Shown here in pieces: positions 1-64,000 of a stretch of 64,000 nucleotides of DNA. Origin of the DNA: Candidatus Latescibacterota bacterium. GTDB lineage: Bacteria > Latescibacterota > UBA2968 > SICM01. The position numbers and the translations under genes are program-made. Positions within the stretch are counted from its first letter, which is position 1. The number at the start of each line of letters is the position of its first letter. A model generated the notes under the pieces. That model was not told where the DNA came from. It worked only from the letters and a program-made list of their open reading frames with translations, and ran no database searches. Where the stretch lies: NCBI GenBank assembly GCA_965217865.1, contig CBDCJO010000002.1:2976001-3040000 (forward strand), in the 5' to 3' direction.

Positions 1-94
1 CTATGAATTTCGGAATTGGGAATGTGGATTCATGTTCTTATTGTTTTCAATCCGTAACCAGAATGAATATATGATATCTCATATGCGGGCAAGC

Positions 95-125
95 AAAAAA
101 AACCCGACGATCGAGGATCGTCGGG
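95..125 (-). terminator. Probable intrinsic terminator of the sigma factor gene
   Basis: Perfect stem CCCGACGATC-gag-GATCGTCGGG (103-125) preceded by A8 on +, i.e. hairpin plus U-tract on -, about 30 bp past the stop at 157. Confidence 0.75.
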
Positions 126-156
126 CAAAGTGCATTCATGGAGTATAATCGGGGGG

Positions 157-1038
157 TCAAGCCTCGGTCAAATATCCCCTGATCCGGTTGACCCTGCTGG
201 GATGCTTCAGGGCGTTGAGGGCTTTGTCCCGGATCTGCCGGATTCGCTCTTTGGTCAATCCGAGGCGTTTGCCGATCACCTCAAGGGTCATCGAATCTTC
301 CCCGGTCAGACCGAAATAGAGGGTGAGGACCTCTGCCTCTCGAGGGGATAGTGAGGCGATGGCGGTCTCCAACTCCTCTGAAAGAAGCTGCTTCATGATG
401 GCTTCATCCGGGGGTGTCTGGCCCTTGTCTTCAAGGATGTCGAGCATGTTTGCGTCGACCGTATCCCTGGCGGGCGCGTCGAGTGACAGATGCCAGCGGG
501 AGGCATGTAGGATGTCCCGGACCTGGCGGATGGAGAGCCCACTTTCTTCTGCAATCTCCTCGGTAGAAGGCTCCCGGCCCAGACGTTGTTTCAGGTTTCG
601 GGAAAGGCGGTCAAGTCGACACAGATGTTTGACCTTGTTAACCGGCAATCGCACCATTCGGGCCTGTCCGGCGAGGGCGGCCAGGATGCTCTGGCGGATC
701 CACCAGACGGCGTAGGTCGTGAACTTGACCCCAACGCTTTCGTTAAATCTACCGGCGGCCTGGACAAGCCCCAGATTCCCCTCGCCGATGAGATCCTCCA
801 GGGGGAGGCCACGTCCCTGATACTCTTTGGCGATGGTGATTACGAACCGGAGGTTGGATTCGACCATCTGATCAAAGCTACCCTGATCGCCCATCCGAAT
901 ACGACGGGCGAGAGACGCCTCCTGCTCCTGCGTCAGGAGGTCATTGGGCGAGATGTCTTTCAAATAGAGGTCGAGGGCGGAGCGATCCTCCCGACCGACC
1001 TGAGAAACATCGGGTTCGACGGCATAGGCTACTGGCAT
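157..1038 (-). CDS. RNA polymerase sigma-70 factor (RpoD/RpoS-like, lacking region 1.1)
   Basis: Region 1.2 LDLYLKDI, region 2 NLRFVITIAKEY/DLIGEGNLGL/KFTTYAVWWIRQ, region 4 TLEVIG..LGLTKERIRQI. Confidence 0.95.
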   Translation of the reverse strand: MPVAYAVEPDVSQVGREDRSALDLYLKDISPNDLLTQEQEASLARRIRMGDQGSFDQMVESNLRFVITIAKEYQGRGLPLEDLIGEGNLGLVQAAGRFNESVGVKFTTYAVWWIRQSILAALAGQARMVRLPVNKVKHLCRLDRLSRNLKQRLGREPSTEEIAEESGLSIRQVRDILHASRWHLSLDAPARDTVDANMLDILEDKGQTPPDEAIMKQLLSEELETAIASLSPREAEVLTLYFGLTGEDSMTLEVIGKRLGLTKERIRQIRDKALNALKHPSRVNRIRGYLTEA

Positions 1039-1237
1039 AAGATCTCCCCCAGTTTTGCGGGTGGTGATCGAAGATGGACTGTTTTATTTCCCGGCCCTTC
1101 CCGCCCGGAAGGAACCGACAGCCATACTTATTGCAAAAGATATACCACCAGGGTACCGATTCGATGTGATCCCCGTCACGGGGAAAAAGACACACCGCCA
1201 AAGGTCCAATGGAGGTTGCTGGGGAGATTAATGCAGT

Positions 1238-1469
1238 GGTGATTATATACTTGATAAAGTCATGATAGTGATGAAGGCTCTGTCTACTCAAACAATCTGT
1301 TGGCAGTCCCCATGCCGACAAATATAGAAACAGGACATCAAAAATCAGGTAAAGAAATCGCTCGAATCGGACGATCTCCGGCCAAAGGACGGGGCATTCT
1401 GCGAAACTTTCGCAAAAAACTCAACATTTTGGGATAAAGCAAATAGCCTTTGTCAAGTATATAATTCCC
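1238..1469. mobile_element. 232-bp MITE, copy 1 (IS1595-family-like ends)
   Basis: TIRs GGTGATTATATACTTGATAAAG / GGGAATTATATACTTGACAAAG; near-identical inverted copy at 12538-12769; no TSD here. Confidence 0.85.
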
Positions 1470-1863
1470 AAAGATATAGCTTTGTCGGGGAGAAGGTGAA
1501 AATATGGGGAAATTTGTTGAGGATTTGATGTGGGGACAAATTATATGGTAGCCGATGAATGGGGTGTTCATCGACGCGTAAGCAAACAAAATAATAAATG
1601 TAAATTCGTTTGTCAACAACTTTGTCAGACTCTCGGTCAAAAATTCATAGCCGTTTCATCTGAAAATCGAAATGGCGATGAATTCATGCTGCAACCTTGA
1701 CCGTCCAAGTAGAAAAAAATTTCCGCCCTGAAGGAAGGAACGGAGCGGTCTGCCCTTGTTTGTGATGGGGGTCACATGATGTTTTGATTGGAGAAAGAGG
1801 GGATTAAAAACAGAGAGGAAGGGAGGGTTTTGGGTGCCGGGGTGACACCGGTCCTCAAAAAAA

Positions 1864-4338
1864 CTAGAAGTTGGTCTGAATGCCCGCGGTGAAGCTGCGC
1901 GGAAGACCCGGCCGGACTCCGGCCGGACGCCGGGCGACGATGTATGTCCGATCCGTCAGGTTCCGAACCCTGACGAAGAACTTGGCGTTTGAAGAGATGG
2001 CCGCCTCGCCCGAGGAATCGATTACCAGATGCGCATCGGTGCTTTCCGAGGAGGTGAAAACACCCGCACCGGCCTTCGTGCGCATCCTTCCGACATAGTT
2101 GGCCTTCAGATTGATTCCCCATCGGTGGCCTTCCAGTCCGATGCTGGAAGAAAGCTGATGGGAGGGCAGATAGGGAAGCCCAAACCCGGCGGTCACCGTT
2201 CCCCAGGGACCGAAGTCACTCTTGAAGTCGTTCTTGAAATCCGCAGATGTATAGGTGTAGGCGAAACGGAGAGGAATGGAATACTGTACAGCTTTTCCGA
2301 AATCGTATCCTATCGAGAGTTCCAGGCCTTTTACATCGACCTCCCCCCCGTTGAACAGGTCTCCCTGACTTTGGCCGCCGGCCGAAGCCAGGTCCGACCC
2401 AAGAAGATTGTCATAGTCGTTGAAGAAGACGACCCCGTATGCTTCCAAGGCTTTCTCCTGGACCCGTATGCCCCATTCATAGTTGATGCTTTCTTCGGGC
2501 TTGGTCTCCTTCTTGGAGCCGGGGGGAGAAAATCCCTTGTGAACCCCTACGAAGGTGTTGAAGCCTGGTGTGAATTTATAGTTCAGGCCCATGCCGGGGA
2601 TCCAAACGCTCACATTGTTCTGGCGGGTGCTCATTGACGAACCGGTACGGCCCGGATCGGCCACTCCGTAGTCCTTCCGCTCGATTCGAATGTCCTCGAA
2701 ACGGAGGCCGGGAATGGCCGTAAAATTGCCAAATGCCAGTTGGTCCTGGATGAAGATCGCCCAGGCCTTGGCCGACTCGATCCGGTTGCTTTCCGTCCCC
2801 CTCGTGCCGGACTTTGTGAGCTTCATCACGCGGTTATCCATTCGAAATTTGTCGACCCACTGGAATCTGTCCATTTCGTCCTGATGGTAACGAATGCCGA
2901 TTTCCAGTTCATTGGATATCCCACGGCGGCCGTACCGAACACCGAGAATGGATTGGATCCCCTGAGAATAATATTCGCGATTGTTGGCTTTCACCTCGAG
3001 CGCATCGTCATTGGGGCTGGTCGTTCCCGTCACGATCGAATATTCCGCCCCAAAGGTTTCAGGGTCCGCAAGGATACTGGAGATGCGCTGACCCTTCCCC
3101 CCAGACGTGACCTTGACCTTGTCCAGTTTGTACCAGTTGCGCTTGAACTCGTTCCGGTAAAAAGTCGTCGTGATGTCCAGGACGGGGTTGGGCAGGACAA
3201 AATAACGGGCCTGGAATTGGCGGTGCTGTGCGTCCAACCGGTCATTCTGTGATGCGGCGTAGCGCCGATAGGGGTTCTGGTTGAAGTCCGCATCGGTCAG
3301 CCCAAGATAAGTCTGGTTTGAGATTTCATCCGTCTGGCCGATTTTGAGGGTCAGCTTTTGATAGAACCGATCGTCCGGATCCGTATTCACCCGGAACTTG
3401 ACCATGTAGTCTTTTTTATCAAAACCGGTATCTCCTCCGCCGTCGAGCTTTTTAAAACCATCGACATTCGTCAGATAAGTTTCCGCAAGCCAACCAAAGT
3501 TCCTGTAGGAGTCACCTAATTTCGCCTGGACCTGCCGCTCCCCATCCTGCCCAACGGTCAGGTTGAAACGTCCTCCGAGTGTGTAGGGGATCCGAGCGGA
3601 GATCAGATTTAAGGCCCCTCCGGTCGTGTACGGACCGTACTTGATCTGACTCGAACCCTTCCGGACTTCGACCCCCTCCATGCGACCGGGGGTCGGAAAG
3701 TAGTAGGCCGCTGGGGCGGCATAGGGGGCCGGGGCTATCAGGACCCCGTCCTCCATGAGCGTGATCTTCTCGCTGCGCTCAACACCTGTACCGCGCATGC
3801 CTATATTGGGACGAAGGCCGTATCCGTCCTCCTCCTGAATATTGATTCCGGGGATTTCTCGGAGGACCCGGTGGATGTCGTTGTCTCCGTGCCTCCCCAG
3901 GGACTCCGCACCGATATAATGGGCAGAACCTGGGATTCCCCCGATCTTGTTAGGGTCCCCGACCACGGTAACACGGAGCTCCGAAAGCTCAATAGGCTGA
4001 ACCTGAAGGATCAAGGTGAGCGTTATGTCTTCATTTTTCCCGACCACAATAATTTGACGAGCGGTCTGAAATCCGATTCGGCTGAAGAGCAGTGTGTAGG
4101 TTCCCGGAGGGACGGGGTGGATAGAAAATCCGCCCGATTTGGATGTCACTGCCCCGAAGGAGGACCCTTCGATCGAAACGTTGACATTGCTGAGGGGGGT
4201 TCCCTCTTGTGACGTAACGGTTCCCTCAATCCGTGAGACGGACTCCCCGGCTTGAACGAGGAGCGGTGTGCTGAATAGAGACAAGGACAAGGAGACCAGA
4301 ACCGAAGAAATAGTTAGACCTCCCGGAAAAAGTTGCAT
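1864..4338 (-). CDS. TonB-dependent receptor, FecA-like iron uptake
   Basis: Signal peptide, N-terminal carboxypeptidase-regulatory-like domain, plug (EEDGYGLRPNIGMRG, EVRKGSSQIKYGP), C-terminal Phe. Confidence 0.9.
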   Translation of the reverse strand: MQLFPGGLTISSVLVSLSLSLFSTPLLVQAGESVSRIEGTVTSQEGTPLSNVNVSIEGSSFGAVTSKSGGFSIHPVPPGTYTLLFSRIGFQTARQIIVVGKNEDITLTLILQVQPIELSELRVTVVGDPNKIGGIPGSAHYIGAESLGRHGDNDIHRVLREIPGINIQEEDGYGLRPNIGMRGTGVERSEKITLMEDGVLIAPAPYAAPAAYYFPTPGRMEGVEVRKGSSQIKYGPYTTGGALNLISARIPYTLGGRFNLTVGQDGERQVQAKLGDSYRNFGWLAETYLTNVDGFKKLDGGGDTGFDKKDYMVKFRVNTDPDDRFYQKLTLKIGQTDEISNQTYLGLTDADFNQNPYRRYAASQNDRLDAQHRQFQARYFVLPNPVLDITTTFYRNEFKRNWYKLDKVKVTSGGKGQRISSILADPETFGAEYSIVTGTTSPNDDALEVKANNREYYSQGIQSILGVRYGRRGISNELEIGIRYHQDEMDRFQWVDKFRMDNRVMKLTKSGTRGTESNRIESAKAWAIFIQDQLAFGNFTAIPGLRFEDIRIERKDYGVADPGRTGSSMSTRQNNVSVWIPGMGLNYKFTPGFNTFVGVHKGFSPPGSKKETKPEESINYEWGIRVQEKALEAYGVVFFNDYDNLLGSDLASAGGQSQGDLFNGGEVDVKGLELSIGYDFGKAVQYSIPLRFAYTYTSADFKNDFKSDFGPWGTVTAGFGLPYLPSHQLSSSIGLEGHRWGINLKANYVGRMRTKAGAGVFTSSESTDAHLVIDSSGEAAISSNAKFFVRVRNLTDRTYIVARRPAGVRPGLPRSFTAGIQTNF

Positions 4339-4437
4339 TTGATGGTTCTCCTGAGCTTTTATAGAAACGGATTGTAAAAAACGGGAATTATCCCTTTGTG
4401 GTTTTGTCGCGGGTTATTGAGAACTGCGAAAGGTGCA

Positions 4438-4456
4438 ATTGAGACTCATTCTCAAT
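4438..4456. promoter_or_regulatory. Fur-box-like site
   Basis: 19-bp near-palindrome ATTGAGACTCATTCTCAAT 100 bp upstream of the receptor start. Confidence 0.6.
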
Positions 4457-4572
4457 AAGCGGCATGAACATAAGGAAACCAATTTGGTTTGTCAACTCCT
4501 TTTTTGGAACTTGCGGTACGGGAAAAATACGATAAGGTTTTAATTCTTATGATAATAGGCCATCGGAAAAAA

Positions 4573-4603
4573 CTTATTGAGATTGAGACTCAATCTCAAT
4601 AAG
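4573..4603. promoter_or_regulatory. 31-bp palindrome, extended Fur-like operator
   Basis: CTTATTGAGATTGAG-A-CTCAATCTCAATAAG (perfect 15-1-15), built from ATTGAG hexamers. Confidence 0.6.
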
Positions 4604-4946
4604 GTCAAAGACAAATCATAGAAATGCCAATCTTTTCTGATATAACCCCTGACTTGGTGGAGAGTTGGGTTTAATTTCCTATGTTAATCGTATGCAGACC
4701 CTACGCCAGAAATTCAAAAGAACGCCTAAGGTTTATATTGTAGGATCTAAATGGCAGATTTTTCAATGGTATAAATCCTATTCATTTTGAGAACGGTCCT
4801 GTTCGGTCGAAAAATAATCTCCCATGTTGGGACATGACTGACTGTCACATAAGGCGAGCCCCATGTCTCAAAGGGTCAGGCTCAGGCTAAAAGGATTTGA
4901 CATCCTGGCCTTGTTTCGTATGCTGATGGAAATGGGTTCCAGACTT

Positions 4947-5564
4947 ATGAAAGCAACGAACAATAAGAACCGTGGACTCCACGCGGCTGTCTTCCTGGAT
5001 CGGGACGGAACCCTAAACGAAGACCCCGGGTTCATCAGCAGGCCGGACGAGCTGATTCTTTTTCCAGGGGTGGTGGAAGCGGTACGGTCCCTGCAAGAGT
5101 CGGGTTACCTTGTTGTTGTGGTGACCAATCAATCCGGGATTGCGCGGGGTTACTTCACGGAGGGGGATCTCAAAGCCGTCCATCGGAAATTGAGGGATGA
5201 GATCGTTGCGGGCGGCGGAAGTCTTGATGGAATCTATCATTGCCCCCATCATCCGATTGCGGGGGAAGGGGTACTTACGCGTTCATGCTCCTGCCGAAAA
5301 CCCGCGCCCGGCATGATTTACGAGGCGTCAAAAGATCTTAAAATCGATCTGAAAAGATCGTTTATGGTCGGAGATAAGCTTGAGGATCTCGAGGCGGGAA
5401 GATGCGCGGGGTGCCGGACCGTTCTGGTCCGAACCGGCCTGGGGGAAGAGGCACTGAAGGAGGTCAATCGAAAGGGAGGTACACAACCCGACAAGGTCGT
5501 GATGACCCTGCAGAACGCGGTCCGATGGATCAGAGGTCAGGGGATTGAAGATATTGAAGATTGA
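4947..5564 (+). CDS. gmhB: D-glycero-D-manno-heptose 1,7-bisphosphate phosphatase (HAD IIIA)
   Basis: FLDRDGTLN, VVTNQSGIARG, CPHHP..CSCRKP, MVGD; start chosen at MKATNN. Confidence 0.85.
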   Translation: MKATNNKNRGLHAAVFLDRDGTLNEDPGFISRPDELILFPGVVEAVRSLQESGYLVVVVTNQSGIARGYFTEGDLKAVHRKLRDEIVAGGGSLDGIYHCPHHPIAGEGVLTRSCSCRKPAPGMIYEASKDLKIDLKRSFMVGDKLEDLEAGRCAGCRTVLVRTGLGEEALKEVNRKGGTQPDKVVMTLQNAVRWIRGQGIEDIED

Positions 5565-6060
5565 GGATTGAAGATTGGAGCGAGAACCATAGGACCACAA
5601 GAAAGCCCTGAGTGTTCAAATATTCAATTTTCAATGAAGTTTGGGGATTGAAGATTGGGAATCGGAGGTCAGAGGGCAGAGGTCGGAAAAGTCAAGAGAA
5701 AGGCAGGATCGGGGGCCAGAGGTCAGGGGATAATCAAATCGAGTGGCACAAACAAATTTTCCACTCGCGTGGAAAATTGAATGAAAACATTAATTATTTG
5801 ATATATATGAAGTTAGTGTGACTTAAAATCGGAAAAATAAAGTCGAGCCTCTTGATTCTGACATCGGAAAGCAGGTGCAATTGGCAGCGGCAGAAAATGC
5901 ATAGGCAGGGGTCGGAGGTAGGAAAAGCCGTCAAAAGTGAAACGTGAGCGGGAAAAGCGGTTGCAGTGGCAGGAAAAGCCAGGGGTCAGAAGTCGGGGGA
6001 AAGGAAGGCTCAGATATTCAATATTCAATGAATTCGGGACTGAAGATTGGAAGAGGCAGA
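5535..6060. repeat. Mosaic heptamer-repeat region
   Basis: ATTGAAG and GGTCAGA/G units; core CCATAGGACCACAAGAAAGCCCTG..AATATTCAAT shared with about 52715, 52820 and 62820; GCAGTGGCAGGAAAAGC shared with about 52510 and 52610. Confidence 0.7.
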
Positions 6061-6094
6061 GATCCCGATTTTAGTCGGTAAGCAGAGTCAGGGG

Positions 6095-6754
6095 TTATGT
6101 GGACGATTGTTGGCTCGGCGCAGCCAGAAGGCCCTTTTTTTGCTCCGCTTCGTCGGCAGCTATGATTGCCCGAACATTCAGGGCTTTTTTCATCATCAGG
6201 CTTATCGTCGCCTGATGGTTAAATCCGCAGGGGAACCTCAACCGGTCGGTCGAGTCGTCCACCCGTTCCATCCCCAACAGTTTGGCGAGACCTGCGGAGT
6301 AGGTTTTCACGCGTCTTTCCAGTCCCTCTGGTTGACCGTCTGCGCTCACGGTGTAGGTCCAATGCCCTTCACCATCCTGTTCGGGGTCTACCACGAGGTT
6401 CCGGCCCGTCTTTTTTTCGTAGACGGTCAAAGGTCCGGGTTCTGTAGGGGTCGCCGGATCGAGCATGACAACCTCGTTAAATACCCTCTTGATCGCTATT
6501 TCGTGCAATTCCCAGCAGGGAAACCGGACGACATGACCGGGCCCGGCAAATGGTTCCAAACCTCCTAAAGCCGTCAACAAGTCGGAGCAGTTTTTCAACC
6601 GATCGTCAGCACCCGGTGCCTTGCTGTAGGTATTGAGTGTGAACAGGTGGCCCTCCTCACTCTCCCGTACGTGAAGGGCGATGGAGATCTCCTGATAGTA
6701 TTTGTCCATCGAGATGAGGTCGATATATCGGCCCAGGTTCACGATCCGACTCAT
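6095..6754 (-). CDS. Hypothetical protein with internal duplication
   Basis: 219-aa ORF with GGAG RBS; two RFPC-x3-H motifs. Confidence 0.7.
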   Translation of the reverse strand: MSRIVNLGRYIDLISMDKYYQEISIALHVRESEEGHLFTLNTYSKAPGADDRLKNCSDLLTALGGLEPFAGPGHVVRFPCWELHEIAIKRVFNEVVMLDPATPTEPGPLTVYEKKTGRNLVVDPEQDGEGHWTYTVSADGQPEGLERRVKTYSAGLAKLLGMERVDDSTDRLRFPCGFNHQATISLMMKKALNVRAIIAADEAEQKKGLLAAPSQQSST

Positions 6755-6883
6755 GGGTTATCTCCGGTTTTTAAACTGCTTATATTCCTATATTTGCATC
6801 ATCGTTAAAAGGTATGCATGGATGTCTTCCCGTGTCAAGCTTTTTTCAAAACCGGGGTCAAGCAGGACATCTTTTCGTTATGA

Positions 6884-7798
6884 TTAGAGACAGATTCGTG
6901 AAAGGAACTCCGGTACGCCCCGGATTCCGAGTTTCAGTCTGAACAAGGCCCCCGACCCCGGGCCTTGTTCCTCTTTGTTGTTTCCACCGATTGTGGTGAC
7001 GTAGATTTCGTCCAGATTTTCACCTCCGAATGTGAGGCTGGAGACAATCCGGGCGGGAAACCGGATGACTATGTCTTCCATCCCTTCCCTGGAGTATCGA
7101 TACAAAGCGGAATCCCCGGCACGGGCAGACCAGATAAAACCGTCGGCGTCAACAGTCATCCCATCCGGAAAGCCATGGCCGTCCGGAGTCTCAACGAACA
7201 CACGCCTGTTGGAGATGGCTCCGGTTTCCGCCTCGTAGTCGAACAGGTAGATCTTCAAGACCATGGAGTCGGTGAAGAACATCCGCTTGCGATCGGATGT
7301 GAAGGCCATCCCGTTCGGGGTGCAAAGGCCATCCAGAATTTGGGTGATGGACCCATCGGGGTCCAGTCGGTATAACCTTCCAAGTCGCTCTCCGGCCAAT
7401 GCCCGTTTTTCATTCATGGGCATGGTCCCGCAAAAGACCCGCCCCGCCGGGTCGGCAATGACGTCGTTGAAGCGATTCTCCTCTTCCCCGGGGATCTCCT
7501 CGATGACATAACGCAATTTCCCCTCCCGCAAGACCGCCACCGATCCCTTCTCCATAAACAGGAGGAGCCCCCCGTCCTCCTGAATCGTAAATCCTCCGAT
7601 CCAGTCGACCTCGTAGAAAAGGTCGTGTTTTCCCGTGGCCGGATCGAACCAGTAGAGCCTACCGTTCGGGATGTCTACCCAGTAGAGTCGCTTTTCCATT
7701 GAGTGCCACAGGGGACCTTCGCCCGTATCATTCCGATAGTCGGCAATCAGTTCAGGTTCCAAAGGTTTTCTCCTGGTGTTAGAATCTCTTGAAATCAT
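6884..7798 (-). CDS. SMP-30/gluconolactonase/LRE family protein
   Basis: GEGPLW, LYWVDI, RFNDV..DPAGR, PNGMAF, PDGMTVD motifs. Confidence 0.92.
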   Translation of the reverse strand: MISRDSNTRRKPLEPELIADYRNDTGEGPLWHSMEKRLYWVDIPNGRLYWFDPATGKHDLFYEVDWIGGFTIQEDGGLLLFMEKGSVAVLREGKLRYVIEEIPGEEENRFNDVIADPAGRVFCGTMPMNEKRALAGERLGRLYRLDPDGSITQILDGLCTPNGMAFTSDRKRMFFTDSMVLKIYLFDYEAETGAISNRRVFVETPDGHGFPDGMTVDADGFIWSARAGDSALYRYSREGMEDIVIRFPARIVSSLTFGGENLDEIYVTTIGGNNKEEQGPGSGALFRLKLGIRGVPEFLSRICL

Positions 7799-7838
7799 GA
7801 ATATATCGGGGATTCGTTCAACAATCAGGGAAACGGGG

Positions 7839-8342
7839 TTAGATTGCTTCGGAAGAAAAGTTGGGGCCGCCTGAAGGGGGAAGCTGCATCAGTTCGATGG
7901 TTATCCCGTCCGGGTCACGAAGGTAGCATGCTCGGCCTCCTTCATAGGGTCCGATTGGGATGACGACGGGCTCCGAACTCCGGAATTCCACGCCCTGTGC
8001 TTGGAGACGTGCATACACCTCATCGAGATCGTCCACAATGAGACATAGATGTGCATTGCCTGCGTTGTAAGTTTCCATGTCCACCAGGGCCCCCGGGGGT
8101 TTACGATATTCAATAAGTTCGAGGATCAGGCCGCTTTCGTCGAGGTTAAAAAACGCAGCGTCGAGTTCGATGTCCTCGTAGCCGACGAGGTTCCCGATAT
8201 AACCTTCCCGGTAGAGCCTTTTCATGAGAGGTTCACTCTGTAGCAGCATTTGATAAAAACGAATAGCCCGTTCGAGGTTCGAGACCGTGAACCCAACGTG
8301 ATCCAGACCGGACTTTCCGCTCACGATCCTATGGCTCGGCAT
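7839..8342 (-). CDS. VOC/glyoxalase family protein
   Basis: DHVGFTVSNLERAIRFY, ELIEY, HLCLIVDD, YLRDPDGITIEL. Confidence 0.9.
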   Translation of the reverse strand: MPSHRIVSGKSGLDHVGFTVSNLERAIRFYQMLLQSEPLMKRLYREGYIGNLVGYEDIELDAAFFNLDESGLILELIEYRKPPGALVDMETYNAGNAHLCLIVDDLDEVYARLQAQGVEFRSSEPVVIPIGPYEGGRACYLRDPDGITIELMQLPPSGGPNFSSEAI

Positions 8343-8390
8343 CCCTTACCTTTCATGTCAGCGACCTAGCCTTGATTAGGGCGAAAGTCC

Positions 8391-9446
8391 TCAATCCCAC
8401 CTCCGCAATGAATCAGAAGCCGCGAGTCCAGCGTCCTGCCCGAGGGCGAAGGCCGTAGCGATTAGGTTTCGTTCGCCGGACACGATGTCCCCCGCGGCGA
8501 ACAGCCCCTTGATTTTATTCCCTTTTGAATCGAGGAGCCCTCGATCCCTGTCCACCACGATCAAACCTTCTCCGTCCTTCTGATAGTCCCATCCTTCCAG
8601 GAAGCGCGTGTTGGGCTTCAGACCTTCGTCTACCAGAAACCCGTGAAAGAAGCGTTCCTTCCCACCCTCCAGCTCAAGGCCGAGGAGATCGGTTCCTTTG
8701 CCGATGTGGCGAATGATCTTCTCCTCGACGATTTCGATTCCCCTTTCGCGGACCTTCCCAAGGACTTCCGACGACATTCCGTTTGGTCTTCCGTTGGTAA
8801 GGATGGTGATCTTGTGGGTAAAATCCTGGGCCCCAACTGCAGCCTCATAGATATAATCGCCCACGCCCAAGATGGCCAAAGACTCGTCTACGTGCAGGTG
8901 TCCATCACATCGTATGCACGTGTGCCATCCGCGAGCGTTTCCAGCATACCGGAAGACAGTTTTGTGGCGACGATACATCCGTTCCGCAGATTCATCCACC
9001 TCAATATCAGGCCAGACATCCTCAAAACCGGTTGCGATCACAATCGTTCTTCCGTAAAAGTGTTCAACTTTTTTCTCCTCCGCCCGTAGCGGCGATACCG
9101 AGGTCTGGAGGTCAAAGGGTCCGTCTTCATTCCGGGACAACTTCAGGACCATGCCCCCCCGGTAGTCGATCCCAACCATCCGCGACTCCCCGGCGATCGT
9201 GACCCCCTTGACAGGACGTTCCGCCACCCACTCGTGCAGCCGTTTGATCAGTTGAGGGCCGGTCAGACCCTCGAAGATGGGGACGTCTTCAAACCGGACG
9301 CTTTTGGACCAGTATGCTCGACCTTTTTTTTTGCTGATTGGTCCGGAATCCAGGATCAGGGCGTGCCGCATCTGATGGGCGACGCTGACGGCAGCCTGAC
9401 ATCCGGCGGGTCCGGCCCCTATGACCATGACATCATATATATCCAT
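8391..9446 (-). CDS. Thioredoxin-reductase-like FAD/NAD(P) oxidoreductase
   Basis: VIGAGPAG, IATG, redox CIRCDG, GLFAAGD; start chosen at MDIYDV. Confidence 0.85.
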   Translation of the reverse strand: MDIYDVMVIGAGPAGCQAAVSVAHQMRHALILDSGPISKKKGRAYWSKSVRFEDVPIFEGLTGPQLIKRLHEWVAERPVKGVTIAGESRMVGIDYRGGMVLKLSRNEDGPFDLQTSVSPLRAEEKKVEHFYGRTIVIATGFEDVWPDIEVDESAERMYRRHKTVFRYAGNARGWHTCIRCDGHLHVDESLAILGVGDYIYEAAVGAQDFTHKITILTNGRPNGMSSEVLGKVRERGIEIVEEKIIRHIGKGTDLLGLELEGGKERFFHGFLVDEGLKPNTRFLEGWDYQKDGEGLIVVDRDRGLLDSKGNKIKGLFAAGDIVSGERNLIATAFALGQDAGLAASDSLRRWD

Positions 9447-10749
9447 AACGCTCGAGGACGACTCGCTTGGGTCAAAAAGAGAAAAAGCCCGAATACGGGC
9501 TTTTGGACAGGGTAGCACCTAAACTTCCAGGGTAAAGCCGGGGCGAACGAGTGCCCCAAGGTTATCCTCGATAATAACGCTCATCGTTCGATCTGAAGAC
9601 CGTTCTATATGTCAACACACGAGACCCGGTCCCTGGGACGTTATCTCGTTTTGGAGACTTTTCCGCGTGAACCCCGGTCCATGAACGGTTTGGATACCGG
9701 TCCCCAGGCCTCCCCACACGACACTGCTGTTTTCCGGACTGTCGATTGTCAAAGGCTTTGACCGAATGGCCAGGTATGATGGCCGAATCTTCTCCCATTT
9801 GGCGGCCTGGGCCTCTCGGGAAGCCGAGGCTTTTTCTTTAAGAAGACTCAGCATAGAAATGATTCCCTCCCTTGTCTTGATTTCCCTCATGGAGAGGACT
9901 TCAAATATCTCTCTGGGTGAGAGTTCGTAGGCATCCTTGCCGCGGATATTGAAACCCTTTCCAGTCAGGTAATTTACGAGCGACTCGCGCTTCAAGTTCT
10001 GTGCAACTCGTTCGTCGTCGACTCCGAAGGCGTCGACGACATCTTCTTTGCTCCGATCATTGACCAGTTCATTGAGTGTTTCCCCTGATTCCCGCATCAC
10101 CTTCCAGGGTGACCACTAACTTCCTCCAGAAGCGGCGATTCGGTCGACTGTTTCCCGGAGTACGACCCTTGTTCGAGCGAGTCGTTGCTCCCTGGAGGAT
10201 GGGGCAGCGGCGTCCTGGCGGGCTCGCTCAAAATCCTCGAGTTCGGTTTCGCGGATGACGGTTTCGTCGAGAGACTCGGGCATGGGTTCGATTTCCATCT
10301 CGGGTTTTGCAGCTTCTGGTTCAACCGGCGGGGTTTCCATGGCCATATCCGGCTCCAGGATCTCCGGGGGTTCTGATGTCAGGAATTCAGGCATTGGAAA
10401 AACGGAGGTCAAATCACCGGTCCTGTTCAACTTCTCTTTTGCCCAGATCGCCCAGATACAGATGCCGACCAGGAAGAGGGCTAAAACGCCTAAAAGCATC
10501 CTCTTTTTCCTGGGCTTTCTCGGGATTAACCTTCCCTCTTCGGCCAATCTCTTTTGTGCCCCGCGGGCAAGGTCGGGGGATCTCCAGATGGGAGAAGATC
10601 CTTTTCGGGTTGGTTCACTGAGGATCTCCGCGGCGGTTGGATCGGATTCCACCCGGCTCCTTTCGGATCTCGTACCCGTCGCCCCGACTGCCCCGGCGGC
10701 GACCATGCTCGCGATTTCCGCCCTTTTTTCGTCCCCAAAGGATGGTTCT

Positions 10750-11220
10750 TCTTCGTCGTCTTCGAAGAGGTTTTCGATGTCTTCGGGTTCGTCCTCAGCG
10801 ACGGCGGCCAGGTCGTCATCCTGGTCGGGTTCTAATTTGTCAGATTCGTCGTCTTCGAAGAGGTTTTCGATGCCCTCCTCGGGTTCGGCCTCAGCGACGG
10901 CGGCCAGGTCGTCATCCTGATCGGGTTCTAATTTTTCGGATTCGTCGTCTTCGAAGAGGTTTTCGATGTCCTCCTCGGGTTCGGCCTCAGCGACGGCGGC
11001 CAGGTCGTCATCCTGATCGGGTTCTAATTTGTCAGATTCGTCGTCTTCGAAGAGGTTTTCGATGTCCTCCTCGGGTTCGGCCTCAGCGACAGCAGCGGCA
11101 AGGTCCCCTTCCTGGTCGGGTTCTAATTTGTCAGATTCGTCGTCCTCGAAGAGGTTTTCGATGTCCTCCTCGGGTTCGGCCTCAGCGACAGCAGCGGTCA
11201 GGTCCCCTTCCTGGTCAGCA
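10750..11220 (-). repeat. Coding tandem repeat, about 5 units of 93-99 bp
   Basis: Encodes EPEEDIENLFEDDESDKLEPDQ(DD/EG)DLAA(A)VAEA repeats. Confidence 0.9.
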
Positions 11221-12537
11221 TTCTCTTCAAAAGGAGCAGCCGTGTCCACGTCAGGTACAGCTGCCAACGTTGCAATGGGCTCTTCTCCGATCGATTCCGC
11301 GGGGGAAACATCAGGGGGTTGAGCCTCTCCCGCCAGGATTAGTTCCGCTTGACGGACTTTGAGGAGATTTTTAAACTTAATCGGGATCTGAAAATCCACG
11401 TCGATGACACTCATGGGCTGGACGAAATAATCGGAAGCCCCGAGGCGCATGGCCTTCTCGATATTTTCGGTGGAGGTGCTGTTCACCAGGATCGGAATCT
11501 GACTCAGCGATGCGTCGGAAGCCGCTTCTTCAATCAATTCGAAACCGTCCTGCGAAGCGATATCCAGGTTCAACAGGGTGATACCGATATCCCCCTCTCG
11601 GAGTTTATCGAGTGCCTCTTCGCCGTTCTTGGCATCAGTGAAAGCGTATTGTTCTGTTTCAAGGACCCCTTTGAAAAGAGCAAGGTTATCTTCGTTATCA
11701 TCGATGAAAAGGATTCGGGTTTCGGATCTCTTGAAGGTTCCCTGAATCAGGTGATTTCAGATCCCGATTTAGCTCACGGAAATCGTCTATGATGCGATCG
11801 TCCACCAGTTCCTCGACGGGTGTGCCGTCATCCTTCAGGCCTCCCTCAGGGATCGCGGGGGCATACGATTCAGGCTCCTTATCACTATCCAATCCGATTG
11901 TTGGGAGCAGGGCATCGACCGAATCCGCTACTTCCAATTCCTCGATGTCCTCTCCGGAAGCATCGGCTTCTTCCACCTGCTGCTCAGAATCAGGTTCCTG
12001 TTCGGGTGACTCCGATTCCGTAAGGATCGTACCCTCCTGATCTGGAGCCCCATCGTCCAGGACCACTTCGGTACCCTCCGGAAGGGTATCGAACTCTTTT
12101 GCCTCCTCGGATCCTAAGACGTCCCCCTCGATATCGTCCCCGGCTTCCGCCATGGGTTCAACCGGTGCATCGAGCGGTTCGTCCGGCTTCTCCCCTGTTT
12201 CCTCCTCCGCAATCAAGTCGGCCTCGGCTTCCTGGGTATCGACTTGAACGGAAACAGGATCGTCCGCTGTCGTCTCAATGACGGCTTCATCCCCGATTTC
12301 TTCTCCCTCTGGGGTAACATCAGGAACTTGAGCCTCCGAACCCACCTCAGCATCCGATTCCCCTTCTTTCTCCTCCTCCTCCAAGATCGGGTCAGACGCC
12401 TCTCCTTCCCCGGCCCCTTCAGTTTTTGGGGTTTCGGGGGGTGCCAACCCCGGGTCCCCGGACTCCATGAGGGAGATCATCTGGGAGAGTTCCTGGTCAT
12501 CTTCCGACTCTTCCTGGTTTTCTCCGTCTGTACCATC

Positions 12538-12769
12538 GGGAATTATATACTTGACAAAGGCTATTTGCTTTATCCAAAAATGTTGAGTTTTTTGCGAAAG
12601 TCTCGCAGAATGCCCCGTCCCTTGGCCGGAGATCGTCCGATTCGAGCGATTTCTTTACCTGATTTTTGATGTCCTGTTTCTATATTTGTCGGCATGGGGA
12701 CTGCCAACAGATTGTTTGAGTAGACAGAGCCTTCATCACTATCATGACTTTATCAAGTATATAATCACC
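12538..12769. mobile_element. 232-bp MITE, copy 2, with 8-bp TSD
   Basis: Flanked by direct repeat GTACCATC (12530-12537 and 12770-12777); same TIRs as copy 1; interrupts a CDS. Confidence 0.92.
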
Positions 12770-13126
12770 GTACCATCCTCCTGGAAGGTAGCAAGAAAGG
12801 AGTCCAGATCCTGGTTTTCTTCATCGGGTTTGGACTGTCCGTCGACTGTTCCCTTCCCTTTTTCAGCTTCTTCCTGGCTCGATGTCACGTCGTCCCGATT
12901 ATTTTGACTAGGTTGCTCGGCCACGTCTGATCACCTCAATCCCGATTCTTCATAAGGGCATTAATCGCCTGATCCAAAATTAGGCAATCCCAGGTTATGG
13001 ATCGTAATCTCGACCGCAAACCCTAAAGCCCGATTTCGGAATGACTTACCTCACCGAAAGATATATCGGCGTTTTTTGATAAGAACTTGAGTAATGAGAT
13101 TTTAGACATCCCTCCTCAAAGGATTT

Positions 13127-14737
13127 TCAACCTGGGCGATCTAAATGATTATCCGGTGAGCTCGACCCCGTACCCCCGTCTTTTTTTGCGTTATGGTCAC
13201 GTCCCAGGAATGTATTTCCCCACGCGGAGGTCCCTCGGAGAGATCCGTCCCGGAAAACCGGGGGTCGGCGGAGCATCTTTTCTTCCTCTCCATAGGCCTT
13301 GAGTCGGTCATATGCAAGGGCCCATATGCACTCCTTTTCACCCACTTCACACGTTCCCTGTCGCGTTCCCCCGCATGGTCCGTTACGCTGGTTTTTCGCG
13401 CACTGGGATTCCGGGCAGAGGTAAGCGATATCGGGAAGTGAACAGTCCCCGCAATCCCGGCAGTCGAATGCTATGGCTTTTGCGGCATATTCGGCCGCGT
13501 GTGTGATGGCTTTTAAGCGTTTTCCTCCGTTTTCGATCTTTGTGAAGACACGTTTTCCGATCCGAAAGCCCAGCGAGTCTTTTTCGAATACGCGGTGGTG
13601 GAAAAACCGGTTGAACTTATATCCTTTCGGGATCTTAGATCGAGCGGCCTTCAGCGAGGTCTCCTTCTTGGATGCCAGATAGGTGCGATTGATCTGAGTC
13701 GAATTCAGGCCGGTCCGGTTGTCGGGTTCAAAATAGTAAAATTCCCCGGGCTGAGGGAAGGAAATATCCTTCGCAAAAATTCTCCAATCCTCCGGACCGA
13801 ACGATTCTTCGATCTCCATAATTTTCCGATAGTCTCTGAAAGCAAGGTGCCCTCCCAGATAGACCCCCCGATATCCGATGCCTCGTGCGATGGCGATCTG
13901 TTTTGCCGCGAATTCCAAGAAGAATCCCTTACCCTTATCCCGGGAGGCCCCCTGTTTTTCGACAAGTTCCATGAGTTTTGGGCTCACGATGCATCCGGGG
14001 ATCGCGCCCTGGTGGAAGAACCGGGCTGCGACCCGGCTCAGGACATAGACATTGGCGATGACCGGAACACTCATCCCCTTGAGCGCCATATATTGCAGGA
14101 GTTCATCCAATTTGCGGGAATCAAAGCCGATTTGGGTAATCACAAACGCGGCACCGCTGGCGATTTTTCGTTCGAGCTTAAAATACTGAGGCATTAATTC
14201 CCGTTCGTGCAGTTTAAACGGGGAAACCACGGTGCCGAGGAAAAAATTGGTCCGGTCGAGAAGCTCCACACTTCCCCGTTTGGGGCCTTCGACCCGCATG
14301 CCCCGGTTCATTTCACTGAGCATCTCGAGCAAGCCGACCGAATCGATGTCGAAAACCGGTGCAGAATCGCCCTGGTATCCCCCTATGGGGTAGTCGCCCG
14401 ACAGGGTGAGGATGTTGTTGAAACCGGCGCTGGCCAACGTCCACGCCCGGCTCTGCAAGGCGTTTCTGCTCCAATCTTTACAAGATAGATGAATGATGAT
14501 CTCCTGACCGCGGGAGATCAGATCCGTCCCCAGAGTGTCGGGGCTCAACATGGCGTTTCCGCCGGGGTTGTCCGTGATGCTGAGGGCGTGGATCCGGTCG
14601 TATTCGACGAGACGACGGGCCAATTCTAGGACCTTTTTCCCCCTTTTTTCCAGAATGATCCCCCGGGTGGTCACCAGTTCAACGCAAAACACGAAGGTGT
14701 CGGTCCGGGTCAAGTGCTCTTTAAAAGAAAGGTCCAT
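13127..14737 (-). CDS. metF: Methylenetetrahydrofolate reductase with fused C-terminal Cys-rich MetV-like domain
   Basis: ITDNPGG, HLSCKD, LSGD, ITQIGFD; C-terminal CRDCGDC..CP..CAK..RNGPCGG..C..CIW. Confidence 0.8.
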   Translation of the reverse strand: MDLSFKEHLTRTDTFVFCVELVTTRGIILEKRGKKVLELARRLVEYDRIHALSITDNPGGNAMLSPDTLGTDLISRGQEIIIHLSCKDWSRNALQSRAWTLASAGFNNILTLSGDYPIGGYQGDSAPVFDIDSVGLLEMLSEMNRGMRVEGPKRGSVELLDRTNFFLGTVVSPFKLHERELMPQYFKLERKIASGAAFVITQIGFDSRKLDELLQYMALKGMSVPVIANVYVLSRVAARFFHQGAIPGCIVSPKLMELVEKQGASRDKGKGFFLEFAAKQIAIARGIGYRGVYLGGHLAFRDYRKIMEIEESFGPEDWRIFAKDISFPQPGEFYYFEPDNRTGLNSTQINRTYLASKKETSLKAARSKIPKGYKFNRFFHHRVFEKDSLGFRIGKRVFTKIENGGKRLKAITHAAEYAAKAIAFDCRDCGDCSLPDIAYLCPESQCAKNQRNGPCGGTRQGTCEVGEKECIWALAYDRLKAYGEEEKMLRRPPVFRDGSLRGTSAWGNTFLGRDHNAKKDGGTGSSSPDNHLDRPG

Positions 14738-14770
14738 CTGGATTCCCCAGGCAGGATAAACAGTATCAAA

Positions 14771-16384
14771 TCATTTGAACATCGGCTTGAACATGCATCC
14801 CTCGACAAACACGTCAAAAAAATCAGGCGTGGTCTCCAATTCCACGTGCTGAATTCGGCCGACCAGGCGTTCAACCCCCTCCCTCTTAACTTTCGACAAA
14901 AGCATCGCGGTAGCTCCCTCGACGGAGGTGTTGCCAACCTTTTCGACCTTTTCCTCAAGAAAGTTTGGGATAAAGCCGATCCGCATGGCGTTCCTCAAAT
15001 CTATGAAGTTTGCAAAACCCCCTGCCAGGTAGAGTTTATCGATCCCTTCAAGGCCGACGTCATAGTTCCTCATAACGATCCGTTGCCCGCAATAGTTAGC
15101 GGCCTTGGCTTGGGCGAGGTTGCTCACATCCTCTCTCGAAAAGGTAATTCTCCGCTCCGGGTCAACTACAAATTTGTCCATATCGTCCGGGAAGGCACCC
15201 AGTTCATTCATTTTATCGTTGTTTACAAGCTCGGCCAACAGGTCGATCAAACCCGACCCGCAGATGCCTTCAGGGGGTCGATCACCGATGGTCCGATAGC
15301 GGACACTGCCGTTGCTCAGGGATATCGACTGAATGGCCCCATCATATCCCGGCATGCCGAAGGTAATCAAGCCTCCTTCAAAGGCTGGTCCGGCGGGACA
15401 GGAGGCGGCCATCATATGGTCCGAATTTCCGATGACGACCTCAGTGTTAGTCCCGATGTCCACGAGCATGACGATGTCTTTCTCCCGATCCATTCCCACA
15501 GCAAGGAGATCAGCGGCAACATCCGCCCCAACGTGACATCCGATCAGGGGGCCGCTGTAGACATTCGCCTTCGGATGGATGCGGAGGCCCAGGGCTCGAG
15601 CTGTTGTGGTCAGGGTGGTAGAAGTCCTTTTTCCCTCGTCCATTTCGTGTTCAACGATCGACTTGTAGGGTTTCTCTCCGATCGTCTGCACGTCCAGGTT
15701 GAAGAAGATATCCCTCATTGTTGCATTTCCGACAACGACGGCTTCATAGATCTCACCACGAGGGATTCGAACTTTTCGACACATCTCCCGGATTTCGTAG
15801 TTCAGACCGCTGATGATCGCCTGATGTAACTCTCCCCTATAGATCCCGGAGTCGTAGGAGATGCGGTGCATGATATCGCTGCCACCAAAGCGCTGGGGAT
15901 TTTCGAAAGAGCTGGTGTAGAGATGGGTCCCGTTCTCCAGGTCCAAAAGGTTCATGACGACAGTCGTCGTCCCAACATCTATCGCTAGTCCAAAGATCCC
16001 GTCCCGGTAGTGGTCGATATCCCGTTCTGCACATATCACCCGATCGCCTTGCCTTTTGACATTGGGATCGAGTTCAATACCCCTCTTTGTCCCCGCGGAA
16101 AGGATTTGGGGATTGCGTCGAAGGACGGAAAAATGGATGTCGCAATCCGTCGAGGTTACTGTGGCCTGGCAGGCCAACCGATACGGCTGCTGGAGAAACC
16201 GCTCCGCTTCGCTCGGCGGGGAGATATTCTCCCCCCCAGATGTCACTTCGACGATGCATTCGTGACATTGTCCGGTCCGGCCGCACGAGGTGGGAACCTT
16301 TATCTGCAGGTCGTCCGCATAGTCAAAGAGGGTTTTTCCTGCAGTAAGTTCGGCCTTTTGGTTTCCGTGAGAAATCGTCGCCAT
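14771..16384 (-). CDS. Corrinoid reductive activator (RACE/ASKHA, DUF4445-like) with N-terminal 2Fe-2S domain
   Basis: CGRTGQCHEC and RLACQ ferredoxin; DVGTTT, NPQ.FG.D, DIGTNTE, AGPAFEG, GICGSG, LAGGFA. Confidence 0.9.
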   Translation of the reverse strand: MATISHGNQKAELTAGKTLFDYADDLQIKVPTSCGRTGQCHECIVEVTSGGENISPPSEAERFLQQPYRLACQATVTSTDCDIHFSVLRRNPQILSAGTKRGIELDPNVKRQGDRVICAERDIDHYRDGIFGLAIDVGTTTVVMNLLDLENGTHLYTSSFENPQRFGGSDIMHRISYDSGIYRGELHQAIISGLNYEIREMCRKVRIPRGEIYEAVVVGNATMRDIFFNLDVQTIGEKPYKSIVEHEMDEGKRTSTTLTTTARALGLRIHPKANVYSGPLIGCHVGADVAADLLAVGMDREKDIVMLVDIGTNTEVVIGNSDHMMAASCPAGPAFEGGLITFGMPGYDGAIQSISLSNGSVRYRTIGDRPPEGICGSGLIDLLAELVNNDKMNELGAFPDDMDKFVVDPERRITFSREDVSNLAQAKAANYCGQRIVMRNYDVGLEGIDKLYLAGGFANFIDLRNAMRIGFIPNFLEEKVEKVGNTSVEGATAMLLSKVKREGVERLVGRIQHVELETTPDFFDVFVEGCMFKPMFK

Positions 16385-16520
16385 CGTTTCCTGGTGCGTT
16401 TCCAGCCTTTCTCTAAAGCGAAAAAAAGAAGGGCACCTCTCAAACACCGGGGAGACCCGGATATTTCAGGATCTGGTGCCCTGGATCTGTGCCTTTTTTC
16501 ACGAAAAGCGAATGAGAGAA

Positions 16521-16817
16521 CTAAACGGTGGGAGCACTCGAGGGTCGGTCGCGATCGGAGGGATCGATTTGCGGGGAATCGACCTCCCAGGCACTCCGGT
16601 AGTTCAGGTTATCGTCGCTGCTACAGACCTTCAGTTCGTCCGGTTCAGCGGGTGGACGCTGATACCGACATTTGAAGTGGGCGGTGCAACGGTCCTCGGC
16701 ATTTTTATAAGGACAGCGAAGAAGGGAGTCCTCGTCTGCTTGTGTGACGATCTCGGCCAGGATCTCGTTAAGCATTTCCAGGCTTCGGTTGTGTCGAGCC
16801 TTATCTTGTCCCGCCAT
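16521..16817 (-). CDS. Small four-Cys hypothetical protein
   Basis: 98 aa, starts 4 bp after the corrinoid protein stop; RCPYKN..RCTA.F.C..C. Confidence 0.7.
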   Translation of the reverse strand: MAGQDKARHNRSLEMLNEILAEIVTQADEDSLLRCPYKNAEDRCTAHFKCRYQRPPAEPDELKVCSSDDNLNYRSAWEVDSPQIDPSDRDRPSSAPTV

Positions 16818-16821
16818 CTTT

Positions 16822-17574
16822 TTACGCCTCCGCGGGGACGTCCCTCTCTTCCATGAACGCTTTGGCTTTGGCTACGCACTCCAGGGCGTCCTTCCCGTAA
16901 GCGTCGGCGCCCATCTCGTCAGCAAACTCCTGCGTCACCGGCGCGCCGCCGACCATGATTTTTACGTCGTCCCGGAGTTCCTCGTCGATGAAGGCCTGAA
17001 TGGTTTTTCCCATGTTCGGCATTGTGGTGGTCAGGAGCGCGGACATTCCCATGATCGGGGCTCCGGTGTCCTCGATGGCCGCGATGAACTCATCGGGCTT
17101 GGTATCGACGCCGAGATCGATCACTTCGAAACCGGCTCCGCGCAGCATCATGATGCACAGGTTTTTCCCGATATCGTGAAGATCACCCTTTACCGTGCCC
17201 ATGACGACCTTTCCCAGGGGTTCGATTCCGGACGCGGACAGGATTGGATCGATGTGGGCCATGCCGGCCTTCATCGCCCGGGCGGCAACAAGCACCTCGG
17301 GGACGAAGATGATGTTATCCCGAAACTTCACCCCTACGATGCCCATGCCGGAGATCAGACCCTCATCCAGCACATCCTGGGCATCCACCCCCTCGTCGAG
17401 GGCCTGCTTGGTCAACCGGTTCACGTCGTCTTGTTTCCCCTTGATCAGACTATAGGCGATGTCCTGCATCAGTGGAGAGACCCCGCTGAACAATTCGGCG
17501 AACTTTTCTTTCTCGTCCGGCCTGTCGACGTATTTATCGATCTCCTGCTGAATACCTTCGTTCGTAATCGGCAT
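16822..17574 (-). CDS. Corrinoid (B12-binding) protein, MtaC/MttC-like
   Basis: Cap domain [20 protein letters not shown] (DxHxxG), SALLTTT, VGGAP. Confidence 0.95.
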
Positions 17575-17601
17575 CGTTCACTCCATAATAGCGTTCAGGG
17601 C

Positions 17602-18480
17602 TTATCCACGCAGCACGTTTGCGATCTCGCGGATGTGGGAAGGGGTGGTTCCGCAGCAACCCCCAACGATCGTGGCGCCGGCATCGACGAGGGTCCGGAA
17701 GTGCGGGGCCATCCATTCAGGTGTTTCCGGGTAGATGATCTGTCCTTTCCGGATGACCGGAATTCCGGCGTTGGCGTGGATCAGGATGGGGGCGTCAGCT
17801 ATCTTACGCATCTCCCGGACTAACTCTATCTGATAGAGGATGCCGTTGCCACAGTTCGAGCCCACCACATCCGCGCCTGCTTCGAGCAGACCCTGGACGG
17901 CGGCCTCCGGGGTCACACCCATCATTGTGAAGTTTCCCCGGGGACCTTTGTCAAAGGTCATGGTCGCCATGGCCACGCAATCGGTATGCTCTTTCGTTGC
18001 CCTGACAACCAGGCAAGCTTCCTCGAGGGATGTCATCGTCTCGGCACAGATGGCGTCGGCACCCCCTTCTCCCAGAGAAGTCACCTGCCTGACGAATCCC
18101 CGATACATTTCCTCTTCGCTTACCTCGCCGAGCGGTTCCAAAAACTCACCCGTTGGTCCGACGGAGCCGATGACGTAGTGTTCGGAGGGGGCCGCATCCC
18201 GGACGTGCCGTGCGGCGAGTCGGTTCAAATCTTCAAGCCGGGCTTCGTGGTTGTACTTTTTGAGCATGAACGGGTTGCCGCCGAAGGAGTTGGTCTCCAT
18301 CATATCGGCCCCGGCAGCGAAATATTCGGCGGCCATATTCTGAATGGTTTCGGGATGGGAGAGGTTCCACTCCTCGGGGCACCCCCCCGGCTCCAGGCCG
18401 CTGACCTGAAGGTAGGTTCCGGTCGCGCCATCCGAGATCAGGATTTCGCCCGTATTTATCCGGTCAAGAAGAGATGCCAT
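17602..18480 (-). CDS. Homocysteine S-methyltransferase domain protein
   Basis: DGATGT, ETNSFG, GSNC, ANAG.P, GGCCGT Zn motif. Confidence 0.93.
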
Positions 18481-18489
18481 GCCAGTCTT

Positions 18490-19527
18490 TCAATTGGCGT
18501 GCTCTGCGTGCCAGTCTTTGACCGCCTTCGGTATCTCGACCAGGTTTTCCAGACGGGTTCTAAGGGGGATGGCGCATTCAGGGGCCACCAACTCCACGCC
18601 TGCATCGAGACATCGATCCACCTCTTTCCTCACATGTTCTGGATTTCGGGCGTAGAGGGTCTCCGGGTTATTCACGTTGCCCACGAGGGAGATTTTACCA
18701 TCGGTGATCTCGTGCGCCTCCCGAGGATCGTTCTTCGAGTCGAAGTGGAAGCATTCCATTCCCGTGCTGGCGATATAGCCCATCCGGTCGAGGGTGTTTC
18801 CACAGATGTGGAGAATAATCGGACATTTGATCCTATCGTGGAATTCCACGTGCAGGTCCTGGAGATAATCCCTGTAGTACTCGCCGCTCACCAGATCGCC
18901 GGTGGCGTGGTCCGGGAGGGTAAGGGCATCGGCCCCCGCCTCGATCTGTGCGTTCCCGAAGGCGATCGTCGATTCCTTCATCCGGTCCAGGCAGAGCTTG
19001 GTCCGGTCGGGATCGTCGTAGGACATCAGGAGAAAAGGCTCCACGCCGAAGCAATGATAGCCGAGGGACCAGGGCCCCATGGTCTTTCCGATGATGGCAA
19101 CCTGGTCCCCGTAATCGCGTTTGAGGATGCGGATGGCCTCGAGGACGCACTTTGTGTCGTTATGGGTCAGGAGATCCTTGGGGATCTTGATATCGTCGGG
19201 TTCTTTCCAAATCGGGTTGTTCATCCGGACCGTGGGCCAGTTGTCCTTTTCCTCCCACTGGATTTCACAGCCCAGGGCGGAGGACTCCTGGATGATCGTG
19301 AAGACGGGCATGATGCTGTCGAAGCCGAGTTCAGTATATCCCGTGGCCGCCAGACGGGCCATCTTTTCCGGGTCCCGGTTTGCATCGGGGAACGGGGCTT
19401 CAACCATGTCCATCAGTTCAACAGTGGCCACCGAGGTTGGATTTGAGCAGGGCGTTCTGTCCACCGGTTGCCGGTTGAGAGCGGCCAATACACGATCGCG
19501 AGGTTTCATGGTCTCAGTAAAGGGCAT
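18490..19527 (-). CDS. MtaA/CmuA-family methyltransferase (UroD fold)
   Basis: PVDRTP, ALGCEIQW, GPWSL, ILHICG Zn motif, LVGNVNN, APEC. Confidence 0.9.
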   Translation of the reverse strand: MPFTETMKPRDRVLAALNRQPVDRTPCSNPTSVATVELMDMVEAPFPDANRDPEKMARLAATGYTELGFDSIMPVFTIIQESSALGCEIQWEEKDNWPTVRMNNPIWKEPDDIKIPKDLLTHNDTKCVLEAIRILKRDYGDQVAIIGKTMGPWSLGYHCFGVEPFLLMSYDDPDRTKLCLDRMKESTIAFGNAQIEAGADALTLPDHATGDLVSGEYYRDYLQDLHVEFHDRIKCPIILHICGNTLDRMGYIASTGMECFHFDSKNDPREAHEITDGKISLVGNVNNPETLYARNPEHVRKEVDRCLDAGVELVAPECAIPLRTRLENLVEIPKAVKDWHAEHAN

Positions 19528-19823
19528 CCCATCATCTCCGGTTAAAAAGGGTCCGCAGGTCCCTTCGGGAAGGGTTATCTAGAGGTAAGGAAGAAGATAA
19601 CAATATTTTAACCAGATTTCAAGGCACATGTCGTATGAAAAAAAGGCCGATTTGATGATATTTGATCTTCGTGATAAGTTTTGGTATATTCAATTGGATG
19701 GAGTAAAAACGTCTAAATCGAATGAATTAAACCGGATTCCATCTCCTGAACGCCTCCTTTCTCGATTTAAAAGGGTCCGGAATTATCATTCAGTGCCCAC
19801 TTCAAGCTCCAATTCAGGAAAAT

Positions 19824-21617
19824 ATGCCAAGAAGCGCGGTTATTTCGTTGATTCTCTGTGCGGGGGCCATCGTAACTCCCCTGTGTGCCTGGGCGGGGGA
19901 GGTCGCGTTTTTGAAGGCGGACCAGATCAAACCCGGCATGGTGGGGATCGGAAAAACGGTGTTCCGAGGAACCAAGATCGACACATTCGATGTTGAAGTC
20001 GTCGATGTGATGCAGAATGCATTGGGCCCCAAAAAGGACCTGATCCTCGCCCGGTTGTCGGGGGGGCCTTTACCGCTCGAAAAGACGGGCGTGATCGGAG
20101 GGATGAGCGGGAGTCCTGTCTACATCGAAGGTAAGTTGATCGGGGCCGTCGCTTACGCGTGGGGTTTTTCGAAAGAGCCCTATTGCGGGATCACACCGAT
20201 CCTGGAGATGCTCGATGCGATGGACGAGGCCACATCCGAAAGAAACCTGCGATCGGGAAGAAGGCGAAGCGATTTTAGGGTGAAGCAGGGCCGTGGCAGG
20301 TTCGTGGCGGAGTGGCGGGGAAACGCGATCCGACCTGTTTCAATGCCTCTGTCTGCGGGGGGGTTCGATCCGAAAGCCGTAGATCAGTTGCGGGCCGAGC
20401 TGGAACCCTATGGATTTTTTCCTATGCAGGGGGGAGGGGAAACGGAACCATCGAACCCCAGAGGTTCTTTCGAAGCCGGGTCTGCCCTCGGAATTCAACT
20501 CGTCCGGGGGGACCTCAGTTTAACGGGAATTGGCACGATGACGTTTCGAGATAAGGATCGGGTCGTGGGTTTCGGGCATCCGATGTTTCACGGTGGGCGG
20601 AGCAGCCTCCCGATGTCCTCCGCAGTGATTTACGGGGTGATTCCCAGCCAGCTTCTTTCGTTCAAACTGGGAGCCGCGTCTCACCCCCAGGGTTCGATCG
20701 TGGACGACAGGGCAACCGGAGTGATGGGCGTAGTGGGGAGACCCGCGCCCATGGTCCCGATGGAGGTAAGCGTCAAGACAGGACAGAGGACGGGGACCTT
20801 CCGTTTCGAGATCGTCGAGCATCCCGATCTAACACCCATTCTTACCCGGATCACCGTTTTGAGCACCCTGCTCTCCGCCGGTAAAGGGAGCGGTGAAATC
20901 ACGACCCGCACCCGTATTCAGATCCGCTTGGATGGGCATGCCGACGTGGTTCTGGAGAACACCTATTCGGGGGTGGGCGCCCTTTCCGGAATTGTCAAAG
21001 AGCTCGTTGATCCCGTAGTCGCTCTGATGCACAATCCTTTTCAGGACCCCCCGATCGTGGGTTTGCGGATCAAGGTCGAGGTCGAAGAACGTCTTCGTAC
21101 GGCAACCTTGGATGGGTTAGAGATCTCCAAGGCCAGGTACCGGCCCGGGGATGTGATTCGGTTTGAGACCCTGGCAAGGCCGTATTATGGACCTGAACAG
21201 CGAACCTCAGGCCAGATCAGTATTCCCATTCACGCCCCCGATGGCCCTTTGACTTTGCGGGCGGGAAGCGCGGAGGCCCTCGAAAAACTCGAAATCAAAC
21301 GCGCTCCGGGCCGTTACGTCCCTCAAAGTTTTGACCATCTTCTCAAGCTTATTTCTCAGAAGGAGAGAAACGACGACCTGATCGTTGAGCTGGTCTCAAA
21401 AGGTCGAGGTATAACCGTCGAGGGGGAGGAGTTTCCATCCCCACCTTCCTCGGTCCTTTCCGTCTTAAAAATGTCCCGTCATGCAGGGTCAACCGACGGG
21501 GTGAAGGGGACGGTCCTTTCGCGCCTCCGCATCCGAACGGGCTTCGTCCTTTCCGGAAAACAGGAGGCCAAAATTTTCGTTGAGCGGGATGAACGAGCGG
21601 GGAAACCGAAAAAATAG
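19824..21617 (+). CDS. SpoIVB peptidase S55 domain protein
   Basis: Signal peptide; GMSGSPVY..GKLIGAVAY, GTMT, FGHPM. Confidence 0.88.
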   Translation: MPRSAVISLILCAGAIVTPLCAWAGEVAFLKADQIKPGMVGIGKTVFRGTKIDTFDVEVVDVMQNALGPKKDLILARLSGGPLPLEKTGVIGGMSGSPVYIEGKLIGAVAYAWGFSKEPYCGITPILEMLDAMDEATSERNLRSGRRRSDFRVKQGRGRFVAEWRGNAIRPVSMPLSAGGFDPKAVDQLRAELEPYGFFPMQGGGETEPSNPRGSFEAGSALGIQLVRGDLSLTGIGTMTFRDKDRVVGFGHPMFHGGRSSLPMSSAVIYGVIPSQLLSFKLGAASHPQGSIVDDRATGVMGVVGRPAPMVPMEVSVKTGQRTGTFRFEIVEHPDLTPILTRITVLSTLLSAGKGSGEITTRTRIQIRLDGHADVVLENTYSGVGALSGIVKELVDPVVALMHNPFQDPPIVGLRIKVEVEERLRTATLDGLEISKARYRPGDVIRFETLARPYYGPEQRTSGQISIPIHAPDGPLTLRAGSAEALEKLEIKRAPGRYVPQSFDHLLKLISQKERNDDLIVELVSKGRGITVEGEEFPSPPSSVLSVLKMSRHAGSTDGVKGTVLSRLRIRTGFVLSGKQEAKIFVERDERAGKPKK

Positions 21618-21717
21618 GTCCAGAAAATAGTTCCAGGGTTCAGGTAAATTGAAGAGGAATCAAGGGTGGGTGGATGGCGGTGCGACCTGGAATCCGTCGA
21701 ATTGGAGAGCGAACGGG

Positions 21718-22608
21718 ATGAGTCGCAAAGCGTTGAATGAGGAACAGATCGAGCACTACCGTCGTGAAGGATACCTGGTGTTGCCGGAATTCTTCGGGAG
21801 AGACGTGCTGGAGCGGATCGACCGAACAATCGACCAGATAACGGAAGATGCCCTCCGGAAGGAAGATTACCGGGACATCCTCGAGGCCGAACCGCAGCCG
21901 CTTAATGGGCGTGCCGTCGCCAGGCGAATCTACAATCCGTTCGACATTCACGAGGAATTCCGGAAAATGGCCATGGATGAAAGGCTCCTGGATTGCGTGG
22001 AGTCGATCGTCGGGCCGAACATCAACATTCACCACAGCAAGCTCAATATGAAGCCGCCCCGGGTGGGGTCCGTCGTCGAGTGGCATCAGGATCTGGCCTA
22101 TTTCCCCCATACAAATGACGATCTGATTTCGCTTCTCGTTTACCTCGATGAGGCCACTGAGGAGAACGGCTGCCTTCGAGTCCTTCCCCGTCATCACACA
22201 CACTTTTTTGAACACGACACACCTGAGGGCAAATTTGCGGGAATGATCACCGAGAATCTGGAGAACGGTCGTTTCGGAAAACCCGTGAAACTGGAAGCCC
22301 TGGCAGGAAGCGTTATTTTCATGCACTGCATCACCCCGCACAGTTCTCTGCCGAATCGTTCGGACAAATCCAGGCGAACGCTCATCTTCGAGTACCGTGC
22401 AGCGGATTCCTTCCCGATCTATTTCGGCGATCAAACGAAAAAAATCGAGTCAAAATCTCGCCTTGCCCGAGGCAAGCCTTCCCGGTTTGCGCGGTTCGGC
22501 GGACCGAACCCCCTGATCCCCAACCTTGAAAGGCGCGTCTCTTCGCTCTACGATTTACAGACGGAATCCAAGGCTCGCCTGGCTGCGCAGGGGAACCCTT
22601 CGCGATGA
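21718..22608 (+). CDS. Phytanoyl-CoA dioxygenase (PhyH) family protein
   Basis: Y.REGYLV, WHQD, DEATEENGCL..LP..H, H...HSS.PN.S..SRR. Confidence 0.9.
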   Translation: MSRKALNEEQIEHYRREGYLVLPEFFGRDVLERIDRTIDQITEDALRKEDYRDILEAEPQPLNGRAVARRIYNPFDIHEEFRKMAMDERLLDCVESIVGPNINIHHSKLNMKPPRVGSVVEWHQDLAYFPHTNDDLISLLVYLDEATEENGCLRVLPRHHTHFFEHDTPEGKFAGMITENLENGRFGKPVKLEALAGSVIFMHCITPHSSLPNRSDKSRRTLIFEYRAADSFPIYFGDQTKKIESKSRLARGKPSRFARFGGPNPLIPNLERRVSSLYDLQTESKARLAAQGNPSR

Positions 22609-22646
22609 GCGTGGACCGGGGGGGGGGGTAACGCGACCACGAAGAC

Positions 22647-23417
22647 GTGGAATATGGTTCTTCCCCTCAAGAAGGCCTCCTGAGCGGGTTCGCACTCGGG
22701 GAACGAAGCGTGAAGGAAAGCCCGCAAGAACATCTGCTGTTCCACGCCCCGCTGACGGATTCTCTCAACGCATCCTTCTCAGCGGGTGACGGCATGGCTC
22801 TCATCTCCCCGAATGGATCGGACCCATCGTTCGAGGATGACGGGATCCGAGCGGGCGCAAATTTTGCCCGAGACACCTGCGTCACCTATGCGGTGGAGGA
22901 GAATTTCAATCGCCAGGAAGGCACGGTGTTGTTGTGGTTCAAACCGGACTGGGATGCGCAGGAATTTCAGGATGATCTGGGTCGCATCATCTGGGACGTT
23001 AGAATCGTTCACGGGAGCGTCGTAGCGGACGATCCATCTCAGCGCTGGGCGCTGGTATTTCCAAACCCATCTGGAAAAGGCCGAGGACGCCGAAGCGACA
23101 GCACGTTCGGCTGCTGGCGTTTCTGCGTGGAAATCAATCGCAACTGCTTCGTGATCGGGACCCGGGAGCCCAGAAAGGACAGCCGCACAAGGCAGGCCGT
23201 GTTCGGGACACAACAGGAATTCAAAGCCGGCCAATGGATGCACCTGGCGGTGGGGTGGAACTCCGATACGGGTGTCATCTGGGTGAACGCCCTCGAGGAC
23301 CGAAGGGAAAAGCTAGAGGAGGGGCTGCCGGATCGCCCTCTCCCGGAGCGCTTGCAGCTGGGGGCGGTAGACCTGCTTCGAAACGGCTCTGATTCTTCAA
23401 GATCGTTCGACCAATAA
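22647..23417 (+). CDS. LamG/concanavalin-like domain protein, probably truncated
   Basis: GTVLLWFKPDW and GQWMHLAVGW; ends soon after LQLGA without the usual final strand; start uncertain. Confidence 0.5.
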   Translation: MEYGSSPQEGLLSGFALGERSVKESPQEHLLFHAPLTDSLNASFSAGDGMALISPNGSDPSFEDDGIRAGANFARDTCVTYAVEENFNRQEGTVLLWFKPDWDAQEFQDDLGRIIWDVRIVHGSVVADDPSQRWALVFPNPSGKGRGRRSDSTFGCWRFCVEINRNCFVIGTREPRKDSRTRQAVFGTQQEFKAGQWMHLAVGWNSDTGVIWVNALEDRREKLEEGLPDRPLPERLQLGAVDLLRNGSDSSRSFDQ

Positions 23418-23433
23418 AGGTGAAATCGTCATT

Positions 23434-25509
23434 ATGAAACGTTATATCATCTTCTGTATCGGATCGATCCTCGCCATGTCCGGCGGCCGGGACGCCATGG
23501 GCGTATCACCGATGATCTGGCGGGACGATACATTCAAAGAGTTTGAGAAGGGGGAAACCAAAGGCGTCTCAGTGGCGGCGGATGGAAGCATATCCCTTTC
23601 GCCGACGCTCGGTGAATACGCCGACACGGAGGCCTTGCACGTCTGGTCCCTTGCCAGGGATAGAGACGGAGTCCTTTATGTCGGGACCGGAAATCGGGGA
23701 GAGGTCTTCAAGGTGAGCCTGGGAAGCGTCGACCTTCTGGGCGCTCTTCCCGGTGCTAAGATGGTCCACGCACTTGCAGTTGACCCTTCAGGCACGGTCT
23801 ACGCGGGGGTGTCTCCGGGAGGTGCGATCTATAAAATTCCGCCAGGGAAGACCCCGGCCTTTGTATGCAGCACGGGGACCCGATATGTCTGGGCTCTGAC
23901 CTTTACAGGTGAGGGGGAACTCTATGCCGCCACCGGGGGGGCGGGAAAAATTCTTCACATATCACCCGATGGGAAGATCCGGGAGGTGGGTTCATCTTCG
24001 GACGAGCACATTGTGGCCCTGGTCTCTGGGACCGATGGGGGGCTGTACGCGGGGACGGAAGGAAGCGGGCTCGTCTATCGGATCAGCAGGGAAGGTCGGA
24101 TGCAGGTTCTCTACGATTCTCCGGGGAAAGAAGTCAGGGGTCTGGCACTTTCACGGAGGGGTGTCCTTTTTGCCGGGTCGATGACCGGAGCCCTTCGTCT
24201 TGAAGAGGGGAAGATTAAACCCCAAATTTCGAAGTCCGGAAGCCAGGGATCAGGTGAAGGGTCGGATCTCTACCGCATATCCCGGTCAGGGTCCGTCCTT
24301 CATTTGTGGGCGTCCGATCAGCCTCTCTTGCTTTCGATGTTGATCGATGAAGAGGACAATCTCCTTGTGGCAACGGGGGATAGAGGAATCCTGTATCGGG
24401 TGGGTACGGATGGTGAGGCCGCCGTGGTGACCCGGTTCGAAGAGGGCCCCCCGCTTGTATTGATCAATGGAAGTCCCGGAGAGGTCTTCATCGGTGCGGG
24501 CAGTTCTGGAAAGGTCTTTCGAATGTCGAAGGAAGCAGAGACCGAGGGGTCGTTGACTTCCCATCGGTATGATTTTGGGACGACCGCCCGGTGGGGGAAG
24601 GTCTCGTGGCGGGCTGGGTTACCTGTGGGCACCGCAGTGGTCCTCCAGACCCGGTCCGGGCACGTGGAATCGTCGGACGAAGGTTGGAGCGGATGGTCAT
24701 CGGAATTGAAAGATCAATCAGGGAGCCAGATCGAGAGTCCCCCCGGGAGGTTCCTCCAATATCGGGCTCGTCTAACCTCGACGAAGCGCGGGGTCTCACC
24801 GGTCCTGAGAGAGGTGTCCTTGGCAGGGCTCCAGGAAAATCTGAGGCCGGGGATCACTTCCCTCGAGGTGATCGTTCCCGGGCGAAGCACCCCCTCTCCG
24901 GATCGGCTAAAGCAGGGGAATCCAAAAGGCGGTGGTGACCACGGTTCGAAACCGATTGAGAAAAGGAACGTGCAGATCCAGTGGGCCGCGAAGGACCCCA
25001 ACCACGACGAACTTTCTTTTTCGATCTTCGTGCGGGGTGTCGACGAATCGACGTGGCGTCTCCTCGAAAAGGATTTGAGGACGACCTCTTATTCCTGGGA
25101 CACCGAGTCGACACCTGACGGGACCGCACTGGTGAAGGTTGTCGCATCGGACCGTCTGCACAATCCGGAGCCGTTGGCGTTGTCTGTTGAGAGATTGAGC
25201 GAGCCCTTTGAGGTGGACAATACGCCGCCATCAGTTATATTTTTAAAAGCGCTAAAGATTGAAACCGGGGTATTCCGGGTGTCGGGAAGCGCTTCCGACG
25301 CGACGAGTCCGTTGAAGAGCGGAGATTACGCGATTGATTCAGGGGAGTGGAACATGTTCTTCCCGGCCGACGGCATCTTTGACTCAAGAGAAGAGAGGTT
25401 CGGGTTCAAGGTGAACGACCTCCCTCCGGGAGAGCACGTTGTTTTGGTTCGGATCACCGATGGCCTCGGGAATATCGGTGTCGGAAAGACCATGATCCGG
25501 ATGGACTGA
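23434..25509 (+). CDS. Secreted beta-propeller plus Ig/FN3-like protein
   Basis: Signal peptide, repeated LYxGTG..G.VY/F blades, WSGWS, RFLQYRA, VDNTPP. Confidence 0.75.
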   Translation: MKRYIIFCIGSILAMSGGRDAMGVSPMIWRDDTFKEFEKGETKGVSVAADGSISLSPTLGEYADTEALHVWSLARDRDGVLYVGTGNRGEVFKVSLGSVDLLGALPGAKMVHALAVDPSGTVYAGVSPGGAIYKIPPGKTPAFVCSTGTRYVWALTFTGEGELYAATGGAGKILHISPDGKIREVGSSSDEHIVALVSGTDGGLYAGTEGSGLVYRISREGRMQVLYDSPGKEVRGLALSRRGVLFAGSMTGALRLEEGKIKPQISKSGSQGSGEGSDLYRISRSGSVLHLWASDQPLLLSMLIDEEDNLLVATGDRGILYRVGTDGEAAVVTRFEEGPPLVLINGSPGEVFIGAGSSGKVFRMSKEAETEGSLTSHRYDFGTTARWGKVSWRAGLPVGTAVVLQTRSGHVESSDEGWSGWSSELKDQSGSQIESPPGRFLQYRARLTSTKRGVSPVLREVSLAGLQENLRPGITSLEVIVPGRSTPSPDRLKQGNPKGGGDHGSKPIEKRNVQIQWAAKDPNHDELSFSIFVRGVDESTWRLLEKDLRTTSYSWDTESTPDGTALVKVVASDRLHNPEPLALSVERLSEPFEVDNTPPSVIFLKALKIETGVFRVSGSASDATSPLKSGDYAIDSGEWNMFFPADGIFDSREERFGFKVNDLPPGEHVVLVRITDGLGNIGVGKTMIRMD

Positions 25510-25536
25510 ATAAAACGATAAAGGCTGAATCGGAAG

Positions 25537-26649
25537 ATGGGGTGTGGAGATGACACATATATGCGGCTTGCCCTCGATCTGGCTCAAAAAGGCATGGGCA
25601 CCACGAGCCCGAATCCGATGGTGGGCGCTGTGGTCGTTCAGGGGAATGTCATCGTGGGGCGGGGCACCCACGAACGACCAGGGGGGCCGCACGCCGAGGT
25701 CGGGGCTGTTGAAGAGGCGGGAAACCGGGCGGAGGGATCGACCCTTTACGTGACCCTGGAGCCCTGTTCGTCCAAGGGTCGGACGGACCCCTGCGTGGAT
25801 CTGATTCTGTCCAGGGGGATCGCCACGGTCGTCTGCGCGATGGTGGATCCGGACCCCCGCGTCTCCGGACGCGGGATTGAACGGCTCCGAGAGGAAGGCG
25901 TTCAAGTCACGGTCGGGCTTATGGAGGCCGAAGCACAACGGCTCAATGCGTTCTATGTAAAGCACAGGACGACGGGGGTTCCGTTCGTCATTCTCAAACT
26001 TGCCCAGACCCTGGATGGTCGGATCGCAACATCGGCGGGTGATTCCAGGTGGATCACGGGGGAGGCCAGTCGGAGGCAGTCACACCTTTTCCGTAGTCAA
26101 GTTGACGGGGTCATCGTGGGCGCAGGTACGGTTCGGGCGGATGACCCACTCCTGACGGTTCGCCATGTCCCCGGTACTGACCCCGCCCGGATCGTCGTCG
26201 ACAGCAAATTGAAGACTCCGCCTACCGCCCGTGTGTTTGGGAGGGGAAGGGTCATTGTCGCAACCACGGAGGACGCGGACGAAAATCGGTCCCGAGAATT
26301 GGAAGAAGGGGGGGCGGAGATATGGCGACTCCCATCGGCGGACGACCGGGTCGACCTCCGAGAACTGATGCACCATCTGGGCAGGAGGGATTTTTTGAGC
26401 GTGATGATCGAGGGGGGTGGGACGATCGCGACATCGGCGCTCAAGGCGGGAATCGTGGACCAGGTGAAGATCTTCATCGCATCGAAGTTGATTGGGGGCG
26501 GAGTCGATTCGGTCGGAGATCTCGGGATCGAAAAGATCGCAGATGGGATCCGGTTGGCAGACGTTGAGATCGAACGCATCGGGGACGATATTTTGTATAC
26601 CGCCATGGTTGATAGAGGTGATGCAACTCATGTTCACGGGCCTTGTTGA
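25537..26649 (+). CDS. ribD: Bifunctional riboflavin deaminase/reductase
   Basis: SPNPMVG, HAE, TLEPC..PC, KLAQTLDG, EGG. Confidence 0.96.
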   Translation: MGCGDDTYMRLALDLAQKGMGTTSPNPMVGAVVVQGNVIVGRGTHERPGGPHAEVGAVEEAGNRAEGSTLYVTLEPCSSKGRTDPCVDLILSRGIATVVCAMVDPDPRVSGRGIERLREEGVQVTVGLMEAEAQRLNAFYVKHRTTGVPFVILKLAQTLDGRIATSAGDSRWITGEASRRQSHLFRSQVDGVIVGAGTVRADDPLLTVRHVPGTDPARIVVDSKLKTPPTARVFGRGRVIVATTEDADENRSRELEEGGAEIWRLPSADDRVDLRELMHHLGRRDFLSVMIEGGGTIATSALKAGIVDQVKIFIASKLIGGGVDSVGDLGIEKIADGIRLADVEIERIGDDILYTAMVDRGDATHVHGPC

Positions 26650-27274
26650 AGAGGTGGGCACGGTCCGCCGGAAAGAGGGGCGGGAGGGTTTTCAACGGAC
26701 GATTGTGGCCGCGAGTCCGCCTTTTCTGGATCACCTGAGGGTCGGGGACAGCGTTAACGTGGACGGTGTCTGCCAAACGATCGTAGCATGCGGCCCCCAG
26801 GGATTCTCATTCGAATCGATCGAGGAGACGCTACGCCTAACGACGCTGGGGAATTTAAAGGCGGGCGACCGGGTGAACCTTGAAAGATCTCTCCGTGCAG
26901 GGGATCCTCTCGGGGGGCACCTTGTTGCCGGGCACGTGGATGGGATCGGCCGTGTCGCGGATCGATCCGACCGGCTTACGGATTCCGTGTACAGGATCGA
27001 AATCCCAAAGGGACTTGAAAAGTATATCGCCAAAAAAGGGTCGATCGCGGTGAATGGGATCAGCCTGACGGTGGTCGATCTTAATGAGGGATGTTTCACG
27101 GTTGCAATAATCCCTCACACCATGAAAGCGACGAATATTTCGTTACGCCATCCCGGCGATACCGTGAACATCGAGGTGGATATGGTGGCGCGATACATCG
27201 AACGCCTTTTAGGGTCGAGGGCCTCTTCTGAGGAAGGACTCACAAACCGGAAGATGGCGGAGATGGGGTATTGA
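26630..27274 (+). CDS. ribE: Riboflavin synthase alpha chain
   Basis: MFTG N-terminus, VNLER, GGHLVAGHVDG, IIPHT. Confidence 0.96.
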   Translation: MFTGLVEEVGTVRRKEGREGFQRTIVAASPPFLDHLRVGDSVNVDGVCQTIVACGPQGFSFESIEETLRLTTLGNLKAGDRVNLERSLRAGDPLGGHLVAGHVDGIGRVADRSDRLTDSVYRIEIPKGLEKYIAKKGSIAVNGISLTVVDLNEGCFTVAIIPHTMKATNISLRHPGDTVNIEVDMVARYIERLLGSRASSEEGLTNRKMAEMGY

Positions 27275-27370
27275 AAACGAAAATCGGTTACGATACGTTC
27301 CTCACGCGTTCGGAACGGCTCAGGGCAAGCACGGAACTGATTGAGCGCGCAATTTATTGAGGGCTTCAGA

Positions 27371-28627
27371 ATGCCTCCAAGAAAAACAACGGTGTTTCGG
27401 TTCCATTCCATCGAGGATGCAATTAAAGATATTCGCCAGGGGAAGATGGTCGTGGTGGTGGATGACGAAGACCGGGAGAATGAAGGCGACTTCATCATGG
27501 CGGCCGATAAAGTCACTCCGAAGGCGATCAACTTTATGACCCGGCACGGCCGAGGGATCGTCTGTCTCCCGTCCACGGGCGAACGCTTGCAGGAATTCAA
27601 ACTCGACATGATGGTCAACGAGAACACCGCCCTGCACGGTACCCCTTTCACGGTTTCCATCGACGCCGTGGCGGGAACCTCAACGGGGACCTCTGCGCAG
27701 GATCGTGCGAGGACGATCTCAAAATTTGTGAACCCGAAGGCGGTGCCTCAGGATTTTGCCCGGCCCGGCCATATATTTCCGCTTCGATCCCGGCCGGGGG
27801 GGGTTCTCCGGCGTGCGGGACATACGGAGGCCGCCGTGGATCTCGCTCGCCTTGCGGGCCTCTATCCCGCCGGCGTGCTCTGTGAGATCATGAATGAGGA
27901 CGGTTCGATGAGCCGCCTCCCGGATCTTGTGAAGATCGCCAGTCGGTTTAGACTCAAGATCATCACCATCAAGGATCTTATCGCTTTCCGGCGGCGTTCA
28001 GAAAAACTCGTACATTCTCTTTCCGAGGTCAGATTGCCCACGCAGTTTGGCGCCTTTCGCTTGCATCTCTATGAAAGCGACGTTGATGAACGGAACCATA
28101 TGGCTCTGGTGAAAGGCGATGTGGATGACGGAGATCCCGTGCTTGTCCGGATGCATTCGGAATGTCTTACCGGGGACGTATTCGGTTCGCAGCGCTGCGA
28201 ATGTGGGGATCAGCTTCGGACGGCGATGGATATGATCGAGCGCGAAGGAAGGGGGGCCATCGTCTACATGCGCCAGGAGGGGCGGGGGATCGGCCTCGCG
28301 AACAAGATCAGGGCTTATCAGCTTCAGGACGAGGGTTATGATACGGTGGAGGCCAACCTGAAGCTCGGGTACAAAATGGATGAACGGGATTATGGAATAG
28401 GGGCACAGATCCTGGTCGATCTGGGCATCGAGCGGGTTCGCCTTTTGACCAATAGCCCTGCCAAACGGGTGGGGGTGGAGGCCCACGGCATTCAGATTGT
28501 CGAACGCGTCCCTTTGAAAATCAAACCCAATCCGTGGAACATTCGTTACCTACGCACCAAACGGGAAAAGATGGGTCACATGTTTGAGGAGGGGGATTTG
28601 AAACTCGATAAAGCTAAAAAGAAATGA
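27371..28627 (+). CDS. ribBA: DHBP synthase / GTP cyclohydrolase II
   Basis: [37 protein letters not shown]. Confidence 0.97.
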
Positions 28628-28673
28628 GACACTTGAAAACAAAGACCTTGAAGTGAAAACCAGTTGAGGGATT

Positions 28674-29150
28674 ATGGCAAATATCATCGAGGGTGATTTT
28701 CTTGCAACGGGGGAGATGCGGTTCGGGATCGTGGTCAGCCGATTCAACGAGCTGATCGGATCGAAACTTCTGGAAGGCGCGCTTGACTGTCTTCGACGCC
28801 ACGGGGCGGACGAAGATGGGATTCAAATCGCGTGGGTTCCGGGGGCTTTCGAAATTCCGTTGATCGCTCAAAAGATGGCCGAATCAAAAAAATACAACGC
28901 GGTGATCTGTCTCGGGGCTGTCATTCGGGGCGCAACCCCCCATTTCGAGTATGTTGCGAACGAAGTTTCGAAGGGGATCGCGCAGGTTTCGCTGACCTCC
29001 GGGGTGCCAACCCTTTTCGGGGTCCTGACCACGGACACCCTTGAACAGGCGCTTGAACGTGCGGGCTCAAAGGCAGGAAATAAAGGTTGGGACGCCGCCC
29101 TGGCCGCGATTGAGATGGTGAACCTGTTGAAGCGAATCGATCAGGCCTGA
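28674..29150 (+). CDS. ribH: Lumazine synthase
   Basis: [27 protein letters not shown]. Confidence 0.97.
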
Positions 29151-29197
29151 CACAGTCTCATAGACAGTGAGTTTGTGCAGACACAAAGTCCTCATCT

Positions 29198-29656
29198 ATG
29201 GTCGACCCGAACGGTGACAAGGCGATTTCAGGGCGAAGAAAGGCACGGGAGGCTACGTTGCAGGCCCTGTTCTGGGTGGAAAGCTCAGAAGACCCGTTCG
29301 ATCAAGCCCTGAGCAGGGTCTCGGAAATGGCCCGGCTGAAGGATTCTTCCAGGGTTTTCGCCGTTCGACTGGGCAAAGAGGTGCTGGCACGTCGGGAGGA
29401 CCTGGACGGGGTGATCGCGAGCGTCTCAGAGCATTGGGATATCGAACGTCTTGCCCGGGTCGACCGTACAATCCTCAGGATGGCCTTAACGGAGATGCTC
29501 CGATTTGAGGACATTCCGGTCAAGGTGTCGATTGACGAAGCCATCGAATTGGGAAAGTGTTTCGGGGGGGAAGAGTCCCCGCGTTTTATCAACGGGATCC
29601 TTGACGCAATCATCAAGAGGCACGGGATTGTGAAGGGGCGTCCTGTCCCTTTGTAG
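29198..29656 (+). CDS. nusB: Transcription antitermination factor NusB
   Basis: RRKARE..LQALF, DRTILR, IDEAIEL, FINGILD; follows ribH. Confidence 0.95.
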   Translation: MVDPNGDKAISGRRKAREATLQALFWVESSEDPFDQALSRVSEMARLKDSSRVFAVRLGKEVLARREDLDGVIASVSEHWDIERLARVDRTILRMALTEMLRFEDIPVKVSIDEAIELGKCFGGEESPRFINGILDAIIKRHGIVKGRPVPL

Positions 29657-29678
29657 GAATGGCGCAAAGGGAGGTTCT

Positions 29679-30398
29679 GTGCGGACCGCGATTCTTTCGG
29701 ACATCCACGGTAACCTTGAGGCACTTGAAGCGGTCTTGGCAGAATGCCGGGCGGTTGATATCGACGATTTCATATGCCTTGGCGACGTTGTGGGTTACGG
29801 TGCAAACCCGAATGAATGTGTGGAACGCGTGCAGGGCTTGACCGATTGCGTCATCGGTGGAAACCACGACCATGCCGCCGTGGGCCTTGCGGACCTCGCC
29901 TTTTTCAATTCTTATGCGCGGGACGCAGCCCTCTGGACAGCCAAACAGCTGAGCAAAGAAAACGCCGACTACCTTCGAAACCTACCCCTGACCATCGAAT
30001 CGGAGGAAGCCATCTTCGTCCATTCCACGCCTCACCAACCAGAGGCATGGGAATACGTTTTCAACAGTGAGGACGCGGAAGACTGCCTCGCACAGACCGA
30101 CCGGATGTTATGCTTCGTGGGCCATTCGCACGTGGCCTTCATATGGAAGGCCACAGGGAAGAGCGGCGAGATGGTCCGATCCGCTTTCATCGCTGAAGCC
30201 AGCCGGTTCGTGATAAACGTTGGAAGCGTCGGCCAACCCCGGGATCATGATCCGAGGGCAGCGTTTTCCGTGTGGGACCGATCGGCGAATAAGATTCAGA
30301 TTAACAGGGTGGAATACGACATTTCCAGCGCTCAATCCAGGATTTTGGCCGCCGGTTTGCCGTCCTTCCTGGCCGAGCGTCTCGCATTGGGAAGATAG
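29679..30398 (+). CDS. Metallophosphoesterase
   Basis: SDIHGN, LGDVVGYG, GNHD, GHSH, GSVGQPRD; GTG start. Confidence 0.92.
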   Translation: MRTAILSDIHGNLEALEAVLAECRAVDIDDFICLGDVVGYGANPNECVERVQGLTDCVIGGNHDHAAVGLADLAFFNSYARDAALWTAKQLSKENADYLRNLPLTIESEEAIFVHSTPHQPEAWEYVFNSEDAEDCLAQTDRMLCFVGHSHVAFIWKATGKSGEMVRSAFIAEASRFVINVGSVGQPRDHDPRAAFSVWDRSANKIQINRVEYDISSAQSRILAAGLPSFLAERLALGR

Positions 30399-30400
30399 TT

Positions 30401-30497
30401 TAGAAGCAGAATACAGAATACAGAATATAGAATACAGAAGTTAGAATACAGGAGAAGACCGATCGTCTTTCCGTTCTGTATTCTGACTCCTGAATTC
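30401..30497. repeat. (CAGAATA)n heptamer array with inverted arm
   Basis: cagaata cagaata cagaata tagaata cagaagt tagaata ... ttctgtattctgactcctg; similar arrays near 50180 and 52430. Confidence 0.75.
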
Positions 30498-30552
30498 CGG
30501 TGGTAAAGGGGGGTGGGGATGGGGTTTTATTCCTTTTTTGGGGAGATCGCGA

Positions 30553-33500
30553 ATGAGCGGTATTTCGCAATTTTTGACGAAGCTCTTCGGGAGCAAACAC
30601 GAGCGGGACATCAAAAAATTCGCTCCCCAGGTCAAAGAGATCAACGCGGTCTATGGAACGCTTCATGCCCTATCAGACGAGGATTTAAAAGCGAAGACAG
30701 ACGGGTTCAAAGCCCGTCTAAGAGATGAGACATCGGAAAACCGAAAAAACCTCGAGCAGTTGCAACATAGTCTTCTGGAGCAGATGTCGACAGAAGAGCG
30801 GGGCTCACTGGTCGAGGAGGGTGATGCGACAGAGCGTGAGATCATCGAGATCGAGGGGGAGGTCCTCGATGAGATCATGCCAGAGGCCTTTGCGGTGGTC
30901 AAAGAGGTATGCAGGCGGTTCAAGGAAAGGGAGATGTCCTGGGAGCGTGCGGGTGAACGGATTACCTGGCGGGATGTTCCCTACGACGTCCAGCTGATCG
31001 GTGGGATAGTGCTCCATCAGGGAACGATCGCGGAGATGGCAACCGGGGAGGGAAAGACCCTGGTTGCGGCGATGCCGATCTATCTGAACGCCTTGAGCGG
31101 AAGGGGCGTCCATCTGGTAACGGTCAACAACTACCTTGCCCGGAGAGACGCCATGTGGGTGGGCCCGATCTACCTTTCCCTCGGCCTGACGGTGGGCATT
31201 ATCCAGGACCGGCGGATGGACGGAGAGGAGGCTTATCTTCTTGTCGAGAAGGATGGGGACTATAAGATCGAACCCTGCGAGCACAAAGACGCCTATGCCG
31301 CAGACATCACCTACGGGTCGAAGGATCAATTCGGTTTCGACCACCTTTATGACAACATGGCCGTGCGTGTCGAAGAGATTATGCAGCGGCGACATAATTA
31401 CGCGATCGTCGATGAGGCCGACAGCATCCTGATCGATGAGGCGCGAACACCGTTGATCATTTCCGGGCCGGTCCCGGAGTCGACTCATCGTTACGAGGAG
31501 ATGAAGCCCCTGGTCCAGAAGCTCGTTCGCCGGCAAACCGGTGTGGTCAATGGAATTCTTTCGGAAGGCGAGGCGCAGAAAGATGAGGCGGACGAATATA
31601 AAGCAGGCCTCCTGCTCCTTCAGGTTCAAAGAGGGGCACCGAAGAATCGACGATTTATGAAACTCCTGCAGGAGGAGGGAATCAAAAAGCTGATTACCCG
31701 CGTTGAGCTGGACTACATGCGGGACAAACGGATGGGTGAGATCGACGAACCGCTCTACTACAGCATCGATGAGCGGAGCCACGTTGTGGAATTGACGGAG
31801 CGGGGGAGGGAATCCCTCTCGCCGGAGGAGCAAGACTCGTTCGTGCTGCCGGACCTGAGCGTGGAGCTCCAGGAGATCGAGGAGGATGAAGCCCTCTCGG
31901 ATGAGGAGAAGACGGAAGGGCAGGACAAGGCCCATCGCGAACACGCCTTAAAGAGCGAGGCGATACACAACGTACACCAGCTTTTGAAGGCATATTCCCT
32001 GTTTGAGAAGGATGTGCACTACATGGTGGACGGCGGTCGCGTCATCATCGTGGATGAATTCACCGGCCGCCCCCAGCCGGGGAGGCGCTATTCGGACGGC
32101 CTTCACCAGGCCATCGAGGCCAAGGAGAACGTGCAGATCGAGCAGGAGACGCAGACCATCGCCACGATTACACTTCAGAACTATTTCCGGCTCTATGAGA
32201 AGCTGTCCGGGATGACCGGGACAGCCGAGACGGAGAGCGCGGAACTGTTCCAGACCTACAAGCTCGATGTGGCGGTCATCCCCACCAACCAGCCGGTGCG
32301 TCGAATCGATTACGACGATCTCATCTTCAAGACAAAACGGGAGAAATACAACGCGATCGTTGAGGAGATCGCCAGGCTTCACGAAAAAGAGATCCCGGTG
32401 CTTGTCGGAACGATTACCGTGGAGGTTTCCGAACTGCTCAGCCGCCTTTTGGAACGGCGGGGCATTCCGCATAACGTCCTCAATGCCCGCTATCATCAGC
32501 AGGAGGCACAGATCGTTTCCAAGGCGGGGCAGCCCGGGGGCGTGACAATCGCGACCAACATGGCGGGCCGCGGGACGGATATCAAGCTGGGTCCGGGCAT
32601 GGTCAAAGCGCCTGAAGATCACCAGTGCACCCTGATCGCGAACAAGGAGGACCCCCGGTCTCTTTGCCCCCATATCGACGAGTTCGGCTGCAGGCAGGAT
32701 GTTCCCTGCGGCTTACATATCGTAGGCACGGAAAGGCACGAAGCCAGACGGATCGATCGCCAGCTTCGGGGAAGGAGCGGACGGCAGGGGGATCCCGGGG
32801 CGTCGCGATTCTTCATCTCCCTGGAGGACGACCTGATGCGCCTGTTCGGATCCGAACGGATCGCATCGATCATGGACAAGCTGGGTGCGGAGGAGGGGGA
32901 GGTGATCGAGCACTCCATGGTGACCAAATCGATCACCCGGGCGCAACGAAGGGTGGAGGCGCGTAACTTCGAGGTCAGGAAACACCTTCTCGAATACGAC
33001 GACGTGATGAACCAGCAGAGAGAGGTGATCTACGACCGGCGCCGTCACGCCCTGGAGCAGGCGGACCTCTCGGATCAGATTCAGGAGATGATCGACGAAG
33101 TCACCAATGGGATCATCGAACCGCATACAAGCGAGGAGGACTATCCCGAGGGTTGGAATTACGATGGTCTGAAGACGGATCTGAGGGGTATCTTCCTGGT
33201 CGCGCCGACATTTGACGGGGAGGAGGACCGTATCCTGCGCGTCAGCGACCTGACCGAACAGATCCGGACGATGATTCGGGATGCGTACACCCGGCGGGAG
33301 AAGGCCTTCGGGATCGAGCAGATGCGTCAGATCGAACGCGGGGTCTATTTGAGCGTCATCGACGAAAAATGGAAGGAACACCTCTACGGAATGGATGAGC
33401 TCAAGGAGGGGATCAACTTCCGGGCTTACGGTCAGCGCGACCCTCTCGTGGAGTACAAGAAAGAGGGCTTCAACATGTTCGTTGGGATGCTTGATGAGAT

Positions 33501-33795
33501 CAATCGAGACACCCTTCGAACCTTGTTCCGGATCCCCGTGGCGGAGGAGGCTCAAATTCCGTCGGCGAGGAGGGTTCCCGAACGGATCACCGCTGTTCAC
33601 CGGGACTTCGGAGGGTTCGGGGTCGAACCGGAAGCCCTTCCACGTTCCAGGAAGAAAGACGAGAGGGTTACGAACGCCCCGGCCGAAGAGGTGACGCAAC
33701 CCATACGGGTCGGTCCGAAGATCGGCCGAAACCAGCCGTGTCCGTGCGGGAGCGGGAAGAAGTACAAGAAGTGCTGCGGTCGGGAGGCGGCGTAG
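30553..33795 (+). CDS. secA: Preprotein translocase ATPase SecA
   Basis: EMATGEGKT, VDEADSILIDEARTPL, QLRGRSGRQGDPG, SEC-C CPCGSGKKYKKCC. Confidence 0.98.
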   Translation: MSGISQFLTKLFGSKHERDIKKFAPQVKEINAVYGTLHALSDEDLKAKTDGFKARLRDETSENRKNLEQLQHSLLEQMSTEERGSLVEEGDATEREIIEIEGEVLDEIMPEAFAVVKEVCRRFKEREMSWERAGERITWRDVPYDVQLIGGIVLHQGTIAEMATGEGKTLVAAMPIYLNALSGRGVHLVTVNNYLARRDAMWVGPIYLSLGLTVGIIQDRRMDGEEAYLLVEKDGDYKIEPCEHKDAYAADITYGSKDQFGFDHLYDNMAVRVEEIMQRRHNYAIVDEADSILIDEARTPLIISGPVPESTHRYEEMKPLVQKLVRRQTGVVNGILSEGEAQKDEADEYKAGLLLLQVQRGAPKNRRFMKLLQEEGIKKLITRVELDYMRDKRMGEIDEPLYYSIDERSHVVELTERGRESLSPEEQDSFVLPDLSVELQEIEEDEALSDEEKTEGQDKAHREHALKSEAIHNVHQLLKAYSLFEKDVHYMVDGGRVIIVDEFTGRPQPGRRYSDGLHQAIEAKENVQIEQETQTIATITLQNYFRLYEKLSGMTGTAETESAELFQTYKLDVAVIPTNQPVRRIDYDDLIFKTKREKYNAIVEEIARLHEKEIPVLVGTITVEVSELLSRLLERRGIPHNVLNARYHQQEAQIVSKAGQPGGVTIATNMAGRGTDIKLGPGMVKAPEDHQCTLIANKEDPRSLCPHIDEFGCRQDVPCGLHIVGTERHEARRIDRQLRGRSGRQGDPGASRFFISLEDDLMRLFGSERIASIMDKLGAEEGEVIEHSMVTKSITRAQRRVEARNFEVRKHLLEYDDVMNQQREVIYDRRRHALEQADLSDQIQEMIDEVTNGIIEPHTSEEDYPEGWNYDGLKTDLRGIFLVAPTFDGEEDRILRVSDLTEQIRTMIRDAYTRREKAFGIEQMRQIERGVYLSVIDEKWKEHLYGMDELKEGINFRAYGQRDPLVEYKKEGFNMFVGMLDEINRDTLRTLFRIPVAEEAQIPSARRVPERITAVHRDFGGFGVEPEALPRSRKKDERVTNAPAEEVTQPIRVGPKIGRNQPCPCGSGKKYKKCCGREAA

Positions 33796-33818
33796 GGGCG
33801 CGTTCAAAGGGGGGGGGG

Positions 33819-34109
33819 TTAGGGTCCCAACCCGGGCAGGGACAGGACCGCATACCCTTTGGCGAATTCGATCTCCGCAACGGCAAAGCCTGCGCTCTGG
33901 AATTCAGAGACGAGCTCCGGTTCGTTTTGGAAATAGTGCCAGAAGTGGTCGCATTCATACACATCCCCGATCTCCAACGCCAGATTCCCCTCGAACAGCC
34001 TCGCCACGCACTGCTTGATTCGAAACCTCCATCCGTTTGGCTCTCCCTCTAAATCGTCTGCGAACTCAAGGTAGAAGAATCCATCATCGGCAAGGAACGT
34101 CCGGGCGGT
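33819..34109 (-). pseudogene. 3' remnant of a SAM methyltransferase paralogous to 48009-48888
   Basis: ARTFLADDGFFYLEF..WRFRIK..DHFWH matches the paralog; homology ends at the IS3 left end. Confidence 0.8.
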
Positions 34110-34233
34110 TGTATCTTTTGTCTGAGATCGCCCGAAAAAACGGGGGCAAGGTCGAAGCAAGATCCTGGTTGCCTGTAGGGTTGAGAAGGGATACATATTT
34201 TGGGATATCCCTGACCTCACAGGAGGAGTAAAG

Positions 34234-34569
34234 ATGGAGCAACTGTCCTCAAACAGTGACCCGGTCAAGAAGCGCAGGAGCTTGTCCCCGGAACAGAAGT
34301 ATGAGATTTTCCTTGAAGCCAGCCGGGGAGATGTTCCCATTGCACAGGTGCTGCGGAAATGGGGCATTCATTCCTCGGATCTAAAGCGTATTCGTGAGTC
34401 GGTCAAGTCCGGGGCCCTCAAGGAGTTCAAGGGTCGCCGGAGCCGCAAGCCGATGGTATCGGCTGAGGAGGTGGAGCAGCTGCGCAAAGAGCGGGCACGC
34501 CTGGAGCAAACGATCATTGAGCAATCTGTGGAACTTTCCCTGCTAAAAAAAAGTGTGAATGGGATCTGA
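34234..34569 (+). CDS. IS3 transposase OrfA (HTH, coiled coil)
   Basis: AGGAGG RBS; LSPEQKYEI HTH; A8G slippery site at 34545-34553. Confidence 0.85.
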   Translation: MEQLSSNSDPVKKRRSLSPEQKYEIFLEASRGDVPIAQVLRKWGIHSSDLKRIRESVKSGALKEFKGRRSRKPMVSAEEVEQLRKERARLEQTIIEQSVELSLLKKSVNGI

Positions 34570-34592
34570 CAGGCCCGATCAAGGGCCACCGG

Positions 34593-35624
34593 GTGCAAGC
34601 TGAGGTCAAACGCGAGATCCTCTTAATGGTCCATCGGGCCAAGGAGAAAGGGGTGAAACTCACCCGTTCTTGCGAGATCCTACAGCTTCCCCTCCAGCGG
34701 TATTGTGCCTGGAGCCGGCGAGATCGAGAAGAGAAGCTGGATGGGGTGTCGGACCCGCTTTTGGATGGGAAGCCCGGGCCCGCCCCTGATGAGGCCCCAC
34801 ACGGATTGCTGAGGGAGGAGAAAGAGCAAATCCCGGCCCTCTTAAGGGATGAGACCTATGCCGATCTGCCTCCCCATCAGCTGGCGGTGGTAGCCTCAGA
34901 GAAGGGGGTAGTGCAGGCCTCGGCCTCCAGCTTCTACCGACAGGCCAGGAAAGAACGTCTGGCACGCAGGAAACAGGTGAGGACGCCGGTCAAGCAGAGC
35001 AAGCCCCAGGTCAAACCTGAAGGTCCTAATCAGGTCTGGAGCTGGGACCTGACCTACATCCCATTTTTCGGTTTGTTCCTGTATTTTACCGCCATTCTCG
35101 ACGTGTATTCCAGGAAGATCGTAGGATGGAAGCTCTCCTTCAACGCGACCGTGGAGCAGGTCAAACAGGCCTGGGATCAAGCCCTTGCCAACGAAGGACT
35201 GCTGGACCTGGACACTGGGCCCATAAGCTTGACAGCCCTCTCAGATCACGGATCTCAGATGAAGGCCAAATCGATGGCCCAATTCTTCAAGGACCTGGGC
35301 ATCTCGCAGCTGTTTGCCCGATATCAAACACCCACGGACAACGCCTGGATCGAAGCCTTTTTCCGGACATTCAAATACGACTGGCTGCGCTTCCAGGACA
35401 TCTTCACATTCCATCAACTGGAAGGCCTGATTGATTCCTTCATTCACAGCTACAACGCCGAACGCTATCACGGGGCAATACAGTATGTCACGCCTCTTCA
35501 GAGGCATAAAGGCCAGCATCAAAAGATTCTTCACCACCGACAAGGTCGAAAGGAGGAGGCTCGGCAGCGCCGCATAGAAATCAATCGGCAAAGAACATCC
35601 CAGACCATCCACAAGGCTGCCTGA
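34593..35624 (+). CDS. IS3 transposase OrfB (rve DDE), -1 frame to OrfA
   Basis: PNQVWSWDLTY, DVYSRKIVGW, SDHGSQ, DNAWIEAFFRTFK. Confidence 0.92.
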   Translation: MQAEVKREILLMVHRAKEKGVKLTRSCEILQLPLQRYCAWSRRDREEKLDGVSDPLLDGKPGPAPDEAPHGLLREEKEQIPALLRDETYADLPPHQLAVVASEKGVVQASASSFYRQARKERLARRKQVRTPVKQSKPQVKPEGPNQVWSWDLTYIPFFGLFLYFTAILDVYSRKIVGWKLSFNATVEQVKQAWDQALANEGLLDLDTGPISLTALSDHGSQMKAKSMAQFFKDLGISQLFARYQTPTDNAWIEAFFRTFKYDWLRFQDIFTFHQLEGLIDSFIHSYNAERYHGAIQYVTPLQRHKGQHQKILHHRQGRKEEARQRRIEINRQRTSQTIHKAA

Positions 35625-35777
35625 ATCTTGCTTGGACCTTTATCTGCTTTTCTCTTGTTATCTCAGAATAGATACAATATGCCCAGTTTGAATGGTTAAG
35701 GTCCCCATTGTTTAAACCCAGCTCCGGAACACTTCACCCCCATCTGATCCATAACTCGCCCCCTTCGTTCCGAATAC

Positions 35778-36713
35778 TTATCGACAGATCTTTAATTTGT
35801 ATATCCCATATCCTAAGATACAGAGCGCAACAAACCCGTATCCTATTGGCGGCATCAACGGAATCGTTCGAGGGATGGTAGGTGGTGGTGTTGATGCTGG
35901 TGATGCTGGTGGTGGAGGCAATGGCTGGTCGGTACTGCGTAGAATGGTTCCACTGTTTCCTACCACAAGGGCTACAGTGACGCTGAAGTCGATACCATTG
36001 AGATCTTGCCCCGTCCCGCTGACCTGGGGGCTCCACGTCACCCCATCGTCGTCGCTGCGGATAAGGGTTCCACTGTTTCCCGCCACAAGGGCTGTCAGGG
36101 AAGCAAGGAATGAGATCCCCCTTAAATGGTTTCCCGTTCCGCTGGGTACGGGTCCCCAGTTGGCCCCACTGTCCGTGCTGCGTAGAATGGTTCCACTGTC
36201 TCCCCCCACAAGGGCTGTGCTGCCACTGAACGCAACCGCGGCCAGAAGGTTTCCCGTTCCGCTGGGTACGGTTCCCCAGTTGGCCCCACTGTCCGTGCTG
36301 CGGGTAATGGTTCCACTGTTCCCTACGGCAAGGGCAATGCCCCCGCTAAAGGCGACCCCATTCAAAAGGTTGCCCGTTCCGCTGGGTACGCACCCCCATG
36401 TGGCCCCGCTGTCGGTGCTGCGGATAATTTCTCCATTGTCTCCCACGGCTAAGGCTGTCGTGCCGCTGAAGGCGACCCCAAACAGAGGCAACCCGGTTCC
36501 GCTGGGTACGGTTCCCCAGTTGGCCCCGCTGTCGGTACTTCGGGTAATTTCCCCATTGGCTCCCACGGCTAAGGCTGTCGTTCCGCTGATGGAGACCCCC
36601 CTCAGAGCCTGCCCGGTCCCGCTGGGTATGATGGACCATGTCTGGGCAAAGCTCTCTTCAGTGCCCAGGAACGCCACTGCAAGGGACAAAGCTATGCGTA
36701 TAAGCGGTTTCAT
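35778..36713 (-). CDS. Secreted YCF48/BNR-repeat protein with IPTL-CTERM-like tail
   Basis: Signal peptide; six approx. 40-aa (120-bp) repeats ending RSTDSGANW; Pro-rich linker; TIPLM + TM helix + basic tail. Confidence 0.8.
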   Translation of the reverse strand: MKPLIRIALSLAVAFLGTEESFAQTWSIIPSGTGQALRGVSISGTTALAVGANGEITRSTDSGANWGTVPSGTGLPLFGVAFSGTTALAVGDNGEIIRSTDSGATWGCVPSGTGNLLNGVAFSGGIALAVGNSGTITRSTDSGANWGTVPSGTGNLLAAVAFSGSTALVGGDSGTILRSTDSGANWGPVPSGTGNHLRGISFLASLTALVAGNSGTLIRSDDDGVTWSPQVSGTGQDLNGIDFSVTVALVVGNSGTILRSTDQPLPPPPASPASTPPPTIPRTIPLMPPIGYGFVALCILGYGIYKLKICR

Positions 36714-36790
36714 CTGATTTTCCGTAAGGATCGGTTTATCGACTCAATGGCATTTGTGGTGTAGATGACCTAACGAATCTCTTCGGGGTT
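36714..36790 (-). pseudogene. IS256-family transposase remnant
   Basis: Minus-strand translation PEEIR*VIYTTNAIESINRSLRKI resembles the IS256 catalytic-Glu region, with an internal stop. Confidence 0.7.
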
Positions 36791-36980
36791 CGTCCACCAG
36801 CTTGTTAAAAAGCTGTTCAAGGATCTCTTCTTGCTTTTGCCATATCTCCTCCTCGGTTGACGGCTTTCCATACTATAGGCATTCTTGGAGATATTGGCCA
36901 TTTACAGAGAAAATTTGCACTCCGGGTTTAGAGGCGCAAGCCGTGCCCACCTGCAATAAATCAAGAGCCCTACCTCCCTT

Positions 36981-38123
36981 CTATACCACCTCATCGTAGA
37001 TCGCCTCCAGCCGTTCCCCCTGTTGGACCGCGTCGTGATGTTCCTCCACTTGGCTGCGGCCTCCCGCCACAAGACGATTTCGGAGTTCCTGATCCCCAAG
37101 CAGGGCGTCGAGCCGCTCTGCGAGTCCGTCCACGTCCCGTTCCGGCGCCAGAAGGGCACAGCTCCCGTCCGGGGCCACGGACGGAATGTCCGCGTGAAGG
37201 GTCGAGACCACGGGGAGGCCGGAGGCCATCGACTCGATGATCGTGACCGGCGCCCCCCCCTCGGTGTCGCCGTCGGACGCGGTGATGCTGGGATGGAGCA
37301 GGACGTGGCTGCCAAGGAGGTGTTTGACATATTCCGCGAAAGGAAGGAATCCCAGGAAGCTTGTGCGGTCATGAAGGCCAAGTTCCCGGACAACGGCTTC
37401 GATTTCGGGCTTCCGGGGGCCATCGCCGATGATGTGAAGCCTTGCGGAGGGATATTGTTGGGCGATCCGGTGGAAAGCCCGCACCCCATCAGGGAAGCCT
37501 TTCTTCTCCCTGAAGGCCCCGCACATCAGAACGACAGGGTTGTCCCCCGGATTCCGATCCGGTTTGAAGGGGATGGCCGACAGATCGACGCCGAGCTTCT
37601 GCACGCGGACCTTCTCCGCGGGACATCCGATCCCGACCAGGCGTTCCGCGAGGTGAGGGCCTTCGGCCAGAAAGAGTGTCCCCTCCGCAAACAACCGTTC
37701 GAATCGTCCGCCCCACAATGGTTCCCTGGGCAGGGCCGATACATCCAGGCCATAGAAGGTGGTCACCATGGGGAGGTCCGCCTTCCTTTGGGCCATCAGG
37801 CAGCGATATCCCTCCTGCCCGAAGTGGGCGTGGATCAGGGATGCCTCTTCACGATGGAGGATGGGCGCATAGAAGACGTACTGGCCCGTCAGCCGACGAA
37901 CGACCCGGTGGACGAAATGTTTTCCCCCCGCCCAATGCGCCACGTCGTGGAGGGTTTCGACCGGGAACAGGTCCTTGTTTCGGGCTTCCTGTGTGATGAC
38001 GACAGGACGGTACCGACGGTGGTGGCGTATCTGTCCGTGCACCCAGTTCATGGTCAGCGGGAGAAAGGGGGATGCGCAATGGGCGACAATCCCGGGAGAT
38101 TCATTCGGGGGAAGGGGCTGCAT
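36981..38123 (-). CDS. Glycosyltransferase family 4 (WcaL-like)
   Basis: HAHFG, EKKG, DGDTEGGAPV.I.ESMASGLPVVST.H. Confidence 0.9.
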   Translation of the reverse strand: MQPLPPNESPGIVAHCASPFLPLTMNWVHGQIRHHRRYRPVVITQEARNKDLFPVETLHDVAHWAGGKHFVHRVVRRLTGQYVFYAPILHREEASLIHAHFGQEGYRCLMAQRKADLPMVTTFYGLDVSALPREPLWGGRFERLFAEGTLFLAEGPHLAERLVGIGCPAEKVRVQKLGVDLSAIPFKPDRNPGDNPVVLMCGAFREKKGFPDGVRAFHRIAQQYPSARLHIIGDGPRKPEIEAVVRELGLHDRTSFLGFLPFAEYVKHLLGSHVLLHPSITASDGDTEGGAPVTIIESMASGLPVVSTLHADIPSVAPDGSCALLAPERDVDGLAERLDALLGDQELRNRLVAGGRSQVEEHHDAVQQGERLEAIYDEVV

Positions 38124-38128
38124 CGGTT

Positions 38129-38347
38129 TTAAGGGACCGGATCGCATCCCGAGCCACCCCAGGGGTGACAGCGGAGCAGGCGGCGAATGGAGAGGTAGGC
38201 GCCCCGGGATGCGCCGTGGCGCCGGAGGGCTTCAAGGGTGTAGTTCGAGCAGGTGGGCAGGAACCGGCATCGCGGCAGGGTGTAGGGGGATATGGCGGAG
38301 GTGTAGAACCTGACGATGCAGGAGAAGAGGTAAGCGGCCGGGCCCAT
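38129..38347 (-). CDS. yidD: Membrane protein insertion efficiency factor
   Basis: Y..AISP..PRCRF.PTCS.Y..EAL..HG, RCHPW..G.DPVP. Confidence 0.9.
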
Positions 38348-38706
38348 CAGGATTCCTTATGCGTTTCGATTCTCTGGTAAGATTCCGATTCCGGACCGAG
38401 GCCGGCTTTTACCAGGGCCTCCCGCAGGTCTTTCCGGAGGTCTGCGTAAGAGGTCCCTCCCGCCCGGTCGTCCACGGAAAAGAGGGTCAGCCTACTTGTC
38501 CAAGAGGAGACCGACACCTCCCTGCAGATGGCGCGTATTTGTCGGCGGATCCTGTTCCGCTTGACGGCGTTTCCGAACTTTCGCCTGACGGAGATCACGA
38601 CCCCGCCCTGCGGGTCGGGACCCGAGAAGACGCGGAGCCATCGTCCTCGGCCGCGGGCCCCTTTCTTTCTCAGGGCATAGATACGCTTCTGGAGATTGAC
38701 GGGCAT
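38347..38706 (-). CDS. rnpA: Ribonuclease P protein component (divergent)
   Basis: RNR motif [16 protein letters not shown]; stop overlaps the yidD start. Confidence 0.75.
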
Positions 38707-38710
38707 ATTA

Positions 38711-39049
38711 GTGGGGTGTTCCGAAAGTCACAATGTAATCTCAGATCTTGAATTTATTGCTTTTCCTGTAACTTTTTTTTTGCTTTGCACACTTTTTGGC
38801 CATCGTGCTCCCTCACCCCGCCTCGCAAGCTCGGCACCCCTCTCCCGGGTGCCGGGAGAGGGGAAGAGTGAAAATGATTCAATTGTTTAATGAACGAAAA
38901 AACGAAATCCTTAACACATACAGAATGAATGTCATCGTCCCCTTCTCCTGCTAAGCGGGAGAAGGGGATACAGGGGATGAGGACGTTAAAACTAACATCC
39001 TTTGCATGAAAGCAGTACCAAATTCAAGGTTAATTCTGTAACACGCCAT
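38711..39049. mobile_element. Degenerate nested miniature element with REP-like hairpins
   Basis: TA-flanked imperfect outer IR (GTGGGGTGTTCCGAAAGT / ATGGCGTGTTACAGAATT); inner IR CTTGAATTT at 38747 and 39028; hairpins CCCCTCTCCC..GGGAGAGGGG and CCCCTTCTCC..GGAGAAGGGG. Confidence 0.5.
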
Positions 39050-39080
39050 TAGCGCAAGAATGAAAGATTCGCAAGGGGAA

Positions 39081-40601
39081 TTAAGACCCCGTCCTGCTGA
39101 ACGTGACGGTCCAGATGGGTCCGCAGTCAATGAAGGTGTATTTGAGGTTCAGCTGACCCGCGATCGATCGGATCTGTCTCCTGGTGTAGAAATAGACCGG
39201 GCAATTTTGACGCTTTAGCCAGAGATAGCGGATCCAGGTCTGCAAGAAGGTATACTTCTTCGGGAATGTGGCCACGATCTTATCTCCGGCGAGATGGACG
39301 GCCTTTTCCAAATAGGCGGGCACTTCCGTGTGTTTCACATAGTCGAACACGCCGATCATTAGCAGATAATCGAATGTACCGTTTGTCCTGTATTTCAGGA
39401 AGTCCTCGTTCAGCCACCTGATTTTTCCGTTGGGGTCGCGGGCGTTTTTTTGTGACATGGAAATCATGCGGACCGAGAAGTCCATCCCGGTTACATTGGC
39501 TCCCTTATCGGCGAAAAAAATGGAATAGATCCCCGACCCGCATCCCACGTCCAGGATGGTCTTTCCCCTGACGTCACCGAGAATATCCGCGGCGGCACTA
39601 AAACGACGAACCAACCCGGGTTTTCTGAACAGGATGTGTCCGAGGTTCTGGAAAAAGTTTCTTTCCCCTTTTCCATAAAAGCCATCGAAACGGTGAGCGC
39701 ACGCATCAAAGTAGGTCCTTACCCGATCCTCCTGAACGCCAAGTCGCCCTCTTCCCACCTTCCATCGATTTATCACGTCGATCATCGGCTCGAATTCAAA
39801 TTCCCGTAAGAGCCCTTCGATTTTCTGGAGGGCTTTCAAGATGCCGGAGTAGGTGATCAGGTAATTTTTCAGCCCGATCGCGGTTATCCTGGGGGTCTTC
39901 GCGTGAATCTCCCACGGATGGAAGTAGATCACGAAGGGCCTTTTCCGATTGACCTTCCTGAGGAGATATTTCAACAAACCAAAGGGGAGGATCCGGAGGT
40001 AGAACCCGCCGCTGATCGGGATTCTGACGCGACCCCAATTGAAAACCGTGAGGGGAAATTCCAGGATCTCAGATGCCCCCTCCTCCCTGGTCAAGTCATC
40101 GAGGTTCGGGGGGTAGATGGAACATGGGGCGCGGGGCAGTCCATAAAGAAAATTTTTGGCGGGAAAAATACTCGAGTCGTAGAGATAGCCGTTGTCGACC
40201 AGACGCCCCATCGCGTATCGGGTCCGGTTATCCATCGAAAAAGTCGGGGCCCTGAATCCCTTTATATTCACGCGGGGCCCCAGAATTTCATCGATTAATC
40301 GCTCGAAGGTCTTCAGTTCGAGGTCGAAATCGGGATCCCCCAATTCCCAGAGGGGCTTATGGGTCATCCCGTGCGAGGCGATTTCGTGGCCTCCCACGTG
40401 GATCGATTTGATTAAATCCGGGTGTTTTCGGGCGATGTCTCCCAGGACGAAGAACGTGGCCTTGACCCGATATTTCTCCAGGAGATCGAGTATGGTCCGC
40501 GTCGAATCTTCGATCTGTGACTCGGGATTTTCGGGCAGGTGTCTTCTGACGAGTTCGGGATGGTACCAGTCTTCCAGATCGATGGTCAATGCGTTCTTCA
40601 T
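39081..40601 (-). CDS. Polysaccharide deacetylase (DUF3473-type) fused to a class I SAM methyltransferase
   Basis: TIDLEDW, ATFFVLG, HEIASHG..H, FRAP, GGFYLR, YFHPWE; then ILDVGCGSG. Confidence 0.85.
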   Translation of the reverse strand: MKNALTIDLEDWYHPELVRRHLPENPESQIEDSTRTILDLLEKYRVKATFFVLGDIARKHPDLIKSIHVGGHEIASHGMTHKPLWELGDPDFDLELKTFERLIDEILGPRVNIKGFRAPTFSMDNRTRYAMGRLVDNGYLYDSSIFPAKNFLYGLPRAPCSIYPPNLDDLTREEGASEILEFPLTVFNWGRVRIPISGGFYLRILPFGLLKYLLRKVNRKRPFVIYFHPWEIHAKTPRITAIGLKNYLITYSGILKALQKIEGLLREFEFEPMIDVINRWKVGRGRLGVQEDRVRTYFDACAHRFDGFYGKGERNFFQNLGHILFRKPGLVRRFSAAADILGDVRGKTILDVGCGSGIYSIFFADKGANVTGMDFSVRMISMSQKNARDPNGKIRWLNEDFLKYRTNGTFDYLLMIGVFDYVKHTEVPAYLEKAVHLAGDKIVATFPKKYTFLQTWIRYLWLKRQNCPVYFYTRRQIRSIAGQLNLKYTFIDCGPIWTVTFSRTGS

Positions 40602-40669
40602 GAAGGTATATCGTGAATCATATCTCGCAACAGCACAATATTACTGATTTGGCTCCTCCACTTCACGCT

Positions 40670-41548
40670 TCACTTTCCTTTTTTGATTCGGGAAAGCGCG
40701 TTGGTGAGCGCCCGGCGAGTGAACACTTTGGCCAGGTGTTTCCGGTAATCCGCGGAGGCGTGGATGTCCTCCTGAAACTCCTCCACCCCTTCTGTCGCGC
40801 GGTCTGACGCTTCCCGGATCAGGTCTTCGTCGGGTCTCTTTCCCCGAAGGGCATCCTCGACGAGTCGAGCCCTGTAAGGGACCCCGGATATCCCGGTGAT
40901 GCCGACGGCGACGGCGCTGAAGTTCCCATCCCCATCCAGGGTCGTGTGAGCCGCGACCCCTGCGATGGCAAATCCGGATGCGGACTGATGCATCTTGACG
41001 TATGCCCCTCCGGACCGGTTCGGGGGGGTCGGAATCAAGATCCGAGTCAGGATCTCTCCGGGTTGTAAGGCGGTTGTGAGCATGTCGACGAAGAAATCTG
41101 TGGCCGGGATGGTTCGGCTTCCGTTCGGACCCGCGATTTCGAGCTGTGCATCCAGGGCCAGGATAGCGGCCGGCCAGTCGGCCGCAGGATCCGCGTGCAC
41201 AAGGCTGCCTCCGATGGTCCCCCGGTTACGGACCTGCGCATCCCCGATCTCTCCGGCCGTCTCGGGCAGGAGGGGACATTTTGACCTGAGACGGCGGGCG
41301 CTTTCGATCGCATAGTGGGTGGCGAGGGCCCCGATCGTGATCCGATCGTTCCCGGCGGTGACCCGGGTCAAGCCTGAGATCCGCCCCAGGTCGATCACCA
41401 CGGCGGGAGCCGCCAGGCGGAGTTTCATCAGGGGGATCAGGCTGTGCCCCCCCGACATCACCTTGGCATCCTCTCCGTGTTTTCCGAGGAGGGCAAGCGC
41501 CTTGGCGAGCGTCTTTGGTGCATGGTAATCAAATGGACTGGGAATCAT
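40670..41548 (-). CDS. coxM: Molybdenum hydroxylase FAD subunit (CoxM-like)
   Basis: GGHSLIP.MK.R, QVRNRGTIGGS, ADP.AD, DIHAS..YR. Confidence 0.85.
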   Translation of the reverse strand: MIPSPFDYHAPKTLAKALALLGKHGEDAKVMSGGHSLIPLMKLRLAAPAVVIDLGRISGLTRVTAGNDRITIGALATHYAIESARRLRSKCPLLPETAGEIGDAQVRNRGTIGGSLVHADPAADWPAAILALDAQLEIAGPNGSRTIPATDFFVDMLTTALQPGEILTRILIPTPPNRSGGAYVKMHQSASGFAIAGVAAHTTLDGDGNFSAVAVGITGISGVPYRARLVEDALRGKRPDEDLIREASDRATEGVEEFQEDIHASADYRKHLAKVFTRRALTNALSRIKKGK

Positions 41549-41622
41549 GTCTATATCTCCAGGTTGCTGTAAGGATTCGAACTTAATCACCCCGTACCCT
41601 CTCGCACGCGGAAAGGGAAATA

Positions 41623-43953
41623 TCAGTCCTTCTGCATGAGCCTCCAGAGTTTTTCAGGACGCAGGGGCATGTCGATGTGCCGGACCCCAAACGGCTTGAG
41701 GGCGTCCACCACCGCGTTCACGAAGGCGGGCGTTCCGCCGATGGTGCCTGCCTCCCCCACGCCCTTTACCCCCATCGGGTTGACGGGAGAAGGGGTCACG
41801 GTGTTGGCCAGTTCCAACCTAGGAAAGTTGTGGGCTTTAGGCAGGGCGTAATCCATGAGCGATCCGGTGAGCATCTGTCCGTTTTCGTCGTAGACGACCT
41901 CCTCCAACAGGGCCTGCCCCATCGCCTGAACGATCCCGCCGTGGATCTGTCCTTCGACGAGCATGGGATTGATAATCTCTCCGCAATCGTCGACCGCGAC
42001 GTAGCGTTTGATCTCTATTTCACCGGTGTCGCCATCCACTTCCACGACGGCGATGTGGGTGCCGAAGGGATAGGTGAAGTTGGAGGGCTCGAAGAAATGC
42101 GACTCCGCCAGGCCCGGGTCCGTGTCCGGCGGCAGGTTGACGCCCATGTGGGCGGTCAGGGAGATCTCGGCCAGGCTCAGAGCTTTTTCCGGATTTCCCT
42201 GAACCCCATACTTTCCGTCTTCCAGGACGATGTCCTGAGGGTTCGCCTCCAGGAGGTGGGCGGCGATTTTGACGACCTTCTCCTTGACTTTTTCCATCGC
42301 TGCCCAGAGCGCCGCCCCACCGACGGCCGTTGCCCGGCTGCCGAATGTTCCGATCCCGTACTGAACGGAATCGGTGTCGCCGTGAATGACCCGGACATCG
42401 TCGATCTCCACCCCGAGCCCATCGGCTACGAGCTGTGAGAAGGAGGTCTCCTGACCCTGACCATGGGGGGAAACCCCGGATAGAACGGTCACCTTTCCCG
42501 TGGGCTCGACGCGAACCGTGCTGCTCTCCCATCCTCCGGCGGGCATGGCTGCCGACGGACCCATTCCGCAGATCTCCACGTAGGTGGAGAGGCCGATCCC
42601 GAGGTAGCGTCCCTGTCCGCGCAGCTCCTCCTGCTGTTTGCGCAGGCCTTTGTAATCGACGATCTTGAGGGCCTTGTCGAGGGCGGCGGTGTAGTTCCCG
42701 CTGTCGTAAATCACCGACGTGCCGGACGTGTAGGGAAATTCGGATTTTCCGATGAAGTTCTTCCGGCGCAATTCCAAGGGATCCATTCCGAGTTCGTCGG
42801 CCACGATGTCGAGGATCCGCTCGATCAGGTAGGTGGCCTCCGGCCTGCCGGCCCCCCGGTATGCGTCCGTGGCCATCTTGTTCGTGAATGCGGCTTTCAC
42901 GTTCATAGCCACGTTCTGGATCTTATAACAACCGCACAACATCAGGCCGGTCAGCGTGGGAATCGCGGGCGTGAGGAGCTGGTAGTAGGCGCCCACGTCG
43001 ACCAGGGCGTTGTATTTGAGCCCGGTGATCGTCCCGTCGTTCTGGACCGCGACCTCCACATCACCGGACTGGTCCCGGCCGTGGGTCGTGTTGAGGATGT
43101 TCTCCCGCCGACCTTCGATCCACTTGACGGGCCGCTGAAGCTGGATGGAGAGATAGCTGATGAGGCCCTCTTCTGCGTAAACGTTGAGCTTGCTGCCGAA
43201 CCCGCCGCCGACCTCGAGGGCGATCACCCGCACCCGGTTCTCGGCCACGTTGAGCATCAGAGAGAGCTGGGTCCGGAGGAGGTGGGGGATCTGCGTGGAG
43301 GTCCAGAGGGTCAACTGTCCATCGCCGGGGTAGTTCGCGAGGACGCCCCGGGTTTCGATCGAGTTAGGCGCCAACCGCTGGTTGACCACCCGCTGTTTCA
43401 CGACATGGTCCGACCCTTCGAGGGCCTGATCCACGTCCCCGCCGGCCAGGTTCCACGTGAAGGCCAGGTTGTCCTCCCACTGTTCGTAGAGGATCGAAGC
43501 TCCGGGCTTTAGGGCCTCTTCCGCAGATGACACCGCGGGGAGGGGATCGTAATCCACCTCGATCAGGTCGACGGCATCTGCCGCGGTGTAGCGGTCCTGA
43601 GCGACCACGGCCGCGACGGGTTCCCCGACAAACCGGACTTTGTCAAGCGCCAGCACGGGATGGTCCGGAACCTTGATCTCCGGAAAACCGTTGGGATCCG
43701 TGGTGGCGCAAGGGACCCCTCCGATTTTTCCCCTGAGGTCTTCCCCCGTCACGACGGCTTCAACGCCGGGGTGATGCTTCGCGGCTTCGGCGTCGATGCC
43801 TTTGATCCGGGCGTGCGCGTAAGGGCTTCGGAGGATGGCCACGTGGAGCGTCCCGGCCAGTTTGACGTCGTCGACATATTGCGAAAGACCCTGGATCAGT
43901 CGGGGGTCCTCCCTTCGTTTGATTCTGGCTCCCACTGTCTTGCTGATGGGCAT
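41623..43953 (-). CDS. coxL: Molybdenum hydroxylase large subunit (form II CoxL-like)
   Basis: RREDPRL, GGGFGSK, active-site AYRGAGR, GQG.ET, KGVGEAG. Confidence 0.85.
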   Translation of the reverse strand: MPISKTVGARIKRREDPRLIQGLSQYVDDVKLAGTLHVAILRSPYAHARIKGIDAEAAKHHPGVEAVVTGEDLRGKIGGVPCATTDPNGFPEIKVPDHPVLALDKVRFVGEPVAAVVAQDRYTAADAVDLIEVDYDPLPAVSSAEEALKPGASILYEQWEDNLAFTWNLAGGDVDQALEGSDHVVKQRVVNQRLAPNSIETRGVLANYPGDGQLTLWTSTQIPHLLRTQLSLMLNVAENRVRVIALEVGGGFGSKLNVYAEEGLISYLSIQLQRPVKWIEGRRENILNTTHGRDQSGDVEVAVQNDGTITGLKYNALVDVGAYYQLLTPAIPTLTGLMLCGCYKIQNVAMNVKAAFTNKMATDAYRGAGRPEATYLIERILDIVADELGMDPLELRRKNFIGKSEFPYTSGTSVIYDSGNYTAALDKALKIVDYKGLRKQQEELRGQGRYLGIGLSTYVEICGMGPSAAMPAGGWESSTVRVEPTGKVTVLSGVSPHGQGQETSFSQLVADGLGVEIDDVRVIHGDTDSVQYGIGTFGSRATAVGGAALWAAMEKVKEKVVKIAAHLLEANPQDIVLEDGKYGVQGNPEKALSLAEISLTAHMGVNLPPDTDPGLAESHFFEPSNFTYPFGTHIAVVEVDGDTGEIEIKRYVAVDDCGEIINPMLVEGQIHGGIVQAMGQALLEEVVYDENGQMLTGSLMDYALPKAHNFPRLELANTVTPSPVNPMGVKGVGEAGTIGGTPAFVNAVVDALKPFGVRHIDMPLRPEKLWRLMQKD

Positions 43954-43965
43954 GGCGCACCTCCT

Positions 43966-44430
43966 TTAAGCTCTCAATTTTTTCGCGGCATATTGAACGG
44001 CATCGACGATGTGCTGGTAGCCCGTGCAACGGCAGAGGTTCCCCTCTATTCCGTGGCGAATCTCATCTTCCGAAGGTTCCGGTTTTCGCTGCAGGAGCTG
44101 GTGGACGGCCATGATCATGCCCGGGGTGCAAAATCCGCACTGGAGGCCGTGGTGCTCCCAGAAGCCTTCCTGGACGGGGTGGAGTTGTCCATCCTGCGCA
44201 AGTCCCTCGATGGTCGTGATCTCTGAGCCATCGGCCTGCACGGCCAGGAGTGTGCAGGATTTGACCGCGGCCTTGTCGAGCATCACGGTGCAGGCGCCGC
44301 AGATGCTCGTTTCGCAGCCCACGTGCGTACCGGTCAAGCCCACGACGTCCCGGAGATAGTGGACGAGCAAAAGCCGGGGTTCCACGTCGTGGGTATGCTG
44401 TTTACCATTGATCGTGAGCGAAATCTTCAA
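43966..44430 (-). CDS. coxS: Molybdenum hydroxylase 2Fe-2S subunit (CoxS-like)
   Basis: [25 protein letters not shown]. Confidence 0.9.
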
Positions 44431-44517
44431 GGGTTTGGCCTCCTTTCAGAAGAACCTTCCGGGATATGGCAACCATCACTTTTACGAGATCGAATCAAAA
44501 AAAACGGGGAGTTATCC

Positions 44518-45552
44518 TCAGAATAGTCCCCCCTGTGCTCCGTCTCCCAAGGGTTTTATCCGGTCGAGGTGCTTATAGGCCAGAGCGGTGGCCTCCCGGC
44601 CCCGGGGGGTCCTCTTGAGGTAGCCTTCCTGAATCAGGTAGGGCTCGTAAACCTCCTCGATGGTGTCTTCCTCCTCGCTGATGACCGCGGAAAGGTTGCC
44701 AAGGCCGACCGGCCCCCCATCGAACTTGTCGATCAGGGCAAGCAGGAGCCGTCGGTCCATTTCGTCGAGGCCCTTTTCGTCGATATCTAGCATGCGGAGC
44801 GCAGCGTCGGCGACTTCCCGAGTAATCACACCGTCAGCCCGGATCTGTGCATAGTCCCGGGCCCGGCAGAGCAACCGGTTGGCGATCCGGGGGGTGCCGC
44901 GGGACCGTCTGGCGATTTCCAGCGCGCCCGACGCTTCGAGCGGAACTTCCAGGATCCGGGCGGACCGGTTCACGATGACCTTGAGCTCCTCAGGGGAATA
45001 GAAGTCGAGCCGCTCGATGATCCCGAACCGGGACCGCAGCGGGGCCGTGATCAACCCCAGACGTGTGGTGGCGCCGACGAGGGTGAATCGTTCAAGGGAC
45101 AGCCGGTAGGAACGCGCGTTCGGTCCGCTGTCGACCATGATATCGAGGTTGAAGTCCTCGATCGCCGGGTAGAGGTGTTCCTCGACCACCCGGTTCATCC
45201 GGTGGATCTCGTCGATGAAGAGGACTTCGCGGGCGTTCAGGTTCGTGAGGTTGCCGGCCAGGTCGGCCGCCCGCTCCAGCACCGGTCCGGATGTCGGCCG
45301 GATGTCCACGCCCAACTCCCTCGCGATGACGCTGGCCAGGGTGGTCTTCCCCAGGCCAGGGGGACCGTAGAGCAGGACGTGGTCCAGGGCTTCTTCGCGC
45401 TTCAGGGCCGCCTCGATGGCGATGGAGAGCTTCTCCTTCACCTTCTCCTGCCCGGTCATGTCCTTTAAAAGGGCGGGGCGAAGACTCCGGTCGTATTCGA
45501 GGTCCTCTTCTCGAATCTCAGGTGCGGTGATTCGCTCTATCACGATGCTCAA
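44518..45552 (-). CDS. ruvB: Holliday junction helicase RuvB
   Basis: [34 protein letters not shown]. Confidence 0.98.
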
Positions 45553-46136
45553 ACCTTTTGAAGCGCCTGTTTGATGATCTGCTCCAACGACAGGTCCCCA
45601 TCCTGATTTAGGACAGCATCAACGGCCCTTTCGGCAGAGGCCCTGGTCGCCCCCAAGGCGGACAGGGCAAGGACCGCCTCATGTACCACCCCGGAGGGTT
45701 TGAGGCCGGGCGGTTGGGCCTCGACACCTCCGACCTCTCCGATGCGATCGCGAAGTTCCAGGACCAGCCTCTCCGCTGTCTTCTTACCGATGCCCGGGAT
45801 GGCGCTCAGGCCCTTTCCGTCTTCGGACACCACGCAGTGCTTGAAATCCTGGACCGACAAACCCGACAGGATCTTTTGAGCCAGCTGGGGACCCACACCG
45901 CTCACGGAGATGAGCAGCTCGAACAGACTCCGTTCCCCCTCGGTCATAAATCCGAAGAGCTGGAGGGAATCCTCCCGGACGATGAGGTGGGTGAGGATTT
46001 TAATCGGTTCTCCAACCCCCCCCACGTGTTCGAAGGTGGAGAGGGGGATCTGAACCCGGAATCCGACACCTCCGACATCCACGACCAGGTGGGTGGGTTT
46101 TTTTTCCGTGAGGCGGCCTGACAGGTATGAGATCAT
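45549..46136 (-). CDS. ruvA: Holliday junction protein RuvA
   Basis: DVGGVG, VREDS..LFGF, HhH VSGVGP and [11 protein letters not shown]. Confidence 0.97.
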
Positions 46137-46206
46137 GACGGAGAAGATGCTTGTTCAAATCGGGGATCAGTCGCCGGGGATCACACCCTGGATGGGAATT
46201 TCACTT

Positions 46207-46791
46207 CTAGCGTTTCGGCTTCGGGGACGGGTTGGTCGATCCGCGCCGCTTCCCGTCAAGGGCGACCACCTTTCGGAGTTTTTCCTGGAGACTGTCCTTC
46301 CAGTCTGGAGATCGATCGTTGTTCCGGTCGCGATGGGAATGACAGATGGCGAGGGCAATGGCATCAGAAGTGTCGTGTCCCTTGTTGATTTCCGGGTGAC
46401 CGAGGATCTGTTCGACCATGAACCGGACCTGCGATTTCGAGGCCGAACCCCGACCCACGAGGGCTCGCTTGACCTCTGTGGGGGCGTATTCAAAAAGGGG
46501 AAGGTTGCTGTTGACGACGGCGAGGAGGATGACACCCCTGGCGTGACACAGTTTCATCGTGGTTTTTACGTTTTCACCGTGATAGACGCTTTCGAGGGCG
46601 ACCTCGTCAGGGGTTGTTTCGGAGATGAGTCTCAGGAGCTCATCGTAGATTCTGAGGAGTCTTTTCTCGAAGGGTAGTTTGGGGTCGGGCCGGATCGCTC
46701 CCGATTCTAAAAGACGGAATTTTTTCTCTCGGGACTCCAGGAGGCCATAGCCTGTCACGACGCTGCCGGGGTCGATTCCAAGAATCAGCAT
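46207..46791 (-). CDS. ruvC: Crossover junction endodeoxyribonuclease RuvC
   Basis: ILGIDPG, EY.P..VK, D..DA.A.A.CH. Confidence 0.96.
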   Translation of the reverse strand: MLILGIDPGSVVTGYGLLESREKKFRLLESGAIRPDPKLPFEKRLLRIYDELLRLISETTPDEVALESVYHGENVKTTMKLCHARGVILLAVVNSNLPLFEYAPTEVKRALVGRGSASKSQVRFMVEQILGHPEINKGHDTSDAIALAICHSHRDRNNDRSPDWKDSLQEKLRKVVALDGKRRGSTNPSPKPKR

Positions 46792-46803
46792 AAGGGTCCG
46801 TCG

Positions 46804-47553
46804 TCATGCCGTCAAGGCCGCGAGTTCCTGCGTGTCGATATCGAAGTTCGAGTAGATCTTCTGGATGTCATCGTGATCTTCGAGGGCGCTCATGAGATTC
46901 ACGACCACCGCGGCGGTCTTCCCCTCCACCTTCACGGTGTTCTGGGGTTTTCGGATCAGATCGGGGTTTTTGAAAGGGATTTGGGCATCCTGCAGGGCCT
47001 GCTTCATCCGCTCGAAGTCCTGAGGCTCCGCGGTGATTCCCCACACGTCCTCTTCGTCGGCGATATCCTCGGCCCCGGCCTCGAGCGCGGCCATCATCAG
47101 GTCGTCTTCGGAGATCTCATCTTTATCGACGGACAGGTAGCCCTTCTGGCTGAACATCCAGGACACCGAGCCGTTCTCTCCCAGGTTCCCGTTGTACTTG
47201 GAGAAGAGGTGGCGAATTTCGGACACCATCCGATTTTTGTTGTCGGTCAGGGTCTCGATTATGATCGCCACACCACCACCGCCGTAGCCTTCGTAGACGG
47301 CCGATTCGTAGGACGCCCCGGGAAGCTCACCGGTTCCCTTCTTGATGGCGCGATCGATGTTCGTCGTGGGCATGTTTTCCGCTTTTGCCGCCAGGATCGC
47401 AGTCCTCAACCGGGGATTGCTGGCTTCGTCGCCTCCTCCGTCCCGGGCGGAGACGGTGATTTCCCGGATCAGCTTGGTGAAGGTCTTACCCCGGGCGGCG
47501 TCATTCTTCCCTTTTTTGCGCTTTATGGTCGCCCATTTGGAGTGTCCGGACAT
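46804..47553 (-). CDS. yebC: YebC/PmpR family protein
   Basis: MSGHSKW, YEGYG, TDNKNR. Confidence 0.96.
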   Translation of the reverse strand: MSGHSKWATIKRKKGKNDAARGKTFTKLIREITVSARDGGGDEASNPRLRTAILAAKAENMPTTNIDRAIKKGTGELPGASYESAVYEGYGGGGVAIIIETLTDNKNRMVSEIRHLFSKYNGNLGENGSVSWMFSQKGYLSVDKDEISEDDLMMAALEAGAEDIADEEDVWGITAEPQDFERMKQALQDAQIPFKNPDLIRKPQNTVKVEGKTAAVVVNLMSALEDHDDIQKIYSNFDIDTQELAALTA

Positions 47554-48008
47554 GGCTCTTACCTCGAGCAAAAGGGTCATTTTTCGGGTCTTATCGGACC
47601 TTTGAATGTATCATAAAACCAAACGACTGGCAATAGAAAATTCGCTTCCGAAACAAAGATAAGGGCGCATATGCGATTCTCATCCCAGAAAAAGTCCGTG
47701 TGCGTGCTAAGCCGCTCAGGACAGTTGTGTTAAGCAGTATGGAAGCTTCTGCGTAATAACCGTGAGGAAGGCAATTTCCAGGACATGGACTTGACCGAAC
47801 AGGATATATTTTATAATTATAAGACAGATCTAATGGATTTTTTGAATGGTAATGATATTTCCGATTGACCGGTCAACCAATCGCTAAATCTTTTTTAGAC
47901 GCACACAAAACGTTGGCAGAAGAACCGGAGAATCAAATCTTCCGAAAGTCTTTCTGCCCATCGGTCTTAAGTATAGGCGGACGGGCGTAAAAGCCTGCTT
48001 GATTTGTT

Positions 48009-48888
48009 TTGTGTATTAGGCTAAACCGAAGAAGGCTGATGAGAGCCCGAACTAGCAGAAAGAAGGCAAACCTCCCAATTTCGGTACCCCTTATTTCCAA
48101 AGCCTTCCTTTTTACGACCTGGGGTATGGATCGGCTCCCCGGTATTCTTGGAAGGAAGCTTTCCTCCATCTTTGGAACGCTTGTGCTCATTATGTCCACA
48201 CCAAGAGAGATGGAGGAAATGGTGAAGGGATATTACGCACGACCCCGTTCTATCGAAAGGTGGGGAGATAGATTGGTTGGAACAGGGGGGAAACTATATC
48301 GGGAAGAGTCCGCCTTTGTTGCCAAATATCTAAAAGGGAAAAAGACTTGCCTTGTGTTGCAATCCGGTGGAGGACGTGAGTCGCTTGCCCTGGCGCGGCT
48401 GGGATTCGAGGTTACAGGTATCGATTGCTGCGAAGCCCTCGTCGAAAGAGCGAAGGATCACGCAAAAGCCCTATCTCTATCCTGCCGATTCGAGATCGGA
48501 GAAATGTCCGAGGGGACTCCCGCGAAGAGAAAATTCGACGCACTCTTCCTCACCCAGTACATGTATAGTGCCATTCCGACCAGGGAAAGACGTATCACTT
48601 TTTTGGAAAAGGCAAGGACCTTCCTTGCAGAGGATGGATTTTTCTACCTTGAGTTTTATTCAGATGAGGTTTTGGAGGGAAATGATTGGCGGTTCCGAAT
48701 CAAGCGGGTCCTTGCCAGGTTGTGGGGGAGAAATCAGGAATTGGAGACCGGAGATTCATATGAAGTTGATCATTTCTGGCATGATTTCAATTGTGAATCG
48801 GAGATTTTGCCAGAATTTGAGGAGGCCGAATTTGGCCGTTGTGGATTTAAATTTAGACCTTGAATTCGCCGTTCTTACCCTTCGGTAA
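48009..48888 (+). CDS. Class I SAM-dependent methyltransferase with probable 3' frameshift
   Basis: VLQSGGGRES..G.EVTGID; an extra G near 48834 moves the paralog-like tail AVVDLNLDLEFAVLTLR into another frame; start uncertain. Confidence 0.7.
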
Positions 48889-48927
48889 TTACCGTAATTC
48901 TTCGACTGCAGTCCGTCTGTGGATGGG

Positions 48928-49053
48928 AGAGGGAACGGATCTGGTTATCGGGGCGTGCCAGATCCGAAGATAACCCTTTTCGCGAAAGGTATCGAGCTCC
49001 CGGTCGGTCAGGAATGGGGGATGGAGATCAGGCATGGGTTAAAGGTGGTGGAA
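48928..49053 (-). repeat. Degenerate duplicate of the 5' end of the adjacent PhyH gene
   Basis: Shares GATAACCCTTTTCGCGAAAGGTATC..GTCGGTCAGGAATGGGGGATGGAGATCAGGCAT with 50024-50152. Confidence 0.85.
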
Positions 49054-49114
49054 TGTTAGACGAGGAAAATCTGTTTCAGAATGATCTTGACGAACAAACT
49101 AGGATTTGATCGGG

Positions 49115-49300
49115 GGTCACACCTAACCCCCTGCGCCCCCTTCCCGAAACGGGAAGGGGGAAATGGTTTAAATTTAGCAAATGTCATTTCACATGATTTC
49201 GCCTCTCCTTTCAGGCACCTAAAGGGAAAGGGGTTCCGTCGAAAAACGAGATCGAGGTCCGGCGAAAACAGAGATTCTTCGCTAGCGCTCAGAATGACAT
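49115..49300. repeat. REP-like hairpins
   Basis: CCCCCTTCCCG-aaa-CGGGAAGGGGG and GAGATTCTTCGCTAGCGCTCAGAATGACA. Confidence 0.6.
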
Positions 49301-49327
49301 AAACGATTCGACCATATGAGAAAGGGA

Positions 49328-50134
49328 TCAGTAAATCGGGGTGTCAGCCGTCCCTTGGACCGGCACATACTCCGGGAAGACGATCGGGAAGGTCATCCCC
49401 GAAGAAATATTCCGCGTAGCCGCATCGATATAGCAGACGCTGAAAGCACGACGAGGACGGTTCGTGGTATTGACTTCGGAACGATGCAGGGTCAGGTTGT
49501 CCAGGAGCACGACCTCCCCGCTTTCCAGCTCCAGGTAGAGCCGCTTCTCATCCGGGGCGTGAAGAGGGATCTCCTCGGGCGATAAATGGTCCCCATGTTC
49601 CGGGATGATGCTTTTGTGCGAGCGGGGGATGATCTGCAGGCACCCGTTTGCGACGCACGTCGGATCCAGCGCGGTCCAGACCGTGACCTTCGGCCGGATG
49701 TCCAAACCCCAACCGCTCGCGCCATCCTGGTGCCAGTTTATGGTGACGCCCTGTTCCGCGGGTTTGTTGAAGAACATCGACCGAAAGACGGAGACCCGGT
49801 CGTGGATAAGCTTCCGGGTGATATCCCGGAAAAGGGGATGCTGCATGTAGTCCCGAAAAAGGGGGTCCTGGTCAAGATCCTGGATCTTCCGGTACTTCAA
49901 CGAGGACCCCTTGAACGAACGGGTCTTTTGGGAGAGCTCCGGGTGTCCGGCCGAAGGGCAGAGCTGCATCAGCATGTGGTCGTAGCGGATGTTCCCGAGC
50001 ATGATATCATCGATGCGTTGACAGAGGGAACGGATCCGGTCATCGGGAACGACGCGCCCGAGCCGGAGATAACCCTTTTCGCGAAAGGTATCCAGCTCCC
50101 CGTCGGTCAGGAATGGGGGATGGAGATCAGGCAT
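49328..50134 (-). CDS. Phytanoyl-CoA dioxygenase (PhyH) family protein
   Basis: FREKGYL, WHQD, WTALD....NGCL.IIP.SH, LHRS..N....RRA. Confidence 0.9.
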   Translation of the reverse strand: MPDLHPPFLTDGELDTFREKGYLRLGRVVPDDRIRSLCQRIDDIMLGNIRYDHMLMQLCPSAGHPELSQKTRSFKGSSLKYRKIQDLDQDPLFRDYMQHPLFRDITRKLIHDRVSVFRSMFFNKPAEQGVTINWHQDGASGWGLDIRPKVTVWTALDPTCVANGCLQIIPRSHKSIIPEHGDHLSPEEIPLHAPDEKRLYLELESGEVVLLDNLTLHRSEVNTTNRPRRAFSVCYIDAATRNISSGMTFPIVFPEYVPVQGTADTPIY

Positions 50135-50144
50135 AGGTTAGAGG

Positions 50145-50712
50145 CGGTGAAAAGTGAGAGGTGAGACGGGAAACCAGAATTATAGAATACAGAATACAGA
50201 AGTTAGGAGAAATCAAGTCGTTTAAATTGAATATTGATGATCGAAAGACCGTCAAACGTGAGACGTGAAACGTGAAACGGAAAAGCGGGCCAACGGCCCG
50301 TGATTCCTTGGCCCAGTCCAACGGGCTGGGTTTTGAATGTGGCCGAATCGAGCGGGCTAACGGTCCGCGATCCGGATCAATCCCACACATACCGTCCATC
50401 GAAGGACATGGATTGGTGCATTGCGATGTGAAATTATCGCGGCCCTTCAGGCCGCACGACGCTATTGCTTCTCATGACCCAGGGCAGCTCGCCTGGGTTG
50501 AGGGACAACGCGCCGTTGGCGCTGAAAGAAAGCCATGACTTTAGGCTCGGTTTCTCGATTAGCTCAAAGGCTCGGGTGTCAATCGCGAAGAGTCCGCCAC
50601 AGGCGGACCCCCCAGCCCATAACCACCGGGCCCCCCTTCGACTCCACTTCGTTCCGCTCAGGGCCGGGGCTTCGACTCCGTTCCGCAAAAACCGCGGAAC
50701 TCCGCTCAGGGT
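50145..50712. repeat. Cluster of heptamer arrays and REP/REPIN-like palindromes
   Basis: (CAGAATA)n, (CGTGARA)n, GGGCCAACGGCCC..CCCAGTCCAACGGGCTGGG, CCCAGGGCAGCTCGCCTGGG..GCGCCGTTGGCGC, CCCTTCGACTCC..CCGCTCAGGG. Confidence 0.65.
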
Positions 50713-50756
50713 GTTTCCATGATGGTTTATGATATGATGATTTTTATTCGATATCG

Positions 50757-52358
50757 TTAATTCCCGAACGTGTGTTTAAGAATTTGAAAAATCCTCTTGA
50801 TGAACCATCTCCGGGGGTGTTCCTGTGTGTGGTGTGCGACCACGGCATTGGATGGGAAAACGGTCTTGAAGATGAAACGGGCTTTGTCCATAGGCCCGTG
50901 TCTCAAGGCGAGGTGGACGAAATAGCTCAACCCGGAGCGGGTGCGGCCTTTCGCCAGGCGGCGCAGGAAGAGGCGCTCGCCGGATGTCAGATGCGCAGGT
51001 TTGAGGGCGGCGAGGGTTTCATCGGGAACAGGGGCGCCCATCTGATCTCGAACGACCCGTAGGGGGAGATAGGCCATCCGGTCCAGGCGGAATCTCCGCG
51101 CCGTCTCCAGGACCCGCTCCCAGTCTTCGGCTCCCATGCCGTCCCCGATCGCCCAGGCCAGGTCTACGACCTGGAGGGGCTTCCACATCGAGTGGGCTGG
51201 CCTCATGGCGTGTTCGCACAGATAGACGATGAGGTGATGTGGGGCGACGCGCAGGGTTTCCGTCCCGTCTACAGACAAGGGAAGCGCTTCTTCCCAGATT
51301 TCGTCCATACCCACAAAATCTCGATATGCATCGGTCGGGACGGAGGTGTTCACCAAATGCCAGTGGAGGTGTATGGACGGTGAAAGGAGATCCGCCTTCC
51401 GATAATCCAGGGTGGAGAGGGATGTGGATTGATGGGGGTCGATCCCTCCGATTGGTCCGTCAATCGGGAGATAGCCCAGATCGTTCAGGACACGGTCCGC
51501 GGCACGGAGATGCCCAGGACTGACGAGGAGGTCCACGTCGTTCATCGGGCGGGTCGCGGGGCTCGGGTAGACGGTCTCGGCCAAGGCGACACCTTTCAGG
51601 ACCATCGTGGAGATCCCTGCGTCGGTGATGGTTTTCAGGACCTCTCCGAAGGCGTTGATCATGACGACATACCGCGCGGCGGAACCATAGTAGGCGCGTG
51701 AAAGGGCCCGGGACACTTCGAGCGGAAGTTCCGTCCCGGAACGCTGGAATTGAAAATAGAGGAGCGGGGCCAGGTCCCGGGTTACGGCGACGGAGACCAG
51801 GTCTTCCCATTCGGGTTCGGATTCGGGGAGAAGCCCGTCCACACGGACGGACGGTCCGCAGAGTGAAACGACCCGCAGGAGGTCCCCCCCGTCCCGGTCG
51901 AGCCGCTCGCGGATCGCAGTGCCCCATCCGCCCAGGGTCCTGGAGATTCGCCTGCCGATCGGGATACGCGCTCCCGGCCAGCGCATGGCACGCTGTGCTC
52001 CGCGGTCGAGGCGGACCCGCCTGCCGCGTCGTTCCAGGATGTCGATCCGGCCGAGCAGGTCGGACTCGGGGACCTCCTCCTCCTCCAGGCACTCGGGCGA
52101 ATCCCCCTGGATTTTATAGGCCCCACGTCTCCTCCCCTTCACCCGATGGACGCACGGCCCCCCGGGCGAACAATAGAGGACCACGTCGCCGGGTCCGGGT
52201 TTCTCGGCACTCAGGGGATCGACGATCAGGATGTCTCCGGACCGGATGAAGGGCTCCATGCTGGTCCCGGTCGCCCGGAATCGGAAGGGCTGGCGTCGAT
52301 GATTGAGTGTGGTCTGAGCCAGGTCGAGGAATTCGGTTGAAGAAGGAATTATGAGCAT
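50757..52358 (-). CDS. S24/S26-type peptidase fused to NTP_transf_5-type nucleotidyltransferase
   Basis: N-terminal GTSMEP..GD, VHRV, QGD; C-terminal VLKG..LA..VY....RPMNDVDLLV, LHW; start chosen at MLIIPSS. Confidence 0.85.
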   Translation of the reverse strand: MLIIPSSTEFLDLAQTTLNHRRQPFRFRATGTSMEPFIRSGDILIVDPLSAEKPGPGDVVLYCSPGGPCVHRVKGRRRGAYKIQGDSPECLEEEEVPESDLLGRIDILERRGRRVRLDRGAQRAMRWPGARIPIGRRISRTLGGWGTAIRERLDRDGGDLLRVVSLCGPSVRVDGLLPESEPEWEDLVSVAVTRDLAPLLYFQFQRSGTELPLEVSRALSRAYYGSAARYVVMINAFGEVLKTITDAGISTMVLKGVALAETVYPSPATRPMNDVDLLVSPGHLRAADRVLNDLGYLPIDGPIGGIDPHQSTSLSTLDYRKADLLSPSIHLHWHLVNTSVPTDAYRDFVGMDEIWEEALPLSVDGTETLRVAPHHLIVYLCEHAMRPAHSMWKPLQVVDLAWAIGDGMGAEDWERVLETARRFRLDRMAYLPLRVVRDQMGAPVPDETLAALKPAHLTSGERLFLRRLAKGRTRSGLSYFVHLALRHGPMDKARFIFKTVFPSNAVVAHHTQEHPRRWFIKRIFQILKHTFGN

Positions 52359-52359
52359 A

Positions 52360-52870
52360 GAGAAGGGAAATGGAAAATAGAAAGTGTAAAATGGAAAAGT
52401 GTAAGACCCTTCCACCCATCCCCACCGGAATACAGAATACAGAAGTCAGAAGAAGACCGGGAATCAACTTAGTCGTCAGACATGAATCGTGAGACGGCAA
52501 AAGGCAGTAGCAGTGGCAGGAAAAGCAAAGGCAGCCCGAGCGTCAGGGGTCAGAGGAAATTGAATATTGACGATTGAAAGACCGTGAAACGTGAGACAAA
52601 AAGCAGTAGCAGTGGCAGGAAAAAGCACAGGCACCCCCAGTTTCAGGTGTCGGAGATCAGGGGCCAGAGAAATTGAAGATTGACGATTGAAAATTGAAAG
52701 ATTGAAGATCAAAGAGTCCATAAGCACATAAGAAAATTCTGCGTTTTTCAAATATTCAATTCTCCGATATTCAATATTGATGGGGGTCAGAGAAATTGAA
52801 GATTGAGATCGAAGCGAGATCCATATGGACTTTAGAAAGTCCTGGGTTGTTCCAATATTCAATGAGGTTG
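52360..52870. repeat. Mosaic heptamer-repeat insert inside the RiPP cassette
   Basis: Two GCAGTAGCAGTGGCAGGAAAAGC modules and two AGAGAAATTGAAGATTGA..CCATA..AGAAA..AATATTCAAT modules. Confidence 0.8.
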
Positions 52871-52874
52871 TGGG

Positions 52875-53165
52875 TCAGGGGTCGTTGACGGGCAAAACGG
52901 CGCGGACGGTCTCCAGGCGGGTGATGAAATCCCGGACGTCGGTCTCGGCCTGTTCGGGTCCGACTTCGAATCGCTCGACGATCCCGTCCATGATATCCCG
53001 GACGGTTTTCTCTCCGTCCAGCAGGTTCCAGATGGCGGCTCCGACTTCGTTCAGGGTGAAGACGCTCCCCTTCGGTCCGTCGATGGCGCGAACCGGGACC
53101 AAAATCATCTCGCCCGCGATCTCCCGGAAGATGAAGTCGGGATTTCGGGCATAGCGTGCAATCAC
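52875..53165 (-). CDS. PqqD-family RiPP recognition element (RRE)
   Basis: FREIAGE.ILVP, FTLNEVG..IW.LLDG, F.V..EQA..DV..F; GTG start overlaps the precursor stop. Confidence 0.92.
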   Translation of the reverse strand: MIARYARNPDFIFREIAGEMILVPVRAIDGPKGSVFTLNEVGAAIWNLLDGEKTVRDIMDGIVERFEVGPEQAETDVRDFITRLETVRAVLPVNDP

Positions 53166-53353
53166 GAAGTTGCCGCCGAGTTGGTACCCTTTGATTTAGT
53201 GACCTGTTTGCACTTCTTTTTGCAAAAGCCGGTTTCTTGGTTTCCATCCTTTGCGCTGGTGGCGTTACTCTTGCAAGGGTGCAGGACGGCCTGGCTGGTC
53301 TCAAGGAGGACTTCGTGGATCTCGGGCCGACTGTAATGCATACGCTCAGCCAT
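53162..53353 (-). CDS. Putative RiPP precursor peptide (63 aa)
   Basis: AAAGGAG RBS 7 nt before ATG; MAERMHYSRPEIHEVLLETSQAVLHPCKSNATSAKDGNQETGFCKKKCKQVTKSKGTNSAATS; overlaps both neighbouring genes. Confidence 0.8.
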   Translation of the reverse strand: MAERMHYSRPEIHEVLLETSQAVLHPCKSNATSAKDGNQETGFCKKKCKQVTKSKGTNSAATS

Positions 53354-54256
53354 GTTCGATCTCCTTTGCGATGTGGTCGGTAATTTCCGGCGAGTTGACA
53401 AAACCGAGCTTTTCAGTCCAGTCCTGCGCGAGGTCGCCGATCCTGAAGAGTGCCGCACAGCGGGCGTCGTCGTTCCACACGGGGAGGAAGGTCTGGGACA
53501 GGAGCCCTGCGAAGTTTAAAGAGGCGGGTTGTTGACAGGTCCTGTTTCGCCTGTCGTGATGAATGATGTAGATCCGGCTCAGCGGGACGCCCCCCGGGGC
53601 GACCGCGAAAGCGGAACCGGGCCAGGGGGTGCCGTAGACCGTCCACGCCCCGTCCCGCTTTCGAAGGATGGTGTGTTCGTCCCCGATGACAATCGCGTCC
53701 GGGCGATTCGTTGCGAAGAGGCGGGAGAGTGTGCTCTTGCCCGTCCCCGAGGCGCCCGCAAAGACGATGCCGCGGCCCCCCAGGTCAAAGGCAGCGGCAT
53801 GAAAAGCATCAGGCCGTCCTCTGTCCCCAGCCTGTCGGCCAGGAGGATGCGGAGGAGGGGCTCCAGGATCGTTGCCAGGTTCCGACGCCGGGGACGCTTG
53901 CTTTGTGGGCGACCGAACAGATCTCGCTGTCCCTCGGTTCCGAGCCTGATCACCCCTTCCTTCAAACCCGCGTCCATCTCGGCCACGCGGTTGGGACGGG
54001 CGGTGAGCGGGTCGCAGATCTCAAATAACCGCTGACCGTTCTCGCTGTGAAGACGCCAGTGGCCGGGCATCTCGAAGATGGGTTTCTCAGGCCGGGGGGA
54101 AATCTCTCCGGTCTCGACGACCCGAAGGCGGATATCTTCCGAAGGGAAGCCGCCAATGAATCGTCCGTAGAGACCAGGGTTCCGTTCGAGGCGGACGCCT
54201 TCGAGGTGGAGCTTCACGCCGATGTCCGCGACCCGCAAGTCCAGTGTGTTTTTCAA
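53346..54256 (-). CDS. HPr-kinase-related P-loop protein, frameshifted at an A4 run (53802-53805)
   Basis: Adding one T on - gives GLMLFHAAAFDLGGRGIVFAGASGTGKST..IGDE..VYGTPW, open to TGA at 53346; TTG start uncertain. Confidence 0.75.
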
Positions 54257-54291
54257 GGTGAATGCCCGGAGATAGAGCCCATTAGTTGTCG

Positions 54292-55424
54292 TTAATTCGG
54301 GAGGCCGATCTGAAGCAGGCCGCCCGTCATTGCCGGCGCCCCGAAGGCCTCCGCCCTGAGATGGGTGATTTGACAGAGATAATCGACCGGCTCCTCCTGG
54401 TCGCCGTGCTCCAGGAGGGAGGTGCCGGGGCAGGTGCTGCAGGCGGAGATCAACTCGCAGGAGCGGCAGCGGGTCGGCCGTTCGCGCTTCGTTTCGCGAA
54501 GCCTGGGAAAATATTCGTAGAATCCCTCCTTGAAGCTTTTTTCCCTGAGGTTGTGTCCGTTGTGCCGAGAGATGAGACACATCTCCAGGTCCCCGTAGGG
54601 GTCGACCACGAAGTTGGTTGTCCCGGCCCCGCAGAGATAGAGGTTGTCCGTGTCCGCAATGCCCAAGTTTTCGGGCAGGAACTCTTCGCGCCAGGCCTCG
54701 GCCTTCTCCGGATCGGCCATCTCTAACGCCACCACATCCTCCGGGGACATCCGTGTCCCGCAGGGCTTGTGGGAACAGTCGATGCGGGGGTGGATCTCCG
54801 GGTCGTACTTGAAATCCACTTCGAGCTCGCGCGCCATTTGTTCCATCTCCGGGACCTCGTGCTGATTGAGGCCGAGCCCCACGGTCTTCAGGCTCATCTG
54901 AATATTCCGTTCCCGCAGGAGCCGGATTCCCCGGAGGCATTTTTTGTAAGCACCGGGTACCCCGGTAACCTTTTCATAGGTCTCCTCAGAGGCCCCGTAA
55001 AGGGTGATCTCGATCTTGAAGGGGGGGTCTCGGCCAGGAAATCCACGGTGTCGGGCGTGAGCATGCAGCCGTTGGTGAACAGGGTGATCAGGAGTCCGCT
55101 CCGCTTGGCGTAGAGGTAGATGTCCCGAAAATCTCGGCGCAGGAGAGGCTCCCCCCCGGTGATGAGAAGAAAGAGGCATCCCTCCACCACCATAGCGTCG
55201 ATGACACGGCAGCACTCCTCGTAGGTCAGCTCCCGGTTACGGGCGTCAGGATCGTTGGCCGGGAGGTTGACATAGCAGTGGACGCACGCCAGGTTGCACC
55301 GGTGCGTCAGTTCCAGGGTCCCGTCGAGCGGGAACCGTTCCTCATCCGCTTTTCCGTGGACGGCCGCGCTGAAGTCGAGGTAGCGACGATGGGGAATCGT
55401 CACCTCTTCCTGTTCTGACGTCAT
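54292..55424 (-). CDS. Radical SAM/SPASM protein, frameshifted at a G7 run (55021-55027)
   Basis: CNLACVHC, TGGEP, FTNG; one extra C on - joins ETPP to FKIEITLYG; SPASM C.AG..VDPYG....C and CRSCELISACSTCPG..C; GAGGAGG RBS. Confidence 0.88.
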
Positions 55425-55498
55425 AGGTTACCTCCTCTTGAGGGCATCGGAGCTATGGAAGTGCGGAGTGAGTTTTCTTCCACACCAATAACATTTGT

Positions 55499-56764
55499 TC
55501 ATTTCTTATCCGGGAGATCGTCTTCGGAGATCACGTCGGTGATGTGCAGGATCCGGGTTTCTCGCAGATTGATGGTCTGGATGTTGCGGACTTTCTTTTC
55601 CTGAGAATCGTAGAGGATCTCGACGGAGGGCCTGAGGGGATGGGATTCGTAGGTCTCGACGACCCTCCCTACGGCGCCTGAGTTGAGCTTGACGTAGCTT
55701 TTCAGCGGGAAGGCGGACAGCTTCTGCAGGAGGACCTTGAGGACCTGCTGGCTGAACGTGCCCCGCTGATTCTGAAGCATAAACCTGACCGCGTCGAAAG
55801 GCAGCATCCCCCGGCGGTCGGGCCTGGACCGGGTAAGCCCTGCGAAGCAGTCGGCCACGGCGATGATCCGAGCGTATTCTTCGATCTGGTCCCCCTTCAG
55901 ACCCCGGGGGTAGCCGCTGCCGTCTTCCCGTTCCTGCTCCTGGTAGGCGACATCCGCGAGCCACTGGTAGTCCTTACCGAGCTTGGACAGGATCTCGTAG
56001 CCGTATTGGGGATGCCGCTGCATCTCCGCCTTCTCCTCGTTGGTCCATTTTCCCTTCGTCAGGATCGACTCGGGGAGTCGGGTCATTCCGATGTCGTGCA
56101 GGAGGGCGGCCAGACCGAGGTCCACCAGGCGATGATCCTCGAAGTTCATTCCCTCACCGATCCGGAGGGCATAGACGCCCACATTGACGGAGTGGGTGAC
56201 CAGGGCCGCGCTAAACCCGGCGTCCTGTTTGGCCTCCTGGGCATAGATCGCCTGCTTGTAAAGCAGGTCTGTCGCCCCCTTCATGCCGATGATTCGGGTC
56301 AGGATGGCCAGGGCAACGTCCACGGAGAGAGTCGTCCCCTGTTTGGCGGAGTTGATAACCCCCCCCACGAAGGAGTAGGCCCGCTGGTAGAGGGCATTCA
56401 CCGCCTCCTCATCCACCTCCGGAGGCTTTTCCGGCTCCGGGGGAGGGGGGGCAGTCTCCGGGGCCTGCGGGGCAGGTGCCCCGGCCGGCTCAGGCGCTGC
56501 GGGGGCCCCACGGGCCCCAATGGGACGGGGTAAGGCGTCTGCGACCTCTGCCCCGCTCGTGTCCAGACGTTCATTGATTCGGCGGACTTGGTCGGCAAGG
56601 GAGACGACCGCTCCCAGCTCATCGTAAATCTGCCGAAGCACGGGAAGATCCCGCATCTGGGGGGAGTCATCCCCGGCTTTGAAGGGCTGAGGGGGCTCCG
56701 GTCGAAGGGGGGCATTGCTGATGGCCGTTTCCCCTTTCCGGACCATGTCTGAAAGGCGTGGCAT
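55499..56764 (-). CDS. HD-GYP domain protein (partly degenerate)
   Basis: HSVNV, LHDIG, HP..G, QEQEREDGSGYP, IIAVAD. Confidence 0.85.
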   Translation of the reverse strand: MPRLSDMVRKGETAISNAPLRPEPPQPFKAGDDSPQMRDLPVLRQIYDELGAVVSLADQVRRINERLDTSGAEVADALPRPIGARGAPAAPEPAGAPAPQAPETAPPPPEPEKPPEVDEEAVNALYQRAYSFVGGVINSAKQGTTLSVDVALAILTRIIGMKGATDLLYKQAIYAQEAKQDAGFSAALVTHSVNVGVYALRIGEGMNFEDHRLVDLGLAALLHDIGMTRLPESILTKGKWTNEEKAEMQRHPQYGYEILSKLGKDYQWLADVAYQEQEREDGSGYPRGLKGDQIEEYARIIAVADCFAGLTRSRPDRRGMLPFDAVRFMLQNQRGTFSQQVLKVLLQKLSAFPLKSYVKLNSGAVGRVVETYESHPLRPSVEILYDSQEKKVRNIQTINLRETRILHITDVISEDDLPDKK

Positions 56765-56771
56765 TCTTGGT

Positions 56772-57575
56772 TTATGATCTCATGACCGCAGCGACGGCCT
56801 TCTGTGCGATCCCTTCATCGATTTCGGTCGCTCCGGAGCTGAAACCGAGCAGGAGGCTCATGTCGCAAACGTTGTTCACGTCCCTGGGAATCCCGTGAGT
56901 GGCACTACAGATTATGGGGAAGGTTTCCGGACTGATGATCTCCTTCTGAAGCCCGGCCTTTTTGAGGCGATAGTGGATATATTTACCGGTTTCCTCCGTA
57001 GAAAGTGGCCCGAGGTGATATTTTATCGCGATGCGCTGTTCGAGTTGGCGGATTTGCCCCACCTTCTCCCGTAGTTCAGGCTGGCCTATCAGGATGAGGG
57101 TCAGGAGGAAACGATCGTTCAGCTGGAAGTTGAGGAGGAGGCGCAATTCTTCGAATGTGTCCTGGTTTTCGATCGCCTGGGCCTCGTCGATCATGATGAC
57201 CGTGTCCTTACCCGCGTTCAAATTCTTGACGACAACGTCATTCAGGGCGTGAAGGAGGTCGAGTTTCGAGGTGGCGTCTGTCTGCTCGCCGAGTTGATAG
57301 AGGATCTCCCGCAAAAAGTCGATGGGAGGAAGGCCTGGATTGGCGACCAATCCGACCTCGAATCGATCTCCGGACAGGTCCTGGACCAGGGTACGGCTCA
57401 GGATCGTCTTGCCACAACCCACCTCTCCTGTGAGCATGGCCGAACCCTTACGGTTGTTCACGGCATAGAACAATCGGATCAGGGCTTCCTGATGCTCCGG
57501 GGAAGGATAGAAGAATCTGGGATCGGGGACGTTCTCAAAGGGGAGTTCCTTCAGGCCCCAGTGCTCTTGATACAC
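56772..57575 (-). CDS. ExeA/GspA-like AAA ATPase
   Basis: Y..HWGL...PF...PDP.F, GEVGCGKT, IDEAQ, LIGQPEL, GIPR..N. Confidence 0.92.
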   Translation of the reverse strand: MYQEHWGLKELPFENVPDPRFFYPSPEHQEALIRLFYAVNNRKGSAMLTGEVGCGKTILSRTLVQDLSGDRFEVGLVANPGLPPIDFLREILYQLGEQTDATSKLDLLHALNDVVVKNLNAGKDTVIMIDEAQAIENQDTFEELRLLLNFQLNDRFLLTLILIGQPELREKVGQIRQLEQRIAIKYHLGPLSTEETGKYIHYRLKKAGLQKEIISPETFPIICSATHGIPRDVNNVCDMSLLLGFSSGATEIDEGIAQKAVAAVMRS

Positions 57576-57875
57576 GCCCGCTCTCCTTTATTGTTTTTAA
57601 AAAAGATCCGTGAATCCTGTTATAATACTTTTTCGACCAGGAATTGTCAAGGCCGGACGACGGCATCGGGTGATGGGTCCTCCTCAAGCCCATAACTGGT
57701 CTTTCAGTCTCGATACATCAGTCAAACTTGCCCAAATATAGACACGAATGAACATTCAGTCAAGAAAAATAAACAATAATAAACTTTTTACTTGATTTTT
57801 GGTCTCATTGTGTTTAAATTAACATACACATCAAAGTATTTAATGCTATTTCATCCACAAAAAATGATCGGCGGG

Positions 57876-58577
57876 ATGAGACTAAAAGAAGCAATCGAGG
57901 ATGAAATCGCCTCTCAGGGGATCTCGGCCATTGATATTTCGAAAGGGAGTGGGGTATCGAAGGCGACCATTTACAATATCTTGAACGGGCTGACCGACGA
58001 CTCCCGCATCCGTCCTTCCACCAAGCGGGCCATCGCTCAGGGATGTGGGCGAGAACTCCTTATCCTCGACGACGGCGGTGTAGAATTTGTCTCGCCCGGG
58101 TCCACTTTGGAAGCCCAGGATGAATTCGCCAACGCGAGTGTCGTCCTGCAATATCTCCCCGGAAGACCCTTTCTGTCCGGCCACTTCTTCCAGGAGCCGT
58201 TCGACTGGCTGCACGATCTGGAGACATCGAGCCGCATCCCGCGCTGCGATGTCGTCAACAGGGTGTTCCAAAAGAACACCGATTTTCTTTCCCTGATCAT
58301 CGAGAATGTGAGTCACGCCAACATCACCGCGTCGCGATTTTCCCTTCGGGTGTCGATCCTCAAGAGCCGGATCCAGAAGAACTTTTCCCTGACCCGAATC
58401 AATCCGATTCCCCCCCTTGGAAAGATCGAAATCACCCTTTTCCTGGCCGAGGCCGACTTCGACTTCGACCTGGAAACCGCACAGGTTGCCCTTCACGATA
58501 TCGATGGCGAACCCCACGTACCGACGTGGGGAGATGAAAACACGGGGATCTACCGATTCAGAAGCTTGCCCAAGTAA
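57876..58577 (+). CDS. XRE/Cro-type HTH protein with unknown C-terminal domain
   Basis: ISAIDISKGSGVSKATIYNILNG HTH; start chosen at MRLKE. Confidence 0.75.
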   Translation: MRLKEAIEDEIASQGISAIDISKGSGVSKATIYNILNGLTDDSRIRPSTKRAIAQGCGRELLILDDGGVEFVSPGSTLEAQDEFANASVVLQYLPGRPFLSGHFFQEPFDWLHDLETSSRIPRCDVVNRVFQKNTDFLSLIIENVSHANITASRFSLRVSILKSRIQKNFSLTRINPIPPLGKIEITLFLAEADFDFDLETAQVALHDIDGEPHVPTWGDENTGIYRFRSLPK

Positions 58578-58654
58578 GATGATCGTTGAAAACCGTCGTT
58601 TCCTAGAAATTCAACGAAACCAAGTCCCGATGGGGCTTATCGGGCAGCCCGGCC

Positions 58655-60667
58655 ATGCTTGTCGATGACCTGAGACGGACCAAACGCATCCGTATCCATA
58701 ACGATTCCCCGACCGACGGGGCGCATCATTTCGGTTTCTCGGTCTACGCGGAGACCCTCGCAAAGATCATCGCCGATCGGGCGAACCGGACGCCGTTGAC
58801 CTTGGCGATCAACGGGGCCTGGGGGAGCGGCAAGACAACATTGATGCGGACGATCCGCGAGAAACTGAATCAGATATCGGCCGAGGTGGAGGGGAACGGG
58901 GGAGACGGCATCTTTCGATCCAGTCGATCCGTCTGGTTTAATGCCTGGAAGTACTCTGACCGGGATGCCATCCTGGTCGTGTTAATCGAAGAGATCGTGT
59001 CCCAGATCGCATCCGGCGGCATGCCGGAACAGCGGCTGCAGGGCATGCGTCGGAGCGAGGGTGGAATGGACTGGGCTGGAATCTCCCGGGCCATGGACGA
59101 CCTTGTGGGGAAGACCGGAGTACCTGAGCTCAAACGCTTTCTGGAGAACGATACTGCGATCGTCAAAAATATCCCGCTGCTGCGGGAGTTTGAACACTTT
59201 CTGGATCGGTTGATCAACTGGTGCATCGTTCGGAATCGTGGAAACGGCCCGGAGGAATTCCCGGATGCGACGGGCGTCCTGACCATATTCATCGACGACC
59301 TCGACCGATGCCAGCCGGACCGGGTTTCCCGGGTTCTGGAGACCATCAAACTCTTCCTGGATCGACCCGGCTGCGTATTCGTGATCGGCATGGACAGCGA
59401 GATCGTGGAGAAAGCGGTCAAGGCTCAATATGTGGAGATCGAGGGCTTCGATGAACACGCTTACATGGACAAGATCATCCAGGTGCAGTTCAACCTCCCG
59501 CCCATCCGGGCTGAACACATCCAGTCGTTTATACAGGAGGATCTCATCGGGACGCAGGCAAAAGACAATCCCCTGTCCAGATATCTCGATGTGGTTTCCG
59601 AGGCCGTTCGCCGGAACCCCAGGACGGTCAAGCGGTTTTTGAACACCTTTTCTATCCAGCGAAGCCTGGCCGAGTCTCAGGGATTGCTCAAAAACGGAGG
59701 GATGGACGAAGACCTTCTCGCCAAGTGGATCATTCTCTCTTTCGCTTTCGAGTCGTTCATGCAGCGCGTCCTTCAGAGGCCGCTTCTGTTGCCGGAGATG
59801 CAGGATGCCCTCTCAAGCAGGGATGGAAGCGGGGATCTTTTGATGACCCCCCCGCCCCACCTGCGGGAATTCCTCGAAGACCAGGCCCTCGTCGATATCA
59901 TCCAGCAAGGAAAACCGTTCCCTACGGATGAGGAGGAGCTCGCGATATACATCCACCTGAGCGAGTCGACCCGGCGCAGCAGCCTCTTGGGGAAGGACGG
60001 GGAGGAGGGGGGCGGAGTCTATCGCGCGGAGGAGGGGGCCGCCATGGTTCAGGTGGAGGCCGGACGGTTCCTCATGGGCGAAGCCAAGAAACCCGTTTCG
60101 CTCGAAAGCTTCGAAATCGACGTTACGCCGGTTACACATCGACAGTTCCAGCGGTTCATCGACGACATCGACTATACCCACCTTCCGGACAGCTGGCCGG
60201 AAGGTACCTATCCCCCGGAGAAGGCCGATCACCCGGTGGTCGGCATCTCGCTTCACGACGCGAAGACATATGCCAAATGGGCGGGAAAGCGTCTTCCCAC
60301 CGAAACCGAGTGGGAGAAGGCCGCCCGTGGCCCCAACGGAAGGTTGTTTCCCTGGGGCAACACCTTCAACCGCTATAACTGCAACAACAAAGAGCTCGGC
60401 CTCCACACCACGACCGAGGTTGGCCACTTCCCCAACGGGGCCAGCCTGTACGGATGCTACGACCTGGTCGGCAACGTTTGGGAATGGACGGACACAGACG
60501 TATTTCCGGATAATAACGAAGTCAAAGTGATCCGGGGGGGCTCCTGGTCAAGTCCACGTGAGGGTGTCGTTGCAACCACACGAGCTTACTCCCGTGCGGG
60601 CGAACGTCGGCAAGACCTGGGCTTCCGCTGTTGTCGCAGTTCGAATGAGGATGATTTTGTCGTGTGA
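58655..60667 (+). CDS. KAP-family P-loop NTPase fused to an FGE-sulfatase (SUMF1/CLec) domain
   Basis: GAWGSGKT, WFNAW.Y, FIDDLDRC, KIIQV.F.LP, NPR..KR; RLPTE.EWEKAARG, GNVWEW, RGGSW, GFRC. Confidence 0.9.
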   Translation: MLVDDLRRTKRIRIHNDSPTDGAHHFGFSVYAETLAKIIADRANRTPLTLAINGAWGSGKTTLMRTIREKLNQISAEVEGNGGDGIFRSSRSVWFNAWKYSDRDAILVVLIEEIVSQIASGGMPEQRLQGMRRSEGGMDWAGISRAMDDLVGKTGVPELKRFLENDTAIVKNIPLLREFEHFLDRLINWCIVRNRGNGPEEFPDATGVLTIFIDDLDRCQPDRVSRVLETIKLFLDRPGCVFVIGMDSEIVEKAVKAQYVEIEGFDEHAYMDKIIQVQFNLPPIRAEHIQSFIQEDLIGTQAKDNPLSRYLDVVSEAVRRNPRTVKRFLNTFSIQRSLAESQGLLKNGGMDEDLLAKWIILSFAFESFMQRVLQRPLLLPEMQDALSSRDGSGDLLMTPPPHLREFLEDQALVDIIQQGKPFPTDEEELAIYIHLSESTRRSSLLGKDGEEGGGVYRAEEGAAMVQVEAGRFLMGEAKKPVSLESFEIDVTPVTHRQFQRFIDDIDYTHLPDSWPEGTYPPEKADHPVVGISLHDAKTYAKWAGKRLPTETEWEKAARGPNGRLFPWGNTFNRYNCNNKELGLHTTTEVGHFPNGASLYGCYDLVGNVWEWTDTDVFPDNNEVKVIRGGSWSSPREGVVATTRAYSRAGERRQDLGFRCCRSSNEDDFVV

Positions 60668-60785
60668 CCGTCTCCTTCCCCGGAGGCGATAGGGACGGCC
60701 ATTCGCGCCGTTTCCAGGATATCTCCCCGAAAGAAAAAGTCGAAGAAGGGCTTTGTTCCCTCAACGCTCTGAAAGGGAGGTATCT

Positions 60786-61469
60786 ATGTATCGCCTGTGC
60801 CCCTTTTTCATCCCCCTTGCGCTCCTGCTCGCCGCGTGTCTGGGCTCGATCGGGTGCGCTTCCGTCGTTCAGATCCGCCCTCCATACGAGAAAAAGGTCC
60901 GCATCGGAGACGTGGTTCATGCCACCGTCGAAGATAAAATTATCCACGGAAGCGTCGTTTATGCGGACCGCAAAGGGCTGGTCATCAAGACCGGAAAGAC
61001 TGTCAAACAGGAACATCCGGTGAAGGCCTATTCGTTTACCACCCAAATCAACTGGAGCGAGATTCAGAATCTCCAGGTGGACGGCATCCTGGATCCTCAG
61101 GGGAAACTGATCAGCGAGGAGGAGATCAAGGTCAATAAACGGACAAACTTCCGAAAGTCGCTGATGCTCAACACCGCGATTATCGGATTCGGAGCCAGCT
61201 TCGGTCTCGGCGTGTTGATTCAGGACCAGGTATACCCTCCCCTGGGGGGAAAGCCCATCTCCAAACTGAACGACGGCCGAGGGGCTTTCTGGATGACCTG
61301 GATCGCAGGGACGCTAATAAGTACGCTCGGGGGGTATGCGGTCGGAGATCATATCGATCGTCAGCGCGCGATCGACCGGGTTGTACAGATGCGAAGGATA
61401 GATGAACAGATCGAGTCGATATCAGGGGTCAGAGAAATTGAAGATCGAAGATTGAAGATTGAAAATTGA
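60786..61469 (+). CDS. Hypothetical lipoprotein or membrane protein
   Basis: GGAGG RBS, signal peptide with LAAC/IGC lipobox candidates, two C-terminal hydrophobic segments; last codons lie in a heptamer repeat. Confidence 0.7.
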   Translation: MYRLCPFFIPLALLLAACLGSIGCASVVQIRPPYEKKVRIGDVVHATVEDKIIHGSVVYADRKGLVIKTGKTVKQEHPVKAYSFTTQINWSEIQNLQVDGILDPQGKLISEEEIKVNKRTNFRKSLMLNTAIIGFGASFGLGVLIQDQVYPPLGGKPISKLNDGRGAFWMTWIAGTLISTLGGYAVGDHIDRQRAIDRVVQMRRIDEQIESISGVREIEDRRLKIEN

Positions 61470-62797
61470 GGATCTTCACGCAGAAGTATGGATAGATAGA
61501 AAAGCTCCACGAATTTTCAGGGCAAAGTAGTCGAAGTCTCTGAAGCCGAAGGCGATGCGCTTGATGACTTTGATCTTGTTGTTTATGCCCTCAACGATGC
61601 TTGTGTGGATGGGGTAGTCGCAGTGTGCCAGGATGCTTTCCTTGTGATATAGCAGCTTCCTGGTGAAGCGTATCAACGGCTTGATCCCGGAGTCAAGGGC
61701 TCTTTGACACCAGGCGTCGAGCCATCTGGCTGCCCAGGCTTTGCGTTTGTAGATCCAGACTCGTTTCAGGTCCTCTTTGAGGATGTAGACGGTGTTCAAA
61801 CGTTGATTGATGGCCAGGAGATCGCGGAGTCGGGCTGGCTCATCGCGGTCGGTTAGCAAGTTCTTTCTGTTTTTGAGAAGTAGGTATTTGGTTCCTCGGA
61901 TGATAGCCTTGTTGTCCTTGGAGGCTTTTCGACATTCATCGATCCGAACCCGATCGATTACTTTCTGGGCATAGATCTGGAGCAGGTGGAAGGGATCATA
62001 GACCGTGGCAGCGTCAGGACAATGCTTGCGCTTCGCCTTGGCATAGCCGCGCCAAGCGTCCATCGCGATGGCCTGGATCCGGCTGCACTTTCCAGGGCCC
62101 AGCGCCTCGAAGAATGGATCCAGTGCTTCGGCGTTGCGGCCTTTGCCAACATATAGGACTTGTCCTGTTCCTGCATCAGCTACTGTAGTACCATAATCCT
62201 GGCCGCGTTTGACGGCGAACTCGTCAATGGCCAGCAGCGAGGCCTCAGTATCGCCTACGGCAGGCAAGTCGTCCTGTAAGGCCTTCTTGTCGATCTGTTT
62301 AACCACACTCCAGTGCAACCTGAACTGCTGGGCAATCGCTTTGATCGACCGGATTTCTCTGCAGGCCAAAGCTACAGCTCCAGCCAAGCGTTTGGTGTAA
62401 CCAACACGAGGTTCCACCCAATCCAGATACTCAGTCCGAACGCCGCATGTCGCACAGCGTATCCGGCACTGGGAGAACTCGATCCAGACACGACCGAAGG
62501 GTCCGAAACTCAGATCCTTGACCGAACGTAGGCGGGAATCATAGCAAGATCGATACGTCCGACCACAGGTGCAGCGGTACTCCTTTTCCCGTCGCGAGAC
62601 CTCTATCCAAAGTGTCGAGAGATCCTCGCGGAACCTCAGCTTGATCACATAAAATCCTTGCAGACCAACCAGCCTGTCGATATAATCCTGTATAGCCATC
62701 GGGATTCTCCTTTCGTCAGGTTAGGTGCGTTACCCAACTGTAGGAGAAAACCGGTGGCTTTTCTACATTATTGATCCACTCTTAAGCGTGAAGAACC
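61470..62797 (-). mobile_element. ISL3-family insertion sequence (1328 bp)
   Basis: TIRs GGATCTTCACGC / GGTTCTTCACGC; 8-bp TSD AAAATTGA (61462-61469 and 62798-62805). Confidence 0.95.
61476..62699 (-). CDS. ISL3 transposase
   Basis: Zn finger CTCG..CATCG, AIDEF, AMD, YDPFH, EGINNKIK.IKR.AFGFR. Confidence 0.95.
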   Translation of the reverse strand: MAIQDYIDRLVGLQGFYVIKLRFREDLSTLWIEVSRREKEYRCTCGRTYRSCYDSRLRSVKDLSFGPFGRVWIEFSQCRIRCATCGVRTEYLDWVEPRVGYTKRLAGAVALACREIRSIKAIAQQFRLHWSVVKQIDKKALQDDLPAVGDTEASLLAIDEFAVKRGQDYGTTVADAGTGQVLYVGKGRNAEALDPFFEALGPGKCSRIQAIAMDAWRGYAKAKRKHCPDAATVYDPFHLLQIYAQKVIDRVRIDECRKASKDNKAIIRGTKYLLLKNRKNLLTDRDEPARLRDLLAINQRLNTVYILKEDLKRVWIYKRKAWAARWLDAWCQRALDSGIKPLIRFTRKLLYHKESILAHCDYPIHTSIVEGINNKIKVIKRIAFGFRDFDYFALKIRGAFLSIHTSA

Positions 62798-62919
62798 AAA
62801 ATTGAAGATCAAAGCGAGATCCATAAGGACATAAGAAAGCCCTGGGTTTTTCAATATTCAATTTTCCGATATTCAATATTCAATGAGGTTGGAAGAAGGG
62901 TGTGGGAGGGGAATGGTTT

Positions 62920-62991
62920 TGCCCCTAAGGAGAATTGAACTCCTGTTGCCGGCTTGAAAGGCCGGTGTCCTAACCACTGGACGATAGGGGC
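62920..62991 (-). tRNA. tRNA-Glu(UUC), CCA not encoded
   Basis: Reverse complement GCCCCTATCGTCCAGTGGTTAGGACACCGGCCTTTCAAGCCGGCAACAGGAGTTCAATTCTCCTTAGGGGCA folds as a cloverleaf with anticodon TTC. Confidence 0.95.
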
Positions 62992-63081
62992 GAAGTTTAA
63001 ATCGGTCGAAAAGATATGAGAATCGAATCGGGGATGCAAGTGAAAATCCGTTGATCGTTCAGTCTTTTTGGGGGTATCGGA

Positions 63082-64000
63082 ATGATAAATTATAAGAAGG
63101 GCGTCCTCCCGGTCGCCCTTGTCTTTTGGGTCCTACACCCGGGTCTCAGTCTCGGAGATGAAGGCGAATCCCATAAGGGCTACGAGTCGGCCCTGGTCAT
63201 CGACGCTGAGACTGGAAGGACCCTATTCGAGGACCGATCCCACCTTCCCCGAAGACCGGCGAGTACGGTCAAGACTATGCTGGAACTCATCGTGATGGAA
63301 GGGGTGAGGGAGGGTCGTGTCTCCCTCGACGATTCGGTCGTCACGTCGGCAAAGGCAAGTAAAATCGGGGGCTCCCAGGTGTTCCTGATGGAGGGCGAGG
63401 TCTTTACCCTCCGGGATCTGATGAAGGCCATCGTGATTCACTCGGCGAACGACGCCTGCACCTCCGTCGCAGAGCATCTGGCCGGATCCGAGGAGCGGTT
63501 CGTCGCGTCGATGAACCGGAGAGCCGTAGAACTCGGCTTAGAGGACACCCGTTTTGTGAACGTCCACGGTCTGGATAAGAAAAAAGGTCCCGTGTCCTCG
63601 GCCAGGGATCTTGCACGGCTTGCCCGCGAACTTATAGCATACCCCAGGATCCTTGAGTGGTCATCCAGGTCGAAGGATTCGTTCCGGGACGGCCGATTTA
63701 TCCTGAGGAACAGGAACCAGCTTGTCGGGGTGTATCCCGGCATGGACGGGTTGAAGACGGGCTATACGAGGCGAGCGGGATATTGTCTGGTGGCGACGGC
63801 GGTGCGCGATGATCTGCGGCTCATCTCGGTGGTCCTGGGGGCTCCCACCGAAAAGATGCGGTTCTCGGAGACCGTCCGCCTTCTAAACAGGACGTTCGAC
63901 CGCTATCGGAAAGTGCCGATCGTCCGGAAGGGGGAGCGGGTGGGTGAGATCAAGGTGGTGAGGGGCCGGTCGGAGCGGGTGGCTTTGATGGCGAAGACGG
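63082..64000 (+). CDS. dacA: D-alanyl-D-alanine carboxypeptidase (S11), 3'-partial
   Basis: Translated by hand: PASTVK (SxxK), SAN (SxN), NVHGL, LKTGYT (KTG); runs off the window. Confidence 0.9.
   Translation, partial: MINYKKGVLPVALVFWVLHPGLSLGDEGESHKGYESALVIDAETGRTLFEDRSHLPRRPASTVKTMLELIVMEGVREGRVSLDDSVVTSAKASKIGGSQVFLMEGEVFTLRDLMKAIVIHSANDACTSVAEHLAGSEERFVASMNRRAVELGLEDTRFVNVHGLDKKKGPVSSARDLARLARELIAYPRILEWSSRSKDSFRDGRFILRNRNQLVGVYPGMDGLKTGYTRRAGYCLVATAVRDDLRLISVVLGAPTEKMRFSETVRLLNRTFDRYRKVPIVRKGERVGEIKVVRGRSERVALMAKT

Follow-up and report, generated by a model that had tools for sequence, protein, structure and literature searches.

A frameshifted copy of a widespread, probable radical SAM/SPASM and HPr-kinase-like RiPP cassette in a Candidatus Latescibacterota bacterium

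The window (the whole stretch of 64,000 nucleotides analyzed here) holds a RiPP cassette of a widespread type, in a frameshifted and probably dead form; intact members of this type likely produce a leader-cleaved peptide with one or more Cys thioether links and a C-terminal phosphoserine. We put the probability of this reading at roughly 0.55. The parts of the cassette, their joint conservation, the Cys register and C-terminal Ser of the precursors, the catalytic motifs, and the two frameshifts can all be read from the sequence. A first-pass annotation of this DNA had proposed a thioether-bridged, C-terminally phosphorylated, and possibly glycosylated or nucleotidylated product. At the level of the family this proposal gains support from the conserved precursor, its terminal Ser, and the S26 peptidase of linear polyphosphorylated peptides (LPPs), but it is not supported for this strain, in which the radical SAM (rSAM) and kinase genes are pseudogenes. 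The features of the locus are as follows.

48009..48863, + strand: class I SAM methyltransferase, 1.9 kb from the cassette, start codon uncertain
49328..50134, − strand: PhyH-type dioxygenase, found after the fusion gene in loci L037 and L041
50757..52358, − strand: S26–PF14907 fusion, intact, 533 aa (S24/S26, 34 bits; NTP_transf_5, 143 bits)
52359..52874, no strand: repeat-rich spacer between the RRE and fusion genes (summed read depth 130–470 versus 5–38 in genes)
52875..53165, − strand: stand-alone RRE of the PqqD family (PqqD, 68 bits)
53162..53353, − strand: precursor peptide, 63 aa, with a Y7-x-x-P10 leader motif, Cys27, Cys44, Cys48, and C-terminal Ser63
53346..54256, − strand: HPr-kinase-like peptide kinase, pseudogene (weak HprK_rel_A/B and ScmC matches, 18–19 bits)
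54292..55424, − strand: rSAM/SPASM maturase, pseudogene (Radical_SAM, 55 bits; SPASM TIGR04085, 35 bits, cut-off 27)

Profile and ORF analysis of the window placed all five cassette genes on the − strand, as first annotated. The coupling described for the kinase, precursor, and RRE genes is also present, with overlaps of 8 nt (kinase/precursor) and 4 nt (precursor/RRE, GTGA); 35 nt separate the rSAM and kinase genes, and the repeat-rich spacer of ~520 nt precedes the fusion gene. The reported absence of a lasso cyclase, B2 protease, and ABC exporter from the window was upheld by profile searches of this genome (96% complete): no lasso B2 peptidase (PF13471) was found in it, its nine Asn_synthase matches all lie outside the window, and none of its 11 ABC exporter matches is in or near it. 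An exporter is present in 11 of 40 fetched relative loci.

The rSAM gene lacks one base near 55027–55028, which splits the protein into an N-terminal piece with the CxxxCxxC and GGE motifs and a C-terminal piece with a seven-Cys SPASM domain, both 73% identical to the intact ortholog of L041. The kinase gene carries two additional bases near 53802, and its frame changes just upstream of the part containing the catalytic His, GxSGxGKST, and DE motifs; the start of this gene (TTG 54256) was inferred by alignment to genome G001. Both frameshifts are genuine and lie in the DNA of the strain. The same alleles occur without gaps in sequencing runs X1, X3, X5, and X8 of two studies, and assembly error was rejected as their cause on these grounds. 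Open-frame alleles occur in runs X7, X9, and X15 of three other studies, in strains ~98% identical to this one. Run X14 contributed no sequence at the locus and counts neither way, and runs with small shares (X16–X22, among them one RNA run at 0.06) were left out of any statement on habitat or expression. This copy is likely dead and probably makes no product, because the two frameshifts are genuine and no second rSAM, kinase, or precursor gene of this family was found in the genome; the phosphorylation and linkage steps described below would be impossible here unless the frameshifts were bypassed. It is very improbable that the locus is still functional, through assembly errors or through slippage at adjacent short runs. 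Short homopolymers (C7 and T4, read on the coding strand) do lie at or beside both breaks, and neither gene has stop codons or large deletions elsewhere, but the lost rSAM base is not part of the seven-base run, function would require two independent bypasses, the neighboring methyltransferase looks broken too, and the alleles recur in four gap-free runs. The first-pass annotation mentioned repaired genes in its proposed tests; its reasoning left out the rSAM and kinase frameshifts.

The cassette is conserved in relatives. In the 40 fetched rSAM loci, 39 of which are from Omnitrophota, the kinase was found in 39, the RRE in 37, the precursor in 34, and the S26 peptidase and the nucleotidyltransferase (NTase) in 30 each; RRE, kinase, S26, NTase, and precursor all stand beside the rSAM gene in 24. 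A first set of 16 other long-flank loci gave precursor in 15, RRE and kinase in 14 each, S26 in 12, and NTase in four, the latter being missing from 12. The expectation of a conserved precursor beside homologous cassettes was thus borne out (34 of 40 and 15 of 16 loci). The rSAM family comprises at least 150 clusters at 50% identity with scores of 358 bits or above and occurs in 67 of 301 Omnitrophota genomes, about a fifth; in 151 searched genomes of the phylum of L020, no match was found beyond the center genome. In a tree of 134 near-full-length rSAM sequences out of 161 matches, on which we base no claim of origin, the intact ortholog groups with L041–L043 (support 1.0), inside mixed phyla.

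The window precursor is 50 to 56% identical to orthologs in L004, L041, and L046. The family motif is YxxP...E-x-[AV]-[LV]-x-[GA]-C-K, and the first core Cys stands in a fixed register, 20 to 21 residues past the Y/W-x-x-P motif. P10, C27, and C44 are invariant in 56 of 56 aligned precursors, and a C-terminal Ser is found in 92 of 101 (versus 9% Ser within cores), counts that are overstated because the set was seeded with a Cys-containing pattern and grown by profile and its members are non-independent kin. The cores contain one to five Cys, exactly two in 20 of 86, at variable spacings of eight to 22 residues, with no conserved acceptor. Lipobox-like residues precede the first Cys in 33 of 86, and there is no hydrophobic signal region. 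A search of the PDB with the precursor profile gave no match, and the kinase gave only chance matches to PDB sequences. As to a link between kinase presence and a terminal Ser, only L020 lacks a kinase and has a precursor ending in Val, although kinases do occur elsewhere in its genome (L162); in L009, the kinase is present and the precursor ends in Asn. By its family profile, the RRE resembles lasso B1 proteins more than PqqD (TbiB1, E = 5.5e-13; PqqD, E = 4.3e-07).

The peptidase and NTase are fused in this locus, one of three points new to this analysis, along with the genuine frameshifts and the likely displaced methyltransferase. The protein combines a SipW-type S26 peptidase (Ser33, His71, and Asp86) with a PF14907 NTase (Asp274 and Asp276), and no membrane anchor was seen in it. 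In aligned homologs, His71 and Asp86 are invariant, Ser33 is retained in 18 of 22 with Cys in the other four, and the DxD of the NTase is invariant in 18 of 18; fold searches gave only weak NTase and S24/S26 matches (best E = 6e-05). The methyltransferase is likely a displaced sixth part of the cassette. Against a profile built only from five cassette-embedded methyltransferases of other genomes, it scores highest in this genome (124 bits; next, 76). A frameshift near 48829 seems to affect its last ~20 residues; at this position, one X7 contig lacks one base. The five parts annotated at first are real, but a likely sixth was missed. We regard it as very improbable that the fusion gene and the methyltransferase are unrelated neighbors of a true unit of rSAM, kinase, precursor, and RRE. 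The repeat gap would fit such an arrangement, as would the enolase-type gene occupying the position of this spacer in L041, the separate contig in G001, and the methyltransferase, which is absent from L041 and was found in only five of ~100 loci. Nevertheless, S26 is a neighbor of the rSAM gene in 30 of the 40 fetched loci and in 12 of the other 16, the NTase is one in 30 of the 40, and LPP clusters have the two among their core genes. The PhyH-type dioxygenase was rejected as a pathway member, as it reflects local synteny in close relatives only: it had no match in L007–L027 and, among L040–L079, only in L041. This genome has ~30 paralogous PhyH matches.

Here, we propose a pathway for the intact members. 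The RRE would very probably bind the YxxP leader, as RREs of the lasso and LPP systems do. By analogy with PsmK, the kinase probably (poly)phosphorylates the terminal Ser. The rSAM enzyme may, on somewhat better than even odds, hold a core Cys at the open site of the first auxiliary cluster and connect it to a carbon in a second residue, a candidate acceptor being the Lys that follows the first Cys. The S26 domain, to which the RRE would present the precursor as happens with LppS, would most probably cut off the leader, perhaps just before Cys27 to leave a 37-residue core; this site is tentative, and the Pro preceding Cys27 in the window precursor, seen in two of 56, is unusual for a signal-peptidase site. 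The fused NTase might put a sugar or a nucleotide on the phosphate, a tentative role suggested by the requirement of PsmN for hexosylation, and methylation by the optional methyltransferase may also occur.

We infer the thioether chemistry from the sequence of the rSAM enzyme. All seven SPASM Cys residues, which are kept in 109–133 of 133 rSAM sequences, have aligned counterparts in the thioether synthase CteB (5wgg), and the reference has no eighth conserved Cys. The best PDB match in both sequence and fold is the sactisynthase SkfB, but identity to any solved structure is at most 21%, and the scores of SuiB, MoaA, PqqE, and BlsE are similar. Models of known synthase families stayed under their cut-offs on the intact protein (AlbA, 71/850; StsB, 78/625) and on the window pieces (SkfB, 39/300; PapB, 14/340), and the ESM Atlas returned only unnamed Radical SAM clusters. 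No curated model covers the family, and no product is described in the literature searched. There is perhaps one chance in four that the pathway is the same with an rSAM enzyme that forms no thioether. It might oxidize the register-fixed Cys to formylglycine or a thioaldehyde, as anSME does, form C–C links, or decarboxylate the phosphorylated C terminus as MftC does, with the Cys residues serving in disulfides or metal binding. The highest NCBIfam scores, to the decarboxylases MftC (113 bits) and AhbD (108 bits), point this way, as do the variable spacing and the two-Cys cores, and the three rSAM paralogs in 18 of 40 fetched loci suggest more than one reaction. However, both scores are under half of the cut-offs, the seven-Cys pattern matches that of CteB, and the rSAM gene is retained at loci whose precursors end in Val, Ile, or Asn, so the rSAM enzyme does not depend on a terminal Ser as its substrate. 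The thioether reading is preferred.

LPPs of Bacillota (Popov et al., Nat Commun 2026, PMC13381572) are the closest studied system, with the same four helper enzymes but without rSAM or Cys. An S26 peptidase acting together with an RRE, an HPr-like kinase, and a PF14907 NTase has been published for them, and S26 is shown to be the leader peptidase, LppS requiring S29/H68/D93 and its RRE (PMC13381572), which agrees, for the family, with the S26-like leader peptidase first annotated. The shared elements are a discrete RRE, a YxxP leader, an HprK-like kinase (frameshifted in this strain), a SipW-type S26 peptidase with Ser/His/Asp, and a PF14907 NTase, to which LppN and PbaN belong (PMC13381572), and neither system needs a lasso cyclase. 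The window family differs in adding one to several rSAM/SPASM enzymes and conserved core Cys residues, in lying outside Bacillota, and in its leader, which shares only YxxP with the LPP motif (YxxPxVLxHQxIxFETxxS) and lacks HQxIxFET; at the window locus, S26 and NTase are fused and no MsbA-like exporter is nearby. No radical SAM enzyme is mentioned anywhere in the main text on LPPs, whose precursor motif contains no Cys (PMC13381572); from sequence, the rSAM enzyme and Cys residues predict a cross-linked product, unlike the linear LPPs. The conserved Ser is C-terminal here and Ser3 in LPPs. LppK (PMC13381572) and BsfK (PMC10368454) phosphorylate core Ser3 and not the end, which speaks against C-terminal phosphorylation, and deletion of lppN changed nothing (PMC13381572), which speaks against a role for the NTase. 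The window core also has Ser at position 3.

Phosphorylated lasso peptides (paeninodin; pseudomycoidin, PMC6993621; Bsf, PMC10368454) share the kinase motifs (His, P-loop, and acidic pair), a C-terminal Ser, a B1-like RRE, and the PF14907 NTase, whose DxD is required for hexosylation by PsmN in the pseudomycoidin account (PMC6993621). In place of their macrolactam cyclase and B2 peptidase, the window locus has rSAM and S26. The described ranthi- and sactipeptide synthases (CteB, SkfB, PapB, and NxxcB; PMC9389541) have in common the CteB-aligned SPASM pattern, a Cys precursor, and RRE dependence, but no model came near its cut-off, the RRE stands alone here, and tailoring by kinase, S26, and NTase is not known there. 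The rSAM identity limit given above applies to these synthases as well. Ranthi- and sactipeptide precursors follow CxxxD-like or six-Cys patterns, neither of which occurs in the window family.

SynChlorMet (TIGR04248–TIGR04252), described by database models only and by no paper in the literature searched, has a PqqD-family RRE, rSAM/SPASM, an HPr-kinase-like protein, a small Cys peptide, and, in L015, an S26 gene. Its precursor differs, and the window locus has only one rSAM gene. The locus is quite unlikely to be a divergent member of SynChlorMet or LPP needing no new name, despite these shared parts and the four LPP helper proteins. The intact rSAM ortholog scores 73 and 76 bits against ScmE and ScmF (cut-off 400), the kinase 20 against ScmC (cut-off 125), and ScmD gave 46 (cut-off 100), so this assignment failed on the cut-offs. 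ScmA (TIGR04252) did not match the precursor and nothing in this genome exceeded its cut-off, although this narrow model misses even the true SynChlorMet locus of L015. In L015, the two cassettes lie side by side as separate units, and LPP, as described above, lacks both rSAM and Cys. The HPr-rel-A, HPr-rel-B, and GeoRSP models (TIGR04352, 04353, 04355, 04302, and 04303) gave no score over cut-off. No curated family cut-off was reached and no product appeared in the searched literature. The earlier description of the system as undescribed no longer holds for four of the five parts, which are present in LPP, and similar parts are combined in SynChlorMet.

A bolder and doubtful reading is that the intact members, which occur in many uncultured phyla besides Omnitrophota, form a new RiPP class, in which an uncharacterized rSAM clade would act on the register-fixed Cys, N-terminal after signal-peptidase cleavage, with chemistry unlike that of sacti- and ranthipeptides; the other end would bear a glycosyl- or nucleotidyl-phosphoserine, and the fusion would couple leader removal to tail decoration. 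On the preferred reading, the cassette combines radical cross-linking with phospho(glyco) tailoring of the kind seen in lasso and LPP peptides, and would thus give direct access to a new rSAM reaction and to the question of PF14907 transfer, for which the natural S26–NTase fusion is a handy single test protein. The broken copy and the intact alleles of ~98% identical strains make a natural loss-of-function pair, and since the copy in this strain is a real pseudogene, study is better directed at the intact relatives.

The cassette is a real and widespread RiPP gene set without a name. In the window, it comprises five co-oriented genes on the minus strand, as proposed in the first-pass annotation:

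55424-54292, minus strand, radical SAM (rSAM)/SPASM gene
54256-53346, minus strand, HPr-kinase-like gene
53353-53162, minus strand, precursor gene of 63 codons
53165-52875, minus strand, RRE gene of the PqqD family
52358-50757, minus strand, S24/S26 peptidase-PF14907 nucleotidyltransferase (NTase) fusion gene, 533 aa

The suggested coupling of kinase, precursor, and RRE fits ORF overlaps of 8 nt (kinase/precursor) and 4 nt (precursor/RRE), and about 520 nt of repeat-rich DNA sets the RRE gene apart from the fusion gene. Because the summed depth of the intergenic repeats (50140-50740 and 52360-52870) reaches about 1,100, versus 5-38 in the cassette genes, they are likely to be abundant elsewhere, in either the genome or the community. 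The window was also said to lack a lasso cyclase, a B2 protease, and an ABC exporter, and matches in its genome (G000; 6.4 Mb, 96% complete) agree: there is no B2 peptidase in G000, none of the nine Asn-synthase-family matches falls inside the window, and none of the 11 ABC exporter matches is near the cassette. Elsewhere in the window, a gene fragment at 48889-49060 duplicates the phyH 5' end (89% across 107 nt). Judging by motifs, we take 58655-60667 to be a P-loop NTPase-sulfatase-modifying-factor-like fusion, 61476-62699 and 34593-35624 to be transposase-like ORFs, and 10116-11573 to be an acidic repeat protein that begins with a receiver-like part.

The rSAM and kinase genes are each broken into two frames. 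Eight of 22 run assemblies were compared with the window at the level of assembled contigs (library type unrecorded) rather than raw reads, and run X14 contributed no aligned contig. Gap-free contigs spanning both breaks came from four samples in two studies (X1 and X5; X3 and X8); one of these window-like runs is possibly the source sample, and both studies are nonetheless concordant. X7, X9, and X15, each a run from a different further study, have 2 bases fewer near 53802 and 1 more near 55027-55028, and in these alleles both frames are open; identity between the X9 contig and the window is about 98%. The two frameshifts are real. In G000, the cassette family was found to have no other rSAM, kinase, or precursor. 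Intact orthologs occupy the same genomic place in relatives. At locus L041, a single contig carries HD-GYP, rSAM, kinase, precursor, and RRE, then an enolase-type insertion and, beyond it, the fusion gene, PhyH, and YebC; in G001, the genes are spread over two contigs. The window copy is therefore likely a recent pseudogene. A truncated second S26-NTase copy (L005:8158-8794; about 1,028,160-1,028,790 of contig C2 of G000; DNA identity 94-99%) adjoins a transposase-like ORF and has an internal 192-nt deletion that takes out the catalytic His/Asp region; the joined form also occurs in runs X1, X3, and X7.

With the rSAM as the query, 21 loci were recovered from genomes and 40 from metagenomes, under record titles of Nitrospirota, Acidobacteriota, Verrucomicrobiota, Chloroflexota, Poribacteria, and Omnitrophota. 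The rSAM profile matched 9/168 genomes of the same phylum, 67/301 Omnitrophota-sample genomes, and 1/151 genomes around L020. A precursor had been expected beside homologous cassettes. Among the 61 loci mapped, the 16 with at least 3.5 kb on each flank were counted, giving precursor 15, RRE 14, kinase 14, S26 12, NTase 4, and methyltransferase 2. A second set of 40 longer loci, picked for long contigs (39 from the 67 Omnitrophota genomes and one from G168), gave kinase 39, RRE 37, precursor 34, S26 30, and NTase 30, with the full five in 24; an ABC exporter is present in 11, and the rSAM copies number one in 15 loci, two in six, three in 18, and five in one. The linkage of the cassette genes is more than synteny alone, because their order differs between loci. 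The S26-NTase fusion is rarer than the cassette, with eight full-length or near full-length proteins among 21 matches in a search that scored 7,997 candidates; the nearest named homolog of the window's fusion protein, 56% identical, belongs to a Ca. Handelsmanbacteria MAG, which makes a relationship of the organism to Latescibacterota likely.

Several neighboring arrangements were observed. Five loci of the same phylum (L090, L091, L093, L094, and L095) carry a second type, RRE-rSAM-kinase-NTase, with no precursor or S26 detected in the locus; an HD-GYP-like gene precedes it in L090, L091, and L093, as it does the window's cassette (55499-56764). ORFs of 1,200-2,350 aa, secreted or surface-bound in look, adjoin the cassette in L009, L011, L012, L014, L016, L018, L019, and L021. 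In L006:6279-10919, a 1547-aa ORF begins with a PF14907 domain and is otherwise NTPase-like; an ABC exporter gene comes after it.

The precursor set holds 101 distinct sequences (56 + 45; two rows with masked letters left out), seeded by a Cys pattern and extended by profile, and includes non-independent relatives. P10, C27, and C44 are invariant across the first 56 aligned. The pattern register was assigned to 86/101, the remaining 15 being partial or having variant leaders. The distance from the Y/W/F-x-x-P motif to the first core Cys is 20 or 21 residues in 77/86, and Lys directly follows this Cys in 61/86; position -3 to it is Leu/Val/Ala in 75/86, and position -1 is Gly/Ala in 54/86. Cores have 1-5 Cys, and the second is 8-22 residues from the first. 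Short precursor-like ORFs missed by the profile (L089:2600-3950 and L025:1-700) have YxxP/FxxP leaders and Cys, and end in Tyr and Lys.

Here, we propose a pathway for the intact relatives. The RRE, whose profile is nearest to lasso B1 proteins, likely grips the YxxP leader and thereby presents the peptide. The kinase likely adds phosphate to the terminal Ser. The family retains the His, P-loop, and acidic pair required in the kinases BsfK (Bsf lasso) and PsmK (pseudomycoidin), according to the available parts of PMC10368454 and PMC6993621, and the C-terminal residue is Ser in 92/101 precursors (Thr 5, Val 2, Ile 1, Asn 1), with a Ser share of 9% in the cores. However, LppK, the kinase of linear polyphosphorylated peptides (LPP), and BsfK act on Ser3 (PMC13381572 and PMC10368454, available parts). 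The rSAM likely forms one or more Cys thioether links. The intact enzyme has a confident predicted fold (pLDDT 89), and its closest solved relatives are SkfB, SuiB, MoaA, PqqE, BlsE, and CteB (16-21% identity). Seven conserved SPASM cysteines align one-to-one with those of CteB, in which the first auxiliary cluster reportedly keeps an open site for the substrate thiol. For NxxcB and sactisynthases, Cys chelation of this kind serves as the working model (PMC9389541, available part). Against thioether formation, the families on which the rSAM scores highest are decarboxylases. In the fusion protein, both domains are visible in the predicted structure (pLDDT 85.5). The S26 domain, with Ser33, His71, and Asp86 present, likely cleaves off the leader, possibly immediately before the first Cys; in the window precursor, this would give a 37-residue core (unmodified 3835.86 Da), but its -1 residue is Pro, atypical for leader cleavage there. 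The NTase, in which DxD is invariant, may modify the phosphate, although lppN (NTase) deletion was without effect in the LPP system (PMC13381572, available part).

As described in the available part of PMC13381572, LPP clusters contain the S26 leader peptidase SpI, RRE, HprK, NTase, and an exporter; SpI removes the leader in an RRE-dependent manner, and the terms "radical" and "SPASM" are absent from the main text, and Radical_SAM is found only as a column heading in a domain matrix of the supplement. SynChlorMet and HPr-rel were said earlier to share some parts with the cassette, but every SynChlorMet, HPr-rel, and GeoRSP model scored below its cut-off on it. In L015, a genuine ScmD/E/F/C cassette adjoins a cassette of the rSAM family yet stays separate from it. 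The cassette is therefore regarded as working like LPP plus an rSAM, belonging neither to LPP nor to SynChlorMet. A likely SynChlorMet precursor (L015:9870-10120; YxxP leader, several Cys, Gly/Ser-rich) was missed by TIGR04252. Directly upstream of one cassette of this family is a cluster of lasso type (L045:976-5551) with NTase, precursor, kinase, and RRE genes and a cyclase-like gene, resembling the LPP/lasso pairing. No description of the cassette was found in the searched literature, which excluded most subscription journals and most supplements; the available part of the RRE-Finder paper (PMC7470986) contains neither of the terms kinase and nucleotidyltransferase.

A methyltransferase gene (48009-48863), missed by the first-pass annotation, lies 1.9 kb off the cassette on the opposite strand. 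It is the top G000 match (124 bits versus 76 for the next) to a profile built solely from five methyltransferases that sit inside cassettes at other loci (L023, L024, L027, L131, and L140). Its last ~20 residues resemble homologs in a different frame, and one X7 contig is 1 base shorter at 48829. It was not found in the L041 locus, and the gene is therefore a cassette accessory at most. A partial second methyltransferase (60%) is present as a gene fragment at 33819-34367.

The cassette is a variant uniting LPP/lasso-type tailoring with an uncharacterized rSAM clade. The claim of an undescribed system holds in that no name and no catalogued-cassette model over its cut-off was found, but its LPP/lasso-type tailoring parts are already known. 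To this family, the window contributes a verified pseudogenized copy whose intact alleles occur in strains nearly identical to it, the fusion of peptidase and NTase, and a methyltransferase that is probably displaced.

Follow-up and report, generated by a model that had tools for sequence, protein, structure and literature searches.

This locus raises the question of what is encoded by a short reverse-strand open reading frame lying between a kinase gene and an RRE gene, and what a pathway would make of its product. The window, which is the whole stretch of 64,000 nucleotides from a Candidatus Latescibacterota contig that was analyzed, was translated at 53162-53353(-) and gave 63 residues followed by TGA. 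The peptide carries YSRPEI at residues 7-12, QAVLHPCK at 21-28 and Cys at 27, 44, and 48, and ends in ..NSAATS, in agreement with the first-pass annotation, which had described a 63-aa precursor with YSRPEI, QAVL-HP-CK, these three Cys, and a terminal Ser. Acidic residues are found at positions 3, 11, 14, 18, 36, and 40, and Thr at positions 19, 32, 41, 52, 57, and 62. The start of the gene overlaps the stop of the upstream kinase gene by 8 nt. The start at 53353 had been preferred on the basis of an AAAGGAG ribosome-binding site, and the longer start in the ORF track had been thought probably wrong. Both choices hold. The site is 7 nt before the ATG, and the orthologue in a genome of the same family (G038) starts with MAER at the same Met with a GGAG site in front. 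The 98-aa form that starts at the GTG at 53458 in the ORF listing was rejected; it would share 113 nt with the kinase gene, the orthologue start disagrees with it, and a protein collection contains the precursor in its 63-aa form. Selenocysteine read-through of the TGA was also set aside, as the stops in the family are a mixture of TAA, TAG, and TGA, and this TGA overlaps the GTG start of the downstream RRE gene (GTGA). The two members of the precursor's 90% identity cluster differ from it only in the core. The core had been called rich in Lys, Ser, and Thr. The Lys content is indeed 21.6% here but only 6% in the family cores, and Ser/Thr are at the family level. The Lys richness is a peculiarity of the window peptide, not a family trait. 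AlphaFold2 modeled the precursor alone with a pLDDT of 60 and a pTM of 0.19, values too low to be informative. The ESM Atlas matches to the precursor fall in clusters with a hypothetical fraction of 0.85 and are treated as leads.

Table 1. Positions of the precursor gene and its neighbors in the window.
Feature	Position	Strand	Remarks
Precursor peptide gene, 63 aa, intact	53162..53353	(-)	Leader ~1-26 (YSRPEI RRE motif, QAVL), core Cys27-Ser63, three Cys, terminal Ser
AAAGGAG ribosome-binding site	53361..53367	(-)	Upstream of ATG 53353, within the 3' end of the kinase gene
Stand-alone PqqD/RRE, 96 aa, intact	52875..53165	(-)	PF05402 E 1.2e-18; PDB TbiB1 E 3.7e-6
ScmC/HprK-like P-loop kinase (H..GASGTGKST..DE..GTPW)	53346..54280 (start approximate)	(-)	Frameshift near 53803
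Radical SAM/SPASM enzyme (CxxxCxxC; seven-Cys SPASM)	54292..55424	(-)	Frameshift near 55027
S24/S26 signal-peptidase-like domain fused to NTP_transf_5 nucleotidyltransferase, intact	50757..52358	(-)	Domain matches
HD-GYP-type (HD_5) protein	55499..56764	(-)	Upstream of the radical SAM gene
ExeA-like AAA_22 ATPase	56772..57575	(-)	TIGR03015, 234 bits, under the cut-off of 324.5
Sigma-70-like promoter match TTGACA-17-TATTAT (11/12)	57622..57650	(-)	47 nt before the ATPase gene; consensus match only

The 63-aa ORF is a real gene, because it has a syntenic orthologue, a dN/dS of 0.25, and the first rank in its genome by a profile that was built without it. The orthologue in G038 is 56% identical and retains the three Cys and the last Ser. 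The gene order in G038, one of two genomes of the same family, is the same (ATPase, HD-GYP, radical SAM, kinase, precursor, RRE), and the radical SAM profile matched 6 of 168 genomes of the phylum, counting the genome of the window. The dN/dS is 0.16 in the leader and 0.33 in the core, values from one pair and 62 codons that are approximate because the dS of 1.49 is near saturation; three neighboring genes gave a similar 0.23-0.30. The full-length family HMM without the window peptide placed the precursor first among 176,706 stop-to-stop frames of the genome at 24.8 bits (E 2.2e-4), and the runner-up frame scored 11.3 bits. The window precursor was absent from the top rows of the same genome searched with a leader-only HMM, which shows that the leader by itself does not suffice to single out the precursor in a whole genome. 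A direct homologue search with the window peptide returned itself as the sole match.

Relatives were reached through radical SAM homologues, which led to 21 genome loci and 62 metagenome loci, and the family profile was built from an alignment of the short ORFs adjoining these homologues. The first-pass annotation had suggested an HMM from short ORFs beside homologous RREs. The profile recovers a large conserved family; in a set of 1.84 billion it finds, with E<=1e-3, at least 1,401 representatives clustered at 50% identity. The family is uncharacterized and has no Pfam or NCBIfam model. Searches of Pfam and NCBIfam with 15 precursors gave no real family, and neither did searches with 14 more, apart from two rows in which the leader weakly matched a lasso-precursor model below cut-off. 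The family layout is a YxxP leader, L-x-small-Cys, two further Cys, and a terminal Ser, and the leader consensus is KxYxKPxIxxVxLxxEQAVLxxC. Among the best 150 profile matches, the [YWF]xxPx-hydrophobic motif is present in 146, exactly three Cys in 121, and a C-terminal Ser in 132 (Thr in 8). The three Cys and the terminal Ser, picked out from a single peptide at the start, are thus conserved features. The lasso-like, RRE-type character that had been assigned to the leader is likewise borne out by the frequency of the motif and by the adjacent RRE, whose closest PDB entries are the lasso RREs TbiB1 and 9X90. The profile rewards leader, Cys, and terminal Ser features; therefore, the count was repeated with a leader-only model on the 88 loci found by radical SAM. 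This selection gave 48 different precursors at 39 loci; the last residue is Ser in 43 and Thr in one, and the core Cys number three in 35, two in nine, and four in four. The 14 seeds of the profile originated from the loci used in this count. Ser ends 25 of the 28 metagenome-locus rows, one of which is identical to a seed. Terminal Ser also recurs across several separate radical SAM clades and phyla in a quick tree with 28 of 64 branches open. The named hosts include Nitrospirota, Acidobacteriota, Kiritimatiellota/Verrucomicrobiota, and Bdellovibrionota.

The positions around the first Cys are tightly kept. Its distance from the leader Tyr is 20 in 141/145 members, with Ala at -5 in 135, Leu at -3 in 139, and Ala or Gly at -1 in 91. 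Pro is at -1 in three members, the window peptide among them. At residues 24-27 (53273-53284), the family segment L-[SAGT]-[AG]-C is lipobox-like, and the window and G038 peptides carry Pro before the Cys. Several subfamilies were seen. One (L021, L022, L025, L051, L060, and L061) carries two or three radical SAM genes, and its precursors are long-tailed, with DSG-x-R-x-S or similar at the end; the L051 peptide ends in AATS, as the window peptide does. A Kiritimatiellota/Verrucomicrobiota subfamily (L009, L011, L012, L016, L017, and L019) has two core Cys and acidic cores ending in FD[IL]SPS, and is divergent from a very large DUF11/LTD surface-protein gene. One 136-aa family match (P0033) holds two precursor units in one ORF, each with a leader and a Cys core, and is either a tandem precursor or a read-through.

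We lean, with modest confidence, toward the reading that the ORF is an intact precursor gene of a widespread radical-SAM/kinase RiPP pathway, that its product is likely a thioether-bridged peptide phosphorylated on the last Ser, and that the pathway is probably dead in this strain. In the proposed pathway, the RRE would bind the YxxPxI motif in the leader, as lasso RREs and those of the linear polyphosphorylated peptides (LPP) suggest. The radical SAM/SPASM enzyme would link the core Cys sulfurs to carbons of nearby residues, and the ScmC/HprK-like kinase would add one or more phosphates to Ser63. By analogy with LppS, the S26-type domain would cut the leader between L-x-x and Cys27 with the RRE presenting the leader, and the nucleotidyltransferase domain might conceivably decorate the phosphate further. 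The earlier proposal that Cys27, Cys44, and Cys48 are bridge donors and Ser63 the kinase target is reasonable as a hypothesis.

The thioether bridges are suggested by the conserved Cys together with the SPASM resemblance of the enzyme. Six of the seven SPASM Cys are invariant in an alignment of 13 enzymes. The best PDB match of the SPASM half is 5WGG (E 8e-7), which we take to be the thioether-forming CteB, followed by SkfB and PqqE. It is unlikely, but deserves weight, that the same pathway runs with a radical SAM enzyme that makes C-C bonds or other non-sulfur changes, the Cys being free for a metal or forming one disulfide and a free N-terminal Cys. The enzyme matched none of the curated families at cut-off, and in full-length NCBIfam and PDB comparisons mycofactocin MftC, heme-b synthase, and PqqE score as high as or above the thioether enzymes, all of them far below cut-off. 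An odd Cys count would fit the binding of a metal, and the Cys2-Cys3 spacing varies from 3 to 10. However, the Cys1-Cys2 spacing is narrow (14-15 in 88/128), 43 of 145 cores lack any aromatic or His residue that could serve in C-C coupling, and the order of the SPASM structural matches points to sulfur chemistry. Besides the Cys and the terminal Ser, nothing is conserved in the family cores, and there is no conserved acceptor residue.

Two further assignments concern the cleavage site and the phosphorylated residue. Cleavage near AVL had been proposed earlier. AVL does lie in a conserved region, but the site is better placed just before Cys27, where the fixed Tyr-Cys distance and the Leu at -3 put the predicted cut. 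Such a cut would fit L-x-[AG] followed by Cys, because LppS recognizes a hydrophobic residue at -3 and a small one at -1; LppS needs S29, H68, and D93, as described in the main text of Popov et al. 2026 (PMC13381572). Ser33, His71, and Asp86 of the peptidase domain are invariant in 16 aligned sequences. The Pro at -1 in the window peptide is atypical for this cut. The most likely kinase target appears to be the terminal Ser, as several lasso-cluster kinases are reported to phosphorylate a C-terminal Ser (PMC10368454). At loci with a kinase, 39 of 40 leader-selected precursors end in Ser or Thr; the precursor of L055 ends in Asp with a kinase present, and two loci below the leader threshold (L007 and L095) have a kinase match and end in Asn and Tyr. 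Where a kinase was not detected, five of eight precursors still end in Ser, most of them on short contigs, and two supported kinase-free clades end in Val (L018) and Lys (L023, a more distant candidate). This co-occurrence is suggestive only, since the relatives are not independent and few kinase-free loci are complete.

The register of LPP offers a second alternative, in which the cut falls after Ala22 (placing the Tyr at -16 as in LppA), or the phosphate sits on an internal Ser near the core start, and the terminal Ser is kept for another reason. In the main text on LPP, LppA carries its Tyr at -16 and its Pro at -13, is cleaved after Thr-1, and is phosphorylated on Ser3 (PMC13381572), and BsfK is also described as phosphorylating core Ser3, not the end. 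The conservation of Ala22 (135/145) and the window Pro, which may disfavor the cut before Cys27, speak for this register. Against it, a cut after Ala22 would usually leave a charged or polar residue at -3, a position at which LppS is described as reading a hydrophobic one (PMC13381572). The window peptide has Ser at +3 from the Cys, but the family does so in 10/145, which argues against core Ser3 polyphosphorylation as a family rule; LppK phosphorylates core Ser3 and rejects Thr in the published main text (PMC13381572), and the terminal Ser is the residue that is widely kept (132/150). We regard the LPP register as distinctly unlikely.

The surrounding genes bear on how the pathway may be expressed and where it may act. 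The HD-GYP gene is likely co-transcribed upstream of the radical SAM gene, and the ATPase gene is likely the first of the transcript. The strong sigma-70 match before the ATPase gene suggests one transcript from the ATPase to the RRE. HD-GYP genes also flank the cluster in L094, L026, L042, L092, and L093, and an ExeA-like ATPase is near it in L094, L026, and L042. Kinase relatives carry the Pfam ScmC domain (PF27840), and the G038 kinase has its nearest named relative in Candidatus Handelsmanbacteria (87%). A 57% identical orthologue of the peptidase-nucleotidyltransferase fusion is on a separate small G038 contig. Among the flanking genes scanned we detected neither a lasso cyclase nor a B2 peptidase, and no ABC exporter adjoins the cluster in the window; of 18 loci scanned, 5 have ABC genes at their flanks. 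Genes that are glycosyl-related or for polysaccharide export are present in 8 of these 18 loci (L008, L026, L042, L052, L055, L058, L086, and L095), a count from hand-picked loci with 82 of 123 flanking proteins scanned and without a background control. The main text of PMC13381572 also places LPP and paeninodin clusters next to capsule loci, and it describes LppN as having no activity in one test. A bolder extension of the favored reading would be a three-thioether new RiPP class spread over many uncultured phyla, with a C-terminal phosphoserine extended by the nucleotidyltransferase to serve as a primer or anchor for surface polysaccharide, co-regulated with the HD-GYP protein and the ExeA-like ATPase. 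This extension is speculative, and we give it little credence.

Other features of the region were recorded. A repeat-rich spacer of ~500 nt separates the RRE and peptidase-nucleotidyltransferase genes; it (52310-52790) contains CCTGCCACTGCTACTGC twice and many TCAAT/TCTTC units. Its depth is 10-50 times that of the contig, with many joints, which indicates that similar sequence recurs elsewhere. About 10 kb from the cluster, 39081-40601 (-) encodes a polysaccharide deacetylase/DUF3473 fused to a methyltransferase and adjoins a GT1 glycosyltransferase gene (36981-38147). Divergent from the operon and syntenic in G038 are an HTH protein (57792-58577 (+)) and a KAP P-loop NTPase fused to an FGE-sulfatase domain (58655-60667 (+)). 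A second cluster in the genome was sought and rejected; the search gave a rearranged partial peptidase-nucleotidyltransferase copy, one unrelated PqqD, and one distant kinase-like match only. The partial copy (L003:14162-14797; G000 C2 ~1,028,161-1,028,796) is 93-99% identical, internally deleted, and truncated, and lies beside IS3-like ORFs in a region that is phage- or ICE-like in look. In a Nitrospirota locus (L013:8714-8875 and 9934-10152), a cluster of the window's kind stands back to back with a SynChlorMet-like one that has a second RRE, two more radical SAMs, a second kinase, and a Gly/Cys-repeat peptide, so that two YxxP/WxxP pathways adjoin.

In this strain the kinase gene and the radical SAM gene each carry a frameshift, neither of which the first-pass annotation had noted, so that the cluster is probably dead and its peptide probably goes without maturation. 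The precursor, RRE, and peptidase-nucleotidyltransferase genes are intact; among the genes compared, the frameshifts are confined to the two maturase genes and the other seven are intact. A second radical SAM of the same family was not found in the genome, and G038 has an intact 373-aa orthologue. Contigs from two studies cross both break sites with zero gaps: X1 from study P1, and X3 and X8 from two samples of study P2. The assembly may have been made from X1; the study behind X3 and X8 is a different one. In-frame alleles at both sites, reached through indels, are carried by X7, X9, and X15 from three other studies, and a full-length 289-aa kinase relative (P0188) is 96-97% identical to both halves of the window kinase. 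Broken alleles come from studies P1 and P2 and in-frame ones from P3, P4, and P6, a pattern of strain-level loss within one species group. X7 and X9 also omit 52662-52878. The RNA run X22 and run X14 gave no coverage, a result that bears neither way on expression. Long-read homopolymer or assembly error was rejected as the origin of the breaks, given the zero-gap contigs in three runs of two studies and the in-frame relatives. We consider it very unlikely that frameshifting or slippage in transcription at the C7 and T4 runs keeps the cluster active, or that the breaks are consensus errors. Both breaks are in or beside these short homopolymer runs, and the intact genes would be compatible with activity. 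Nevertheless, recoding would have to occur independently at two sites, T4 is a short run for slippage to act on, relatives ~97-98% identical to the window (X7 and X9) are in frame at both sites, and the zero-gap support includes 151-nt records in X8. A working lipobox in L-x-[AG]-Cys, with Cys27 lipidated on a small membrane-anchored peptide, is barely credible: 71/145 members match what we take to be the strict pattern, [LVI][ASTVI][GAS]C, but there is no hydrophobic h-region, the -15 to -4 segment holds at least one charged residue in 145/145 (mean hydropathy 0.19), and the window peptide has His-Pro at -2/-1.

A pathway of the kind we favor, with a thioether-bridged and terminally phosphorylated product, would join a phospho-tailoring kit, first characterized in 2026 (LPP), to a radical SAM enzyme. 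This combination would give a direct test of the still unexplained NTP_transf_5 enzymes and of the vicinity of polysaccharide genes. This strain is the wrong one for cloning, and G038 or the in-frame relatives are preferable; near-identical strains with live and broken alleles make a natural comparison for the role of the peptide. A description of the precursor family was not found in full-text searches of an open-access library, and the LPP supplements were checked for four terms; an earlier description may exist. The accessible text of the RRE-Finder report (PMC7470986) counts ~300 lasso-like RREs beside radical SAM enzymes and describes no family there.

The cluster was compared with four known systems. 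The lasso leader motif, quoted as [Y/W]xxPx[L/V/I/F/A] in the main text of PMC13381572, and a lasso-type stand-alone RRE are both present (YSRPEI; TbiB1 and 9X90). Like the phosphorylated lasso peptides of the paeninodin and Bsf type, as described in PMC10368454, the cluster also has an HprK-like kinase and a nucleotidyltransferase; unlike them, its adjacent genes include neither a lasso cyclase nor a B2 cysteine peptidase. The earlier view of the core as non-lasso is upheld, since a cut before Cys27 would leave His at -2 where lasso peptides have Thr, and the first Asp would be at +10 with neither Asp nor Glu at core positions 7-9. The SynChlorMet cassette (TIGR04248-04251, PF27840 ScmC), known from bioinformatics only, shares a PqqD, a ScmC-type kinase, and a radical SAM/SPASM enzyme, and ScmD is the best NCBIfam match of the RRE. 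However, the scores are all far under the curated cut-offs (ScmD 46/100, ScmC 20/125, ScmE and ScmF 73-76/400), only the broader Pfam ScmC model matches the kinase relatives, and SynChlorMet has two radical SAMs compared to one here. Ranthipeptides and sactipeptides (CteB, SkfB) likewise combine Cys in the core with a radical SAM enzyme whose SPASM domain has seven Cys. Both are present here, the enzyme being broken in this strain and intact in G038, but the RRE is separate rather than fused, a kinase, an S26 peptidase, and a nucleotidyltransferase are added, and the models are below cut-off (StsB 78/625, AlbA 71/850).

The closest likeness is to LPP (lppA-K-B-S-D-N; Popov et al. 2026, PMC13381572). 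In its main text, LPP has a YxxP leader, a stand-alone RRE, an HprK-like kinase, a SpI/S26-type leader peptidase with Ser-His-Asp, and an NTP transferase, has no macrolactam cyclase, and often adjoins polysaccharide genes. The same set of SpI-like peptidase, RRE, HprK-like kinase, and NTP transferase is present in the window, with the kinase frameshifted. The LPP leader consensus, YxxPxVLxHQxIxFETxxS, differs from that of the window family, and LPP is described as phosphorylated on Ser3, with an MsbA-like exporter among its core genes and mostly Bacillota hosts, whereas the window family has three Cys, a terminal Ser, a peptidase-nucleotidyltransferase fusion, and other phyla. A radical SAM enzyme has no mention in the LPP main text and appears as one column heading in the domain matrix; the combination of an MsbA-like exporter and a linear product without a ring-forming enzyme was not found here, where a radical SAM/SPASM gene is present. 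On the features compared, the cluster lies outside the lasso peptides, LPP, and SynChlorMet, and would work most like LPP with a radical SAM enzyme. Overall it comes closest to the phosphorylating pathways of LPP and paeninodin, with a radical SAM enzyme added.
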